In this document: piece by piece, positions 1-64,000 of the stretch
Layout: every line of letters starts with the position of its first letter
Numbering within the stretch: position 1 is the first letter of the stretch
Assembly (NCBI RefSeq): GCF_032191835.1
Contig: NC_083223.1
Coordinates: 76,260,001 to 76,324,000, forward strand
From: Heteronotia binoei
Taxonomy: Eukaryota
DNA length: 64,000 bases
Direction: 5' to 3'
Notes under the pieces: generated by a model
Database searches by the model: none
Told to the model about the DNA's origin: nothing
The model's input: the letters and a program-made list of their open reading frames with translations, nothing else
Program-made: the position numbers and the translations under genes

Positions 1-91
1 CATGCAAGCATTTCCACAGACTTGCGGTGTTTGAGCTGGCCACTGGCCACGGTAGTTGCTACCAGTTAAACCACTGGTTGAAGCAAGATGT

Positions 92-225
92 ATCAGGAAG
101 GGTATTCGGGTTCGTCTGTCTGTAGCAAGAGAAAAAAAAAGTAAAAGTCCAGTAGCACTTTAAAGACTGCCAAAAATGTGTGGCAGGGTAGGAGCTTTCG
201 TGAGTCACTGCTCACTTCTTCAGAT
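92..225 (-). mobile_element. Penelope-like element terminal fragment with hammerhead-core remnant
   Basis: Minus strand reads CTGAAGA-A-GTGAG-cagtga-CTCAC-GAAA-GC-TC followed by the gtctttaaa-gtgctactggac segment shared with copies at about 14770, 24150 and 60930. Stem I is disrupted. Confidence 0.65.
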
Positions 226-249
226 GGTTAAAGCTGTGCATTGTTCGCT

Positions 250-660
250 AGGATTTGCCTGTGCCATACACAGAGCGGCTAGCTACTCATTTGTCGAGTA
301 AAGTGGTGCACCAGCTCCGCAAACTCTTCCCTTATGAGGAAATCCTTTACATATATATTATTATTATTATTTTTGTTTTTGCGTGTCCCATAGGTAGAGC
401 GCTTGGCTTCTTCTTACAGATAGTCAACCCCGGCTGGCGTGGAAGCTCCCACTGCAACCTCAACCCGTTCTGAGGGGCATCTTGCCTGAGGCCCTGCAGG
501 GGGCAGACTAACTTACGAGGCTTCTGTCTCAGTCTCATAACCATTCAGTGGGCGGGGCCTGGAGAATGGAATGGAGGGCGTCGAATTGCTTTCTTGTGGG
601 CAGCTTGTGGGTAAGATTGTGTGTTGAGGGGGAGCCAAATCGCTTGGAAAATTCTGTGTA
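250..660 (+). promoter_or_regulatory. Weak CpG-enriched candidate promoter region
   Basis: More CpG than the flanks, GGGCGGGG at 550-557, followed by a strong splice donor at 611. Confidence 0.35.
571..610 (+). CDS. MEI4: Candidate first coding exon of MEI4 (MEGVELLSCGQLV + 1 nt)
   Basis: ATG at 571 in good Kozak context, donor G|GTAAGA at 611. The exon ends in phase 1, matching the phase-1 acceptor at 32127. GC box at 550-557 and locally elevated CpG. No homology check was possible. Confidence 0.4.
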
Positions 661-1659
661 GGTTCATGTGCTAGGTTTTTTAGGAAAGAATCTGGAGGGG
701 TGTCAAGTTTCTAATATGTGTCCTATTAAATTAATTATCTGGAAAAGCTTTGTTCCTCAGATTAGAGAACATCCAAAGAAAAAATCCTCTATGTGGGACA
801 GCTGTACTTTTAGAGAATACCCTTTCTGATGAGTTTTCTCCTTTGAGGGCATATACATCAGTTGCTGGAATAATATCATTAAACTAACTAATTAACTAAC
901 AGCAAAAACCCTGAACAATGTATGAATTATAACAGCAGCATGAGGTATCCACAATAAGGAAATAGATATTCTCTCTGTTATATTGCTAATATTGGAGGAA
1001 TGATTAAAAAACCATTTTTTTTAGAGAAAACAGTTGGAATATCTTTGCTTTATTGATATGAGCTTTTGAGTTACACAAAAGTGATCACCATCAACTTCTA
1101 AGAGGATACTTGTTGGCAGTATATAACACTAACAGTGCAATCCTAGAATTACTTTCTGCAGAATAAGCCCCACTGAGTAGATTTCAGTAGGATTCTGAGT
1201 AGATTGACATAGGATCGTACTATCTGAGTGCTAAACTAATGCCAAAGCAGCATCATTTTGTGGAATACTTTTTAACAGAAAACATTTAACACACTTGTTT
1301 GCCAACTGGTCTTCATCTGTTACTGCAGCACCAAGACTACCACAACTAAAATACAGATTTCACAGTTTTACAGATTATTATGGAATTAAATCTTTTGGGT
1401 GTTCTGGGCTCAGGGTCAGGGACAAGTGATGCATTTTCAGTATATCTTCTAGCTGCAGTCCTTTTTGCTTTCTCTGTTGATTTATGTAGAGAAAACGATG
1501 TGGTCTGCATGCGGTGTGTTTGTGTGTCTCATTCACACCAGCCTGTTGTCCCAATGGTCTGAAATGAATATGGACACGTATGGTTTTCACTATCATACTT
1601 TCCCCTAGCTTTAGCTATCCTTAATTGTTTCTGCACCCCATGTACATTGTTTCTGCACC

Positions 1660-2628
1660 CCATGTTCATGAATGATTTAGAGTTGGGAGTGAGCAGTGAA
1701 GTGGCCAAGTTTGCGGATGACACTAAATTGTTCAGGGGGGTGAGAATCAGAGAGGATTGTGAGGAACTCCAAAGGGATCTGTTGAGGCTGGGTGAGTGGG
1801 TGTCACCGTGGCAGATGCGGTTCAATGTGGCCAAGTGCAAAGTAATGCACATTGGGGCCAAGAATCCCAGCTACAAATACAAGATGGGGTGTGAACTGGC
1901 AGAGACTGACCAAGAGAGAGTTCTTGGGGTCGTGGTAGATAACTCACTGAAAATGTCAAGATAGTGTGCGTTTGCAATAAAAAAGGCCAACGCCATGCTG
2001 GGAATTATTAGGAAGGGAATTGAAAACAAATCAGCCAGTATCATAATGCCCCTGTATAAATCGATGGTGCGGTCTCATTTGGAGTACTATGTGCAGTTCT
2101 GGTCGCCGCACCTCAAAAAGGATATTATAGCATTGGAGAAAGTCCAGAAAAGGGCAACTAGAATGATTAAGGGGCTGGAACACTTTCCCTATGAAGAAAG
2201 GTTGAAACGCTTGGGACTCTTTAGCTTGGAGAAACGTCGACTGCGGGGTGACATGATAGAGGTTTACAAGATAATGCATGGTATGGAGAAAGTAGAGAAA
2301 GAAGTACTTTTCTCCCTTTCTCACAATACAAGAACTCGTGGGCATTCGATGAAATTGCTGAGCAGCCAGGTTAAAACGGATAAAAGGAAGTCCTTCTTCA
2401 CCCAAAGGGTGATTAACATGTGGAATTCACTGCCACAGGAGGTGGTGGCGGCCACAAGCATAGCCAGCTTCAAGAGGGGTTTAGATAAAAATATGGAGCA
2501 GAGGTCCATCAGTGGCTATTAGCCACAGTGTGTGTGTATATATAAATTTTTTTGCCACTGTGTGACACAGAGTGTTGGACTGGATGGGCCATTGGCCTGA
2601 TCCAACACGGCTTCTCTTATGTTCTTAT
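1660..2628 (+). mobile_element. CR1 LINE, 5'-truncated (RT C-terminal part and 3' UTR)
   Basis: ORFs 1647-1964 (FADDTKL) and 1995-2522 (QFWSPHLKKD, LFSLEKRRLRGD). 3' UTR contains (TG)n(TA)n and ends in a ttatgttcttat tail. Confidence 0.95.
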
Positions 2629-2974
2629 CTCTTTTTCATTTTGTTCCATCTCATTTCCCAGCTGTCCACACTTCTGTGCCTTGGGAACTGTTAGCATATG
2701 TTTAGATTACACTATCCAGTAGGGACATTAGTAAATATTATGATGATGAAACCGAATTGTGTAGAATATGGCTAGATATTTCTTTCACAGCTCTCATGCC
2801 ATGTGGATTCTTATGTTTCGTTGTCTTCTAGATTTATATAGTCTGAGTATTGAAAGGCAGATAATCAGGTCAGTGCCCTCATTCACAGTACAGAAGTTAA
2901 TGTGAATCTCTGGGCAAAGCCCTGTACAACTGATCACAGTTCAAAGGCATTCAGTCTTGTTTCCAGCTCTCTGG

Positions 2975-3150
2975 AAGAGCCAGTGTGGTGTTGTGGGTAG
3001 AGTATTGGACTAGAGTCAGGGAGGCCAAGGTTTGAATACTGACTCTACCATCAAAGCTTGAGTGACTGACTAGTCACTATCTATATACCTAATCTACCTC
3101 ACAGGATGGTGATTGTGAGGATAAAAGAGAAAACAGAGAATAATGACATT
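2975..3150 (+). mobile_element. Old tRNA-derived SINE
   Basis: gagccagtgtggtgttgtggg A-box-like head, ggtttgaatac B-box-like motif and ctacctcacagg..ttgtgaggataaaa body. Confidence 0.65.
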
Positions 3151-5857
3151 AGGTTTGTGGAGAACTGTGGTTTATAGTTATTTAACAGTGTAATTCTATG
3201 CAGTTACTCCAGTCTAAAACCCATAGATTTAGATTGGAGTAATTGCATGGTAAATAACCTTGGTCAGGGGCCCCCAACGTTTTTGAATTTGCAGACATAT
3301 TTGAAATTCTGGGGCGCAGCAACAAAATGGCTGCTATGGGAGGCAGAGCCAGTCATTACAGCTTAACTTCAGTAACACAGCACAGATTTGTGCAGTGGTG
3401 GCAAGTGTCAGGCATGCATATTTCTGAGTGCTATGATGGTCCATTAGGCAAAGAGCAGAATACCAAGCTCCCCTGCTCCCCCCTCTTTTCCAACCTAAGG
3501 GCAGTAATAAATCCATCTGGCCCAAGGATGTTTAGGTTAGCCTTGCTGGTAACAGTGCAATGTGCCTCTCCCCCAGATTCACACAGACAGGTCTTATCTA
3601 CTAGCAGAGAAAGTGTGAGAAAGGGAGATGTTTTTATTAACCTATATTCCTTAGTAGTAAAAGAAATACTTTGTAGTAACCTTTGAACACGTGACTCAAA
3701 TTGCATCTGTATGTTATTCTTTGAAGCTACCCTATAAAGTAACTATGTAAGTCTGTATACGTCATTACTTCCAAGGATCCTGTCCTTGGCAAAGTTATGG
3801 AGTTTCTACAATAAAACCACTTTTGATTCAATAACAATTATTGGGAAATATCGATGCTTAATAGCAAGCAGCTGCTGCCAAAGCAATGTTTTCTAATGTC
3901 TGCAAAACCAATCAGATCTCCAGTAGTCAATCAGAAATCTTGCTGCTCAGAATCCCTACTATGCCCTGCTCACTTCCTACAAACACTTGGCAGGTGTCAG
4001 AAAATGTGTCAGTGGGCACCATTTGACAATCCTTGATCTAGGTAACGTATGGAGCTTATCATTCCACCAAAACGTGGCTTATGGTTTCTTGTCATATGAA
4101 GCTTCACATTACTGTAGACCTAAAGTCACTGTAGACATGTGATCTGTCAGGCTAAACCTTTATTTTATTGTCTTTATCTGATGACACTATCAGGCAACAA
4201 CAGTACCTGATATGAAGAAAGAAAGGGGGGTTGCTTGTTGGATTAATGCATGTTAATAATTTAAAGTGGTTTTTTTAAGTCTCAAGTTTATTTTTATAAT
4301 GATCCGCTTCTGATGGTGATAAAACTGTTGTTGGGGAAGATGCTTTTGTTTCTGTAAGTTTCTGCTCTTCATGCTACTGTCCATTTTAAGACCTCTTCTA
4401 TTATTAAAGAGAAAAACTGCATGCTGTTCAGTGATTCTATATTCTTACAGGCAAGAGATTTTTCTGAGACCATGAAGAAGAGACTGGTACAGAACCGTAT
4501 TCTTGTTTACTATATATGGTATTCGAAGTTTCAGACTTTCAGCCTTTTAGTGCATCTTGCCAATACTTATTTGTAAAAAATTACTGTGCTCTAGTGCTGC
4601 CCCCCGCTTCTTTGAGACCCGGGGGCCTAACACTGTCATAATGGTGACTGTTGTGCTGCTGCTGCCACCAAGCTAGGCAGAAAGGGATGGAGACTGCCTG
4701 TGTGGTGTTTGTGGCTCTGGCATGCCAATCATTTGCCATTAGCATCTTGGTTTCTTCTTCCTGTAACCTTAAAAGGCTAATCACCATTTGAAATTGTAAA
4801 AGAGAGAGTGAGCAAGCATTGCACATGGAGTTACCATGGCACTGTGTGGTTTCCCGCTTACTGCAATTTCCACTCAATTCAGGCATGAAGGCCAGTGGCA
4901 AATTGCTGGCTGCGATAGCTCAGGTATTGAGAAATTGTATAGCTTAAAAACCCTGTGTTTGTATATAATTGCAGTCTTTTTACTTTTATTATCCAAACAT
5001 GTTTGCTTCTGTGAAATACTTGAAACCCTGAGTTCATCAGAGTTCAATGGAATATGTTGGTTGCTGTTTCCATTGTGAACTTCGTTTATAATATGTTAAA
5101 ATTCTGGTAAGTACATAAAGCAATAGCTGGATAATTCTGTGGAGGCTGGTCCACTTGGGCAGATGGAACATTGCCCCACCAATTCAGGCTGCCCTTAACC
5201 TCTTCTGCCTGCCTCTTTATTGTCCTCACCAGACAGTCCAGAGGCGGCAGTCAGTCAGCTAAGTTTGTCTGTGTTTAGCACAGCACCAAAATAAAAAAGT
5301 CCCTCCCTATGAAAGCAAGAAGACTTTCCCCCCTTTAAGTCAGGCCCATCCACACAAGTATATTAGTTCATTTGATAGGAGATCTTGTCCTTATGGCTCC
5401 CTCTAAGTCCCTTATTGGTCAGTAGATTCATAAGAACTTATTGATGAGGACTGCCAGCCTTTCTTCTTTCTCAAGGGTCAGGAAGAGAAGGTCAAAGTGG
5501 CTAATCAGGGCCTCACATAGATGGAGAAATAATGTGACAAAATTAATGAAGACCCAATAAATTTGTGCACTGCCTCTTTAAAGCCTCCATTTTGCCCCTA
5601 ATCAGAATCAGGCCCATGCAGTAGAGTGAACCCAGGGTGTGTGTGAGCATGCTTGTTTATTTGGCACATGAACATTTGAACCCGCCTCTTATAGAGGAAA
5701 AGGGGTCCATTTTCTTTTAGTAAGAAGCGAAACCCTTTTTAGTAAGAAGCGAGAGAATTCCTACAGGTATGTATCTCACAATAAAATTTTGCAGCAAAGA
5801 CAATATGAAAAAAAAATTGCTCCTAGTGTGAAGGGCAGACAACATTGTCCATCACTA

Positions 5858-6050
5858 CAGAGTTGCCAGCTCCAGGTTGGGAAATTTCTGGAGATTTGAG
5901 GGGTGGAGTCTGGAGAGGGCAGGGTTTGAAGAAGGGAGTGTATAGCCCTATAAAGTCCACCTTCCAAAGCAGCCATTTTGTCCAGGGGGACAGATTTCCG
6001 TTATCTGGACATCAGTTGTAATCCCAGGGGATATCCAGCCACCACTTGAG
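5858..6050. mobile_element. Degraded non-autonomous DNA transposon (tagggttgcc family) fragment
   Basis: Begins agagttgccagctccaggttgggaaat, resembling the termini of the elements at 12851 and 45141. Confidence 0.45.
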
Positions 6051-6839
6051 GAGTCAGCCTTTTATCAGGCTCTGAGAAATTGAGAGGAAGGGTTGTGGTA
6101 GGTAACTCCTTCAGCAACTCAGTTGTTGAACGTAACATGTCCTCAAGGAAAAGGTTTTAACTTCCCCTCCCCCATAAACTTCCTTTCTCAACGATAATCA
6201 AACCTCCAGTCTGTAGTGCTATATGCACTAGTTTGAGAGTGAATCATATTGAATATAGTGGGACTTACTTATGAGTAAACATGCATAAGTTTGCACCAGG
6301 AGTCTTAACATGAAGGTACTCTGCACATGGTCACCAGAACTTATGAAAAATGCTGGCTCCTGAAAGTCTCATTTGGAACCAACAAGCCTTAATCTGGTTT
6401 GGGTTAGTTGGGTTTTATATTTGGGTTAGGTTGAATATTTAATTGCTTATCGGTGTGGAAATGTGTTCAGGTTCTGCATATGTCAAAAGAAAGACTTCCT
6501 TGCTTTGTGTTGTTATTTAACATGGAAAACAAAATACTGAGCTAGGATTGTTGGTGACTTGGGGATCAAATTGAAATCCATGGTACTCGTAGAGCTCTTC
6601 TTTCTCTCTTCTGATTAGTGGGGTTTAGGAAAGGGGGTATGGCGCAGGATTTCTTTCTTGAACTGGGTGCTCCTGCTGTTACTGGGAACTCAGTAGCCAA
6701 ATGAGGAGTTGCATTAGGATGGTACCCACAAAAAGATCAGTTAAGTGTTCAGAAACTGTACTGCGGTGTTTAAATGTTTTTTGTATCACCCCGAGGGAGG
6801 TGAATGGGGGACAGAACCAGAATTAGTAGGCTGCAGCTT

Positions 6840-7202
6840 CAGTGCCGGATTAAACCCTGTGGAGGCCCCTAGGCAGTCAAAATCTCATGGCCCCCCCTTG
6901 GAAATTACCTCAGAGTCGAAGCAACTGCCCCACCACCCCTGCTGGAGCCTTCAGGCACCTTATAAAAAGTCCCTTTGACAAAGCTGCATGGGAGAGGCAA
7001 AGAGAGGCAAACTTGGCAATAACACCAGCAGCAGCCACACCAGACAAGTCAGGCAAAGAGTGGCTCAGTTGTTGGCTGCACATGCAGGCTGGGAGGCTGC
7101 AAGCAGGGGGGGAATCGAGGACGGGGAGCTGGCCTGGGGCCCCTAAAGGCATGGGGGCCCATAGGCCAGTGCCTACTTGGCCTAATTGTTAATCCAACCC
7201 TG
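6840..7202. mobile_element. hAT MITE
   Basis: TIRs cagtgccggattaa / ttaatccaaccctg. Perfect 8-bp TSD tgcagctt (6832-6839, 7203-7210). Confidence 0.85.
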
Positions 7203-7911
7203 TGCAGCTTCACCTAGCATTTGCCCTCTGCCCCAGTCAGCCCTGAAGGGTATCAGCTGCCACTGTAATTGTTATATCTGTGTTTTAGAGCCATAAAACT
7301 TACTTGGTAGAGGATTTGTTCAGATTTGTGGAATGTAATTTATTGTGTGGGGAGTGTCTTGAGTATTCTTTTGGAAGCTGCTTCATTTGGAATACCCTGT
7401 AGAGTCAAATCCACACTCACTGTTGACCTGGCTCATTGGTGTTGTCCTTTATTATATACTCACAGCAATCAGACTGGTTTTATGGAAGTGTTACTTACCA
7501 TTATAGTTACTGCATGCTTCTTCACTCCATTTGAAAAAAAAGTGTTCTATTACTGCTGTATATTGTATGCTATTTTAATGATTGTTGAAAGGTCAGTTTC
7601 TTGGTAACTGAGTAGGACAGGAAGATAGCACTAGCTGTAAGTAATTTGTCGTGTTTATTTGCAGCTTTAATTTACAAGGCAATTATGACAAATATAATTT
7701 TATGAAATAGATGAAATATTATTTGTCAGATGTTCTATTATTTGTTGCTCCCTGAGTTTTCATTTGTAACCACGCAAGGAAAGGGTCGCTTATTATTGCA
7801 ATCCTTATTACAGCCTGAAACTGGATGTTACCATCACTTTGAGGCAGGCGCAGAAGATAGTAGCACCATATCTTCTCCATGTTATTCCTTGGTACTGCAT
7901 TGTGAATTAAA

Positions 7912-10348
7912 ACATGGAATCATAGAATCATAGAGTTGGAAGGGACCTCCAAGGTCATCTAGTCCAACCCCCTGCACAATGCAGGAAACTCACAAATACC
8001 TCCCCCTAAATTCACAGGATGTTCATTGCTGTCAGATAGCCTCTATTTAAAAACCTCCAAGGAAGGAGAGCCCACCACCTCCTGAGGGAGTCTGTTCCAC
8101 TGAGGAACCGCTCTAACGGTCTGGAAGTTCTTCCTAATGTTGAGATGGAAACTCTTTTGATTTAATTTGAACCCAATGTTTCTGGTCCTACCTTCTGGGG
8201 CCACAGAAAACAATTCCACACCCTCCTCTAAATGACAGCCCTTCAAGTACTTGAAGATGGTGATCATATCACCTCTCAGCTGCCTCTTCTCCAAGCTAAA
8301 CATGCCCAGCTCCTTCAACCTTTCTTCATAGAACTTTGTGTCCAGACTCCTCACCATCTTCGTTGCCCTCCTCTGGACCCTTCCAGCTTGTCCTTCTTAA
8401 AATGTGGTGCCCAAAACTGAAAACAATACTCCAGGTGAGGTCTTACCGGAGCAGAGTAAAGCAATACCATCACTTCACGTGATCTGGATACTATACTTCT
8501 GTTGATACAGCCCAAAATTGCATTTGACTCATGTTCAGGGTATGGTCCACTAAAACCCCTAGATCCTTTTCGCACATACTACTGCTAAGACGAGTCTCCC
8601 ACATCTGATAACTATGCATTGGATTTTTTCCTACCTAAATGCAGAACTTTACATTTATCCCTGTTAAAATTCATTTTATTGGCTTTAGCCCAGTTTTCCA
8701 GCCTGTCAAGGTCATCCTGTATCCTGTTTCTTTTTTCTACTGTATTTGCAACCCCTCCCAATTTAGTATAATCTGCAAACTTAATAAGCATTCCCTCTAT
8801 TCCTTCATCCAGATCATTTATAAAAATGTTGAACCAAACAGGTCCCAGGACAGATCCTTGAGGCACTGCACTAGTCACTCCTCTCCAAGAGAATGAGGAA
8901 CCATTCACAAGCACTCTTTGGGTGCGATCTGTCAACCAGCTGCAGATCCACCTAATGGTGACAGGATCTGAACCACACTTTACCAACTTGTCAACAAGGA
9001 TAATGTGTGGAACCTTATCAAAAGCTTCAATGAAATCAAGATAAACAATGTCTACAGCATTCCCCTGATCCAGCAAGGTAGTCATTTTCTCAAAAAAAGA
9101 GATCAGCTTAGTCTGACATGACTTGTTCTTGAGAAACCCATGCTGGGTCTTAGTAATCACAGCCATCCTTTCTAAATGTTCCAGGACTGACTGTTTGATG
9201 ATTTGTTCTAAAACTAGATGACAAGCTGACAGGTCAGTAGTTACCCAGATCCTCCTTTTTCCCCTTCTTGAAGATGGGGACAACATTCACTCGCCTCCAA
9301 TCTCCCGGCACCTCTGTTCTCCAAGAATTCTCAAAAATACTAGCCAGAAGTTCAGAAATTACATCTGCAAGCTCTTTTAGAACCCTTGGATGCAGTTCAT
9401 CTGGCCCTGAGGACTAAGTTTCATTTAAAGAAATGAGGTGTTTATGTACTACCCCTACACTGATCCTAGGTTGGAACTTCATATCCTCATTATATGTTCT
9501 GTTTTTGCCATGTTGAGCACTTTCCCTCAGAAGAGAAGACGGGAAAAGTAGGAATTGAGCAGTTCCTCCCTCTCTTCATTACCTGTTACAATTTCACTTT
9601 CCTGCCCTTGTAATGGGCCTACATTGTCCTTGCTCTTTTTCTTACTCTGAACATAAGAAAATAACCCTTTTTTGTTTTTAGCATCTTTGGCCAGCCTAAG
9701 CTCATACTGAGCTTTAGCTTTCCTAACTTTTTCTCTACTTGCATTGGTAATTTGTTTATATTCATCTTTGGTTCTAAGGCCCTCCTTCCAATTCCAAAAG
9801 AAGTCTATTTTATTTCTCAAGTCTTTAGAGAGCTGTTTACGGCACTAACTCGACTTCTTTAGGCTTCTTCAATTTTTTCTTCTCATAGGAATCGTCTGTG
9901 ATTGTGCTTTCAGTATTTCTCTTTTAAGAAACTCCCATCCCTCCTGAACCCCCTTCTTCCTAAGTATTTCTGACGATGGGATTTTACTCAGCATAGTTCT
10001 AAGTTTGTTGAAGTCTGCTTTTCTGAAGTTCAACCTATAAGTCTGACTACGTATAGCTTTTCCCTTCACTAAAACTGTAAATTCCAAAATCACATGGTCA
10101 CTACTGCCCAGGGTGCCCACTATTTCTACTTCTTCAATCAATTCTTCCGTGTTGGTGAGAATCAAATTCAAGATAGAAGATCCCTTTGTTTCCTTTTTCA
10201 CTTTCTGGAAAAGGAAGTTGTCAGCAAGATAAGTCAGGAATCTATTTGACCTTTCATTTTTAGCAGAGTTGGACTTCCAACAGATGTCCAGGTAATTGAA
10301 ATCTCCCATGATCACTGTGTCCTTTCTCTTGGAGAACTTTGCAATCTG
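7912..10348 (-). mobile_element. CR1 LINE (second subfamily), ORF2 endonuclease through RT, decayed
   Basis: Minus-strand ORFs 9869-10372 (APE endonuclease, MGDFNY, GSSDHV), 8612-9286 (QGSVLGP, FADYTKL) and 8043-8357. 3' tail (catagaat)n near 7912-7935. Confidence 0.95.
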
Positions 10349-12274
10349 TTGTAGGAGTATTAAAACAAACATGTGACATGATTAATTGCCCTACCCCCAC
10401 AAATGGCATCCAGTGGACTGGCATGAAGGGAAAAGATGAATTTGTAATGGATTTCCATCTTTGGTGTTTCCAAGAAGGAAGAGAAAGAACTGGGCCTCTA
10501 GTATTAGCAGTAGCCATGCATCAACCATAAATGTCTAACAGTGAAGATAGGTAGGCTTTTGTATTTGGTTGCAGTTTGAACAGCATATTATTTTAAACAT
10601 TGATTTCTTTAGGAATAAAATGGTCAAAATCGCTTGAAACAACAGTCTTCCAAGTTTATCACTTGTAATATGAACTTTTTGTGTGTGGACTAAATAATGT
10701 TATACAATGCACTTAAATGCTGATGACAAATTCGAAGTGATTGCCAAGGTCCCCTCAGTGTGTGATCATGACTTGCTTGTTGATTTCCGTGACCCTAATT
10801 ATTTTAACATGAATTATTTATGGGTAAAATGCAATTAAGCCAATTATTTGTACTCTCCTCTTTTAGGTAAGTATTAGAATAGAGTTAGCTGATAAATAAT
10901 TTTGTTAAAAATTCTATCTGTGTTGTATTTGAACAGAAATGAAATAAATAAGTAAGCAGTACATTCCAGCCATTTGACCCTAAATTTGCTTCCTCAACAT
11001 TAAGTTCAGCTTAATTCTCTGCGCTTCCTAGTGATTAGAATTGTAGCCTGTTCAAATGCCCTTGTCTCCCATAGGAAAGAATATATAGATAGAGCAAGGC
11101 TTTTCAACTTGCAGCAAGAAAATGATAACATTTAGAAAAAAGTGCCTCAAATCAAGGAGTGATGTAAAGTCACAAGTCAGGCAGAATTAATTGGCTGATT
11201 CTTTAGTGGCCAACTAAAGTGAGTATGTGCATGGTTTCAGTCTTCTAAGTACAAGAAGAATTTTTTTTTAATATTCTGAAAGCCAAGCAGAGCAGAGGGA
11301 GGGTGAGAAAGAGATCCCAGATTGGTAGATTCTGTGTTATGATACTTTCAAACCATTTTGATTGCTGCTACTGAAGGTTATAGGACTGGATTCTTTTTCT
11401 TCACTGTATTGTGCAATTAGTGTTTCACACAATGACAAATGATAAATAATACTTTGGTTTAGTTATCCAGAAATTCATACCAAAGAAACTGAAGAACTCA
11501 GCCAAAGTGGGAGTAAAAATGCCAGCAAACCATTCTCCAGACCCCATTGCCTGTATTATTTAAGTGAATGGGTGATTCTGCCACAATTCATGTCTGGATG
11601 AGCCTTATGGAAAATTTCCATGGGGATCAAATTAGTGTTTACTTTGCTTCTTGCGAGGAGCTCTTGAGGTAGTGTGGGAACATCTACTCGTTTTCCACAT
11701 TACTGTGGTTAATCTGGTGGAGAGGGGTGGGAAAGTGAAGAATCCTGGCCAAAAAAAGAGGATTTTGTTTAGTAATCAGCCAAATTTTGGAGCAGGAGGA
11801 TAGAGCACAAACTGCTGTTTCAACCTGGAGCCTTGTTGGCTTAGTATATTTGATGAAATAGGTTTTTCTTTTAGCTAAATTTATATTACTGCCCCTCCCA
11901 TGAGGTACTGTAGCAGTACATTTAAAATATGCATCGTTAAGTGCTCCCCACTTCCCTGTAGTGGGAAGTTCCAGAGCAAGTTTCTTTTGGATGAGAGGGC
12001 CCTATTGTCCTTGTAATATTTCTTTAATTTACAAGTATACATGCATAGCATATTGGTGGAAAGCAAATACAGAAAGCACAGTTGCCGATTATGCATTATG
12101 CAAAGAGAGCAAATGCACTGCATTACTTCAGCTTTGGGCCTTCGTAGCTTGAAACTCTTGACGCTTTATCTGTCCTCAGACTGAAAACCCAAACCACTTT
12201 GGAGTCTGTAACACACCAAATGGCAGAACGTGCCATTAAAAGAGCCTTATAATTTAAAGTGTGTGGAGGAAAGG

Positions 12275-12400
12275 CAGCATGGTGTAGACTGATCTTGGAA
12301 GCTAAGCAGGATCAGTACTTGGAAGGGAGATCATCAAGGAATATTCTGCAGAGGAAGGCAGTGGCAAACCCACCTTTGCTTATCACATGCCTTGAAAGCC
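12275..12400 (+). mobile_element. 5S rRNA-derived SINE (SINE3), degraded
   Basis: gatcttggaagctaagcaggatcagtacttggaagggaga matches the 5S rRNA internal promoter region, followed by the gcagtggcaaacc..ccttgaaa body also seen at 32792. Confidence 0.7.
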
Positions 12401-12850
12401 GCTTGCTTTCAAAGCACATGTGTAGCAGCTATCCAAAGAGACATCTAAAATCACACTTGGTGGCATAGCCAAGGGCACAGCTGCCATATGTTAGGCTGTT
12501 TTTAATACAGGGTGGTGAAATGGGTTGTGAGTGGATCATATGGTATGTGTGTTTCCTTGGACTCCTTTAGTATATTGTACGCTGGTCTAGTATCGAGCTT
12601 TGCATCCTGGGTTAGCCATGAAACACACTGGGAGATTGGCCAGTCATTACCTATCAGCCTTGCAGGGCTGCTGTAAGGATAAAATGGGGTGGGGTTGAAA
12701 ACGAAAACCATGCAGGCCATCCTGAGCTACATGGAGAAAAGATGTTGTAAAAAAACCTTACCTAATACTTTCTTGCCTCCCTTTCATGGGGATAGATGCA
12801 GGCATAAGCTCAATTTCTGTTGCTTCCGTATGTAGCTGCATGGTTAGCTG

Positions 12851-13817
12851 TAGGGTTGCCAGGTCCCACTTGGGACTTTTGGGATGAAGCTAAGAGACTT
12901 TGGAGGTGGAGCCAGGGGCAAGGTTGTGACAAGCACAATTGGACTCCAAAGGGAGTTCTGGCCATTACATTTAAAAGGACCACACTCCTTTTAAATGCCT
13001 TCCTTTCATTTGAAATAATGCAGGATGGGGGGTGCCTTCTTTTGGGGCTCATAGAACTGGACCCCGTGGTCCAATCTTTTTGAATCTTGGGGTGGTTGTT
13101 GTTTTTAGTCATCAAATGCTATGTTGAAAAATTGGTTACTTCACAAAGCAGCCCTCACACACAGAGCCCCAGATATTCATAGATCGATTCTCCATTATAC
13201 CCTGTGGGGACCAAAATCCATTGGGTATAATGGAGTGCCCAGTGGACATTCAATCCCCCCCCCTCTTGATAACCCTGAAGCAGTGACAGGGCCTCCAAAC
13301 CAATGGATCCCCTGCCACCAACTGGGGATTAAGTAACAATATCATTGTGGAGTAATAATGAACAAGATTCACACTATAGGTTTGATTTGCTATTTTTGAG
13401 AGCCTGTTTGGTGTAGTGGTTAAGTGTGCGGACTCTTATCTGGGAGAACCAGGTTTGATTCCCCACTCCTCCACTTGCACCTGCTGCAATGGCCTTGGGT
13501 CAGACATAGTTATCACAGAGCTTGTCCTTGAAAGGGCAGCTTCTGTGAGGGTTCTCTCAGCCCCACCCACCTCACAGGACGTTTGTTGTGGAGGAGGAAG
13601 ATAAAGGAGATTGTGAGCCGCTCTGAGACTCTTGAGTGGAGGGCGGAATATAAATCCAATGTCGTCGTCTTCTATTACAAAATTTCAAAGGTTTATAAAA
13701 CACATATAAAATATAATTAACACAGTACTAACAACATTCATTCAATTTTCAAAGTCCATTTCATACTGGTTCTCCACATTTCCTTGATCCTGCCGTGTCT
13801 GGGGATTGGCAACACTA
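12851..13817. mobile_element. hAT MITE (tagggttgcc family) interrupted by nested insertions
   Basis: TIRs tagggttgcc / ggcaacacta. Perfect 8-bp TSD gttagctg (12843-12850, 13818-13825). Body homologous to 45141-45629. Confidence 0.85.
13398..13672 (+). mobile_element. tRNA-derived SINE (Squam3-like)
   Basis: gagagcctgtttggtgtagtggttaag A box, ggtttgattcc B box, conserved body and tail ending tataaatc..tcttct. Confidence 0.85.
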
Positions 13818-14044
13818 GTTAGCTGCTTTGTGTTTAGCCTGTCTTTCTTTTACTTTCTGACTTAAATAGTTTGGAAAGGGAGTCTGGCTTCCATCACAGA
13901 AGAGTTAACTCCTGCCACCCCACTGCTGCACTGATCCAGATCTGCTCTCACCACCTACACGTGATTGTAATTTTCCAGTAAAATGCTGTTGCAAGCTGAC
14001 AATAAGTCTTCCAGATCTGGTTTGGACTTCAGCCTCCTCAAATA

Positions 14045-14315
14045 GGAGAGCCAGTTTGGTATAGTTGTTAAGTGTTTGGACTCTTTATCTGGGAGAACCG
14101 GGTTTGATTCCCCACGCCTCCACTTACAGCTGCTGCAATGGCCTTGGGTTAGCCATAGCTATTGCAGGAGTTGTTCTTGAAAGGGCAGCTACTGTGGGAG
14201 CCCTCTGAGCCCCAGCCATCTCACAGGGTGTCTGTTGTGAGGGGAGAAGATATAGGAGATTGTGAGGCACTCTGAGTCAGAGAGAAGAGTAGGGTATAAA
14301 TCTGCAGTCTTCTTC
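14045..14315 (+). mobile_element. tRNA-derived SINE (Squam3-like)
   Basis: Full-length homolog of 13398-13672. Confidence 0.85.
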
Positions 14316-14761
14316 AAACAGTAAAGAGCTTAAAAGTCTTTAATTCTGGACAAACGATAAGGGGTGATATGGGCGGGGGAACAGAAGAAGGTAGAGAGTA
14401 TGGTTGTAAATGTTATAGAAATTTTGATGTTATGAATAAAACACTCCCCATGGGGGGGGGAATAGTGGGAGACGCATATTAAATAATACCTTCTTATTTT
14501 CTTGCTTAAATTTAACAAGCATAAAAACATCACCTGTAAATTTATTAGCATATACTATTGTACTTATTTGGCATGTTTGTGAAGTTTAAAAGTATAAATG
14601 CATTCCTATTTTCATGCAAAACCGAAATGTATCCAATAGTGGAGATTCAGATTGTTGCACTCATGCTGTTTAAACTCATATTACTTTTTATCACCTGATA
14701 TGTAGAGAAGAATAGCCATAAATTTAGTAATGAACCACAGAAAGTTTATTATTTGGCCTTC

Positions 14762-14965
14762 GTTTCGGGTGGGTAGCCATGTTGGTCTGCAGTAGAAAAG
14801 CAAAATTTGAGTCCAATAGTACCTTAAAGACCAACAAGATTTCCAGAGTACAAGCTTTTAAGCATCAAAGCTTTGGAGCTTGAAGAGAGCTTTAACTCTT
14901 GAAAGTTTATATGCTGAAGATCTTATTGGTCTTTAAGCTGCTACTGGACAGAAACCCTGCTTTTC
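14762..14965. mobile_element. Penelope-like inverted terminal fragment, old
   Basis: ccttaaagaccaacaagat ... atcttattggtctttaagctg inverted arms, with a degenerate hammerhead core (ttgaagagagctttaactcttgaaagttta). Confidence 0.6.
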
Positions 14966-16463
14966 TCTTTGAGCTTAGAAACATAACAAGTTTTAAGGAC
15001 TATCAGCAATGTTCATATTGAGTTAAACTTAACACAATGTTTTATCATATACATTTTGTCATATTAATTGTGAATAAGTCTCAGTAAATTGGTGAAGAGA
15101 TCCTTGAAAACATGTTGTCTGTATGTGCGGTGTGTTGCACAGAAACTGAACAACATTGTCTTTAAAAGTATTTCACTCATTCTGAAAGAGAAAATATGTC
15201 ACAAGAGTTCTTTTCAGTGCTCTTCCAAGTTTCTACTTGCATCAGAAAAAATGGGGAGCGGGTAGTCTATGAGGATGTGTTTAAGGGAAAATAAGGGTGG
15301 GGGGGCTCAAAAGATTTCCCCCCAGGGCTTCCTACCATCAGAAGTTAAAAAAAAAGGATGGAATATTTATACAGAGTAGGAGATGGGAATAGATCCAGGT
15401 GGGTACCATGAGATAGATCCAGGTGGGTACCTGTGTTGGTTTGAAGTAGTAGTACGGAGTCTGAGTCCAATTGTTTCTTTTAAGACCAACAATTAATAAA
15501 ACTTAGCCATTGAACTTAAACTTTGTTCTAACCCATGAGATGACACTGAACTGGTGTCTATGGAAATCTTTTCCAATCTTTGGGAAAAGATTATTTAGTT
15601 GTAAATCTGTATATTTGTCTTGTCCTTATCTGATAAGATTCCCCAGGCAATGATATAATGTGTCTGAGAGAAACCATAACAAAACTCTGTTGCCTGAAAT
15701 TTTATATGCTACGGTTAACTATTTTTACTTGGTTTACTGACACATGCCTTGTTGTCTGAGCACTGGAATGCAGAGTAGAATGCTGTTCCACATCTTAAAT
15801 TGAGGATAAATATTAGAAAGCAAAGTGAAAGCAATTATTTTGAATCAATGTTGAATTTGCATTTCAAATCCTAACCTTAGGGTTCACCTCATTTTTCTTC
15901 CAGTTTTAAAAACTCAGTTACAATTCCCAGCACTGGCAAGGTTAGAGAAGTTTAAAACAAAAAACTAAGAGTTGATAATTTGGGATTATTTTGTAACTCT
16001 GCAAGTGCCTTCAATCATAAAAGACTATTTTGAGGATTTGTTCTGTATTTTGGAGTGGAAAACAAAAGAAAGTATCATATCTCAGAACATAGGGTTTTTT
16101 AAAAACTGAGATGAGTATAGGCAGAAGGCTGTTAGCTAAAATGAGAACCCCCTCACCTGTCCTAAAACCCTGACAGTGCTGATGCCAACTTGGTACCTGC
16201 AGCTGTTCCACAGAGACGAAATATATGATACATCCTTCAGCCAAGGTTTCATCTACAGAGTGCACAGCAGCTCTGGTAGAATCTACCAGTCATGGAACAA
16301 TGTGCTGCCACATCCCTTGAATGGCACACATGGATTCAGCCACCATTGCAGCCACAACCCACAGATGTCATGGTGTTGCCATCCGTATGGTGGGCCAGAA
16401 GACAGGGGTGCAGAGTGTCTGAGCCTTTGAACCCCATGGAGGTTAATAATGCAAGTTGTAAGG

Positions 16464-17075
16464 CAGGGATGTCAACTGTGTGGCTCGAATCAGGCCCCTG
16501 GAGAGATCCTATTAGACCCACAAGCAACTCACTGTCATCTGGTTCCTTCTCTCTTTCTTGTTTCCTTCTGCATCACAGCTTGCTTTGCCAGGCTTGCTCA
16601 GTCGCTCAAAAGCTACAGACAAAGTCTTTATTTTCTTCATTGACTGACCAACACATGAAGTAATTATGTACAAAAGCTCACAATGCCCAGCCATTTAATG
16701 TTTTTCACTGGGTCTTAGGCTAAAAACATTGACCATGAGATTTCTGTAATGAATGTCAGTAAATCAAAAGTAGGTTTGCAATTTACACACACACACACCT
16801 GAACAGTATACTCAAGATTGCTACAGCACAGACATTGTATCCAAATTTTGATGCAATAATTCAGAGCAAGAGTTGTCAGTTATCAGATGCTGTTAAATAA
16901 ATGAAATATTGCAAGAGTTCTAATCTTTTAGTTTAAAAAATATTTAACTGTGTTTGTGTCTTTTATAAAGTTTATATCTTTCCAACTGGCATTATATTTT
17001 ATGACACACATGGCCCAGCCCAACAAGGATCTTATGTAAGATCCATCCCTTATAACAAATGAGTTCAACACCCTG
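16464..17075. mobile_element. hAT MITE (caggggtgtcaaac family)
   Basis: Termini cagggatgtcaac / gttcaacaccctg. Body homologous to 25166, 43163 and 45708. Confidence 0.75.
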
Positions 17076-18036
17076 TAAGAGCTCTGGAGTTAAGACTATA
17101 GTCAAAAGTAAGGGTTTAATTCCCTGCCTGCTGCATCCAAATTCTCTTTGACTAGATGGACCTACAAGGGAGGAAGTATAGCCAGTCCAGCCAAAGTTTT
17201 CCGATGCTCCCTTAGCTCACTCAACACAGGCAGCCATGATGGGCAACCCAGGACGTCTCCCACTAAAGGTTTGGATCGCACCCTGGGTGAGACTTGAGAG
17301 AAGCAGCCTTTTGCCAGGCAAGAGGAACGCAGATGCTGAGCAATAACAAGGGAACACACTGGAGAAGAAGCCAGGGATTGAACACAGAAGTTTGTGAATG
17401 CATAGGATCTCATCTTCTGTGAGTGGTTTGGCACAAAATGTTTAGTATAAGAACATGGCCACTCATTTTTGATAGGCTTTCAGAACCTGTGTTTAACCGC
17501 CCCCCCCCCAAAAAATCCTCTTTTTTTGTAAGATAAAACCTGAGCTGATATGGTCACTTGAACAATCATCCTGCAAGGTGACCAGCAGTGGAGAATAGAA
17601 ATCCCACAGCAACCTGTGCAATGAAACATTGCATTGTTCCAGTGACTTAAATAATTGTTACCCAATAGTATGCTTTTTATCCAGTTTCATCTTGTTCAAG
17701 TGAATAAATCTTATAGATGCTGTGGTCTTTGAAAGTCTGTGCTGCCTAGGTTTGTTGATTTAAAGAAATGTCAGTGACTCTGAATTAGTATCCCAGTCCC
17801 TAGATAAAGGCTGTTAGCTTTCAGTCAGCTTTCTGTATCAGATAATTTTCTGGGTGAAATATATTGTCTGGTTTAATCAATTCTTTGTTTCAAGTGTGAT
17901 TTCTTCCTCATTTCCTCAACGCAGAACTCTGTTTCAAATGATCAGTTTACTTCATAAGACATAGATGTTTCTGGGGTAGTAGTAGGCTCAGGGTTCTGTA
18001 TTCCCAGCATCTCTTGCTTCCATGTATGCTATATTT

Positions 18037-18174
18037 CAGGGGTGGCCAACGGTTGCTCTCCAGATGTGTTTTTTGCCTACAACTCCCATCAGCCCCAGCC
18101 ATTGGTCATGCTGGCTGGGGCTGATGGGAGTTGCAGGCAAAAAAAATCTGGAGAGCTACCACTGGCCACCCCTG
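18037..18174. mobile_element. Hairpin hAT MITE (caggggtggcc family)
   Basis: Near-perfect palindrome with 8-bp TSD ctatattt. Confidence 0.9.
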
Positions 18175-18811
18175 CTATATTTCATTTTTAACATGGGGAC
18201 CCCCCTCCCTTTTGACAATAAGCATCATAACTCAAAGTTCCTCTCTCCCCTTACATTGCTGCTAATATTCTTTGTGATATTCATTTACTCTGCAAAGATG
18301 ATATATGTTTTATAAAGATATACTAGAAAAAATGTGATTGTCTTATTTATTTAATTTATTTAAAACATTTCTGTGCCATCTTTCCACCCAGTTCAGGGTC
18401 CCCAAGGTGGCCAATGTTAAAATGTTAATTCCAGGCATTAAAAGCATTTAAAATGCATAACATACATATATGTCAGGACATGACAAGAGAGCCAAATGGC
18501 AATCTAGTTCAAGGACCAACGGAAGGTGGTAGGTGAAGGCAGAGGGTTGGCTATGTAAAGTTGTATAAAAAAAAATCAGTTTGCATTTGGAAGAGACAGA
18601 CAGAAGCAGAGATACAGAACTGTGGTTTGACTGAACGATAAAGAACTTGATGTGCTGAATTTTTCGGACTCAGGATACGATCTTAAGCATGCTTGTTTAG
18701 GTAGTAAATCCCAGTGAGCTCAGCGGGGCTTACTTTTTAGTAAACATATTTAGGATTGTAATGTCAGAAGCTTAGCTGCACATCACCAGCCAGTGAGAGC
18801 TGACTAAAGTG

Positions 18812-19475
18812 GAGCTGTATTTGAAATACTGCAGTGTACACATCACCTGCTTTTAATATTAGGCTTCAAACGTATAAGGTGATTTCTAGATGGTACCTAA
18901 CTCCGGCTCAACTTTTGCATTCCATTCCTGATATGTCCCCTCACTGTTGGAAACGTTGTGGTTCTAAGGCTACCTTTTACCATGCTTGGTGGTCTTGCCC
19001 AGTGATTGTCACCTTCTGGAAACAGGTGGTTAAGGAAATTTTCAGAATTATAGGGGTTATGATCCCATTCTCTCCAACTTTGATTCTTTTAAATCTTTGG
19101 GGACCTGGGTTTGCTTTGAAACAAGATAAAGAGCTTATAATGAGTTTACTGACTACAGCTAAAGTGGTTATTGCTTGTAAATGGAAAGATGAGCAATCCC
19201 CTAGTCTATGGGCTTGGTATCTCAAACTTTGGGATTACTTTACACTAGATAAGATTACTGATGAGGTGCAGTCACGTGCTAATATACCTCAACATAAATC
19301 TGTAATGGAAAAATGGTCTCCTTTTTAAAGAATCCATTTTGCTAATTATTTAACTTTGTCTTAATTTGTGTAACATTACTGTTGAGTTTATGTTGTTTCA
19401 TATTTTGGAACTTTATGTTTTTCTGTAAACTGTTTGAGTTTATAATAAAGAAAAAAAATATTTTTAAAAAACAAA
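18812..19475 (+). mobile_element. L1-clade LINE 3' fragment
   Basis: ORF 18834-19328 has the ORF2 C-terminal Cys/His knuckle (CWKRC..FYHAWWSC). A-rich tail and 9-bp TSD actaaagtg (18803-18811, 19476-19484). Confidence 0.85.
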
Positions 19476-19595
19476 ACTAAAGTGACCCATGAGGTGAATG
19501 AGCAGCTTCATGCCTTGTTCTGTGCATGCACAGTGGCTGAAAAGCAAGAACCTTTGTCCATCCAGGAGCCTGCCAACAACAATGAAATGCTAGAG

Positions 19596-19731
19596 CAGGG
19601 GTGGCCAACAGTTGCTCTCCAGATGTTTTTTGCCTACAACTCCCATCAGCCCCAGCCATGATGGCCAATGGCTGGGGCTGATGGGAATTGTAGGCAAAAA
19701 ACATCTGGAGAGCTACCGTTGGCCACCCCTG
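19596..19731. mobile_element. Hairpin hAT MITE (caggggtggcc family)
   Basis: Near-perfect palindrome with 8-bp TSD tgctagag. Confidence 0.9.
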
Positions 19732-20109
19732 TGCTAGAGGAACAGATACAGGTTTTAGGAGAGTTCCTGGGGAAAGAGTTTGCAGGCATTTAAGCTGAAG
19801 AAAGTACAGCTGTATGCAAAGTGAGTGGTGTGGAAAGAGATGAAATTCAAGAAGGCCTTAATGAATGGAATCACATTGCCCTACAGCTGACGTACTTCAG
19901 AGGCAAGTGCTAAAATTATCCAAAAGTTTGTGAATAATACCTGGTTTGATATCCTGCTTTGCATAAATCTGAGGTGTTGAACAGAACGGGGTTGTGCGGA
20001 TTGTTGTAAATAGATCTGTCCTGCTGGTCCTGCAGAACATACAGCTGGAGGGGGAATTGTTACAGGGCTTAGATATTCAGTTTGAATCAAGACAACAGAA
20101 ACATTTTGG

Positions 20110-20345
20110 GCTGGTAGCGAAAAGAAAGGCATCAGGTAAGCCTCGGGAGGGAAGGCTTTCTGTTTGTTGAGTGCCACTACTGAAAAGGCCCTGTCTCTGG
20201 TGACCTTCCTCAACTCTGATAGAAGGCTTGAGAGGAATATCTTAACTAGTGGTATGGACATTATGACAGGAATCAGTCCTTCAAGTACACTGGTCCTAAG
20301 ACATTTAGAGCTTTAAAGTTAAGAACCAGAACTTTAAATTGTGCA
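20110..20345 (-). mobile_element. L2 LINE 3' fragment, degraded
   Basis: Minus translation includes FKVLVLNFKALN.LGP and TRDRAFSVVA, homologous to the ORF at 23753-24214. Confidence 0.65.
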
Positions 20346-23300
20346 TCCAGGACAGACCTTTTGGTATAGTCCCTGTACCCCGCCTCCAACAATCGTCTAA
20401 TGGTATATCACTGCTGATACAGAATTTTACCCAGTGCAGTTAATAGAACTACAGGTAATTAAGAGGAATACGTATTCTGTGAGTGACGATGTATCATATT
20501 GGGGTTTTAAATCACTTCCATAAAGCTAGGGAAGGAGTTATATATTGATCCTTGAGAGGACAAAGAATAAGTGACTTTACTATCCATTTAAATCTGCTGC
20601 TCTTTATGAGTGTCTCATTGCCTTCACTTATACTCCAGTACATTTCAAAATAAAGCAGGTTATTACTAATCTTGTCCAAAGGAAAGTGTGGCCTGAAAAC
20701 ATGACCTCTAGAACTTCTACCCACTCAGGGAATAGAATAATATAACATATTATCACGTGTTGAACATGGACCTTGGCTGCTGCAGTATGTGAAATGGCAG
20801 GCTGAGTGCTGAACAGTATCTTGAGTGTTCATGCAGAAGTGCTGTAAATGTGTTCTAGATGGCAAGCTGCATTTGCCACCCACTCAGAGGTCATTTCATA
20901 CAGGTTATTTGCCCTGTGTTCAGTGCTGTTTATTTATTTATTTATTTATTTGATGGACTTATATCCCGCCCTTCTCACCGAAGTGTCTTGGGCAATGGGA
21001 TTTTTTTTTCTTGATTCTTCACAGCATCATGGTAAATTTGTGCGCCTTCCATGGTCTCCCTGGCTTTTCTCCAGTCTTTCTCAAATCCCCAGTTGTCTCA
21101 AAGACTCTTTCAAGCTGGCCAGTGAAGTTCCTTGATCCTAAAAGAGTATAAGTAGTTGCATGGAATTCCAATTTCAGTGTTTCCGTTCTGGATTGGCATG
21201 TGATTGCTCTGCAAGACTTAGTCCTTAACGGCTTAAATAGTGCTACAGTGGACTGAAATATATTGCAGGAAGACAATAAATGAAAACTGACACCTACTTT
21301 ATTTTCCCTCTAAATAACACTGAATGATAGTTGAAAGGAATGACTCTCATCTCTGGTTCTCTAAATTCCTCTTCTGAAATGCTACATGCATGAGAAGCTG
21401 TGTGTGGAGTGTTTGCCAGTGGTACCACTGGCAGCATTTTCAAAGGGGATAGCAAAAGTTCTGCCGTGGAGTTTCAGAATGGGAGAAAAGCTGCAGAACA
21501 GCCATGTAGTTTATGACAGTTACCAAGTATTATTCTAACAAAAGAAACACACATGCACTTGTGCCGTGTTCTTCTTCTTGTTGTTTTTAGTATCCGTGGT
21601 GACCTTTTAGAGAACAATCTGAAGCAGATCTACTTAGCATCCTGTTCAGGTCTATTCTACTGGAAAGCATTTCCTATCCTAGGAAAGTATTCGTAGGTTT
21701 GCACTGGTAGCCTCCTGCAGAAACTTAAGTCTTAAGGATATGTCACTTGGATTTATGCCTGTTCTTTTCTTATCATTTTTGCTTACGCCTTTCTTCTCTT
21801 GCCTCTGTTGCTCCTTCCCCATTTAGATCATAACTTCCATCAGTGAACTTGTTGTTTTTTTTTTCAACTTCATCTTTCCTTTTTGTTTTTGTTACTTTCT
21901 GAAGTGCCATGTACATCAGTGGTGTCATAAAATAATTCAGGTGTGTCCAAAAGGCTACTTGACTCACTGATACTGCATTTTATTGCCTCTAAGACCTGCC
22001 AGGGAAAGAAAAAAAAACAAGTTAAATCCTTAAGAAGAGCCTTGATGAGTGTGTACTGCAACTCAGTACCAGTGTTGACCAAAGAAAGCATACACTATTA
22101 GGCATATAATAGCAAGATTCTCCGCTACCAATTAAAAGGAAAGGGTTGGATCCCCATTATTGCAAGTGGAATGGAGCTCATGAAATGGGATTTTTGTGTC
22201 TCCCAGTGCAACCCTCTAAGCCCATCCCATTTTTCTTGTGACCTGTTGCTTAAAAAGCTGGGGGTACATGTGCATGCACCTACAGATTCCTTGGACAAAA
22301 AAGGCAGGAAATGTCAGATTGAAAGAGCAGTGTACTGTTCTTGAGCTACAGGTAATTAGGTGAGGGGAGGTGTCTGGGCAGAAAGGAAAGGTCTCTGTTT
22401 AGTGATTTCATGGGTGGAGGATGGGACCTGGGAAAGGAGCAGAACCTCATGCCACTAAGCCTTGTTCTATAGTGGCAGAAGAACAGTTTGGGATGGAAAA
22501 CTGAACCCAGATTGCTTATGCCATGATGCTGCTTTGATACTGTTTTTCCTGGGTACCTCACATGTCTTCTGAGAAACCTGTATAAGGGTCAAGAAGCAGC
22601 TGTCAGAACAGGATATGGAACAACTGATTGGTTTAGAATAGGAAAAGAAGTTCGACAAGGATGCATATTGTCACCCTGCTTATTTAATTTATATGCAGAG
22701 TACATCATGTGGTTGAAGCAAAAGCTGGAATTAAGATTGCTGGGGAAAACATCAACAACCTCAGATATGCAGGTGACACCACTCTATTGGCAGAAACTGA
22801 AGAGGACCTAAAGAACCTATTGTTGAGGGTGAAAGAGGAGAGCACTAAAGTAGGCTTGAAACTCAACATCAAAAAAACTAAGATCATGGCATCCTGCCCC
22901 ACTCCTTGGCAAATAGAAGGGGAAGACATGGAAGTAGTGACAAACTTCACATTTCTGGGATCCAAGATCACTGCAGATGGTGACTGTAGCCATGAAATTA
23001 AAAGACGTTTGCTCCTTGGGAGGACAGCTATGGCAAACCTAGGCAGTATAATGAAAAATAGAGACATCATCCTGCCAACAAAAGTCTGTATAGTCAAAGC
23101 AATGGTATTCCCAGTAGTAATGTATGGTTGTGAGAGCTGGACCATAAGGAAGGCTGAGCACAGTAGAATAGATGCTTTCAAGCTATGGTGCTGGAGAAGA
23201 ATCTTGAGAGTCCCTTGGACTGCAAGAAGATCAAATCAATCAGTCCTAAGCGAAATCAACCCTGACTGTTCCCTGGAAGGTCAGATGCTGAAGCTGAAAC

Positions 23301-23443
23301 TTAAATACTTTGGCCACAAAATGAGAAGGGAGCACTTACTGGAGAAGACCCTGATGCTGGGAAAGACAGAAGACAAAAGAAGATGGGGACAGCAAAAGAT
23401 GAGATGGCTGGACAGCATTACTGATGTAACTAACATGAATTTG

Positions 23444-24140
23444 GATATTTTATTTTTTTTATTTATTTATCTGGGATTTATATCCCGCCCTTCCCATCGA
23501 GTGGCTCAGGGCGGCTTACAACATATGTAAAACTAACATAAAAATAAGTTACACTATAAAATTAACATTTCCTTAAATAATTAAAATCCAATGTTTGTTA
23601 TAAATGTACATGTCGTTAAAATCAGACAGCAGTCGTAAAGCTACACTCTATTCAAATTCAAATACTGATTCGGTATACCGTCTTCAACATTTCGATGTTC
23701 CATATTCGATATTCAGTAGTCGGTATACAGGTATACAAGGATACAAGGCCGGTTAGTTGTGGGCCAGCCGGAAGAGGGTTGTCTTACAGGCCCTGCGGAA
23801 TGGAGTAAGATCCTGCAGGGCCCTTACCTCCTCCGGCAACTGGTTCCACCAAAATGGAGCCATTACAGAGAAGGCCCGGTCCCTTGTGATCTTCAAGCGG
23901 GCCTCCTTTGGCCTGGGGACGACCAAAAGATTTTGAGATCCCGATCGCAGTGCTTTCTGGGGAACATGCGGGGAGAGACGGTCCCTTAGGTAGGCAGGTC
24001 CTAGACCATATAGGGCTTTAAAGGTAATAACCAGCACCTTGTACCAAACTCGGTAGGATATTGGCAGCCAGTGCAGAGCCCGAAGTCCCGGCTGAATGTG
24101 CTCCCATCTTGGGAGCCCCAATAACAGCCGGGCGGCGGCG
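23444..24140 (-). mobile_element. L2 LINE 3' fragment
   Basis: ORF 23753-24214 (AARLL..HI.P.L..LHWLP..RV.YKVL..TFKAL.GLGP.YL, RAFS..AP..WN.LP). (AAAT)n tail at 23450-23470 on the minus strand. Confidence 0.9.
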
Positions 24141-24359
24141 TAGATCCGAGTGGGCAGCCATGTTGGTCTGAAGCAATAGAACAAAGCAGTAGACAAGTGC
24201 ACCTTTAAGACCAACTAAGTTTTATTCAGAATGTAAGCTTTCGTATGCTCTTAAGCCATTCTCATTTTGTCTGATGAAGTCTGCTTAAGAGCATACGAAA
24301 GCTTGCATTCTGAATAAAACTTAGTTGGTCTTAAAGGTGAACTTGTCTACTGCTTTCTT
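24141..24359. mobile_element. Penelope-like inverted terminal fragment
   Basis: 74-bp arms at 24183-24256 and 24283-24356 with 2 mismatches and a 26-nt spacer. Confidence 0.75.
24268..24307 (+). ncRNA. Minimal hammerhead ribozyme motif (Penelope-associated type)
   Basis: tgt-CTGATGA-a-gtctgct-taag-agcatac-GAAA-gc-TT-gca: conserved core, 7-bp stem II with one mismatch, palindromic AAGCTT in place of stem III, 3-bp stem I. Confidence 0.55.
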
Positions 24360-25165
24360 CTAACATGAATTTGAGCAGACTTCAGAGGATGGTGGAAGAC
24401 AGGAGGGCATGGTGTGACTTTGTCTGTGGGGTTGCAAAGAGTAAGACTTGACTGTGCAACTGAACAACAAAAAAAGTCAGACATGTACCACCTCTGCTAG
24501 ATTTCTACACCTAAAGTGTTGCCCAAAAGAACTATGATTTTCAGTGAACCCTCATATTTACACTGGATTCTAATGTATATGGATTGGCATTCATGCCACG
24601 CCAGTTGCCCTGCTGAGCCAAGCTATGCTCAGAGCACTCCTGCTTGAATTAATACACAGTTAGTATCTCTTGCCCACAGAGCCATGGAGAATCTAGATTG
24701 TGTGTCACTTCCTTGGCTGTATAATCACTGCAAGCAGACAACTGCAACCCCATCTTCCTGAAGACATGGGAGTTACAGACCAAGGAGAAGCCATGCTTCT
24801 GGAAAACCTCAAAAAGGACAACATATTTTTTCCTGCAAGCAGCCATGAATCAGGAAGACAAAGGAATCAGAAAGAGGAGAGATGGGTGACAGGATCTGGA
24901 GCCCTTAATGTGACTGTATCATGCATTGTATTCCAGAATCTTGCCTATGCTTTGGTTATGCAGATACCTTGTTATCAAAAGGACATTCATAACATTTACC
25001 TATATACAAAAGACTTTTCCTGCTGCCTATTCAGGAAATCACTTCTGTCAATAGATCATAGTTGGACTGATCTTTCACCATCAGCCAGATCCTATCTCCC
25101 CACTTCCTGATTCCTTTGTCTTTCTTATGTCTGTACAAGAGCTGTCACAATAGCTAGCATTAGGT

Positions 25166-25687
25166 CAGGGATGTCAAACATGCGACCCAGGAGCCACATC
25201 AAGCCCCCGGAGGGTTCCTGTCAGGCCCACTTAGCAAGTTTGCTTTCTTCTCATTCTCTCTTGCTTTCTTCTGTGTCACAGCTTGCTTTGCCAGGCTTGC
25301 TCAACTGCACAGGAGCTACAGAGGAAAGCCTCTATTTTTCCCATTGGCTGAGGCTCCTCCCTTGGGGAGGAAGGGAAGAAGGGACAGCTTGCTTTGCCAG
25401 GCTCTCTCAATCGCACAGCAGAGCTACTGAGCCAAGCCTCTCTTCCTTCTATTGCCTGAGGGTCCTCCCCCTCCTGGTGTCCTAGGGAAGGAAGGAAAGA
25501 GCCAGAGCTTCCTCTGCCCAGTTCCCTGCATCCCCTGGAAAAGATACAAAATCTTTGTGTTTGTGTCCTTTATAAAGTTTATATTTCTGCTACCTGGCAT
25601 TCCGTCTTATGACACATGTGGCCTGGCTCAACAAGGTCTCATTTATGTCAGATCTGGCCCTCATAACAAATGAGTTCAACACCCATG
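25166..25687. mobile_element. hAT MITE (caggggtgtcaaac family)
   Basis: TIRs cagggatgtcaaac / gttcaacacccatg. TSD cattaggt / cattagat. Confidence 0.85.
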
Positions 25688-27004
25688 CATTAGATCCTAA
25701 ATTGCCCAGTATAGTTTTCTTTGTTTTTACATATGATCCACTTAAAGGAGCTATTATTGCTCTCTGGGTGCCTTTTGTCTAAAACATTGTGGGAACCATC
25801 TATCAGGAAGCATCATTAAGGGCTCTGCCTCAGGTTATGAATTTGGCTTTTTAAGGCAGACCTCTCTGCCATTCAAGACCCCTACCTTGCTGGAAGAGCC
25901 ATCCCCATTCCTGATCAGTCTGGGTCCATTATTATGGGTGACACTGGTCATCTCACGCTTTCCCTTCCCTCTCATCTTCCCTGCTGAACTTCTTCTCTCC
26001 AGGAACAAGTAACGCATCTCTTACCAACAATATTTCCTGCTAATGCAAACATCCCTATCTTTTCATAACTATTTTTCTTAGTTCTGAACTGTTTGTGTTG
26101 AATGTGTGATTTTTATCTTGTATGCTTGAGTTTTTCCCCAATAAAATATAATTGTGTTTTAGTTAAAACTCTCATCATTGACTCTTGGGATCCTGGGAAA
26201 TCCAACCCTGGTATGCACAGGTTATTGTTCCTGTACTATTTTGGCCATATTTCCCACCTAAATAGAATCCCCCAAATTTATACAAAAAGGCAATTTGGCT
26301 AACAAAAGGGACAGAGACTGGGACAATGAAAAAGTGTCCCCACCCCTTATTTTGAGGCAGGAAGATGACTGACCCCAGAAGGGGATGGACTCCCAAAGTG
26401 AGATTGTAGATTCTCAAGATGTGGAAAGGAAACTCTTGAGGATGTGAAAAGGAAGCTCTTTACATCTTGCCTACTTGTTGAGAGACATTGGGAGTAGTCC
26501 CAACTTTGAAAGCCAAGTTAATGAAGGACTGTTAAACACTACCGTTTCAAGTAAAATCTCCACAAAATTACTGAAGCAATTCCTATACCTTTAAGAGATT
26601 GATGTCCTCTGAGATCTCAGTGTTCACTGTGGTGCTCGCTAGACAACTGCAACAGTTTTGTCTGCCTTCAAACCTTGGTTCCTTTCAGTAAAAGCCATGG
26701 GCCCTTTCCCAAGGGTATTTTAGCCTCCCAGTCTGCCTTCGTTCCCCAACCCATCCTGGCAGGACTAAATCAGGGCTAGCACAGCAGCAACCACAAGCAA
26801 CTTGCTACTCTGCAATTTGTGCAACTTACTCTGGTATGGTGATGGCTGTGACACAACTCTCCTGGGACCATCACCTCTGCACTACTCGCACTACCTTGCT
26901 GAGCACAGCAGTGGTCACCACACAATTCACCTGAGTGACGTTCTCTGGCACAACTTCTTCTGCTTGGCCAAACTTTTCTCAGGAAGTGTGTAGGAGGGGA
27001 AGAA

Positions 27005-27205
27005 GAGAATCAATGTGGTGTAGTGATTAGAATGCAAGACTAGGATCTGGGAGATCCAGGTTCAAATTCCTACTCTACCATGAAAACTTGCTAAGGTGAT
27101 CTTGGCCCAGTCACAGGGTGGTTGTGAAAATAAAATGGAGGAGAATGATATAAACTTTTTTGGGTCACCATTATGGGGAAAGGTAGGATACAAATGATGT
27201 AAATA
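27005..27205 (+). mobile_element. tRNA-derived SINE, older subfamily
   Basis: tgtggtgtagtgattaga A box, ggttcaaattcc B box, ttgtgaaaataaaatgg body. Confidence 0.7.
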
Positions 27206-27208
27206 AAG

Positions 27209-27825
27209 AAAAACAAATCAGCCAGTATCATAATGCCCCTGTATAAATGGATGGTGTGATCTCATTTGGAGTACTGTGTGCAGTTCTGGTCGCCGCACCT
27301 CAAAAAGGATATTATAGCATTGGAGAAAGTCCAGAAAAGGGCAACTAGAATGATTAAAGGGCTAGAACACTTTCCCTATGAAGAAAGGTTGAAACGCTTG
27401 GGACTCTTTAGCTTGGAGAAACGTCGACTGCGGGGTGACATGATGGAGGTTTACAAGATAATGCATGGGATGGAGAAAGTAGAGAAGGAAGTACTTTTCT
27501 CCCTTTCTCACAATACAAGAACTCGTGGGCATTCGATGAAATTGCTGAGCAGCCAGGTTAAAACGGATAAAAGGAAGTACTTCTTCACCCAAAGGGTGAT
27601 TAACATGTGGAATTCACTGCCACAGAAGGTGGTGGCGGCCACAAGCATAGCCAGCTTCAAGAGGGGTTTAGATAAAAATATGGAGCAGAGGTCCATCAGT
27701 GGCTATTAGCCACAGTGTGTGTGTATATATAAATTTTTTTGGCCACTGTGTGACACAGAGTGTTGGACTGGATGGGCCGTTGGCCTGATCCAACATGGCT
27801 TCTCTTATGTTCTTATGTTCTTATG
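27209..27825 (+). mobile_element. CR1 LINE 3' fragment (same young family as 1660)
   Basis: ORF 27266-27709 is nearly identical to 1995-2522, with the same 3' UTR and a (ttatgttc)3 tail. Confidence 0.95.
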
Positions 27826-28544
27826 TTAAAGCTGAAGATGGGGGCCAGATTAAAGAAAGGCTGGTTGGTGAGTGGGAAGAAGAGAAGGAAGCAGGGAATG
27901 GAGAATGATATGGGTGCTGACAGGAGGAGAGAAAGAGGGAATAGTGTGGGGAAGGGGATACAGGAGGAAATAGAACAACCCACACAAGTCCTTGAAGGTG
28001 CTTTCTGGTGGGGTAGTTACCCCATTTGTCTTCAAGCAAATTATCAAATTATACATATAAAGTATCTTTTTCCCAAAAGTGTTTATTTTAAACAGAATGT
28101 TTGATGTTATAAATTGCCATATATTGTAGAATTTAAAAGACTGTGAATCTTTTCCATTACTCTTTTAGGATTGATGACTGGGTGGGTTTGAGTTCATTAT
28201 GTGAATAGATTGAGGTTTGACTTCAGGGATGGAATCAAATGTTAAGTCCTCTTCCTCAGTGTGCATGTCCTTCAGATTGGTCCTCAGAGAAGCTTTAGGA
28301 ATGGACTTCTAGAGTCATAACTAGGGATGGGAACAGACCAGGAAAGCCTGGTGTGGTTCAGGACTTGCAAACCAGGTGATGTGGGTGCACTCGGGGTGGG
28401 TACAGATGCTACCTGGAAGTGATGTGTGAAACTGTGAGCCAAACCAAGCAGAAAAGTTTGGTGAGTGTTTGGGGGAAGGCATCTTCCATGAACCTCTGCT
28501 CACAAACTCTCAACTCACAAAGTCCGCTTTGGACTTTGGCTCAG

Positions 28545-31500
28545 GTTCAGGTCTGTACCAATCCCAGTCCACGTGCAGGGCTGGAAAGACAGGGACAAAT
28601 TAGAATTCTCAATGTGTGGGTGAGACGATGGTGTAGGAAGGAAGGGTTTAAGTTTGTTAGGCACTGGGATGCTTTCTGAAACAACTGGGAGCTGTATAAA
28701 AGAGATGGTCTCCACTTGTCCCCAGATGGAACCAAGCTGCTGGCGCTTAAAATAAAAAAGGTAGCAGAGCAGTTTTTAAATTAAATTTAGGGGGAAAGCT
28801 GACAGGAGATGAAATGTCTCTGATTCGGGAGGACTCATCTCAAAGAGGTGAAGGGTTAGCTGTTACTTTTCTACTGGGTAATGGAACAGAGTTGTCCATT
28901 GAGATGGTGACAAACAATATGGACTGCCTGCCAAAGTCTTGAGGCAGCAGGAGGAAGGTTGTGTGCCTAACTTGCCTGGGAAATTATAGATGTTTGCATA
29001 CAAATGCTAGAAGTGTTCGAAGTAAAATTGGTGACTTGGAATGTTTAGTGTTGGGGGAAAACATAGACATTGTGGGAATTTCAGAAACTTGGTGGAATGA
29101 GGAGAATCAGTGGGACACGGTGATTCCTGGATATAAGTAATATTGGAAGGATAGGGAGGGAAGGGTTGGAGGTGGGGTGGCTCTGTATGTTAGAGAGGGT
29201 ATACAGTCCAGTAAGACTGAGGTCAAAGAATTAGATTCTTTTCTAGAAATGCTTTGGGTTGAAATAGAGGGCCCAAAAGGAAATTTAACTATGAGAGTTT
29301 GTTATCGCCCACCAAATCAAAAGATAAGAGGACGATTATAATATGATGGAAGGATTAAAGATAGCGGCTAAACATAAAAATTGTGTCATAATAGGTGATT
29401 TTAACTAGCCGAAGATTGATTGGGTCAATATGTGTTCAGGTCGAGAGAAAGAGATTTTCTAGATGCTCTCAATGACTGTGCTATGGAGCAGATGGTCACA
29501 GAACCTACCGGGGTGGGGCGATCCTGGATTTGGTGCTAAGTAATGCCCAAGACTTAGTGAGAGATGTAAAAGTGATCGCACTGCTTGGGAGCAGTGACCA
29601 TAACATTATTGATTTCACCATTTGTATAAATAGGGAGTTGCCCCAAAAGACCAGCACAACCACGTTTAACTTTAAAAGGGGTAAATTCTCTGAGATGAGG
29701 AAGCATGTGAAGAGGAAACTGAAAGGAAAGGTAAATACAGTCCAAACCCTTGGGGAAGCTTGGAGGCTATTTAAAACTACAATCCTAGAAGCTCAGATAT
29801 ACCACAAGTTAGGAAAAGCACAAACAGGTATAAGAGAAGGCCTGCATGGTTAACAAACAAAGTAATGGAAGCTGTAAAAGGTAAGAAGGACTCCTTTAAG
29901 CGGTGGAAAGCTAGTCCAAGTGAAATTAATAAAAGGGAACACAGGCTGTGGCAAATCAAATACAAGTCTGTGATCAGGCAGGCAAAAAGGGACTATGAGG
30001 AGCATATTGCAAAAAACATAAAGACCAACAATAAAAATTTCTTCAAATATATTAGAAGCAGGAAACCAGCCAGGGAGGCAATGAGGCCCTTGGATGACCA
30101 AGGGGACAAAGGATCACTGAAGGAGGGTAGGGAAATGGCTGAGAAGCTGAATACATTTTTTCCCCTCCGTCTTCACTGTGGAAGACGAGAAGTGTTTGCC
30201 CGCTCCAGAAGTACTAATTTTGGAAGGGGTGTTGAAAGACCTGAGTCAGATTGAGGTGACAAGAGAGGAGGTCCTACAACTGATTGACAAATTAAAAACT
30301 AATAAGTCACCAGGTCCGGATGGCATACATCCAACAGTTCTGAAAAAACTCGAAGTTGACCTTGTGGATCTTCTGACAAAAATATGTAATCTTTCATTGA
30401 AATCTGCCTCTGGTCCTGAGGAGTGGAAGGTAAATGTCATCCCCATCTTTAAAAAGGGTTCCAGAAGAGATCCGGGAAAAAACAGGTCCTCTTGTGGATC
30501 AAAAACTGGCTAATTAATAGGAAGCAGAGAGTGAATATAAATGGGCAGTCTTCGCAGTGGAAGACGGTAAGCAGTGGGGTGCCGCAGGGCTCAGTACTGG
30601 GTCCCATGCTCTTTAACTTGTTCATTAATGACCTGGAGTTGGGAGTAAGCAGTGAAGTGGCCAGGTTTGCAGATGACACTAAATTGTTCAGGGTGGTGAG
30701 AACCAGAGAGGATTTTGAGGCACTCCAAAGGGATCTGTTGAGGCTGGGTGAGTGGGTGTAAACGTGGCATATGAGGTTCAATGTGGCTAAGTGCAAAGCA
30801 ATGCACATTGGGGCCAAGAATCCCAGCTACAAATACAAGTTGATGGGATGTGAACTGACAGACACTGACCAAGAGAGAGATCTTGGGGTCATGGTAGATA
30901 ACTCAATGAAAATGTCAAGACAGTGTGCGATTGCAATAAAAAAGGCCAATGCCATGCTGGGAATTATTAGGAAGTTGAATTGAAAACAAATCAGCCGGTA
31001 TCATAATGCCCCTGTATAAATCGATGGTGCGGTCTCATTTGGAGTACTATGTGCAATTCTGGTCACCGTGCCTCAAAAAGGATATTATAGCATTGGAAAA
31101 AATCCAGAAGAGGGCAGCTAGAATGATTAAAGGTTTGGAACACTTTCCCTATGAAGAAAGGTTAAAATGCTTGGGGCTCTTTAGCTTGGAGAAACATTGA
31201 CTGCGGGGTGACATGATAGAGGTTTACAAGATAATGCATGGGATGGAGAAAGTAGAGAAAGAAGTCCTTTTCTCCCTTTCTCACTATACAAGAACTCGTG
31301 GGCATTCAATGAAATTGCTGAGTAGTTAGGTTAAAATGGATAAAAGGAAGTACTTCTTCACCCAAAGGGTGATTAACATGTGGAATTCACTGCCACAGGA
31401 GGTGGTGGCGGCTACAAGCATAGCCAGCTTCAAGAGGGGATTGGATAAAAATATGGAGCAGAGGTCCATCAGNNNNNNNNNNNNNNNNNNNNNNNNNNNN

Positions 31501-31695
31501 NNNNNNNNNNNNNNNNNNNNNNNNNNNNNNNNNNNNNNNNNNNNNNNNNNNNNNNNNNNNNNNNNNNNNNNNNNNNNNNNNNNNNNNNNNNNNNNNNNNN
31601 NNNNNNNNNNNNNNNNNNNNNNNNNNNNNNNNNNNCAGAGTGTGGGACTGGATGGGCCATTGGCCTGATCCAACATGGCTTCTCTTATGTTCTTA
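28545..31695 (+). mobile_element. CR1 LINE: end of ORF1 (SGNH esterase-like), ORF2 endonuclease and RT; internally deleted and frameshifted
   Basis: NVWVRRWCRKEGFKFVRHWDAF..YKRDGLHL at 28600-28740, LHTNARS near 29000, GSSDHN, KSPGPDGIHP, PQGSVLGP, FADDTKL. Jumps from RRDPG to WIKNWL near 30480-30490. 3' UTR at 31636-31695. Confidence 0.95.
31473..31635. other. Assembly gap (163 N)
   Basis: Run of n inside the CR1 3' UTR. Confidence 1.
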
Positions 31696-32126
31696 ACCAT
31701 ATTGTCCCACTTCTTAGCAGTTCTCCTCTGCCTTACCCATCCAAGGTGTTTCATCACAGTGCTTTACCACTGTGGCAATATTGCCTCTGAATTCAGTGAC
31801 ATTTTAATTTTTAAAAGACAAAAAAAATATCCATAACTATATAGCAGCTCAGCTTTCCTCCTTCCTAGCATATGTTATTAAAGACTCCTACGATTCTTTC
31901 TGTGACTTTCAAACTGTCAGGCTGCATTTTATTTTTGACATGATATTGGTATGTTGTAAATATTTCATTCTCTCCCTCTGTGGGAGGTTGTATCTTTTGA
32001 TTGATCTAAGGCCTCATCAGGGTTAGGAAAACTAATTTTCCTCTGGGGAAAAATAAAACTTATGAGATGAGTTTTTATTATGGAAAATATCTATAATATG
32101 TTTTTCCCCCTCTTTGTCTTTGACAG

Positions 32127-32372
32127 AAATAAAAGATAGAAAAGATGTGACATGGTACTTGAAAATCTCACAGTTGGCACTGGCTTTAGCTATTATCCAC
32201 GCAAAACCACCAGATAAAAGTAGTAAAGAATATACAGAGCACCTGGCCAAGGTTGTATCTGGACCGGATTCCAAGTGGAAGTCAAAAGCTGAGGCATTGG
32301 AAGCTGAAGTTCTTCATTTAAGGCAGCAGCTGTATTTGAGCAAACTTTCCTCAGGATTTTGTTTGGAAAATT
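32127..32372 (+). CDS. MEI4: MEI4 coding exon (N-terminal helical region)
   Basis: DVTWYLKISQLALALAIIHAKPPDKSSKEYTEHLA..SKWKSKAEALEAEVLHLRQQL matches the vertebrate MEI4 N-terminus as recalled (human MDVQKWYLRTSKLALALAIIRSKPADKSSREYTEHLA). Acceptor ctttgtctttgacAG at 32125-32126, donor GTAAGT at 32373, phase 1 at both ends. Confidence 0.92.
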
Positions 32373-32970
32373 GTAAGTTTCTGAAGCCTAGTTTGAATGA
32401 ATTCCAGGTATCATGCATTGTTTACATCTTTTATTTAAAATATATCAATAAATAGACTGAATTCAGTCCTTCTGCAAACAGAGGAAGCACAGAGAAGTGT
32501 GTTTTACCACCTGCCCCTTCCTTATATGGATTTTTGCATCTCCATTAAAGTCACTGCTGAGGGTCAGACTGTCAGAACAGCATGCCATGCAGCACAGAAG
32601 GATTCCACAGCAGTCAATCACCCACCAATGGTTCCACAGGGTCCATTGATCTTTAGCAATGAAAAACTTGAAAGGGAAAAGTAAAGCAGTAAAAATTGAT
32701 TTTTGAAAATGCCCCATCTAAAGAAGCACAGGATCTAGTCCTAAGTGCCAGCTACCTTGCAATCCCCTTTCCTCCGTTTGCCCTTCCCTCGGTAGCCCAG
32801 GCTAGCTTCTTTCATCAGATCTTAGAAGCTAAGCAGGGTTGGCCATGGTTAGTACTTAGATCGGAGACCACCAAGGAAGTCCAGGATCGCTACAGAGAGG
32901 CAGGCAACGGTAAACCAGCTATGAATGACTCATGCCTTGAAAACCCTCTCTTTCTCCCTCAGAGGTTGTC

Positions 32971-33068
32971 GGACATCTCTGTGGGTTATTCCTACTATTC
33001 CTTCAGGGAGGCAGGAACACTTTTTTCAACTTCCTGTTGGCGCCTTCGGAATAACCCCGCCCTCAGTT
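32971..33068 (+). repeat. DIRS left inverted terminal repeat
   Basis: 98/98 identical to the reverse complement of 38108-38205 (compared base by base). Confidence 0.95.
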
Positions 33069-33245
33069 TTGTTCCTGCCTCTACAGGGAGCAGCAGCACA
33101 AGGCTAGAGTCAGCCTTTTTTCTCTGTTTCTTCTTCTCAATTTCCATTCCATATCCTTTCCTTTCCATATCTACTTATCCCTCCTTTTCCTTCTGCCTTT
33201 GCTGATCAAAGACTACCGAGGAAACTTGTTCTGGGTCGTTTTAGA

Positions 33246-34877
33246 ATGGCCTGTAGTAGGGACGGTTTCCTATCGGACGAGGAGGGAGAGTCGCGCGCCG
33301 CGCTTCTAGCAGCGCCGACTCACGTCGAAGGAGCCGACCTGCCTTTGCGGCTTGTTCGCGCCCTTCCTGACGCGGCCGCAGACGAGCCAGCTGCCAGCGC
33401 CAAGAAACGGCGCGTAATGAAGGCCCAGGCTACGTCCCTCGGGGCGGCAGCAAGCAGCGGCGGCCATTTTGGAAGTGCGGAGCGTAGCTCTCAGACCTTC
33501 CAACCCCCAGGAGCAGGCACTCCGGAGACTCGGAACTACCTGCAACCGCGCATCGAAGGCTTCCAGGACGGGGGTAATGTACAAATGGGCAACCCTCTGA
33601 ACCCAGAGGCTATGCTTTTTATTAGAAGAGCTATGCAGGAGGAAATGGGCTCCTTTTGCGCCCGGCTGGGGCTTCTCCCTCAAGGATCAACCTTTCCTGC
33701 AGACCCTCCCCGCTCTTTCTCCTGGCCCACTAAGGCAGCGCGAAAGGCCCCAGTGCAGTCTTCCCAATCCTTAGAGCTCGAGACTATGGCATCTCACTCT
33801 GACCAGGAAGACAGGGAAGAGGGGGAATGTTTCTCTGAGGAGGAACAGGAGGAGGTTAAAATTCCTGAACAGGCTAGTCGTTTCTTCCATCAGGAAGATT
33901 ACCAGTTTCTTCTAGCCAAAACGCTTTCAGCCTTAGAAATTGAGGAGGGCCCTATTGATGAGGAAGTCAAGGTAGCTAAATCTAAGAAGTTTAAGTCAAG
34001 AACCAGTGGTAATTCTGAGTTCTTGCCCAGGGGGGAAGCTTCTGAACAAGTCTTCCCTTTTCCAGAATACTTTGAAAAGCAGGTTAGAGCAGAATGGGAA
34101 AAGCCAGCTTCCCTTAAGCAGTTTCCTCACTTAGTAAAGAAGTTATATGCACTGCCTGCCTATACCAATGAGTTGTTACAAGCTCCAACTGTGGACGGCC
34201 CAGTAGCAGCTCTACAGTCTTCGGGACTGGTTTCAGAGGACGGCCAGGGTTCTCTTAGAGATCCCCTGGACAAAAAAGCTGAGGCAACCTTGAAGAGATT
34301 GTACGAATCTGTGGCCATGATAGTTAAGGCGTCCTCCGCGTCCTCCCTGGTCTCCAGGGCGTCCATTGTTTGGGTACGTAAGTTACTCCAGATGTTACCA
34401 GAGGACAACAGACGCATGTTAGAGGGCGCCTCACGCATCCTTAAGGCAGCGTCATTCACAGCTGACGCAACCTTAGATATACTGACCTTTGCCTCTAAAA
34501 CAATGGCTTCCGCTACTGTGGCTAGACGCCTCCTGTGGCTTAGGGCTTGGCAAGCTGACTTCCTCTCTAAGTCCACAGTGGCAGCTTATCCCTTTCAAGG
34601 GGATCGTCTCTTCGGGGACGCTTTGGACAAGATCCTAGTAGAGACTAGGGATAAAAAGAAGGCCATGCCCAAATCCATTCGGAGGAATGAAAAGAGGGGC
34701 CCCCAGTCCTTTCGGACCCAACATTCCTTGGCCAGATATCGTTCTGAATCAAAGAAGTTTAATTGGGAAACACCAAAGAATTCCTTCAAAAGAGGCTCAT
34801 TCGGCTCCAAATTCAATCGTAATAACTTCTCCAAAATGGACAAGCCTGACAGAGAGGGCAAGTCCAAGCAGGCATGA
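33246..34877 (+). CDS. DIRS ORF1, Gag-like protein (543 aa)
   Basis: First ORF of the element. FPFP..EWEKP, P.VD..VAAL and LRDPLDKKAE..LKRLY motifs are typical of vertebrate DIRS ORF1. Basic C-terminus. Confidence 0.9.
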   Translation: MACSRDGFLSDEEGESRAALLAAPTHVEGADLPLRLVRALPDAAADEPAASAKKRRVMKAQATSLGAAASSGGHFGSAERSSQTFQPPGAGTPETRNYLQPRIEGFQDGGNVQMGNPLNPEAMLFIRRAMQEEMGSFCARLGLLPQGSTFPADPPRSFSWPTKAARKAPVQSSQSLELETMASHSDQEDREEGECFSEEEQEEVKIPEQASRFFHQEDYQFLLAKTLSALEIEEGPIDEEVKVAKSKKFKSRTSGNSEFLPRGEASEQVFPFPEYFEKQVRAEWEKPASLKQFPHLVKKLYALPAYTNELLQAPTVDGPVAALQSSGLVSEDGQGSLRDPLDKKAEATLKRLYESVAMIVKASSASSLVSRASIVWVRKLLQMLPEDNRRMLEGASRILKAASFTADATLDILTFASKTMASATVARRLLWLRAWQADFLSKSTVAAYPFQGDRLFGDALDKILVETRDKKKAMPKSIRRNEKRGPQSFRTQHSLARYRSESKKFNWETPKNSFKRGSFGSKFNRNNFSKMDKPDREGKSKQA

Positions 34878-36774
34878 CTACGGTCACGTACCGGTGGGAG
34901 CTCGACTACTCCACTTTGCAGAAGCCTGGGAGGCCTCTCAGGCAGACCAATGGTCTTTAGAAATTGTAAAAGAGGGGTATTCAATAGAGTTTCACCGCAT
35001 TCCACCAGACAGATTTGTCAGATCACCTTCCCCCAAGCAGAAGCACAAACGTCTCATCACCTCAAAAGCAATTCAGCATCTTATCGACATTCGAGCAGTC
35101 GAACTAGTCCCAGGGTTGGAGAAGGGGAAAGGCGTATACTCCATCCTTTTCACCATACCCAAGAAGAATGGCGACTGGAGGGCCATCTTGGATCTCAAGT
35201 TTCTAAATCGCTATGTCAAAGTACGTCACTTCAGAATGGAAACCTTGAGATTCATTATGGACTCTCTATTGTCAGGGGAGTACCTCACTTCCATAGACCT
35301 GACCGAAGCTTATCTCCACATCCCTATCCACCCTTCTCATCGTCGTTTTCTAAGGTTCGTGGTACTGAATCAGCACTTCCAATACAGGGCCTTACCCTTT
35401 GGCCTGTCAACAGCGCCCAGAGTTTTTTCCAAAATGTTAATTCACCCAATAGCCCAGCTGAGGAAGCAGGGTATTCACATTCACCCCTATCTGGACGACC
35501 TCTTGGTCAGATCCAACAGCAAAGAGAAATCCCTTCGGGGGACAACTCTGGCCATTCAGTGTCTTCAGTCTCACGGATTCCTGGTGAACAAAGAAAAGAG
35601 TTCACTTCAGCCGAGTCAGAGGTTGGAACACCTAGGCGCAATGATCGACTCCACTTGCAATTCGCTATTTCTACCTCTGTCCAAGGCCAGGGCCATCAAG
35701 GATTTGGCTTCCAGGGTCATCCAGAGCAAATCATCACCTCTGATGTTGCTTGCCAAACTAATGGGACTTTTGATATCGACCATAGACATGATTCAATGGG
35801 CCAGATTCCATTCCAGGCCTCTTCAACGGTTCCTACGACCATTTCAACTTCAGATAATGGAGAGAAAGGCCATAAATCTGATAATTCCGTTGTCAGTCAA
35901 GAGGAGTTTGCGATGGTGGACGGACTTGTCTCATCTTCGCCAGGGCAAGTTGTTCCATCCTCCCTCATACCTGGAGGTATTCACAGATGCCAGCCTGGGG
36001 GGCTGGGGAGCTTCTCTTCAGGACAAGCCAGTCCAAGGCAGGTGGTCTCAGTCCGAGAGTCTGCTTCCCATCAATCTGCTGGAAATCAGAGCCATACGTC
36101 TAGCCCTGGTTGCATTCAGGACCCAATTGTTCCAGAAGCATGTGCTTGTCAGAACGGACAATATCGCAGCCAAGGCGTATCTGAACAACCAGGGGGGCTC
36201 CAGGTCTTCACAGTTGCACCGGGAAGCATCAAGAATTCTGACATGGGCAGAAAAACATCTGGCCTCTCTAAGGGCGGAACACATCAGAGGCCAGGACAAC
36301 ATACAGGCAGATTGGTTGAGCAGACAGGAAATCTGCGAGGGCGAGTGGGCCCTCAGCTCAGACATATTCGACCTCATATGCCAGCGTTGGGGTCTACCAG
36401 AGGTGGATCTTTTCGCTTCAAACACAAACTCGCAACTACCAAGGTACTTCACAAGGTTCTCCCATCCAGAAGCCGAACAGACAGATGCCTTGACAGCCAT
36501 ATGGCCTCCAGGTCTCTTGTATGCGTTTCCTCCGGTCCCTCTGGTTTCTCGAGTACTGCGGAGGGTGAGAGCTCTACAGGCGGAAATCATCATGGTAGCT
36601 CCCTATTGGCCACGGCGTCCGTGGTTCTCAATGTTGACAGAGCTATCAATAGACCTTCCAATGTCACTTCCAGTTCCTCCCGACATGCTTCATCAGGGTC
36701 CGGTGTGGCACCCCGACCCGGGGTGGTTTCATCTGACCGCGTGGAGATTGAGCGGGAGACATTCAGAAATCTAG
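34687..36774 (+). CDS. DIRS ORF2: reverse transcriptase, RNase H and Dam-like methyltransferase domain (695 aa)
   Basis: PVGARL, LPFGLSTAPRVF, YLDD (35488-35499), RNase H TDAS (about 35983), INLLEIRA, RTDN, ADWLSR, then DLFAS and YAFPP (36520-36534). Confidence 0.95.
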   Translation: MKRGAPSPFGPNIPWPDIVLNQRSLIGKHQRIPSKEAHSAPNSIVITSPKWTSLTERASPSRHDYGHVPVGARLLHFAEAWEASQADQWSLEIVKEGYSIEFHRIPPDRFVRSPSPKQKHKRLITSKAIQHLIDIRAVELVPGLEKGKGVYSILFTIPKKNGDWRAILDLKFLNRYVKVRHFRMETLRFIMDSLLSGEYLTSIDLTEAYLHIPIHPSHRRFLRFVVLNQHFQYRALPFGLSTAPRVFSKMLIHPIAQLRKQGIHIHPYLDDLLVRSNSKEKSLRGTTLAIQCLQSHGFLVNKEKSSLQPSQRLEHLGAMIDSTCNSLFLPLSKARAIKDLASRVIQSKSSPLMLLAKLMGLLISTIDMIQWARFHSRPLQRFLRPFQLQIMERKAINLIIPLSVKRSLRWWTDLSHLRQGKLFHPPSYLEVFTDASLGGWGASLQDKPVQGRWSQSESLLPINLLEIRAIRLALVAFRTQLFQKHVLVRTDNIAAKAYLNNQGGSRSSQLHREASRILTWAEKHLASLRAEHIRGQDNIQADWLSRQEICEGEWALSSDIFDLICQRWGLPEVDLFASNTNSQLPRYFTRFSHPEAEQTDALTAIWPPGLLYAFPPVPLVSRVLRRVRALQAEIIMVAPYWPRRPWFSMLTELSIDLPMSLPVPPDMLHQGPVWHPDPGWFHLTAWRLSGRHSEI

Positions 36775-37817
36775 GTTACTCTCCGGAGGTGACGGACACT
36801 ATGCTAGCATCAAGAAGGCCCTCCACAGTTCGCATATACAACACCACCTGGAAGGCCTTTGTCCGATGGTGTCGTAGGAAAAAGGTTCCTTCGCTTTCCC
36901 CTTCCATTGCGGAGATACTAGCGTTTTTACAGGAGGGCCTGGAGTCCAGGTTAAAACCAGCTACGCTGAGAAGGCAGATAGCTGCCCTGTCCACTGTCTT
37001 ACCGGTCGTTGGAGGGTATAGGCTATCTCAACATCCACACATCCAGTTATTTTTGCAGGGGGCAAAATCGAAATCTCCTCCGACAGTCCATCGCTTTCCG
37101 TCTTGGCGGCTCCATACCGTTTTATCAGCGCTTACCAAGAAGCCATTTGAGCCCCTTCGAGAGGTGGACTTAAAATGGGTGCGAATGAAAACTCTCTTCT
37201 TAGTAGCCATCACGTCTGCACGTCGAGTCTCGGAACTGGGGGCCTTATCAGTGAAGGCGGGTCTTTGCGTGTTCCACAAAGAAAAGGTGGTTCTGCGCAC
37301 GGATCCCTCCTTCATTCCTAAGGCTGCTTCTAGGTTCCACCGCTCACAAGAAATCTACTTACCCACCTTTTGTCCAGAACCCAAACACCCAAAGGAGGTA
37401 GTCTGGCATACGTTAGATGTGCGCAGGGCCTTGAAGATTTTCATTCTAAGATCTGAGTCAATTAGAAAAACTGAATCCATGTTCATCAACATCTCTCCTC
37501 CAAGAGTGGGAGACAAGATGTCTAATTCATCCATCAGTGCAGTGCTGAAGGCCTGTATCAGCGAAGCATATAGGGCATCAGGGTTACAGGTACCTGGAGG
37601 AATCACTGCACATTCTCTTAGGAGTGCCTCCACAAACGCGGCACTGCTGAACAGGGCTTCAGTCGAAGAGGTGTGTAGAGCTGCTACTTGGTCCTCTCCG
37701 TCTACGTTCATAAGACATTATAAGATCCATTCCATGGCATCAGCAGATGCAGCATTTGGGAGAAAGGTATTACTGCATGTTCTGGGGGAGGTCAGCGATG
37801 AAGACCCACCCGATTAA
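34950..37817 (+). CDS. DIRS ORF3: tyrosine recombinase with a long N-terminal segment overlapping ORF2
   Basis: Catalytic motifs ARRVSEL (37221), AHSLRS (His 37611, Arg 37620), ATW and RHY (Tyr 37719). The frame is open back to 34878. Confidence 0.93.
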   Translation: MVFRNCKRGVFNRVSPHSTRQICQITFPQAEAQTSHHLKSNSASYRHSSSRTSPRVGEGERRILHPFHHTQEEWRLEGHLGSQVSKSLCQSTSLQNGNLEIHYGLSIVRGVPHFHRPDRSLSPHPYPPFSSSFSKVRGTESALPIQGLTLWPVNSAQSFFQNVNSPNSPAEEAGYSHSPLSGRPLGQIQQQREIPSGDNSGHSVSSVSRIPGEQRKEFTSAESEVGTPRRNDRLHLQFAISTSVQGQGHQGFGFQGHPEQIITSDVACQTNGTFDIDHRHDSMGQIPFQASSTVPTTISTSDNGEKGHKSDNSVVSQEEFAMVDGLVSSSPGQVVPSSLIPGGIHRCQPGGLGSFSSGQASPRQVVSVRESASHQSAGNQSHTSSPGCIQDPIVPEACACQNGQYRSQGVSEQPGGLQVFTVAPGSIKNSDMGRKTSGLSKGGTHQRPGQHTGRLVEQTGNLRGRVGPQLRHIRPHMPALGSTRGGSFRFKHKLATTKVLHKVLPSRSRTDRCLDSHMASRSLVCVSSGPSGFSSTAEGESSTGGNHHGSSLLATASVVLNVDRAINRPSNVTSSSSRHASSGSGVAPRPGVVSSDRVEIERETFRNLGYSPEVTDTMLASRRPSTVRIYNTTWKAFVRWCRRKKVPSLSPSIAEILAFLQEGLESRLKPATLRRQIAALSTVLPVVGGYRLSQHPHIQLFLQGAKSKSPPTVHRFPSWRLHTVLSALTKKPFEPLREVDLKWVRMKTLFLVAITSARRVSELGALSVKAGLCVFHKEKVVLRTDPSFIPKAASRFHRSQEIYLPTFCPEPKHPKEVVWHTLDVRRALKIFILRSESIRKTESMFINISPPRVGDKMSNSSISAVLKACISEAYRASGLQVPGGITAHSLRSASTNAALLNRASVEEVCRAATWSSPSTFIRHYKIHSMASADAAFGRKVLLHVLGEVSDEDPPD

Positions 37818-37837
37818 AGGGGACTGCTCTGGTAGGT

Positions 37838-37928
37838 CCCACAGAGATGTCCGACAACCTCTGAGGGAGAACGGCCCATTGGACTTACCGTGAGGGGTCC
37901 TTCTCCTCAGAGGTTCGGAGGACATCTC
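37838..37928 (+). repeat. DIRS internal complementary region (ICR)
   Basis: 37838-37871 is the exact reverse complement of the left end (32952-32985). 37872-37928 is the exact reverse complement of the right end (38197-38253). Confidence 0.95.
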
Positions 37929-38107
37929 GCCACTCCCAGATTCATTTTCATCGCTTAGGTTTCTTTCTATAGCCTATCTCCCTTGTACTGTGTTACTTTC
38001 AGTATTATCGGAGTTCAAGTTTACAGTTTACATGTTAAAACGAGTTGTTAGTTGTGTTTATAGTCCTTCTAGTTAGAGGGAAGACGACACTGCTTTCGGA
38101 GTCCCAC

Positions 38108-38205
38108 AACTGAGGGCGGGGTTATTCCGAAGGCGCCAACAGGAAGTTGAAAAAAGTGTTCCTGCCTCCCTGAAGGAATAGTAGGAATAACCCACAGAGA
38201 TGTCC
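38108..38205 (-). repeat. DIRS right inverted terminal repeat, followed by a right extension to 38256
   Basis: Reverse complement of 32971-33068. Confidence 0.95.
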
Positions 38206-40424
38206 TCCGAACCTCTGAGGAGAAGGACCCCTCACGGTAAGTCCAATGGGCCGTTCAAAATAAGTCATCTGTGACTTGACAGAAATAAATAAATCCTCTG
38301 TTTGCTGTTCAGGGTTCTGTTTAGGAAGTGTTTGAATTGATGAGGGTATATACTTCACCAGCACTGAAGGGTGTGGAATGAACTTTTTGAATCTTTCTGC
38401 CTCCTTTCTGGACTGTGACAGCTAGCTCTGTGTCTTTTCCTCAGAATTTCACACTTTTCATGTGGTTGAGGTAGTCCAAATGTTTCTTTTTTTTAGGCAC
38501 CAAACTTGTACCATTACCCAATGCATCATAGTGAAGAAAACATGAATATAAAGATCATGTTCTAACATAATGCATTGTTAAAAATCTTTGTTTATAAACA
38601 GCATCATTTACTGAGATGATTCCGAAACAGCCAAGTAACTGAAGCAGAAAGCAAGTGAAATCAATAACATCTCCTGTGAAGTGCAATCTGGTGTTCAGTA
38701 AATACTGTCACCTTCCTTTTTCTTTTCCATTGTATTCTATTGCTTGTGAATTCCTTTTTTCTTGAAATGGCTGTTCAGTTATTAGTTCAGTTGCATCAAA
38801 GTAGAGTCTTTTAAATATTGAGAGATTTTTCTAAATTTATGTGATGAGACACCTCCTCTCAAATTATGCAATCATAACACCTAGGTATTCTTTTTTCAGA
38901 TTTTATTGTTGTGCATTTATATAAACTGTTTTATGTAAGTATTTTTAACTGGCAACACTGTTATTTGACAAATCACATTGTAATAGCTCTACATAAGGAT
39001 TAGCATAACAAGATACCATCCAGAATAATGACTCTTGCAAGTTCCTGTCTGGAGCAATGTCTCATTTGTGGCTGCCACTTTTCCTGTTTCCATGGCAGCT
39101 CACAGAAAACAGATCTTCTGATGTGTTCATTCCTATACTGCCTGGTACAAGATCCTTCTCTAGGAAGGGTTCAGAGCTTACTTGCAAAGAGTTTAGAGTT
39201 CTTGAATCATGTCCCAAGCAATGTGTTTTTTCAATTTAGAGAAGCCATATTGGTTCTTTCCCTCAAACATCCCTAGCAGTTGGCTTACTTACAACTCAGC
39301 TTCTTCCTGTTTATTTTTTTTCCTAAGTAACTGAAGACTGATATGTAGATGGTTAAGGAAAATCTTCCATTTTGGTTGACTGGAAAGCATGTCTCATTTT
39401 TTTTAAACAAGTGGAAACTTATCTGATCAAAAGGAATAGGACTAAGTATAGTAGTTTGATAGACTGAGGTGATAGCCTATTCTCACCTAAACAGGAAAGA
39501 GAGGTTTCTTCTTGCACAACTAAACCCACTTATACAATGAACCACTAGGACTATGAAAAAATTCCTCAGGATATCAACAAAGATGCGATAACACAAAGGA
39601 ATTTGTTTATCATATGTCAGTGCAAATGTACCAGTAAATAGAGTTCTGACAGAGGAGAGAATTTTGAGCACTTAGCAGTACAATGAGGTATTTGATAAAA
39701 CTTGACCAAATTTATAACTGAAGCAATATAAAACAATGTTTTTGGCTAAAATTCACATTGTGACAATTTCCTAGTGAGCTTCATAGCTGAGTTCTGCCAG
39801 TCCTAGTGCAGCTGTCTAATCCAGGAAAGGGTACGCTTTCTGTTTATGGAAGCTGCTTAAATGTTTTCAAGACTTTTGGGAGATACAGGTTACAAAATGG
39901 CAGCTTGGAGGGTGGATTCACTCACAACATGGCAGCTTGTACAAAAATTACAGAAGGCCCATAGCAGGGAACAAAACCTGCTGTTTTCCCAAAGCAAACC
40001 ATCACTCTGCCCCCCCCCCCATTGTAATGTCGTGTAGTGGGGAAATACAGAATTATTTCTTTTCTTTTTTTTTACATGAATAAAGCAGATAGCAGTTTTG
40101 ATGCAAGTGGGAAGAGTCCAATAGTATGTTCCTTTCCCATCCAGAGGAAGGGTGTTTTCAAGCATGGAGGAAAAGGTGCTGGTGCTGTCAGTTTTCCCAT
40201 CCAGAGCAAAGGTTCATGCATGTACCACCTCCTCATTCATGCAAAAGAGATAGGAGAAAAGCTGCTGCAGTATCTTTAAAGAGAAGGATGAAAAAGTGAT
40301 TAGAATAGCATTGGACAAGAGAGCTACTTTTAATTACTTGGATAGTGACTTGTCACTCTTTAGTGACTTCCATCAACTCCTGCCCTAATCAGTATACCAG
40401 ACTGAATGTATTCTTGTGTTACAG

Positions 40425-40981
40425 GGAATTCAGCTGTCATAGGGGAGACTGTGTTATCTACCAATACAGAAGACTGTTCAGACCATTTTGAAGATTCTGG
40501 ATGTGATGTTTCAAGTAACTGTATTGCTGATCCTCTAGAGAATTTGTTTACGTCCACCTCAAGTGAATGTGGTAGCAACAGTTCTATATCTGTTATCCCA
40601 TCAAGTGTGCATCCAATATTGACTCCTTGCCATGCCTTCAAGACAGATTATTTGGTTGCTCACATGCAGTTCCTACAACGTATCCTTGAACTAAAAAAAC
40701 TGGCAGAATCTGGAGGCCTGAGAACAGATTTGAAAAAACTTGGAATTGATTCCTCCAGAGTATCAGATTCTCTCTCTCAATTAGTTGATGGCTTGGTTAC
40801 TTCATATAGCCTTCCCGAACTCCCTTTTTCAATTTTTCCGAAGCAGACAGTTCTTGTCATCACCAAGTTATTAAGTGATGCTGACTTATCTCAACAGATT
40901 GTGGGAAAGTGTTTCAGAAAGCTGGAAGAATCTGTAAAAAGACTTGTTGCCATTGTTTTGAATAACGGTGATCTCAATCGA
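40425..40981 (+). CDS. MEI4: MEI4 coding exon
   Basis: EDSGCDVS and HMQFLQRILELKKLAESGGL..DSSRVSDSLSQLVDGL..PELPFS match MEI4 as recalled. Acceptor ttcttgtgttacAG at 40423-40424 (phase 1, compatible with the previous exon), donor GTAAGT at 40982 (phase 0). Confidence 0.92.
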
Positions 40982-42192
40982 GTAAGTAAAATGCCATTTA
41001 CAAACTCAGTATGTGGAATTGCAGAATGAAGCTCAGATTGCACGAATGATGCTCATTTTGATTATATTTCAAAATGCTTTTGATTATGTAAGAGTGATTT
41101 TGAACATTATATATCACTGAAAGTAGTGAGCTATGTCTCTTAAGACCCTGCATGAAAGGTAAGTTAAGATGTGGAAGCTTCTGATTATGTAAGTGGGCTA
41201 CAAGGTGAAATCTTCTCTTTTGTTTTTGTTCTGGCTAAAAGGCCATGGTAGAAAAGTTAAATTGTTCCTGTTGTACTTGTCAGTCTTTGTTCCCCTATCC
41301 TCACCCCTCCTCCACCACCTTCCAGCTCTCAGCCAGGACAAATAACATTTTTTTTTTTTGCTGGGAGTTACCAATAGACACACAGTATGGATGGGTCTTG
41401 TTACTGGGTTGAAACAACCTAGGCAGCTTACGGTTCTTGATCTCATACAGTGTGTTGATAATAGAATGTTAATTTCGGGACACAGAGCTCCAGATTGCTT
41501 GAGGTTTCTTTTTTGCCCATGTGTGGAATTCCAAGAGTCTTTTATATTTGGGGATACTTTTCGCATTTTAAAGACTGTAGCAGAATGCAGTACTCTTGCA
41601 TGGCATCCACTGACTTAATAGGTTTTTCCATGCTTTCATTTCAGTGTAAGAAGAAAAAATATTTTAGAAGTGTTAGCTCCTCTTTTTGAATCTGCTTGTA
41701 TTGCATCCCAGCACCTGCGTGCTTGGCATTAACAGAATATTTAAACCATGATTTAGATAGTAGCTGTGTTTCTGTAAAAACAATTAAGTGGGTATTCTTA
41801 GGGGAATTTGAAAAACTTTGAAAGCAAAGTTCTGTAATGCAAAATTAGTTTAAAGTTTTGAAACTAAATTTGGTTTTGGAGGGCATAGTAGCTTTATAGT
41901 TTGATTTCTGGGGTTTTTTTCCCATTTACTGTGCAAAATAGTGACATATACCACCTCTTTCCATTGAGCAGACTTTGAAGTCTTACTCCAGCCTAAGGAG
42001 CCTTCCTGTAACTTGTACGGCTCTTCAGAGGCAAGGCAAGGTTGAATATAGGTTATCTTGAAATAATATTTTCACCATACTACAAACAGAGGTTTTGAGG
42101 ATGCAGAACTGAAGAGTTGAAGCCTTACCAATAGCTATTTCAGGATGTGTCCCCTCCCTTTGTCACAGCAAAAATTCCAAGAACAAGCATTA

Positions 42193-42457
42193 AAGAAGAA
42201 GACTGCAGATTTATACCCCACCCTTCTCTCTGAATCAGAGACTCAGAGCAGCTTACAATCCCTATATCTTCTCCCCCCACAACAGACCCTGTGGGGCTGT
42301 GAGGACTCTCACAGCAGCTGCCCTTTCAAGGACAACTCCTGCAATAGCTATGGCTAACCCAAGGCCATTCCAGCAGCTGTAAGTGAAGGAGTGGGGAATC
42401 AAACCCGGTTCTCCCAGATGAGTCTGCACACTTAACCACTACACCAAACTGGCTCTC
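42193..42457 (-). mobile_element. tRNA-derived SINE (Squam3-like)
   Basis: Reverse-complement homolog of 14045-14315. Confidence 0.85.
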
Positions 42458-43162
42458 AGGGTGATGTGTGTATGTTACTATGGCAGGCATCTCTCTGCAT
42501 TTTGCTTCTGTTTGGGCTGAATATCTTTTACAGTATATGTCTTCTATAGTACGTTGCGTCCTATTCAATGTACTATAGGCTTATAAAATGGCTTCATGTG
42601 ATTAAGGTCTATAAAGTGGCTTCATGTGATTAAGACAGTATTTGCAAGCTTACAGGTGTCAAGAATGTCTCTTGCCATAACTGCATCCATCTTGGTCCAG
42701 GCCTAAGTGATGCATTATGACTTGTTTTAGCTAGGTTTGCTCACTCACTAACCTATCCTGTTATGTCTGTAACAAACATAAGTAATTTGTTCTAACCTGG
42801 AAATATGGCACAGCCAGCATTTGAAGGTCAAGAGGCCTTATCTGCTACCCAGAGACTCCTACTTTCGCTTTTGAGAGAAACCTGCACCAGCTAGCTCAGA
42901 TGGAGGGGGAAGAGGGATGCTTCTTATTAGTAGAGAAAAGAGTGCTTTGAGTTTAAACTGGAACCCAAGGTTATATCTGTATGTACTGAGCCTAGGGCTC
43001 AGTTTCACCAAGACTTTGTCTTGGAACTGCAACAGCTTCTCATTAATGAATTAACCTTATTTGAGTACATCATAGAGATGATAATTGATGGGGATTGTGC
43101 AGTACTTGACTACAAGCAGCTATCTTAATGAATTTAATACAGACTTTCTAAGGTAAGGAAAT

Positions 43163-43704
43163 CATGGGTGTCAAACGCATTTGTAATGAGGGGCAGATCC
43201 GACATAAATGTGACCTTGTGGGACTGGGCCATGTGTGTCATAAAATGTAATGCCAGGTAGCGGAGATATAAACTTTATAAAGGCACAGACAAACACAATT
43301 AAAGATTTTTAAAAACTTAAAAACATGCTTAACACATTAGCACTCATTGGTCTTAAAGGTGCTTCCTTTGTATCTCTCCCATGGGATCTAGGGAACTGGG
43401 CAAAGAAAGCTCTGGCTCTTTCCTTCCTTCTCCAGAGGACCAGGATGGGGAGGGGCCTCAGCCAATAGAAGGAAGAGAGGCTTGGCTCAGTAGCTCTGCT
43501 GTGCAATTGAGAAAGCCAGGCAAAGCAAGCTATCCCTCCTCCTCCCTTCCCAAGGAAGGAGCCTCAGCCAATGGAAAAACCAGAGACTCTAGCTCCTGTG
43601 AAGTTGAGCAAGACTAGCAAAGCAAGCTGTGATGCAGAAAGAAGCAGACAGACAGTTACTCAGGGGCCTGATTCGTCCCCCACGCTGCATGTTTGACACC
43701 CCTA
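43163..43704. mobile_element. hAT MITE (caggggtgtcaaac family)
   Basis: Termini catgggtgtcaaac / gtttgacaccccta. Body homologous to 45708-46292. No clear TSD. Confidence 0.8.
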
Positions 43705-44058
43705 TATTAAAATAGTACATTGCAAAGAAGTAAATGCCTTTGCATTGGACTTTGATTATATATGCCTTTAAAGCAAGGTGGGCAGCCATGTTGGTTTGAA
43801 GCAATAGTCCAGTGAAATCTTTTAAGACGAACAAGGTTTTATTATATGTACCTTTGTAACTGAGAAGTCTTTTGAAAAAAGAAAAATGATTTATCTTCAT
43901 GTATATTTCACCTTTCTCATTGAGACTCAAGTTATGAAAAAAAACAAATTCAAACAGGACAGATCTTTAGTAAAACAATGCAGTGGAAAGGGACTGAAGA
44001 GATGAAAAACAATGGAAGTAAATACAGTACTATCTGAGGCAACAAAATTGGTTACAAC

Positions 44059-44269
44059 CAGTGTTCCCTCTAAGCTGAGTTAGTGTGAGCCAGCTCACAG
44101 TTTTTTAGCCTATGGCTCACACATTTTTGTCTTAGCTCAGGAAAAATAGCCGCAGAGCAAACTAATTTATGCAGTAGCTCACAACTTTAATTTATGCTAG
44201 TAATTTATGCTAGTAGCTCACAAAGTAGAATTTCTACTCACAAGACTCTGCAGCTTAGAGGGAACATTG
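44059..44269. mobile_element. hAT MITE (cagtgttccctctaa family)
   Basis: TIRs cagtgttccctctaag / cttagagggaacattg with TSD gttacaac. Confidence 0.88.
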
Positions 44270-45140
44270 GTTACAACAGGTGTAATAGCTATTGTGCAGT
44301 TACTAGACAATTATTGCTGGGAAACTGCTCTGCTAAGTTGTTCTGTTTTACTTATTTGCACTGTTAATAACCTCCAGCTGTGTGAATGTGGAATTGATTC
44401 AAACTAATGTAATATTGCCTTGTGTTGTGAATAGTCCTGGTGATATTAACTCCCCCTTTGGCTGCTGCAAAAAAACTTCCCTGCATAGGGACAGGTAACA
44501 TTTAAAATTAAATTAGTGTGTCTGCCTGGTGCCTTTCACGTTTGAAGCGGCTGAACTTCCATTGCATTAAATTAATTGAGTCCCAAGAGGATTTATGACT
44601 GAAATCCAGGCAATTTTGATCAGCTTCAAGAATATCATACAAGATGGCAGAAAAACAGTTGAATCTTTAAAACATTCAACATTTATTCATCCATTATCTA
44701 GAAATACACAGAGGAAGAGATTTCATTCAGACATTACAAACACAACTTGGTTCATTTGTTATTTGAATAAACAAGATGGTCTTTGGGTTTATGTGCTTCT
44801 GCCGTCCCCTGACACACAGTGTGGAGGTTGAAGACATCCTTATTTAGAACAAATTGGGCAAAAGAACAAATTTTGGGTTACTTTACTTTCTACAAACCAG
44901 AATTCTAAATCGCAGTTTTAAGCAAGAGGACAAACCATTGCCTGAGTCTGCCTTCATGGCAACCTTTAGTTTGTTCCAAACTGGGACATCTTCAGTCTGC
45001 ATGTTGCAAGTGATAGGAGAATGGAAGAAGCACGAGCTTCTTAGCTTATTCTTGTCATGAACTTATTGAGATTTGATGTTTGGTACTAAGATGCTGCTGT
45101 TGTGTATACCAGCAGTTCACTTAATTGCATTAGCACAAAG

Positions 45141-45629
45141 TAGGGTTGCCAAGTCAAATTCAAGAAATATCTGGGGACTTTGGGGGTGGAGCCAAGATCA
45201 AGGCTGTGACAAGCATAATTGAACTCCAAAGGGAGTTCTAGGCATCACATTTAAAGGGACGGCACACTTTTTTCAATTCCTTCCTTCCATAGGAAATAAT
45301 GAAGGATAGGGGCACCTTCTTTTGGGGCTCATAGAATTGGACCCCCTGGTCCAATCTTTTTGAAACTTGGGGGGTATTTTGGGGAGAGGCATTAGGTGCT
45401 ATGCTGAAAATATGGTGCCTCTACATCAAAAAACAGCCCCCCCCCGAAGCCCCAGATACCTGCGGATCAATTCTCCATGATTTTTTATGGGAATAAATCT
45501 CCATAGGGAATAATAGAGTTCCCAGCAGACATTTCCCTCCCCTTCCCCCGCTTTCTGACGACCCTGAAGTGGGGGGAGGGTCTCCAAACTGGGGGATCCC
45601 CTGCCCCCACCTGGGGATTGGCAACCCTA
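45141..45629. mobile_element. hAT MITE (tagggttgcc family)
   Basis: TIRs tagggttgcca / tggcaacccta with TSD gcacaaag. Confidence 0.9.
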
Positions 45630-45707
45630 GCACAAAGCCATAGCAAACCAATACAAACAAACAAGACAATCACAATAACAAGTAAAATCTATAAATATCC
45701 ATTAGAA

Positions 45708-46292
45708 CAGTGGTGTCAAACTCATTTGTTATGAGGGCTAGATCTGACATAAATGGGACCTTGTTGGGCCAGGCCATGTTGGGTTGGGCTCAGCCCGGCG
45801 TGTACCTATTTAAGATTTGGTAGCAGAGATACACATTTTACAAAGAACGCAGACAAACACAAATATTTTTAAAAAACATAAAACATGCTTCAAATGTTAA
45901 CACTCATTGGTTTTAAAGATACTTTCTTTGTATTTCTCCCATGGGATCCATGGAACTGGGCAAAGGAAGCACTGGTTCTTTCCTTCCTCCCACAGGGACC
46001 AGGAGGAGGAGTCTCAGCCAATAGAAGGAAGAGAGGCTTGGTTCAGTTGCTCTGCTGTGCAATTGAGAGAGCCTGGCAAAGAAGCTCTCCCTCCCTGCCT
46101 TCCTCCCCAAGGAGGAGCCTCAGCCAATGGAAAAAGTAGAGGTTTTGCTCTGTAGCTCCTGTGCAATTAAGCAAGCCTTGCAAAGCAAGCTGTGATGCAG
46201 AAGGAAGCAGATGACAGCTAGTTGCTTGGAGGCCTGATAGAAGCCCTCCGGGGGCCTGATTGGGCCCCCGAATGACATGTTTGACACACCTG
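45708..46292. mobile_element. hAT MITE (caggggtgtcaaac family)
   Basis: TIRs cagtggtgtcaaac / gtttgacacacctg with TSD cattagaa. Confidence 0.88.
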
Positions 46293-49200
46293 CATTAGAA
46301 GATTAAAGTACATGATAAGTGTATAAAAGATAAGTTTTTATAGCTAAAAGAAGCAGAATTAACAGTAATTTACTATTCCTATTATAATTAGTAATCCAGG
46401 GTAAAGCTAGTGAACTGTTAATTGACCAGACTTGCATGAGAAGATTCTGAGTGTTATCATCATAACCTAGGGCACAAACTTATAGCCAGTTGTAGTGTTA
46501 CCCATTTATCTTTGTCAGTAACACCACCAGCTTGTTCTGGTCTGACCTCCCTGAACATCGTGACAAATTTTCCTAAGATAGCTTTCATGGTCTACTGCAA
46601 ATCTTTTGAGCCAGATCCCCAGTGGACCTATTGTCTCAAGAAGAGACTCATTCGTTATATGTGTTGTGTATATCCTACTAGTTGTGTTCTCTCTCCTTCT
46701 ATACCACTTGCACAGTGATCTTACCTTGAAGACCACTATATCTAAAAAACAGTCCCCTGGCATTTTCATATATTAGAGAGCTCATAATGTGCCTTGACAG
46801 ATGAGTAGTTTATTTTAATTTTTGGCCTCATTTCTGTTTTAATAGCTTTCTAAATTTTCGGTTCTTAATAAGTTGAATTCCCTACAGTGAAAATCAAACA
46901 ATCAATATATAGTTGCATAGTGCTTCTTGCATTTGTTTCTAGGATAGAGAGACTTAATAGTATAATTGGGGGAGAATCTGAATTTGTTTTTTAAGATTTC
47001 CTGTGTTGGATAGAATGGGGTAATTACATTTTGGTATTTCCACACAGATGGAATATAGTATGTGGGTCATGCTTAATATAGATGTGTTAAAAGTTTAGGC
47101 AACAAGAGGAATCCAACAGTTATAAATCCAAGAAAAGGAGGATTGAAAAAGTATATTGTATGAATAGCTACAAGTGATGTGTAAACTTTTGAGTACTAGA
47201 AAGTTTTGGAACAAGAGTTCCAGTGGATAGTATTATCAGATTTCTTGGTTAGTATGATCCTTCCTCAGAAGCGGTATGCACTCCACTATAGAAGTGAACC
47301 CAAATGCAACAACAAAAATCCCTTAGAATAGGTTGTTAAATTATTTAACGTAGTTAAGGAAATATATTTCAGAAGAGAAACACCAGAACATCCTATATGA
47401 GAACACAAAAAAATGTACAAGCCTTTTCAGTTCCACAGATATCCCACAGAGGCAATACAATAATTTCAAACATAATGATGGTATTCCAGCATGAACACTG
47501 TTGTCTAAAAAAATCTCAGTATCTAAGTAATGATTTTTTTTTCCATTCCTGCTTTTTAAAATTAGAGTCTTCTCTGGGGATGCTGTGAATTTTGTAGTGA
47601 ACATGTTCCACATCCAAATATACTGTGTTTAGCTGAACGCAAGAGAGCCAGTCACCCAGTATGTTCCAGCTCCTGACAAACAAACAGCTGCCAGATACAG
47701 ACTGTTTTCCAACTACTTGCTGAGTCCTTGCCTTCAGGGACCTAGTGAGAAGTTTGGAGGTGGAAGATCAAAAGCTGACAGTCACCTGATATCCTCTGTG
47801 CTTCCATGTCAGTTCTTCATAACCCCAAAAAGACTAGAACACAGAGAAAAGTTTTAGATGAGGACCACTGGAAAAATAGGCTTCTTTTCCCTTTTTGCCC
47901 CGAACTGTCATCTTCAGTTGTGGAGAAAAGTTACTGAATGACATTGTTCTTTGCAGCCCAAGTGGTTTCAGATGGGGAGAGAAGAAAGATGCTTCTCCAT
48001 TTCCCCACCCCAATTGTTAACCTTGAGCCGCAAGCAAATTATTCCTGTTCTTTGCAGACATTGTCAGTTTTTGGTGAAGAAAAAGAAAAAAAGTAATCAC
48101 TTCTTTCATTTCCATTGAAAACTGATAGAATATGAATGATCAGATCCCATGCTCTGCAGCCCAAATTATCATTTTTTGAGGGGGGGGGGATTGGAGAAGG
48201 AAGTAGATAATGTCTACTTATCAAATATAGCTAGGGCTGCAGAGAAGGGCTGTAGTCACTGTTCATTAGCTGGCAATCTTACTACTATGAATAAACTCGG
48301 ATTTTTCAAACTGGCCTGTTGATTAATCAGACGCCTAATCATCAATGGCAAACAGAATGTTAGTTGAACCAGCAGATGCTTGACCCCATCCTAGTCTTCT
48401 CAAATTTGGAATTGCAACCAAATAGAACTGTATTATTTTTAATGTATTATTGAATTTGAATTAATCATTTTTTATTTTATCCTTCAGAAATGTAAGTTCT
48501 TTCTCGATTCTATTTAGCCAAATCTGTGTCCTTTTTTTCTGCATTGGTAGCTAAAAGCAATGCTCAGTGTCAAAAGGCAATTTAAAAAAAAAATAATGGT
48601 CCAGTATTTAGCATAGCCAGAAAAATTGTCACCAGTTTATTAATTGTGCGGACATGTATGGCTTTGCCTGAGGTCACCAGTCATTTCATGGCTGAGTTTG
48701 TGGTTTGAATTGGAGCCTTTTGACATTTTCTTAATGACTCTGTAACCAGAGTTGGCTTTTGACAAAGCAAGACAGGGCAACAAAGTAGGAAGCAATTAGA
48801 GATACCTGTATTTAAGCGACAAGGTTTGTGGAAAAAAACGCCAATGAATACCCTCCTCTCCTTTGCTTCAATCTGTATGTGTCGCTATGAGGAGTTTTTC
48901 AGTGTTTTGTCTCCTCTCTTTGGAAAGCAACTTCCCTCCACATTTAAGAAAGGCTGCAAGAGTTTTCTGTGCAGGACAGCATTGAAGTAAACCATTTGTT
49001 GTGTGAATGAAATCTAAAAGTGAGTTGCAACACTCTTACAGAAGAATCAGGAGGGAGAAGGAAGAACACACAGGGCTTCCTGGTAGGAAAAGTGTCTTGT
49101 CCCTTTGATAGGATGTTACCTCTGTGCTATGAAAGGCTTCACTTGCGCATTTCTACACATTAAGCCTCTTTTAAAAAGGGGAGGAGGTTTCTTGTCTAGG

Positions 49201-49861
49201 TTGTTCACATCCCTAAGAACAGAGTGACCTGAAAAAGGAGACAATAGCAAATTGCCTCTGCATAATAGGCAATATGGCCATGAAAGACAGCTTGTTGTTC
49301 AATAATGCAGTATAGGTACAGAGACTAAATATGGTAAATGGAATATGAACTTTTTTAGTGTTAACTGATGTTAGATTCCTGCACTTTATTGGGGTGGATC
49401 TGTAGAATTACTTGACAAGTGAGTCCCAAGGAGTACAGCAAGTTTAGAGGCGGGTGTCACCATAGATTTTGTTTACATTCACCATATTTACTTAGTGGAA
49501 TATTTTATTTTGTTTTGCAGCCAAAAGCAAGCCCTTAATGTAGCTCACAGTAGTAATAAAAAACAAGAGAACATCTAAAATATTTAAAACATCCTAGTAG
49601 GATCTATTAAAAACAGGAAGCACCATTAGCAATCACTCAGTTCACAAGTTCAAAGGATTTTCTCAGCACAAAGGAGACTTTAGATGGCACCAACTCCACT
49701 GGTGGCTGGTTGTTGTCCAGGTGGTTGGAGGTGGTTACTACTCCACTAGAGAAGCAGCACCTGGCCTCAGGAACTTCACAGTAGATTTTTTCCTTAATTT
49801 CTTCCCTTTCTTCCCTTCATAATTTTCTATAATGGAGGGGTACACCAGCTGTCCTCTAAGG

Positions 49862-49997
49862 CAGGGGTGGCCAACGGTAGCTGTCCAGATATTTTTTGCC
49901 TACAACTCCCACCAGCCCCAGCCAGCATGGCCAATGGCTGGGGCTGATGGGAGTTGTAGGCAAAAAACATCTGGACAGCTACCGTTGGCCACCCCTG
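49862..49997. mobile_element. Hairpin hAT MITE (caggggtggcc family)
   Basis: Near-perfect palindrome with TSD ctctaagg. Confidence 0.9.
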
Positions 49998-51314
49998 CTC
50001 TAAGGAATCTTCCTCCAGCCTAAGAATTCTGTAAACTTAAGTGGCTCTTATATTGGAGGGCTTCAAACTTTGTTCAGTGGAATGGCAGGATATTGGGGTT
50101 GGATCCACCTGTTTTTTTAAAAAATGGAAATAACCTTGAGTGACTGGAAAAGTTAACTGTTAAATAAGTAAAATAAATAATGCATCAAAGAAGAAAAGTG
50201 AGGGACCAGTGAACAGACAAGTCTGCTTTATTTGCTACAGACCTCTTAATGCTCTGATCCATCTATGATTATCAAATCCTGGGTAACCTTACTTCAGATA
50301 GACTGCCCAGATGAAAACAGAAAAAGTGTTGTCTCAGGGGAACTGTACAGAGCTAAACATCTTTTCAGCTACATCCTAATTAGTTTCCCTAGCATCTGTC
50401 TGGCATCCTCATAGGTCATGGTTTACAACTCTCAAGTCATGCTGGGTACTGTATTAGGTCTTGCATTTACTATTTTATGTATTGAAACAGATTTTATTAA
50501 TTGGAGCGTGGAGGTTTTTTTTCCTTTAAGACAAGTGACATTCCCAAAGGTGTTCAAAACCTTTTGAGGGTCAGAAAGATTTATTTGATACAACAACATG
50601 TAGCTGATGTGAATTATTTTGTTAGGCTACTAGGTGTGAGACCAAGCTCATTAGAGAGCCTCTTTTATCATCTTGTTCTTGTACAGTCTTTATTTCTACT
50701 TTTTAAAATTGTGATCTTAAAGTTTTTAATTGCAGAGTGTGCCAGAAGTTTCATGTTAGTAACAGAAACATGGTTCTAAGGCAGCAAGCCTAATTCCAAC
50801 AGATAATGTGTGGAAAGTGCTTTTAAAAAGCACTTCCTGTCTTGCTATTGAAAAGCCAGTTTGTATGGATAGTTCTTACTCTGCTTCTAAAAACTTGTCA
50901 CAAACTGATTAACCTCTACTGGAGCAACTTTCAAAATATTTAGGTAGGCCCAGCTAATGTTGTTGCCTTGGTTGAAGGATGCATTCGGTTACCCTTTCTG
51001 GTTGATAATGAAACAGTAATCAACCAAGGATTGGCTTCTTATTTTATTGCAAGCCTGAACAACCTAAGGAGTGTGGACCAGTTGCATCTCCCTCTCTTCC
51101 TGTGTTTCTTCCAGGGTAGTTTTACAGTTTGTTATTTCTGGCCCTGTCTGAAGCCCAACTTGCACAGGTTTGTTGACAGGCTACCATTTTCTTCTCTACA
51201 TTTTTCTTTCTCTCCTGCATTCAAAACTATATTGTAGAGTTAGTGCCCAGGCCTTCTGGACTACACAGAAGATTCCCTAAATCGGTGTCTGATGCCCAGA
51301 AATTGTAGGAAGAA

Positions 51315-53545
51315 ATAAGACTGTAAGAGAAGTTGGACCCAGCCAATGGCCCATCTAGTCCAGCACTCTGGGTCACACAGTGGCCAAAACCCAGGTGCAA
51401 TCAGTAGGTCCACCAGAACTCCAGAAGCCCTCCCATTGTGTTGCCTCCCCAAGCAAGAATACAGACAGTGTTCCAGACAATATCTATATGTTGTGGCTAA
51501 TAACCACTGATGGACCTCTGCTTCATATGCTTATCCAGTCCCATCTTGATGCTGTCTGTGTTTGTACTTTTCATCACTTCCTGCAGCAGTGAATTCCACA
51601 TATGAATTACTCTTGGGGTGAAGAAGTACTTCCTTTTATCTGTTCTAAGCCTACTACACATTAATTTCACTGAATGCCATATTCATGTATTGTGAGAAAG
51701 GAGAAAAGTACTACTTTCTCTACCCCATGCATAATTTTGTACACCTCTCATGTCACCCCGTGTAAAAAGCCCTAAGTAACTTTTTTTTCATAGGGAAGGT
51801 GTTCCATCCCTTAATCATTTTAGTTGCCCTTTTCTGCACCTTTTCCAATGCCATATCTTTTTGAGGTGCAGTGACCAGAACTGTACACAGTTTTCCAAAT
51901 GAAATCACACCATAGATTTATACAGGGGCATGATGATACTGGCTGATTTGTTTTCAGTTCTCTTCCTAATAATCCCTAGTATAGCATTTGCCTTTTTAAT
52001 TGCACTTGCACACTGAGTTGACATTCTCAATAAGTTACCTACCACAATTCCAAGAACTCTTTCCTGGTCAGTTACTGCCAGTTCAGACCCTATCAACATA
52101 TATTTAGGATTTTTGGCTTGAAAGCATATAGCTTTGCACATGTTGAACTTCGCCACATTATCATCTACTTGCCCAGGCTGGAGTGCCTCACAATCTTCCC
52201 TTGTTCTTACCGCACTGAGCAACTTAGTGTCACCTGCAAACTTAGCCCCTTCACTGCTTATTCTCAAGTCCAAACCATTAATGAACAAGTTAAAAAGCAC
52301 CAGACCTAGTACCAAGCCCTGTGGTGCCACACTGCTTACCACCTTCCATTGTGAAAACTTCCCATTTATACTCACTCTGTTTCCTGTTAATTAACCAGTT
52401 TTTAATCTACAAGAGGACTTGTCCTCTTATCCCATGACAGCTTTTACTTAGGAGCCTCTGAAAAGGAACTTTGTCAAAAGCTTTACGGAAGACTTGGTAA
52501 ACATCTACCGGGTCATCCTTATCCACATGTTTGTTCGTCCCCTCAAGAGAACTCTATTTTTTGAAACAAATTTTATTACATTTTCCAAAAGGATCAGAAG
52601 GGGATGGGAGGGGAAAAAGGGAAAAATTCCTCAAGTACATAGCTCACTTGAATTCTCTGTATCCAGCTCTATAGATATATAACAACATTAAGTGCAATAA
52701 GGAAAATAAAACAAGATGTCTATGAGAAATACGCATACCACTATAGTCATCCTGTGTGTCAATTCATTTATGGTCGAGATTAACCTGTCATTTTACGGAG
52801 TGATACCCATATTTATTTGAAAACAACTATAGAAGGGTAACCAGATGTCCTTATTTCTTTGGGTATCACCTCCACTCAATGCAGTTGAAAGAACGTCCAT
52901 TTCTGCTACTTCAAAGATTTTCTCAAATAATTCTTCTTTGGAGGGTATTTCAGCACTTTTCCATAATTTTGCCATGGCAACTCTCACTACTGTTATCACA
53001 TGTATAATTAGATACTTAGCATTTTTATCAATATCATTTGGTGTTATATTTAACAAAAACAATTCAGGATTAAATGGTATAGTTCTAGATAACATTTTTT
53101 GTAAACATTCATGTATCATATGCCAATATTTCTTTACCAAATTGCATGTCCACCAAGTATGATAGTACGTTCCAGTTTGTTTTTTATATTTCCAACACTT
53201 GCCCTCAGAGAACTCTAAAAGGTTAATGAGACAAGATCTTCCCTTACAAAATCCATACTGAGTCTTCTTCAGTAGCTTTTGTTCATCAATATGCCTACTA
53301 ATTGTATCTTTAATAATGAATTCCACCAGCTTACCCAGTATCGATGTTAGACTGACCATCATGTAATTTCCAGAATTTTCTCTGGAAATTTTTTAAAAGA
53401 TGGGGGGTTACAGTAGCTACCTTCCAGTCTTCATGAATGGAGACAGATTTTAGCGATAGATTGCATGTTTTCAGCAAGGGATTCAAAAGTTCACATTTGA
53501 GTTCTTTCAGAACTCTTGGATGTATGACATCTGGATCTGGTAACA
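51315..53545 (-). mobile_element. CR1 LINE, decayed, interrupted by an L1 fragment
   Basis: Minus ORFs with IHPRVLKEL, QYGFCKGRSCLINLLEF, PQGLVLG and FAGDTKL. 3' UTR homologous to other CR1 copies near 51315-51420. Confidence 0.88.
52557..53202 (-). mobile_element. L1-clade LINE 3' fragment inserted in CR1
   Basis: KCWKYKKQTGTYYHTWWTC knuckle, poly(T) at 52557, TSD cctca(a)gagaactcta (52541-52556, 53203-53217). Confidence 0.85.
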
Positions 53546-55699
53546 GTAGGAAAATGACTGAGAAAACCCACATCAGTTGCTATGAAGATGTGGAGAAACA
53601 AAACAATTGATGTAGCAAAGATGTTCATGCTGACAGGAGAGAGAGAGAGAGAGATGGGATTAAACATACCTGCTGGTGGAGGGAAAGGGAAATAACAAAC
53701 ATGAGAGTGCACTGGGAAAAAACAAGGAGTGCAGTGGGGTAGAGAAAAAAAGAAAGAATAACAGAGATGTGCTTGTATGAATACCTTGTGCAGGGTATAG
53801 AAAAGAATAATGAAAATATACCATAATAGATATGTACATACCATGCTGTAATATCAGACAAGTAGAAAACATCCTATATAAACTATTGCCATTCAGATAC
53901 AAGCACCAATAGACAGCAAAATCCCATCTACTATATTAGCCTGTGCTATATTAAATATCCTCCCAACAATGGCTTACAGGCTTTTAGAAACAGGAAGAGA
54001 AAATACAATGCTCATTTTCTCTGGAATTTTGTTCTAGAGGGATGGGGCTACTACTGACAGAGCCCACACCAGGGCTAAGGCTAGTCTTACTGTGCTTACC
54101 CCTTCAGTGACAGTTGCCATTACTTTGGTCTTGGGTGTGTTCAATCACCGTAAGATTGTTCACATCCAGATATAGTTGTGCCAGTGGAGGAAGAACTCAG
54201 GCTGAAGAATTGCACTTGTGCTTCTTACAGTCATTTATTTATTTATTCATTCATTCATTCAATCATTCATTCAATCAGTCAATCAAATTTATATCCCACC
54301 CTCCCTAACTTGCATAGCAAATTCTTCCTGACACGTTATTTAGGTACATGTTAACTACAGTTTACGCTAACTAGATTCCTCATTTAACCATATTTCATAA
54401 CCAGCTTCATACAAGTGGGAAGGGAAAACTCTCTGGGGAACGGTAGGCTGCAGTTCAGCAGCCTCTCCATTAACCATGGTGTTTGAAATATGGGACTTGT
54501 CACATCTATTTCAGACTACCTGGAAAAAACCACCACAACTGCAAATGAAAATGAGAGATGTGAATATCATAGCATTGTACTTTGCAAGAGATATTAAAAG
54601 AAACCAAGATTTTTTTTAAAAAAATCTCTATTCCATTAAAAGGTAATTAATTGGACACTTCAGATAAGGCCAACAAAATACTTAAGCGCATAATGGTTTT
54701 AAGATCCTCAGTTTTTCCTTCAACGAGGTTCTAATTGCATAAGTTTTAACTGAATTAAGCATACTGGATCAATGTACCTGCTTCACGCATTCTGTGCAGA
54801 GACTGTTCCAGTACATTTCTTCATAACTATTTTAGCTGCATTACCTGTAGGATAGTATCAGAAACAATAATGTCGCCCTCACATGTCAATAATGTCACCT
54901 AAGAATTAGGCTTATTTAGAGAGGAACAAATATAATAATTGTTCCACATTAGAGAAGACTGAGGTCTTTCTCCTTCTAAAAAATATGGTTTCCATAACCA
55001 TATGCAGCTCCTGATTCCAAACGTGTGGACAGTGAAAATACAAGCTGTGTCAGCTCTCTGAAACTGCCTGCAAAAAAATTGCTATTAGGTTAATATTTTT
55101 CAATTTCAGATCACACATTTCAAGAGAAATTTTCTTAATGCATTTACAGAAAACTAATTTTAAAGTAAATTATTCATTGAAAATCCTACTCTATTCCAAT
55201 TGCAGATATGTACAGAAATCTAATAATTTCTTCTTGCACTTTAAAAAACGTTATACCCAATATTTGATTTAATAAATGAATGGCTTATTATAGTCATAGA
55301 CCAGCACAATAATACATGCAATGCAAAATATATTTATAAATATGCAGATGATATAGAAAAACAAGTCTAACTCATTAAATCAGTATGCAACTGTGATAAA
55401 CTCCAGTAGTTACTTTAATTCAAGATTCATGGTCCAAAAGAATATTTTGAGGAGGATGGCAGTAATAAAAGCATATCTGAGATTGCAAGTAAAACATGTC
55501 CAACAGTTTCAATTTCACCACTTGTACAAGGACACGTACATTCCTGTTATTGCACATCATGCAAAGGGAAGAATATTAAATAAAGTCCACGTAAACGTTT
55601 TCCTATATTTGGGAATTAATCAATTAGATAGAAAAGAGGTCTGATGAGCTATCACTACTATCATATATTTTGCAACTCGCAAAGTCATTTGTTGTTCTT

Positions 55700-56160
55700 T
55701 GTCACTTAGCAGCTGTGAAACACTGGCCTCCATAGAAACAATATTCTTTCCAATGAAAGAAAATATCAATTTATGTCTGGTATCTGAAAATCAAGGGCAT
55801 TCAAGAAGAATATGATCAATAGTATCAATTTTCTCTAATCCACAGGCATACAATAGAGTTTCATATTTTGAAAAGCAAAAAAGAGGACATGTTTCCTGAC
55901 TGACTACTTCAAACAACTGATCACTTTGACAAATCTCATTTTAATTACCCTTACTATTTTAGCTGAAACTTGCCTCCAGTGAGGGACTATAGGGCTCAGT
56001 CTCACGACCCAAAAAGGATATTTTCACCAGTTTTTTTACGAATCCAAAAGAGAAAGAGCCCCCCCAAAAAGGGCATGTCCTTTTAAAAGATGGCATCTGA
56101 TAATCCTAATACATGATCTATCAGAGAACAATATCCCAAAGTACCTTACTGTCACAACTG
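55700..56160 (-). mobile_element. Highly degraded LINE RT C-terminus (clade not determined)
   Basis: Manual minus translation gives VRYFGILFSD (about 56130) and ACGLEKIDTIDHILLECP (about 55800-55850). Confidence 0.5.
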
Positions 56161-56254
56161 CTAAATAGGATTGCCAAACCCCTGGTGTGGGTGGGGGTCT
56201 CCTGGATTTGGGCATTCCTCCCCCCCACCAAAAAAAAAATCACCCCCTTTTACA

Positions 56255-56721
56255 GGCAAGAGCCGTATGACACTTGATGTGCGACACACAACACTTTCAT
56301 TGCACAGAATATATAACGCTTTCCCATTGCGTTCAATCACTCCAAATGACTCTGTCCAGGCCTCTTGGAATGATCTTCCACTATCTATTTTTGCTTTTTT
56401 TGCTGTACTCATTTTTGGGTGTTCAAGACTTGGAGTCTACAAAAACATAAAATTTAAAAAGAAATGAAGCACCCAATACAAATCTAAACAGATAGAACAC
56501 CTTGTCATGTACAGTTCCCCAAGCTCCTATTAACCTAGAAGTACAGTCACTGGAAAAGCAAATGAAGAATGCAGCTCCCCTGACACAAACATCTTGGTTC
56601 CTGTTGTATTCACTCAACAGCCACCACTACACATTATTTCACAGACAGCTGCATGACCCCACAAACAAGATTTGCAATAAATACAAAACTGAACCCAACT
56701 GCAGGCTTTGGAACACCTTTG
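56255..56721 (-). mobile_element. hAT (Buster/Charlie-type) 5' end with transposase N-terminal fragment
   Basis: ORF 56161-56412 (KKAKIDSGRSFQEAWTESFGVIERNGKALYILCNESVVCRTSSV) is a BED-finger-like start. TIR-like caaaggtgttccaaa on the minus strand at 56721. Confidence 0.7.
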
Positions 56722-56792
56722 CTCCATGAAAAAATAAAATGTGAACACATCCTTAAAACATTTTTTAAAATGTTTAAAACCACTGCACAATA

Positions 56793-56985
56793 CAGAGAAG
56801 ATATTAGATTTACATCCCATCCTCCACTCAGAGCGGTCACAATCTCCTTTACCTTCCCACCCCCCCACACACAACAGACACCCTGTGATGTGAGGTGAGT
56901 GGGGTTGAGAGGGCTCTCACAGCAGCTGCCCTTTCAAGGACAACTCCTGTGAGAGCCATGGCTGACCCAAGGCCATTCCAGCAGG
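56793..56985 (-). mobile_element. tRNA-derived SINE (Squam3-like), 3' part
   Basis: Homologous to the body and tail of 42193-42457. Confidence 0.75.
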
Positions 56986-57275
56986 TGACCACAAGTGACC
57001 CTGAGAGCAGGCTCTCAAATGATTCCTGCTGGAGATCATGTCTGAATGTGCCATTTTAGTATGCATATACATTGTGGATTACTTGGGCAAGTAACTCTCT
57101 CAGCTTACCAGACTGTTGTGAAGATATAAAATAGAAGACACATGTTGTTGCCTTGAGCTCCCTAGAGAAACAATACAAGTATATAATAAATCAATTACCC
57201 TGGCTGTGGGATTTACAGACTCGGGTCACAAACCTTTGGGACATGCCTCCATGGAAATTACTTGGATTTGTTTCC

Positions 57276-57665
57276 AACTCCTCCCGGGACCCTGAGCAAG
57301 ATACCGGTTCTCTCCCTTCTCCCCCCACCCCCGCCGAGAAAAGCCTCCCACCCGCCCCAGTCCACCCAAACAACCTCTGCTGCCACGTTGCACATGGGTC
57401 CCAGGAGAGAACTCCTCCCAGGGCCCTGAGCAAGATGCCGGTTCTCCCCCTTCCCCCCCCCCCAGATAAGCCTTCCACCCACCCCAGTCAACCCAAAGCG
57501 ACCCCCGCCACTGCTGCCATGTTGCACATGGGTCCCGGGAGAGAACTCCTCCTGGGACGCTGAGCAAGATGCCAGCTGTCCCCCTTCCCCCCCCCAGAGA
57601 AAAGCCTCCCACCTGCCCCAGTCCACCCAAAGCAACCCACTCCCTCCGAGCTGCACATGGGCCCA
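57276..57665. repeat. GC-rich minisatellite, 134-bp unit, about 2.9 copies
   Basis: aactcctcc..ctgagcaagat recurs at 57276, 57410 and 57544. Confidence 0.85.
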
Positions 57666-58045
57666 GCAAGCTGCCGACGGCTCTCTGCCTCCCCCAAGAC
57701 TTCCGCCCACCCAATCCCACCAAAAGCTCTCCGCCACCCCAACACTCACCTTACTCTTCTGGCACGTGGCAGCAGGGTCGCAGAAGTTTCACTTTCTCTT
57801 CTCTTATCTTCTCGGCCCAACTGGGGGCTTCTGGGAGCTGGGGGTGCGGTTTGGCTGCCAGAGTAGAGGGCCTCTTGGCTGGCCACCCGCGCACTCAGCC
57901 ACCTCTTTACTAAAAAAAAAAAAAAGTTTACACGTTCTGCTTGCCGGCATGTTTTGTTTCTGATTTTGGGCAAAGGCGCACATGCCGACAGAGAGGCCTT
58001 GGCGTGCCGGGTCTGGCACGCATGCCATGGTTTTGCCCACACTGG

Positions 58046-58500
58046 CCTTTACTGTAATGCCCCTGTATAGACCTTTTGTGTGATCGTATTTGGAATACTG
58101 TGTACAGTTCTGGTTACAGGATCTCAAAAAGGACATTGCAGATCTGGAAAAAGTACAGAAGAGGGCAACCAAGATTATTAGGAGGGTGGAGTACCTTCCC
58201 TGTGAGGAAGGACTGAAGAGTCTGAGACGTTTCAGTTTGGATAATAGACATCAAAGGAGGACAAGTTAGAGGTTTATAAAATTATGCATGGGATGGAGGG
58301 AGTTGACAAAGAGAAGTTTTTCTCCTCTCAAAATACTAGAACTTGAGGGCATCCAATGAAGCTGATGGGCAGTAGAATTCAGGACAGGTAGAAAGAAATG
58401 CTTGTTTACTCAGTTATTAAAATGTGGTGTTCGCTGCCAAAGGATGTAGTGGTGGTAGCCACAGGAATAGATAGCTTTAAAAGAAGATTAGATAGATTCA
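58046..58500 (+). mobile_element. CR1 LINE 3' coding fragment, old
   Basis: tttggaatactgtgtacagttctgg, ctggaaaaagtacagaagagggcaacc and related segments are homologous to other CR1 copies. Confidence 0.85.
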
Positions 58501-58502
58501 CC

Positions 58503-58590
58503 CAGGGCTTTCGTTGCAGGAGCTCATTTGCGTATCAGGCCACACCCCTGGACACCAAGTCAGAACTGTGTTCCTGTGCTTCCTGCTCAA
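58503..58590. mobile_element. MITE fragment (cagggcttt family)
   Basis: ctcatttgcgtatcaggccacaccc..gttcctgtg..cctgctcaa is homologous to 63689-63888. Confidence 0.6.
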
Positions 58591-58770
58591 CCCCCCCCCC
58601 CCCCCCGGATTCACCCATCTATCAGTGGCTAGTAACCACTCCACATTCAGAGGCACTAATATAAGGTTACAGTTTTCACTAAGTGTAGTGTTTTAAAAAC
58701 TCATTGAATGAATATAAGCTTTGCAGCAGATTGTATAAGAATATTCCTACATGTGGCAGTTGATATATAT

Positions 58771-58879
58771 CAAGGGTGGCCAACGGTAGCTCTCCAGAAG
58801 TTTTTTGCCTACAACTCCCATCAGCCCCAGCCAACATGTAGGCAAAAAACATCTGGAGAGCTACCGCTGGCCACCCCTG
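58771..58879. mobile_element. Hairpin hAT MITE (caggggtggcc family), internally deleted
   Basis: TIRs present, TSD atatatat. Confidence 0.85.
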
Positions 58880-58966
58880 ATATATATTATGATTTCAGTA
58901 AAACAGGTTACCATTTGGTTATGTCCAGACTGTCTACCTTTGTAGTGCTAGGTTATGTTACTCTTT

Positions 58967-59253
58967 GGTCGTTTTCGCACTCACCTCCAGCCGGCACGAC
59001 CCCCCTCTTCACCGCGCAGGATCTGCGCGGATTTCACACTAAATGCCGCGGAGCAGCCTTTTGCGCCGGAAACTCCCGTCGCAAAAGCTGCTCAAACGTA
59101 AATCGCCAAAAAGCAGTTTGGCGTTTGCGCGGCTTTTGCGACGGGAGTTTCCAGCGCAAAAGGCTGCTCCGCGGCATTTAGCGCGAAATCCGTGCAGATC
59201 CTGCGCGGTGAAGAGGGGGGTCGCGCCGGCTGGAGGTGAGTGCGAAAACGACC
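58967..59253. mobile_element. Palindromic MITE, probably PIF/Harbinger
   Basis: 132-bp inverted arms starting ggtcgttttcgcac, 23-nt spacer, 3-bp TSD ttt. Confidence 0.75.
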
Positions 59254-59791
59254 TTTGTTTTCAGGCTGTTCTTTTTCTGTGAGATGATCATTTATATTCA
59301 TTTTTGCTGAGTTAAATGGAATTTGGAAAGAGTCCTTTAGTTTTTACTTTCGTTTAAACAGTAGAAACAATTTACTTGCAAATGTTACTACATATTATAC
59401 TGTCAAAGGCAGAAGATAATTTAAAGCCAAGTAGCATTGATTTCTCATGTTTTTATGCTACTTAAGTTCTAGCACAATTTCGGCAGCAGGTATTTTGTGT
59501 TATCAGTGCCGATCAAATCACTTGTAGCCATGGTACAGAATCCTCAAACAGTATGATGAATTCTTTGGTTCTTGCTGTCATTTGTTTGCATGAAGTCTGG
59601 GAGAACTTTACTCAGCATTGTCTGTGAAGATTCTGAAATAGAGGATTGTCATAGCTATGTCTAAGCCATCTTTAGTATCACAGCATTTGTTTAAAAACTG
59701 GACAATCCCTCCAGTTCTCTTAACTGAATTAGGTCAGAAGACAAGTCTCTCAACAACGATGGATGATGTCATGAATTGGAGGTGTGACCAG

Positions 59792-59985
59792 CAATGTTCC
59801 CTCTAAGCTGCAGTGATTTGTGAGCAAAAATTCTACTTTATGAGCTACTGGTATTAAAATTATGAGCTACTGACACTAAAGTTGTGAGCTACTGCATAAA
59901 TTATTGTGCTCTGGGGCCATTTTTCCTGTGCTAAGACAAAAATCTGTGAGCTAGCTCATGCTAACTCAGTTTAGAGGGAACACTG
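59792..59985. mobile_element. hAT MITE (cagtgttccctctaa family)
   Basis: TIRs present, TSD gtgaccag, opposite orientation to the 44059 copy. Confidence 0.88.
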
Positions 59986-60450
59986 GTGACCAGTAAAAAT
60001 TCCTTTTCCAGAATTCTCTGGTGTAAAAAAAACGTTTTTAGTTGGTTCCTAAAGACTGGCTAGGGCAAACCAAGATTGTGACAAGTCCCTTATTTACTAC
60101 TCAGGTCTGCTGTATGTCTCTCATGGAATGTGTGTTTAGAATGTAGCTGCAGGAATCGAAATTTACACTTGCACCTTCTTAGAGGTCGGCAGCTCCCACA
60201 TTAGAATACCATTATCTATTGCTGTGCTTTGTGAGAATTGTTGATGTAACTTTTGACCTTTGTAGTTTGAAGTGCCTGCGTGCTCTGAATTAGGCGTGCT
60301 GTTAACTGTCAGCAACTGCCCTATATAACCTTTGCTATGTTTGAACTGGAGCAGTTTCTACACCAGTGTCTGAAGTATGCCATGCTACTTTCTAATAAAA
60401 TGCTTATTTGAAATTACAAAGAGCCTCATTTATTGAAGGACTTGGGGACT

Positions 60451-60779
60451 TAGGGCTGCTAAGCCCCCGGTCCGGGCGGGATTCCCCCGCCTGGGAGGTT
60501 CCCAACCCACCGACCCACATTGGGCCGGCGGGGGGAATCTCCCCCTACGTCACCAGCACAATGACGTCACCCGGAAGTGACATCATCTCGGCAGCATGCG
60601 GCAGCCTCTCTAGGCGTTTCTGGGAAAACTCTATGGTTTTCCCGGAAATGCCTAGAACAGCCACGTATGACATTGCTGGTGTGATGACGTCACTTCCGGG
60701 TGATGTCATTGCGTTGCGCACGCACTTTACGCATGCCCAAAAGCCCCCACTGGAGAACGCAGGGGACTTGGCAACCCTA
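60451..60779. mobile_element. hAT MITE with tagggttgcc-type TIRs and a CpG-rich palindromic core
   Basis: TIRs tagggctgct / ggcaacccta with TSD tggggact. Confidence 0.85.
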
Positions 60780-60924
60780 TGGGGACTTGACAGATTGGTT
60801 TATATTCCTTATTTCTTCAAGGAGAGCAGTGTTAAAGTTGTAATAGATGCAGTTTGAGACATTAGTGTTTTTATTTTGTTGTGTCCTTTTCATGGCTTCC
60901 TTACCGTAAATCATATTAAATATA

Positions 60925-61045
60925 AATTCAGGTGGCTAGCTGTGTTGGTCTGAAGCAACAGAACAAAGACTGAGTCCAGTAGCACCTTTAAGACCAACAA
61001 AGTGCATGAAAACTTATATCCAAAATTAAACGTTGTTGGTCTTAA
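60925..61045. mobile_element. Penelope-like inverted terminal fragment
   Basis: tccagtagcacctttaagaccaacaa ... ttgttggtcttaagggtgccactgga arms. Confidence 0.65.
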
Positions 61046-62811
61046 GGGTGCCACTGGACAAAAACTTTATTATATTAATGTTATGTTTCTTTTCATATCT
61101 TTGTAGGGTTTGTCTCACTTGGCTATTTGGGTATGGTGTGGGGCACAGCCTCTGTATAGAGAGGGAGAGCCCAAGGAAGTGGGGATCCTTCTGGCACAAA
61201 TCACAGGGAGGAAGGGAATCCAGAACTGCCCCCACATAAGGTAAGAACCTTAGTGGCGGCAGATAGGTTTGCCTCCATCATGGCACTTGAAGAGATTGCA
61301 GGGAAGGGCATTAAAAGGTGTGAAGACAGGCTATACCTCACCAGAAGCAACCCCTCTGCTGTGTGCCAGGCTACACGCTCAGAGTAAGGTTGTTACAACT
61401 GGGAAGGAAGGCTTGTAACCAGCTTCCATATAGTTTTGCACAAATGTAGAAAATGCATTGGTTGTAGTATTGGACATAATCAACCAGATATCTTACTAGC
61501 TGAGACTTCCTGGATAACAGTTCCGAAATATATAGCTCTGAATTCTCAAGCTCAGTCAAATTCAGTCCATTGAAACTACGTGATGAGCACAGGAGATTAA
61601 TTCCAAAACAAACAAAAAAGTATGCCTCTTGTTTTCATCATGTTTAGGGTCTCCTAAAAACACATAATAAGGAAAATGTTTATTGTTTTAGGAGCTGAAT
61701 GTTAAGAACTTAGTCTGGGGAAAATATTTAAATTTTTAGACACCAGCATAATCTAAGAACATATCTCCCATTTATATCAACAGCCTGTTGAGTGGCAGTT
61801 TGATTCCTGAAAGGTATGCTTCCTAAGATTCCAGTAGAAATAAACTTCAGAACCACATATTCCAATCTTAAAATATCTGTTTTGTGTGCCTCTGTTTCTG
61901 CAGATCTTGTGATTATAGTCTGCCTTTTTCTGTACCTGGTTGTTTCACGTCTGTGTCTTTCTCTGCACACTTTTCTGGTTCATGATAATTAAAAAAGTGT
62001 CTGTGTTTGGCTACGGCTCATTTCCTTCCTTCTGTGAAAGTATAAAGGAGTAAAATCTGTTCTCATTTTATTTCATTTAACTGATAACCTTCTTTATTAA
62101 TTCCACAAGCTCATGTTTTAATATCTGTCTAGAATGGAACAGTTCCTTGTAATGATGAGTGACAGTATAAAAAGCTACATTTCTGAGACAGGAAAAAACT
62201 GCTCAGTAGAGTGAACAGGGAAATCTTTGTGCATAGGCCATCTAGGAAAATGTAAACATAACAAAAGTTGTCTAGTTACATCTTCCAAGCTTTCTTGTGT
62301 TAACCCCTCCTCTCAAGTATGTTTAATGTTAACCCGCTAGCTTTGCCTATGAGTAGCTGTAGTTTGGAAAATGAGCCCTGTTGGGTTTTTTTTATCGTAG
62401 TCTTAAGCAGCTATTGTCTTCAATGTACAGTGCAGTCTTAAACAGATTTACACCTTCCTAAATCCATAGATTTTGAAGAGTTCAAGTCTGTTTAGAATTT
62501 CACAATTAGACGTGCACAGCTAAATATATGTTTATTTTTGTGCCGTCTTTCCACCCAGTCAGAGTCTACATGGCAGCAAACATAAAAACATTTAAACAAT
62601 TAAAATACAGTTTAAAATATAAATGGCAGTTAAAAATGCATAATTAAATGATGGCAGAAGGAGGGCCAAAAAACATTCTTGAACAAAAAAGTCTTCACCT
62701 GCTAGCGAAAGATACCAATGGAGAAAGACAGATGAATCTTCCTGGAGAGAGGGCGTTCCAAAGCCTGCTGAGAGAGAAAAGTCTTTTCACTTGAGTTTCT
62801 GATCTCACTTC

Positions 62812-63010
62812 AACATAAGAGCATAAGAGAAGCCATGTTGGATCAGGCCAATGGCCCATCCAGTCCAACACTGTGTCATACAGTGGCCAAAAACAAAACA
62901 AAAAAACCCAAGTGCCATCAGGAGGCTCACAAGTGGGGCTAGAAGCCCTTCCACTTTGCACCCCCCCAGCACCAAAAATTCAAAGCATCACTGCCCCAGA
63001 CAGAGAGTTC
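62812..63010 (-). mobile_element. CR1 3' UTR fragment
   Basis: aacataagagcataagagaagccatgttggatcaggccaatggcccatccagtccaacac is the reverse complement of the CR1 tail. Confidence 0.85.
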
Positions 63011-63688
63011 CAAACCTTTTGTCTTCTGTCAATAATACCTCCAGGTGTATCTATATCAGTATTTCCTGTCAATACTTTGTCTCCAACCCCCAAATCTCCT
63101 GCTCCACCTCAGATATTACTTACTCTTCTGGCCGTCTTCAACCAATCCAATCATGCTACTTAGTTTCAATTCTTCTTACCCTACGTTTTTAGCTATGGGT
63201 TATTAGCTGCACCCAGCACCCTGGTTTCCTGAGACTGTTTTCTCAGAAAAAAACATCAACTTGCTCCTACTCTCATTGTCGCACCACTTCATAATCCCAT
63301 CTTGCATTGTTCCAAGGAACATCCTGACCACCTCTGCCTCAGGATATGTTTTTGCCTACTTAAGGAGGCACTGGACATGCTCATTGTGTCCTGTCTTGGC
63401 ACCTTCAGACTCACATCCCCAAACTCTGCTTGGGAACCTCCTCAGAAGAGGGTTGATTTTTCTGTTGTCCTTCTTTATGGACTTCTACTCACTGGACAGG
63501 TAGCTAAAAATACCTCTTTTTACCCACAAATCTTACCCCATCTGCTTAATTAAAAACCTATATTTCTGGTGTTCATGTGTGTGTGTGAGTTTAATTGTGT
63601 GTTTTTATCATATTTTATTTTTAATAAAATTCCTTTCTTACAATTGGCTTGGCTGCTTCAAAAATATCTCTCTCTGAACAAGTACTGG

Positions 63689-63888
63689 CAGAGTTTTTTT
63701 TGTAGAAAAAGCCCAGCAGGAACTCATTTACATATTAGACCACACCCTTGATATCGCCATTGTTTCGCACAGGACTTTTTTGTAGAAAAAGCCTGGAAAG
63801 AACTCATTTGCATATTAGGCCACACACACCCTGACACCAAGCCAGCTGGAACTGCGTTCCTGTGCATTCCTGCTCAAAAAAAGCCCTG
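63689..63888. mobile_element. hAT MITE (cagggcttt family) with an internal tandem unit; another copy starts near 63910
   Basis: Termini cagagttttttt / aaaaaaagccctg with TSD agtactgg. Confidence 0.8.
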
Positions 63889-64000
63889 AGTACTGGTATA
63901 TACTTTATGGCAGAGCTTTTTTTGTAGCAGAAACTCCTTTGCATATTAGGCCACACACCCCTGATGTAGCCATTCCTCCACGATCTTACAGGGCTCTTAT

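Follow-up and report, generated by a model that had tools for sequence, protein, structure and literature searches.

DIRS1-like retrotransposons encode a Gag protein with a LAP2alpha domain, a Pol protein with reverse transcriptase (RT), RNase H and methyltransferase (MT) domains, and a tyrosine recombinase (YR), and they possess inverted terminal repeats (ITRs), an internal complementary region (ICR) and a long Pol/YR overlap (PMC3266345, PMC9210276, available sections). They lack a protease, according to the accessible text of PMC3783388. As published, the elements comprise three separate ORFs, and the sections available do not address translation of ORF2 and ORF3. The literature searched, as far as its text was accessible, gave no answer to how ORF2 and ORF3 are expressed or why they overlap for ~600 codons. 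Neither did it yield a description of recoding in DIRS; the search did not extend to older DIRS papers and Repbase notes, and an earlier mention is possible. In LTR elements the enzymes are rare C-terminal extensions of Gag, arising by +1 shifts in Ty1 and Ty3, UAG readthrough in MoMLV and a gag-UGA-pol junction in Candida Tca2. These elements use one recoding step to make one polyprotein, which is cut by a protease, whereas DIRS would use two steps for two fusions. In yeast reporters the Tca2 junction by itself produced no readthrough (PMC2194720, accessible portion), an observation that counts against readthrough.

Several described recoding signals resemble sequences in the element reported here. 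In type II UGA readthrough, Sindbis virus (SINV) and O'nyong-nyong virus (ONNV) use UGA CUA and VEEV uses UGA CGG (PMC13517186, available text). Influenza A virus enters PA-X by a +1 shift at UCC_UUU_CGU, which together with the UUU_CGN sites predicted in amalgaviruses, fijiviruses and chronic bee paralysis virus is the closest known counterpart of TCC TTT CGG; the change to UUC_AGA abolishes PA-X shifting (PMC3498833, section available). Antizyme genes shift +1 at the stop codon itself, at UCC_UGA and CCC_UGA and, in yeast, at GCG_UGA_C (PMC5009743, accessible part).

The window analysed here, a 64,000-nucleotide stretch of the Heteronotia binoei genome, contains a young DIRS1-like retrotransposon. 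It has a LAP2alpha Gag, RT/RNase H, a Dam-like MT, a tyrosine recombinase, ITRs and an ICR complementary to both ends (Table 1), the same parts and overlap as Dictyostelium DIRS-1 and the Xenopus and Anolis families, though both enzymes appear to be made as Gag fusions by recoding. ORF2 matched the Pfam family RVT_1 (E 6.6e-21) and, below the cut-off, RT_RNaseH (E 1.5e-4) and, at the expected place after RNase H, the Dam-like methyltransferase family PF05869 (E 0.006). The non-overlapping end of ORF3 (36756-37814) matched Phage_integrase (E 7e-4) and SAM-like families, all below the cut-off, and relatives of ORF3 carry the name tyrosine recombinase; no Pfam family matched the linker. The family is very young: among the matches listed, 40 of 40 were 100% identical over 701 nt, and there were 529 candidates. 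Two scans of viral contigs found no relatives.

Table 1. Features of the DIRS1-like element, in window coordinates
Feature	Position	Strand	Observations
Left terminus and left inverted terminal repeat	32952..33071	+	32971-33071 is 99% complementary to 38105-38205; 32952-32985 is complementary to the ICR
ORF1, Gag-like, 543 aa	33246..34877	+	LAP2alpha domain PF11560 (E 1.7e-21); basic low-complexity tail; ends in TGA
TCC TTT CGG in the gag frame (Phe is codon 489)	34707..34715	+	Predicted PA-X-type +1 frameshift site into Pol
ORF2, Pol (RT, RNase H, Dam-like MT)	34642..36774	+	Frame +1 relative to gag; predicted entry at 34714
Gag stop, TGA CTA	34875..34880	+	Type II readthrough context; predicted readthrough site into ORF3
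ORF3, gag frame, 979 codons	34878..37817	+	Linker of ~626 codons overprinted on Pol, then C-terminal tyrosine recombinase
Predicted extended stem-loop	34892..34997	+	z -3.2 in a window picked after the fold was seen; found in the window's own family only
First ATG of ORF3	34950..34952	+	Not conserved; arises from an A before a Pol Trp codon
Internal complementary region (ICR)	37838..37928	+	37838-37871 is complementary to 32952-32985; 37869-37928 to 38197-38256
Right inverted terminal repeat and right extension	38105..38256	+	Complementarity

The gag and recombinase ORFs occupy a single frame. Re-translation of 33246-37817 (1524 codons) gives stops only at codon 544, the gag TGA, and at the end, with 24 sense codons between the TGA and the first ORF3 ATG and 955 codons from that ATG onwards, in agreement with the earlier note. 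The stop lies in the context GCA TGA CTA CGG; UGA CUA, which the earlier note calls a classic leaky context, is used by SINV and ONNV (PMC13517186, available text). In the window copy alone, the 24 open codons are at chance level (P ~0.33, synonymous re-draws of Pol). Over the whole Pol overlap, 39 stops are expected in the recombinase frame and none is seen; none of 2000 synonymous re-draws of Pol was stop-free. All 30 near-identical copies fetched retain the gag/ORF3 junction, which is little informative because the family is so young, and these copies were set aside as a test of junction conservation.

Conservation was examined in 100 distinct loci of the same genome (22 clusters; median between-cluster identity 53%), chosen by Pol motif or Pol similarity, independently of the recoding signals. 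They derive from 120 loci plus the window, after exclusion of 15 without an RT match, two without the motif and four refetches of the same place. The offsets -10, -19 and -31 were set after the locus data had been inspected and L043 was set by hand; the ungapped identities L074-L052 and L083-L087 were ignored as indel artefacts. A gag stop is present at the matching place in 97 loci, the exceptions being L060 (no gag end), L086 (shifted) and L098 (TGT), and it is TGA in 95 of the 97 and TAA in two. It is followed by C in 94 and by CT(A/G) in 89. At cluster level the +4 C is a weak signal (20/22 against an Asp codon background of 0.71, P 0.025). Since TGA CT(A/G) also spells Asp-Tyr/Trp in Pol, protein constraint could contribute to conservation of the context. 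The codon before the stop varies (GCA, GCG, GCC, CAA, CAG, ACC, TCA, ACA), as does the Pol linker after it.

Metagenomes supplied 64 clusters of distant DIRS relatives, of which 16 were too short or broken and 48 were classifiable; "gag" here means an upstream open frame of at least 450 nt rather than a homology call. The gag and recombinase frames coincide in 45 of the 48. A recombinase match was obtained in 32 of these 45, in the expected frame in 27 and in another frame in five (broken copies); the remaining 13 comprise 12 that end too early and one without a recombinase match. The gag stop is TGA in 33 clusters, TAG in 12 and TAA in none, against TAA rates of 13/24 at true recombinase ends and 229/598 among third-frame stops. 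C follows TGA in 22 of 33 clusters (the other 11 lack it) and G follows TAG in 9 of 12. The clusters are kin, with labels that group on the tree (12 changes against 26.6 when shuffled), and P values are therefore inflated. For amphibians, fish and other squamates, junctions were read from protein sequences only; H-E or Y-E stands at the place of the gag stop in several Pol-frame proteins of amphibians, implying UGA-A/G.

A stop removed in the RNA by A-to-I editing to UGG would also disfavour TAA, because TAA needs two edits, but this explanation, like decoding of UGA as selenocysteine, is extremely improbable. Editing should leave its trace in new elements, which are copied from the RNA, yet TGG occurs in none of the 97 copies, and the substituted copy that was left out has TGT. 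A G before the A is a poor context for A-to-I editing. TAG is the stop in 12 of the 45 relatives, and no SECIS or other RNA family matched the element.

The sequence beyond the stop behaves as coding sequence in the recombinase frame. Intact copies of five clusters keep this frame open for 937-979 codons, where 34-39 stops are expected. Among 22 cluster members, codons 1-10 behind the gag stop offer 28 sites at which a synonymous T would create a recombinase-frame stop, and none of them has the T (7.2 expected). The metagenomic clusters give 0/28 in codons 1-7 and 0/56 in codons 8-20; pooled over 67 own-genome and metagenomic clusters, the first six codons give 1/43 (control rate 0.28). In one young family (L076, L051 and L053, 99.9-100% alike), ORF3 has no ATG for 306 codons, a stretch that is free of stops against an expectation of 19.6.

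These data bear on whether the recombinase starts independently, at AUG 34950 by reinitiation or from a shorter RNA, or at a CUG behind the stop in some families. The first 32 codons contain an ATG in many families, amphibian ORF3 proteins of ~950 aa begin at about codon 17, and 50 of 97 copies have CTG directly behind the stop. However, 39 of the 97 have CTA instead, and the first ORF3 ATG falls at codon 21, 25, 29, 83, 112, 281, 307 or 616, depending on the copy. Early ATGs are at chance level (A before Pol TGG in 10/40 early against 18/60 later positions) and are missing in young families. With stops also avoided upstream of the early ATGs, and the absence of TAA from all 45 metagenomic clusters left unexplained, an independent start is very unlikely. 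A separate candidate, an ATGA start overlapping the gag stop, was rejected; its frame, the third, is short, and copies with GCC or GCG before the stop lack this ATG.

Splicing could instead join gag to the recombinase and Pol, with TGAC as a branch point and TCCTTTC as a pyrimidine tract. Nine NCBI gene models do link LAP2alpha to the recombinase frame, though at differing points, and AG often lies 10-21 nt past the gag stop. Only 5 of 22 clusters, however, have donor-like sites within the final 330 nt of gag, at unrelated places, and acceptor-like sites after the stop (10/22 and 24/45) are at background (controls 5-14/22 and 23-26/45) and in mixed phase. The first codons behind the gag stop, part of what an intron of this kind would excise, already show stop avoidance; splicing past Pol would give no reason for 600 codons to stay open, and a pyrimidine tract would tolerate TTC. 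In four RNA runs of related organisms, none of five joints was GT..AG, a weak result given low depth and distant organisms (mostly <95% alike; ~6% of each run read). We regard splicing as quite unlikely.

Readthrough of the gag UGA to give a Gag-recombinase fusion is very likely, because the two genes share a frame, the gag stop of distant metagenomic DIRS is always TGA or TAG, stop avoidance already holds ahead of any AUG, and AUG 34950 is not conserved. The fusion put forward in the earlier note is well supported by comparison, through co-framing, a single leaky-type stop and stop avoidance across 22 own-genome and 45 metagenomic clusters, and the analysis yielded none of the sequence-based findings that would refute it according to the note, such as ORF3 in another frame or extra stops between the gag stop and the ORF3 ATG in related intact elements. 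A conserved single in-frame UGA in a CUA, CUG or CGG context, with coding selection directly 3' of the stop, matches type II readthrough. As in the viruses that use it, stop and +4 to +6 context agree and an upstream protein would be fused to an enzyme; unlike in them, no conserved extended stem-loop was found, and ~626 codons of the readthrough region share their DNA with another gene.

The earlier note also proposed a downstream hairpin, GCCTGGGA/TCTCAGGC. It appears in the predicted fold of the window copy; it is not conserved, and 34878-34960 folds no better than shuffled sequences (z -0.83). The extended stem-loop retains 37 of 39 pairs in a 94%-identical sister and 14-21 of 39 in 20 other families. 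No conserved 3' stimulatory stem-loop was found across copies (mean z -0.6, the same as elsewhere in the element; structure conservation index at most 0.15). The proposal of a conserved 3' hairpin was rejected on these results. The interpretation in the earlier note is, overall, partly supported.

A second predicted recoding signal, TCC TTT CGG, which the earlier note does not mention, lies 55 codons upstream of the gag stop. The spelling TTT CG is used at 67 of 69 Phe-Arg sites at the frameshift position, compared with 25 of 84 other Phe-Arg sites in gag tails, where the commonest codon pair is TTC AGA/G. Across the 97 copies, TTT CG is in frame in 67, found in copies shifted further on in 6, and replaced by CpG-decay forms in 16 and by other sequences in 8. 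It is present in all 16 copies with intact Pol and ORF3; no trace was seen in 3 of the 22 own-genome clusters, each a single old copy. Pol-frame stops number 73 before and 4 after TTT CG (53 loci), against 212 and 184 in the third-frame control. As TTT CGG is conserved and marks the opening of the Pol frame, it likely gives Gag-Pol. A zero-frame UUU_CGN preceded by a UCC-like codon, fixed at codon level and near the 5' end of an open +1 frame without its own start, is characteristic of PA-X-type sites, and Pol lacks an upstream ATG in L075, L076, L111, L121, L127, L128, L130 and L145. In contrast to PA-X, the site is in a retrotransposon and would make Gag-Pol, the A-site codon is CGU, CGA, CGG or CGC, and a readthrough site follows 55 codons on. 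No structure was found 3' of the site (z -0.19).

Alternatively, readthrough might serve the recombinase while Pol is entered by an antizyme-like +1 slip at the UGA, or from AUG 34687, leaving TTT CGG as a protein motif or back-up. The conserved part of Pol begins a few codons past the gag stop, and GCG/GCA TGA C, resembling the yeast antizyme site, is common in own-genome copies. Yet the codon before the stop is variable in this genome, the codon-level fixation of TTT CG and the drop in Pol-frame stops need no shift at the stop, and the sister L128, 94% identical, lacks the Pol-frame ATG that the window has at 34687. Such a route is unlikely, and the TTT CGG slip is preferred for the window element.

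The metagenomic clusters suggest that the shift site may have moved. TTT CG occurs in the gag/Pol overlap in 14 of 45 clusters, against 2 of 45 control stretches. Among the 31 without it, 21 have NTT or NCC just before the gag stop (background 11.9%), resembling the UCC_UGA and CCC_UGA sites of antizyme, as do none of the 14 with it, and these 21 seem to shift at the stop; one stop would there serve termination, +1 shift and readthrough. Neither +1 signal is present in 10 of the 45, and a Pol-frame ATG lies upstream in 22. In other vertebrates, a Pol-frame P-F-(G/V/A/E) lies 46-68 residues before the Pol motif in P0016, P0121, P0122, P0125, P0129, P0130, P0139, P0140 and P0146, and is absent there from other proteins, for example P0043, P0127 and P0136; as a trace of the frameshift site the pattern is suggestive only.

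We therefore set out a scheme in which one unspliced RNA with one start would yield three proteins: Gag, a predicted Gag-Pol and a predicted Gag-recombinase. The majority of ribosomes would terminate at 34875 to give Gag. A minor share would slip +1 on UUU while the CGN codon waits, re-pair on UUC and continue into Pol, making a Gag-Pol of ~1175 aa. Of the remaining ribosomes, a minor share would insert an amino acid at the UGA and cross the linker into the recombinase, producing a Gag-X-YR protein of 1523 aa; the long Pol/YR overlap would be the path from Gag to the recombinase. We consider this combination of termination, slip and readthrough probable for the window element. The frames, the motifs with their conservation and the avoidance of stops are observed; that ribosomes act in this way, at what rates, and any role in packaging are inferred. 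We lean slightly towards the broader proposal that DIRS1-like elements from this vertebrate to distant eukaryotes use three-way recoding and make both enzymes solely as Gag fusions. In evolution the slip site would have moved between UUU_CGN and a codon of antizyme type at the gag stop; in the latter position, termination, frameshift and readthrough would all be decided at a single stop.

These results offer a specific and cheaply testable answer to how both ORF2 and ORF3 are expressed. Two kinds of annotation are likely wrong: ORF3 entries begun at their first ATG, and gene models with a splice across the gag stop. Three-way recoding, if true, would account for the long Pol/recombinase overlap, and DIRS elements would then provide natural variants, in the hundreds, of two recoding signals that are poorly understood. 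It would also place frameshifting and readthrough together on a single RNA, with both at the same codon in some lineages, and PA-X-type +1 frameshifting would then occur in a large class of nuclear mobile elements as well as in viruses.

The retrotransposon is assigned to the DIRS1-like class because it carries inverted terminal repeats, an ICR complementary to both ends, and LAP2alpha, RT and RNase H domains, along with recombinase matches and a weak Dam match. The nearest named relatives of its recombinase are from squamates, which suggests a squamate host. The window covers positions 76260001-76324000 of its contig. A search of the 2.63 Gb genome returned 529 candidates, and all 40 of the scored matches listed were 100% identical; the family is therefore very young. 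Translation agrees with the earlier note that gag and ORF3 share one frame with a single internal UGA, a junction kept in 30 of 30 near-identical copies fetched, to which the youth of the family leaves little weight. The copy lies approximately 500 nt downstream of a Mei4 frame on the same strand and probably sits in an intron. The 5S-like stretch, about 50 nt before its left end, may be a SINE derived from 5S rRNA, or a pseudogene, where the element inserted. Contigs from two RNA runs of related organisms (X1 and X2) jump approximately 1430 nt of the recombinase region without splice ends, probably reflecting an internally deleted, non-autonomous derivative.

Coordinates of the DIRS1-like element and neighbouring features
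Feature	Position	Strand	Remark
Likely host MEI4 exon	32066-32455		Open frame; Mei4 domain, E 1e-26
5S rRNA-like stretch	32788-32898		Degenerate; E 0.003, below gathering score
Gag and recombinase single frame	33246-37817	+	1524 codons; one internal stop (34875-34877) besides the terminal one
Pol	34642-36774	+	+1 frame relative to gag
TCC TTT CGG	34707-34715	+	Gag tail; resembles PA-X +1 site
Gag stop	34875-34877		Context GCA TGA CTA CGG
Longer stem	34892-34997		
Jump in X1 and X2 contigs	36658-38090		

Divergent families in the same genome were gathered using two degenerate Pol-start-motif patterns and Pol similarity, neither of which draws on the gag tail or its stop. Removing 15 loci without an RT match, 2 without the motif and 4 refetches from 120 loci plus the window left 100 loci, forming 22 clusters at 80% identity (between-cluster median 53%). 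Of the 100, 97 have the end of the gag frame 10, 19 or 31 nt ahead of the Pol motif. Conservation of UGA and the following C/CUA, which the earlier note had suggested examining, is borne out in these 97 copies: the stop is TGA in 95, +4 is C in 94 and CT(A/G) follows directly in 89, with the caveat that the same TGA CT(A/G) letters encode Asp-Tyr/Trp in the Pol frame. At cluster level, +4 C (20/22, P 0.025) is weak by itself. The codon preceding the stop and the Pol linker following it vary freely across families. TGA CTA matches the UGA CUA context of Sindbis and O'nyong-nyong viruses tabulated in PMC13517186, where the word DIRS is absent.

When Pol codons were re-drawn synonymously over the Pol/recombinase overlap, 34-39 recombinase-frame stops were expected, and each of 16 copies selected as intact has none; the window's first 24 codons after the stop, taken alone, would be open by chance with P 0.33. 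Across families, a stop-creating synonymous T in Pol occurs at 0/28 sites in codons 1-10 after the stop (7.2 expected) and at 1/16 in codons 11-20. ORF3's first ATG ranges from codon 21 to 616 among copies, and ATGs formed by an A preceding Trp codons occur at the chance rate (10/40 vs 18/60). One young family has 306 codons without ATG or stop, where 19.6 stops are expected. Because stops are avoided early, the first ATG varies in position and such an open run exists, the recombinase frame is, judging from sequence, under selection upstream of any AUG.

Splicing could instead join gag to the recombinase and Pol, and NCBI models P0002, P0004, P0013, P0015, P0024, P0077, P0079, P0083 and P0118 do join LAP2alpha to the recombinase frame. 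Their join points differ, however, as judged from the models rather than underlying DNA, and they probably represent predicted introns around the stop. Stop avoidance falls in codons that an intron would remove (1/43), no shared donor was found (donor-like sites in 5/22 clusters), and acceptor-like sites after the stop occur at background rate in mixed phase, making splicing very unlikely. No GT..AG joint was seen in RNA from related organisms, in reads too thin to weigh. Separate initiation of the recombinase, RNA editing of the stop and its decoding as selenocysteine are very unlikely as well: early ATGs occur at the chance rate, none of the 97 copies reads TGG, and the element has no SECIS match. 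The stimulatory hairpin earlier proposed downstream of the UGA is unsupported: its region has a folding z of -0.83, no folding signal lies behind the stop in 12 families, and the longer stem (z -3.2, in a window picked after the fold had been seen) is kept only in a 94%-identical sister family.

Distant relatives came from a metagenome scan; of its 479 confirmed loci, the best 80 form 64 clusters. The upstream long ORF is in the recombinase frame in 45 and in the Pol frame in 3, and the other 16 clusters are too short or broken. Co-framing across a single stop extends to distant relatives, with TGA in 33 of the 45, TAG in 12 and TAA in none; elsewhere in this best-80 set, TAA makes up 13/24 true recombinase ends and 229/598 third-frame stops. 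C follows TGA at 22/33 gag stops vs 39/136 in the third frame, and G follows TAG at 9/12 vs 56/233. Stops are again avoided after the gag stop (0/28 in codons 1-7, 0/56 in codons 8-20). The P values overstate independence because signal classes group by kin on a quick RT tree (56 rows, deep support weak; 12 changes vs 26.6 shuffled). Conservation of the stop and its context, with stop avoidance right after it in both cluster sets, favours the earlier claim that UGA readthrough yields Gag-recombinase, which is very probable. The Candida retroelement Tca2 counsels caution for this reading (PMC2194720).

The layout is swapped in the three Pol-frame clusters, L159 (with L158), L177 and L203: one stop (TAA-C, TAG-G and TAG-G, respectively) separates the long upstream ORF from Pol in the same frame, and the recombinase frame opens 37-106 nt ahead of that stop. 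These elements may reach Pol by readthrough and the recombinase by a -1 shift; among the three only L203 has a slippery-looking heptamer.

Several intact copies have no Pol ATG ahead of its conserved start. The gag-tail motif resembles the influenza PA-X site UCC_UUU_CGU, at which shifting (rates ~1%) is abolished by UUC_AGA (PMC3498833). In host-genome copies, TTT CG occupies 67/69 Phe-Arg pairs at the matching place, 43-58 codons ahead of the stop, vs 25/84 other Phe-Arg pairs in the same gag tails. Much of the 25 comes from the L082 (codon -37), L042/L074 and L111 (codon -30 or -33) clusters, where the gag frame holds another TTT CG closer to the stop that may be a redundant site for shifting. 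The motif is present in 16/16 intact copies. Among 30 copies lacking it in frame, 6 are shifted further on but carry it, 16 have it in CpG-decay form and 8 differ in other ways; 3 single-copy clusters of the 22 have no trace. Among 53 loci whose gag tail is open, 73 Pol-frame stops lie before the site vs 4 after, a contrast partly compositional because the hydrophilic gag tail gives few anyway; third-frame stops number 212 and 184.

In the best-80 metagenomic set, TTT CG lies within the overlap in 14/45 clusters vs 2/45 for the control. NTT or NCC directly precedes the stop in 21/31 clusters without TTT CG (background 11.9%) and in 0/14 with it, resembling antizyme sites (PMC5009743, whose first 300,000 characters lack the word DIRS). 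This slip-at-stop class sits in ~6 places on the weakly supported RT tree. Ten co-framed clusters of this set carry neither signal (L155, L165, L169, L185, L210, L214, L220, L224, L228, L229). A +1 shift at TTT CGG is, from these patterns, quite probable.

The three ORFs or their overlap are described in PMC3266345, PMC9210276, PMC7192593, PMC3783388, PMC6681497, PMC8547959, PMC3537659 and PMC9004415, the available portions of which do not address ORF2/ORF3 translation. A literature search, with the founding papers outside its coverage, found no account of DIRS recoding. Sequence comparison makes it fairly probable that the element uses both mechanisms: ribosomes slipping +1 at TTT CGG would enter the Pol frame, and those reading through the UGA would produce Gag-recombinase. 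Both would be known mechanisms, in variant form, within a known element class.
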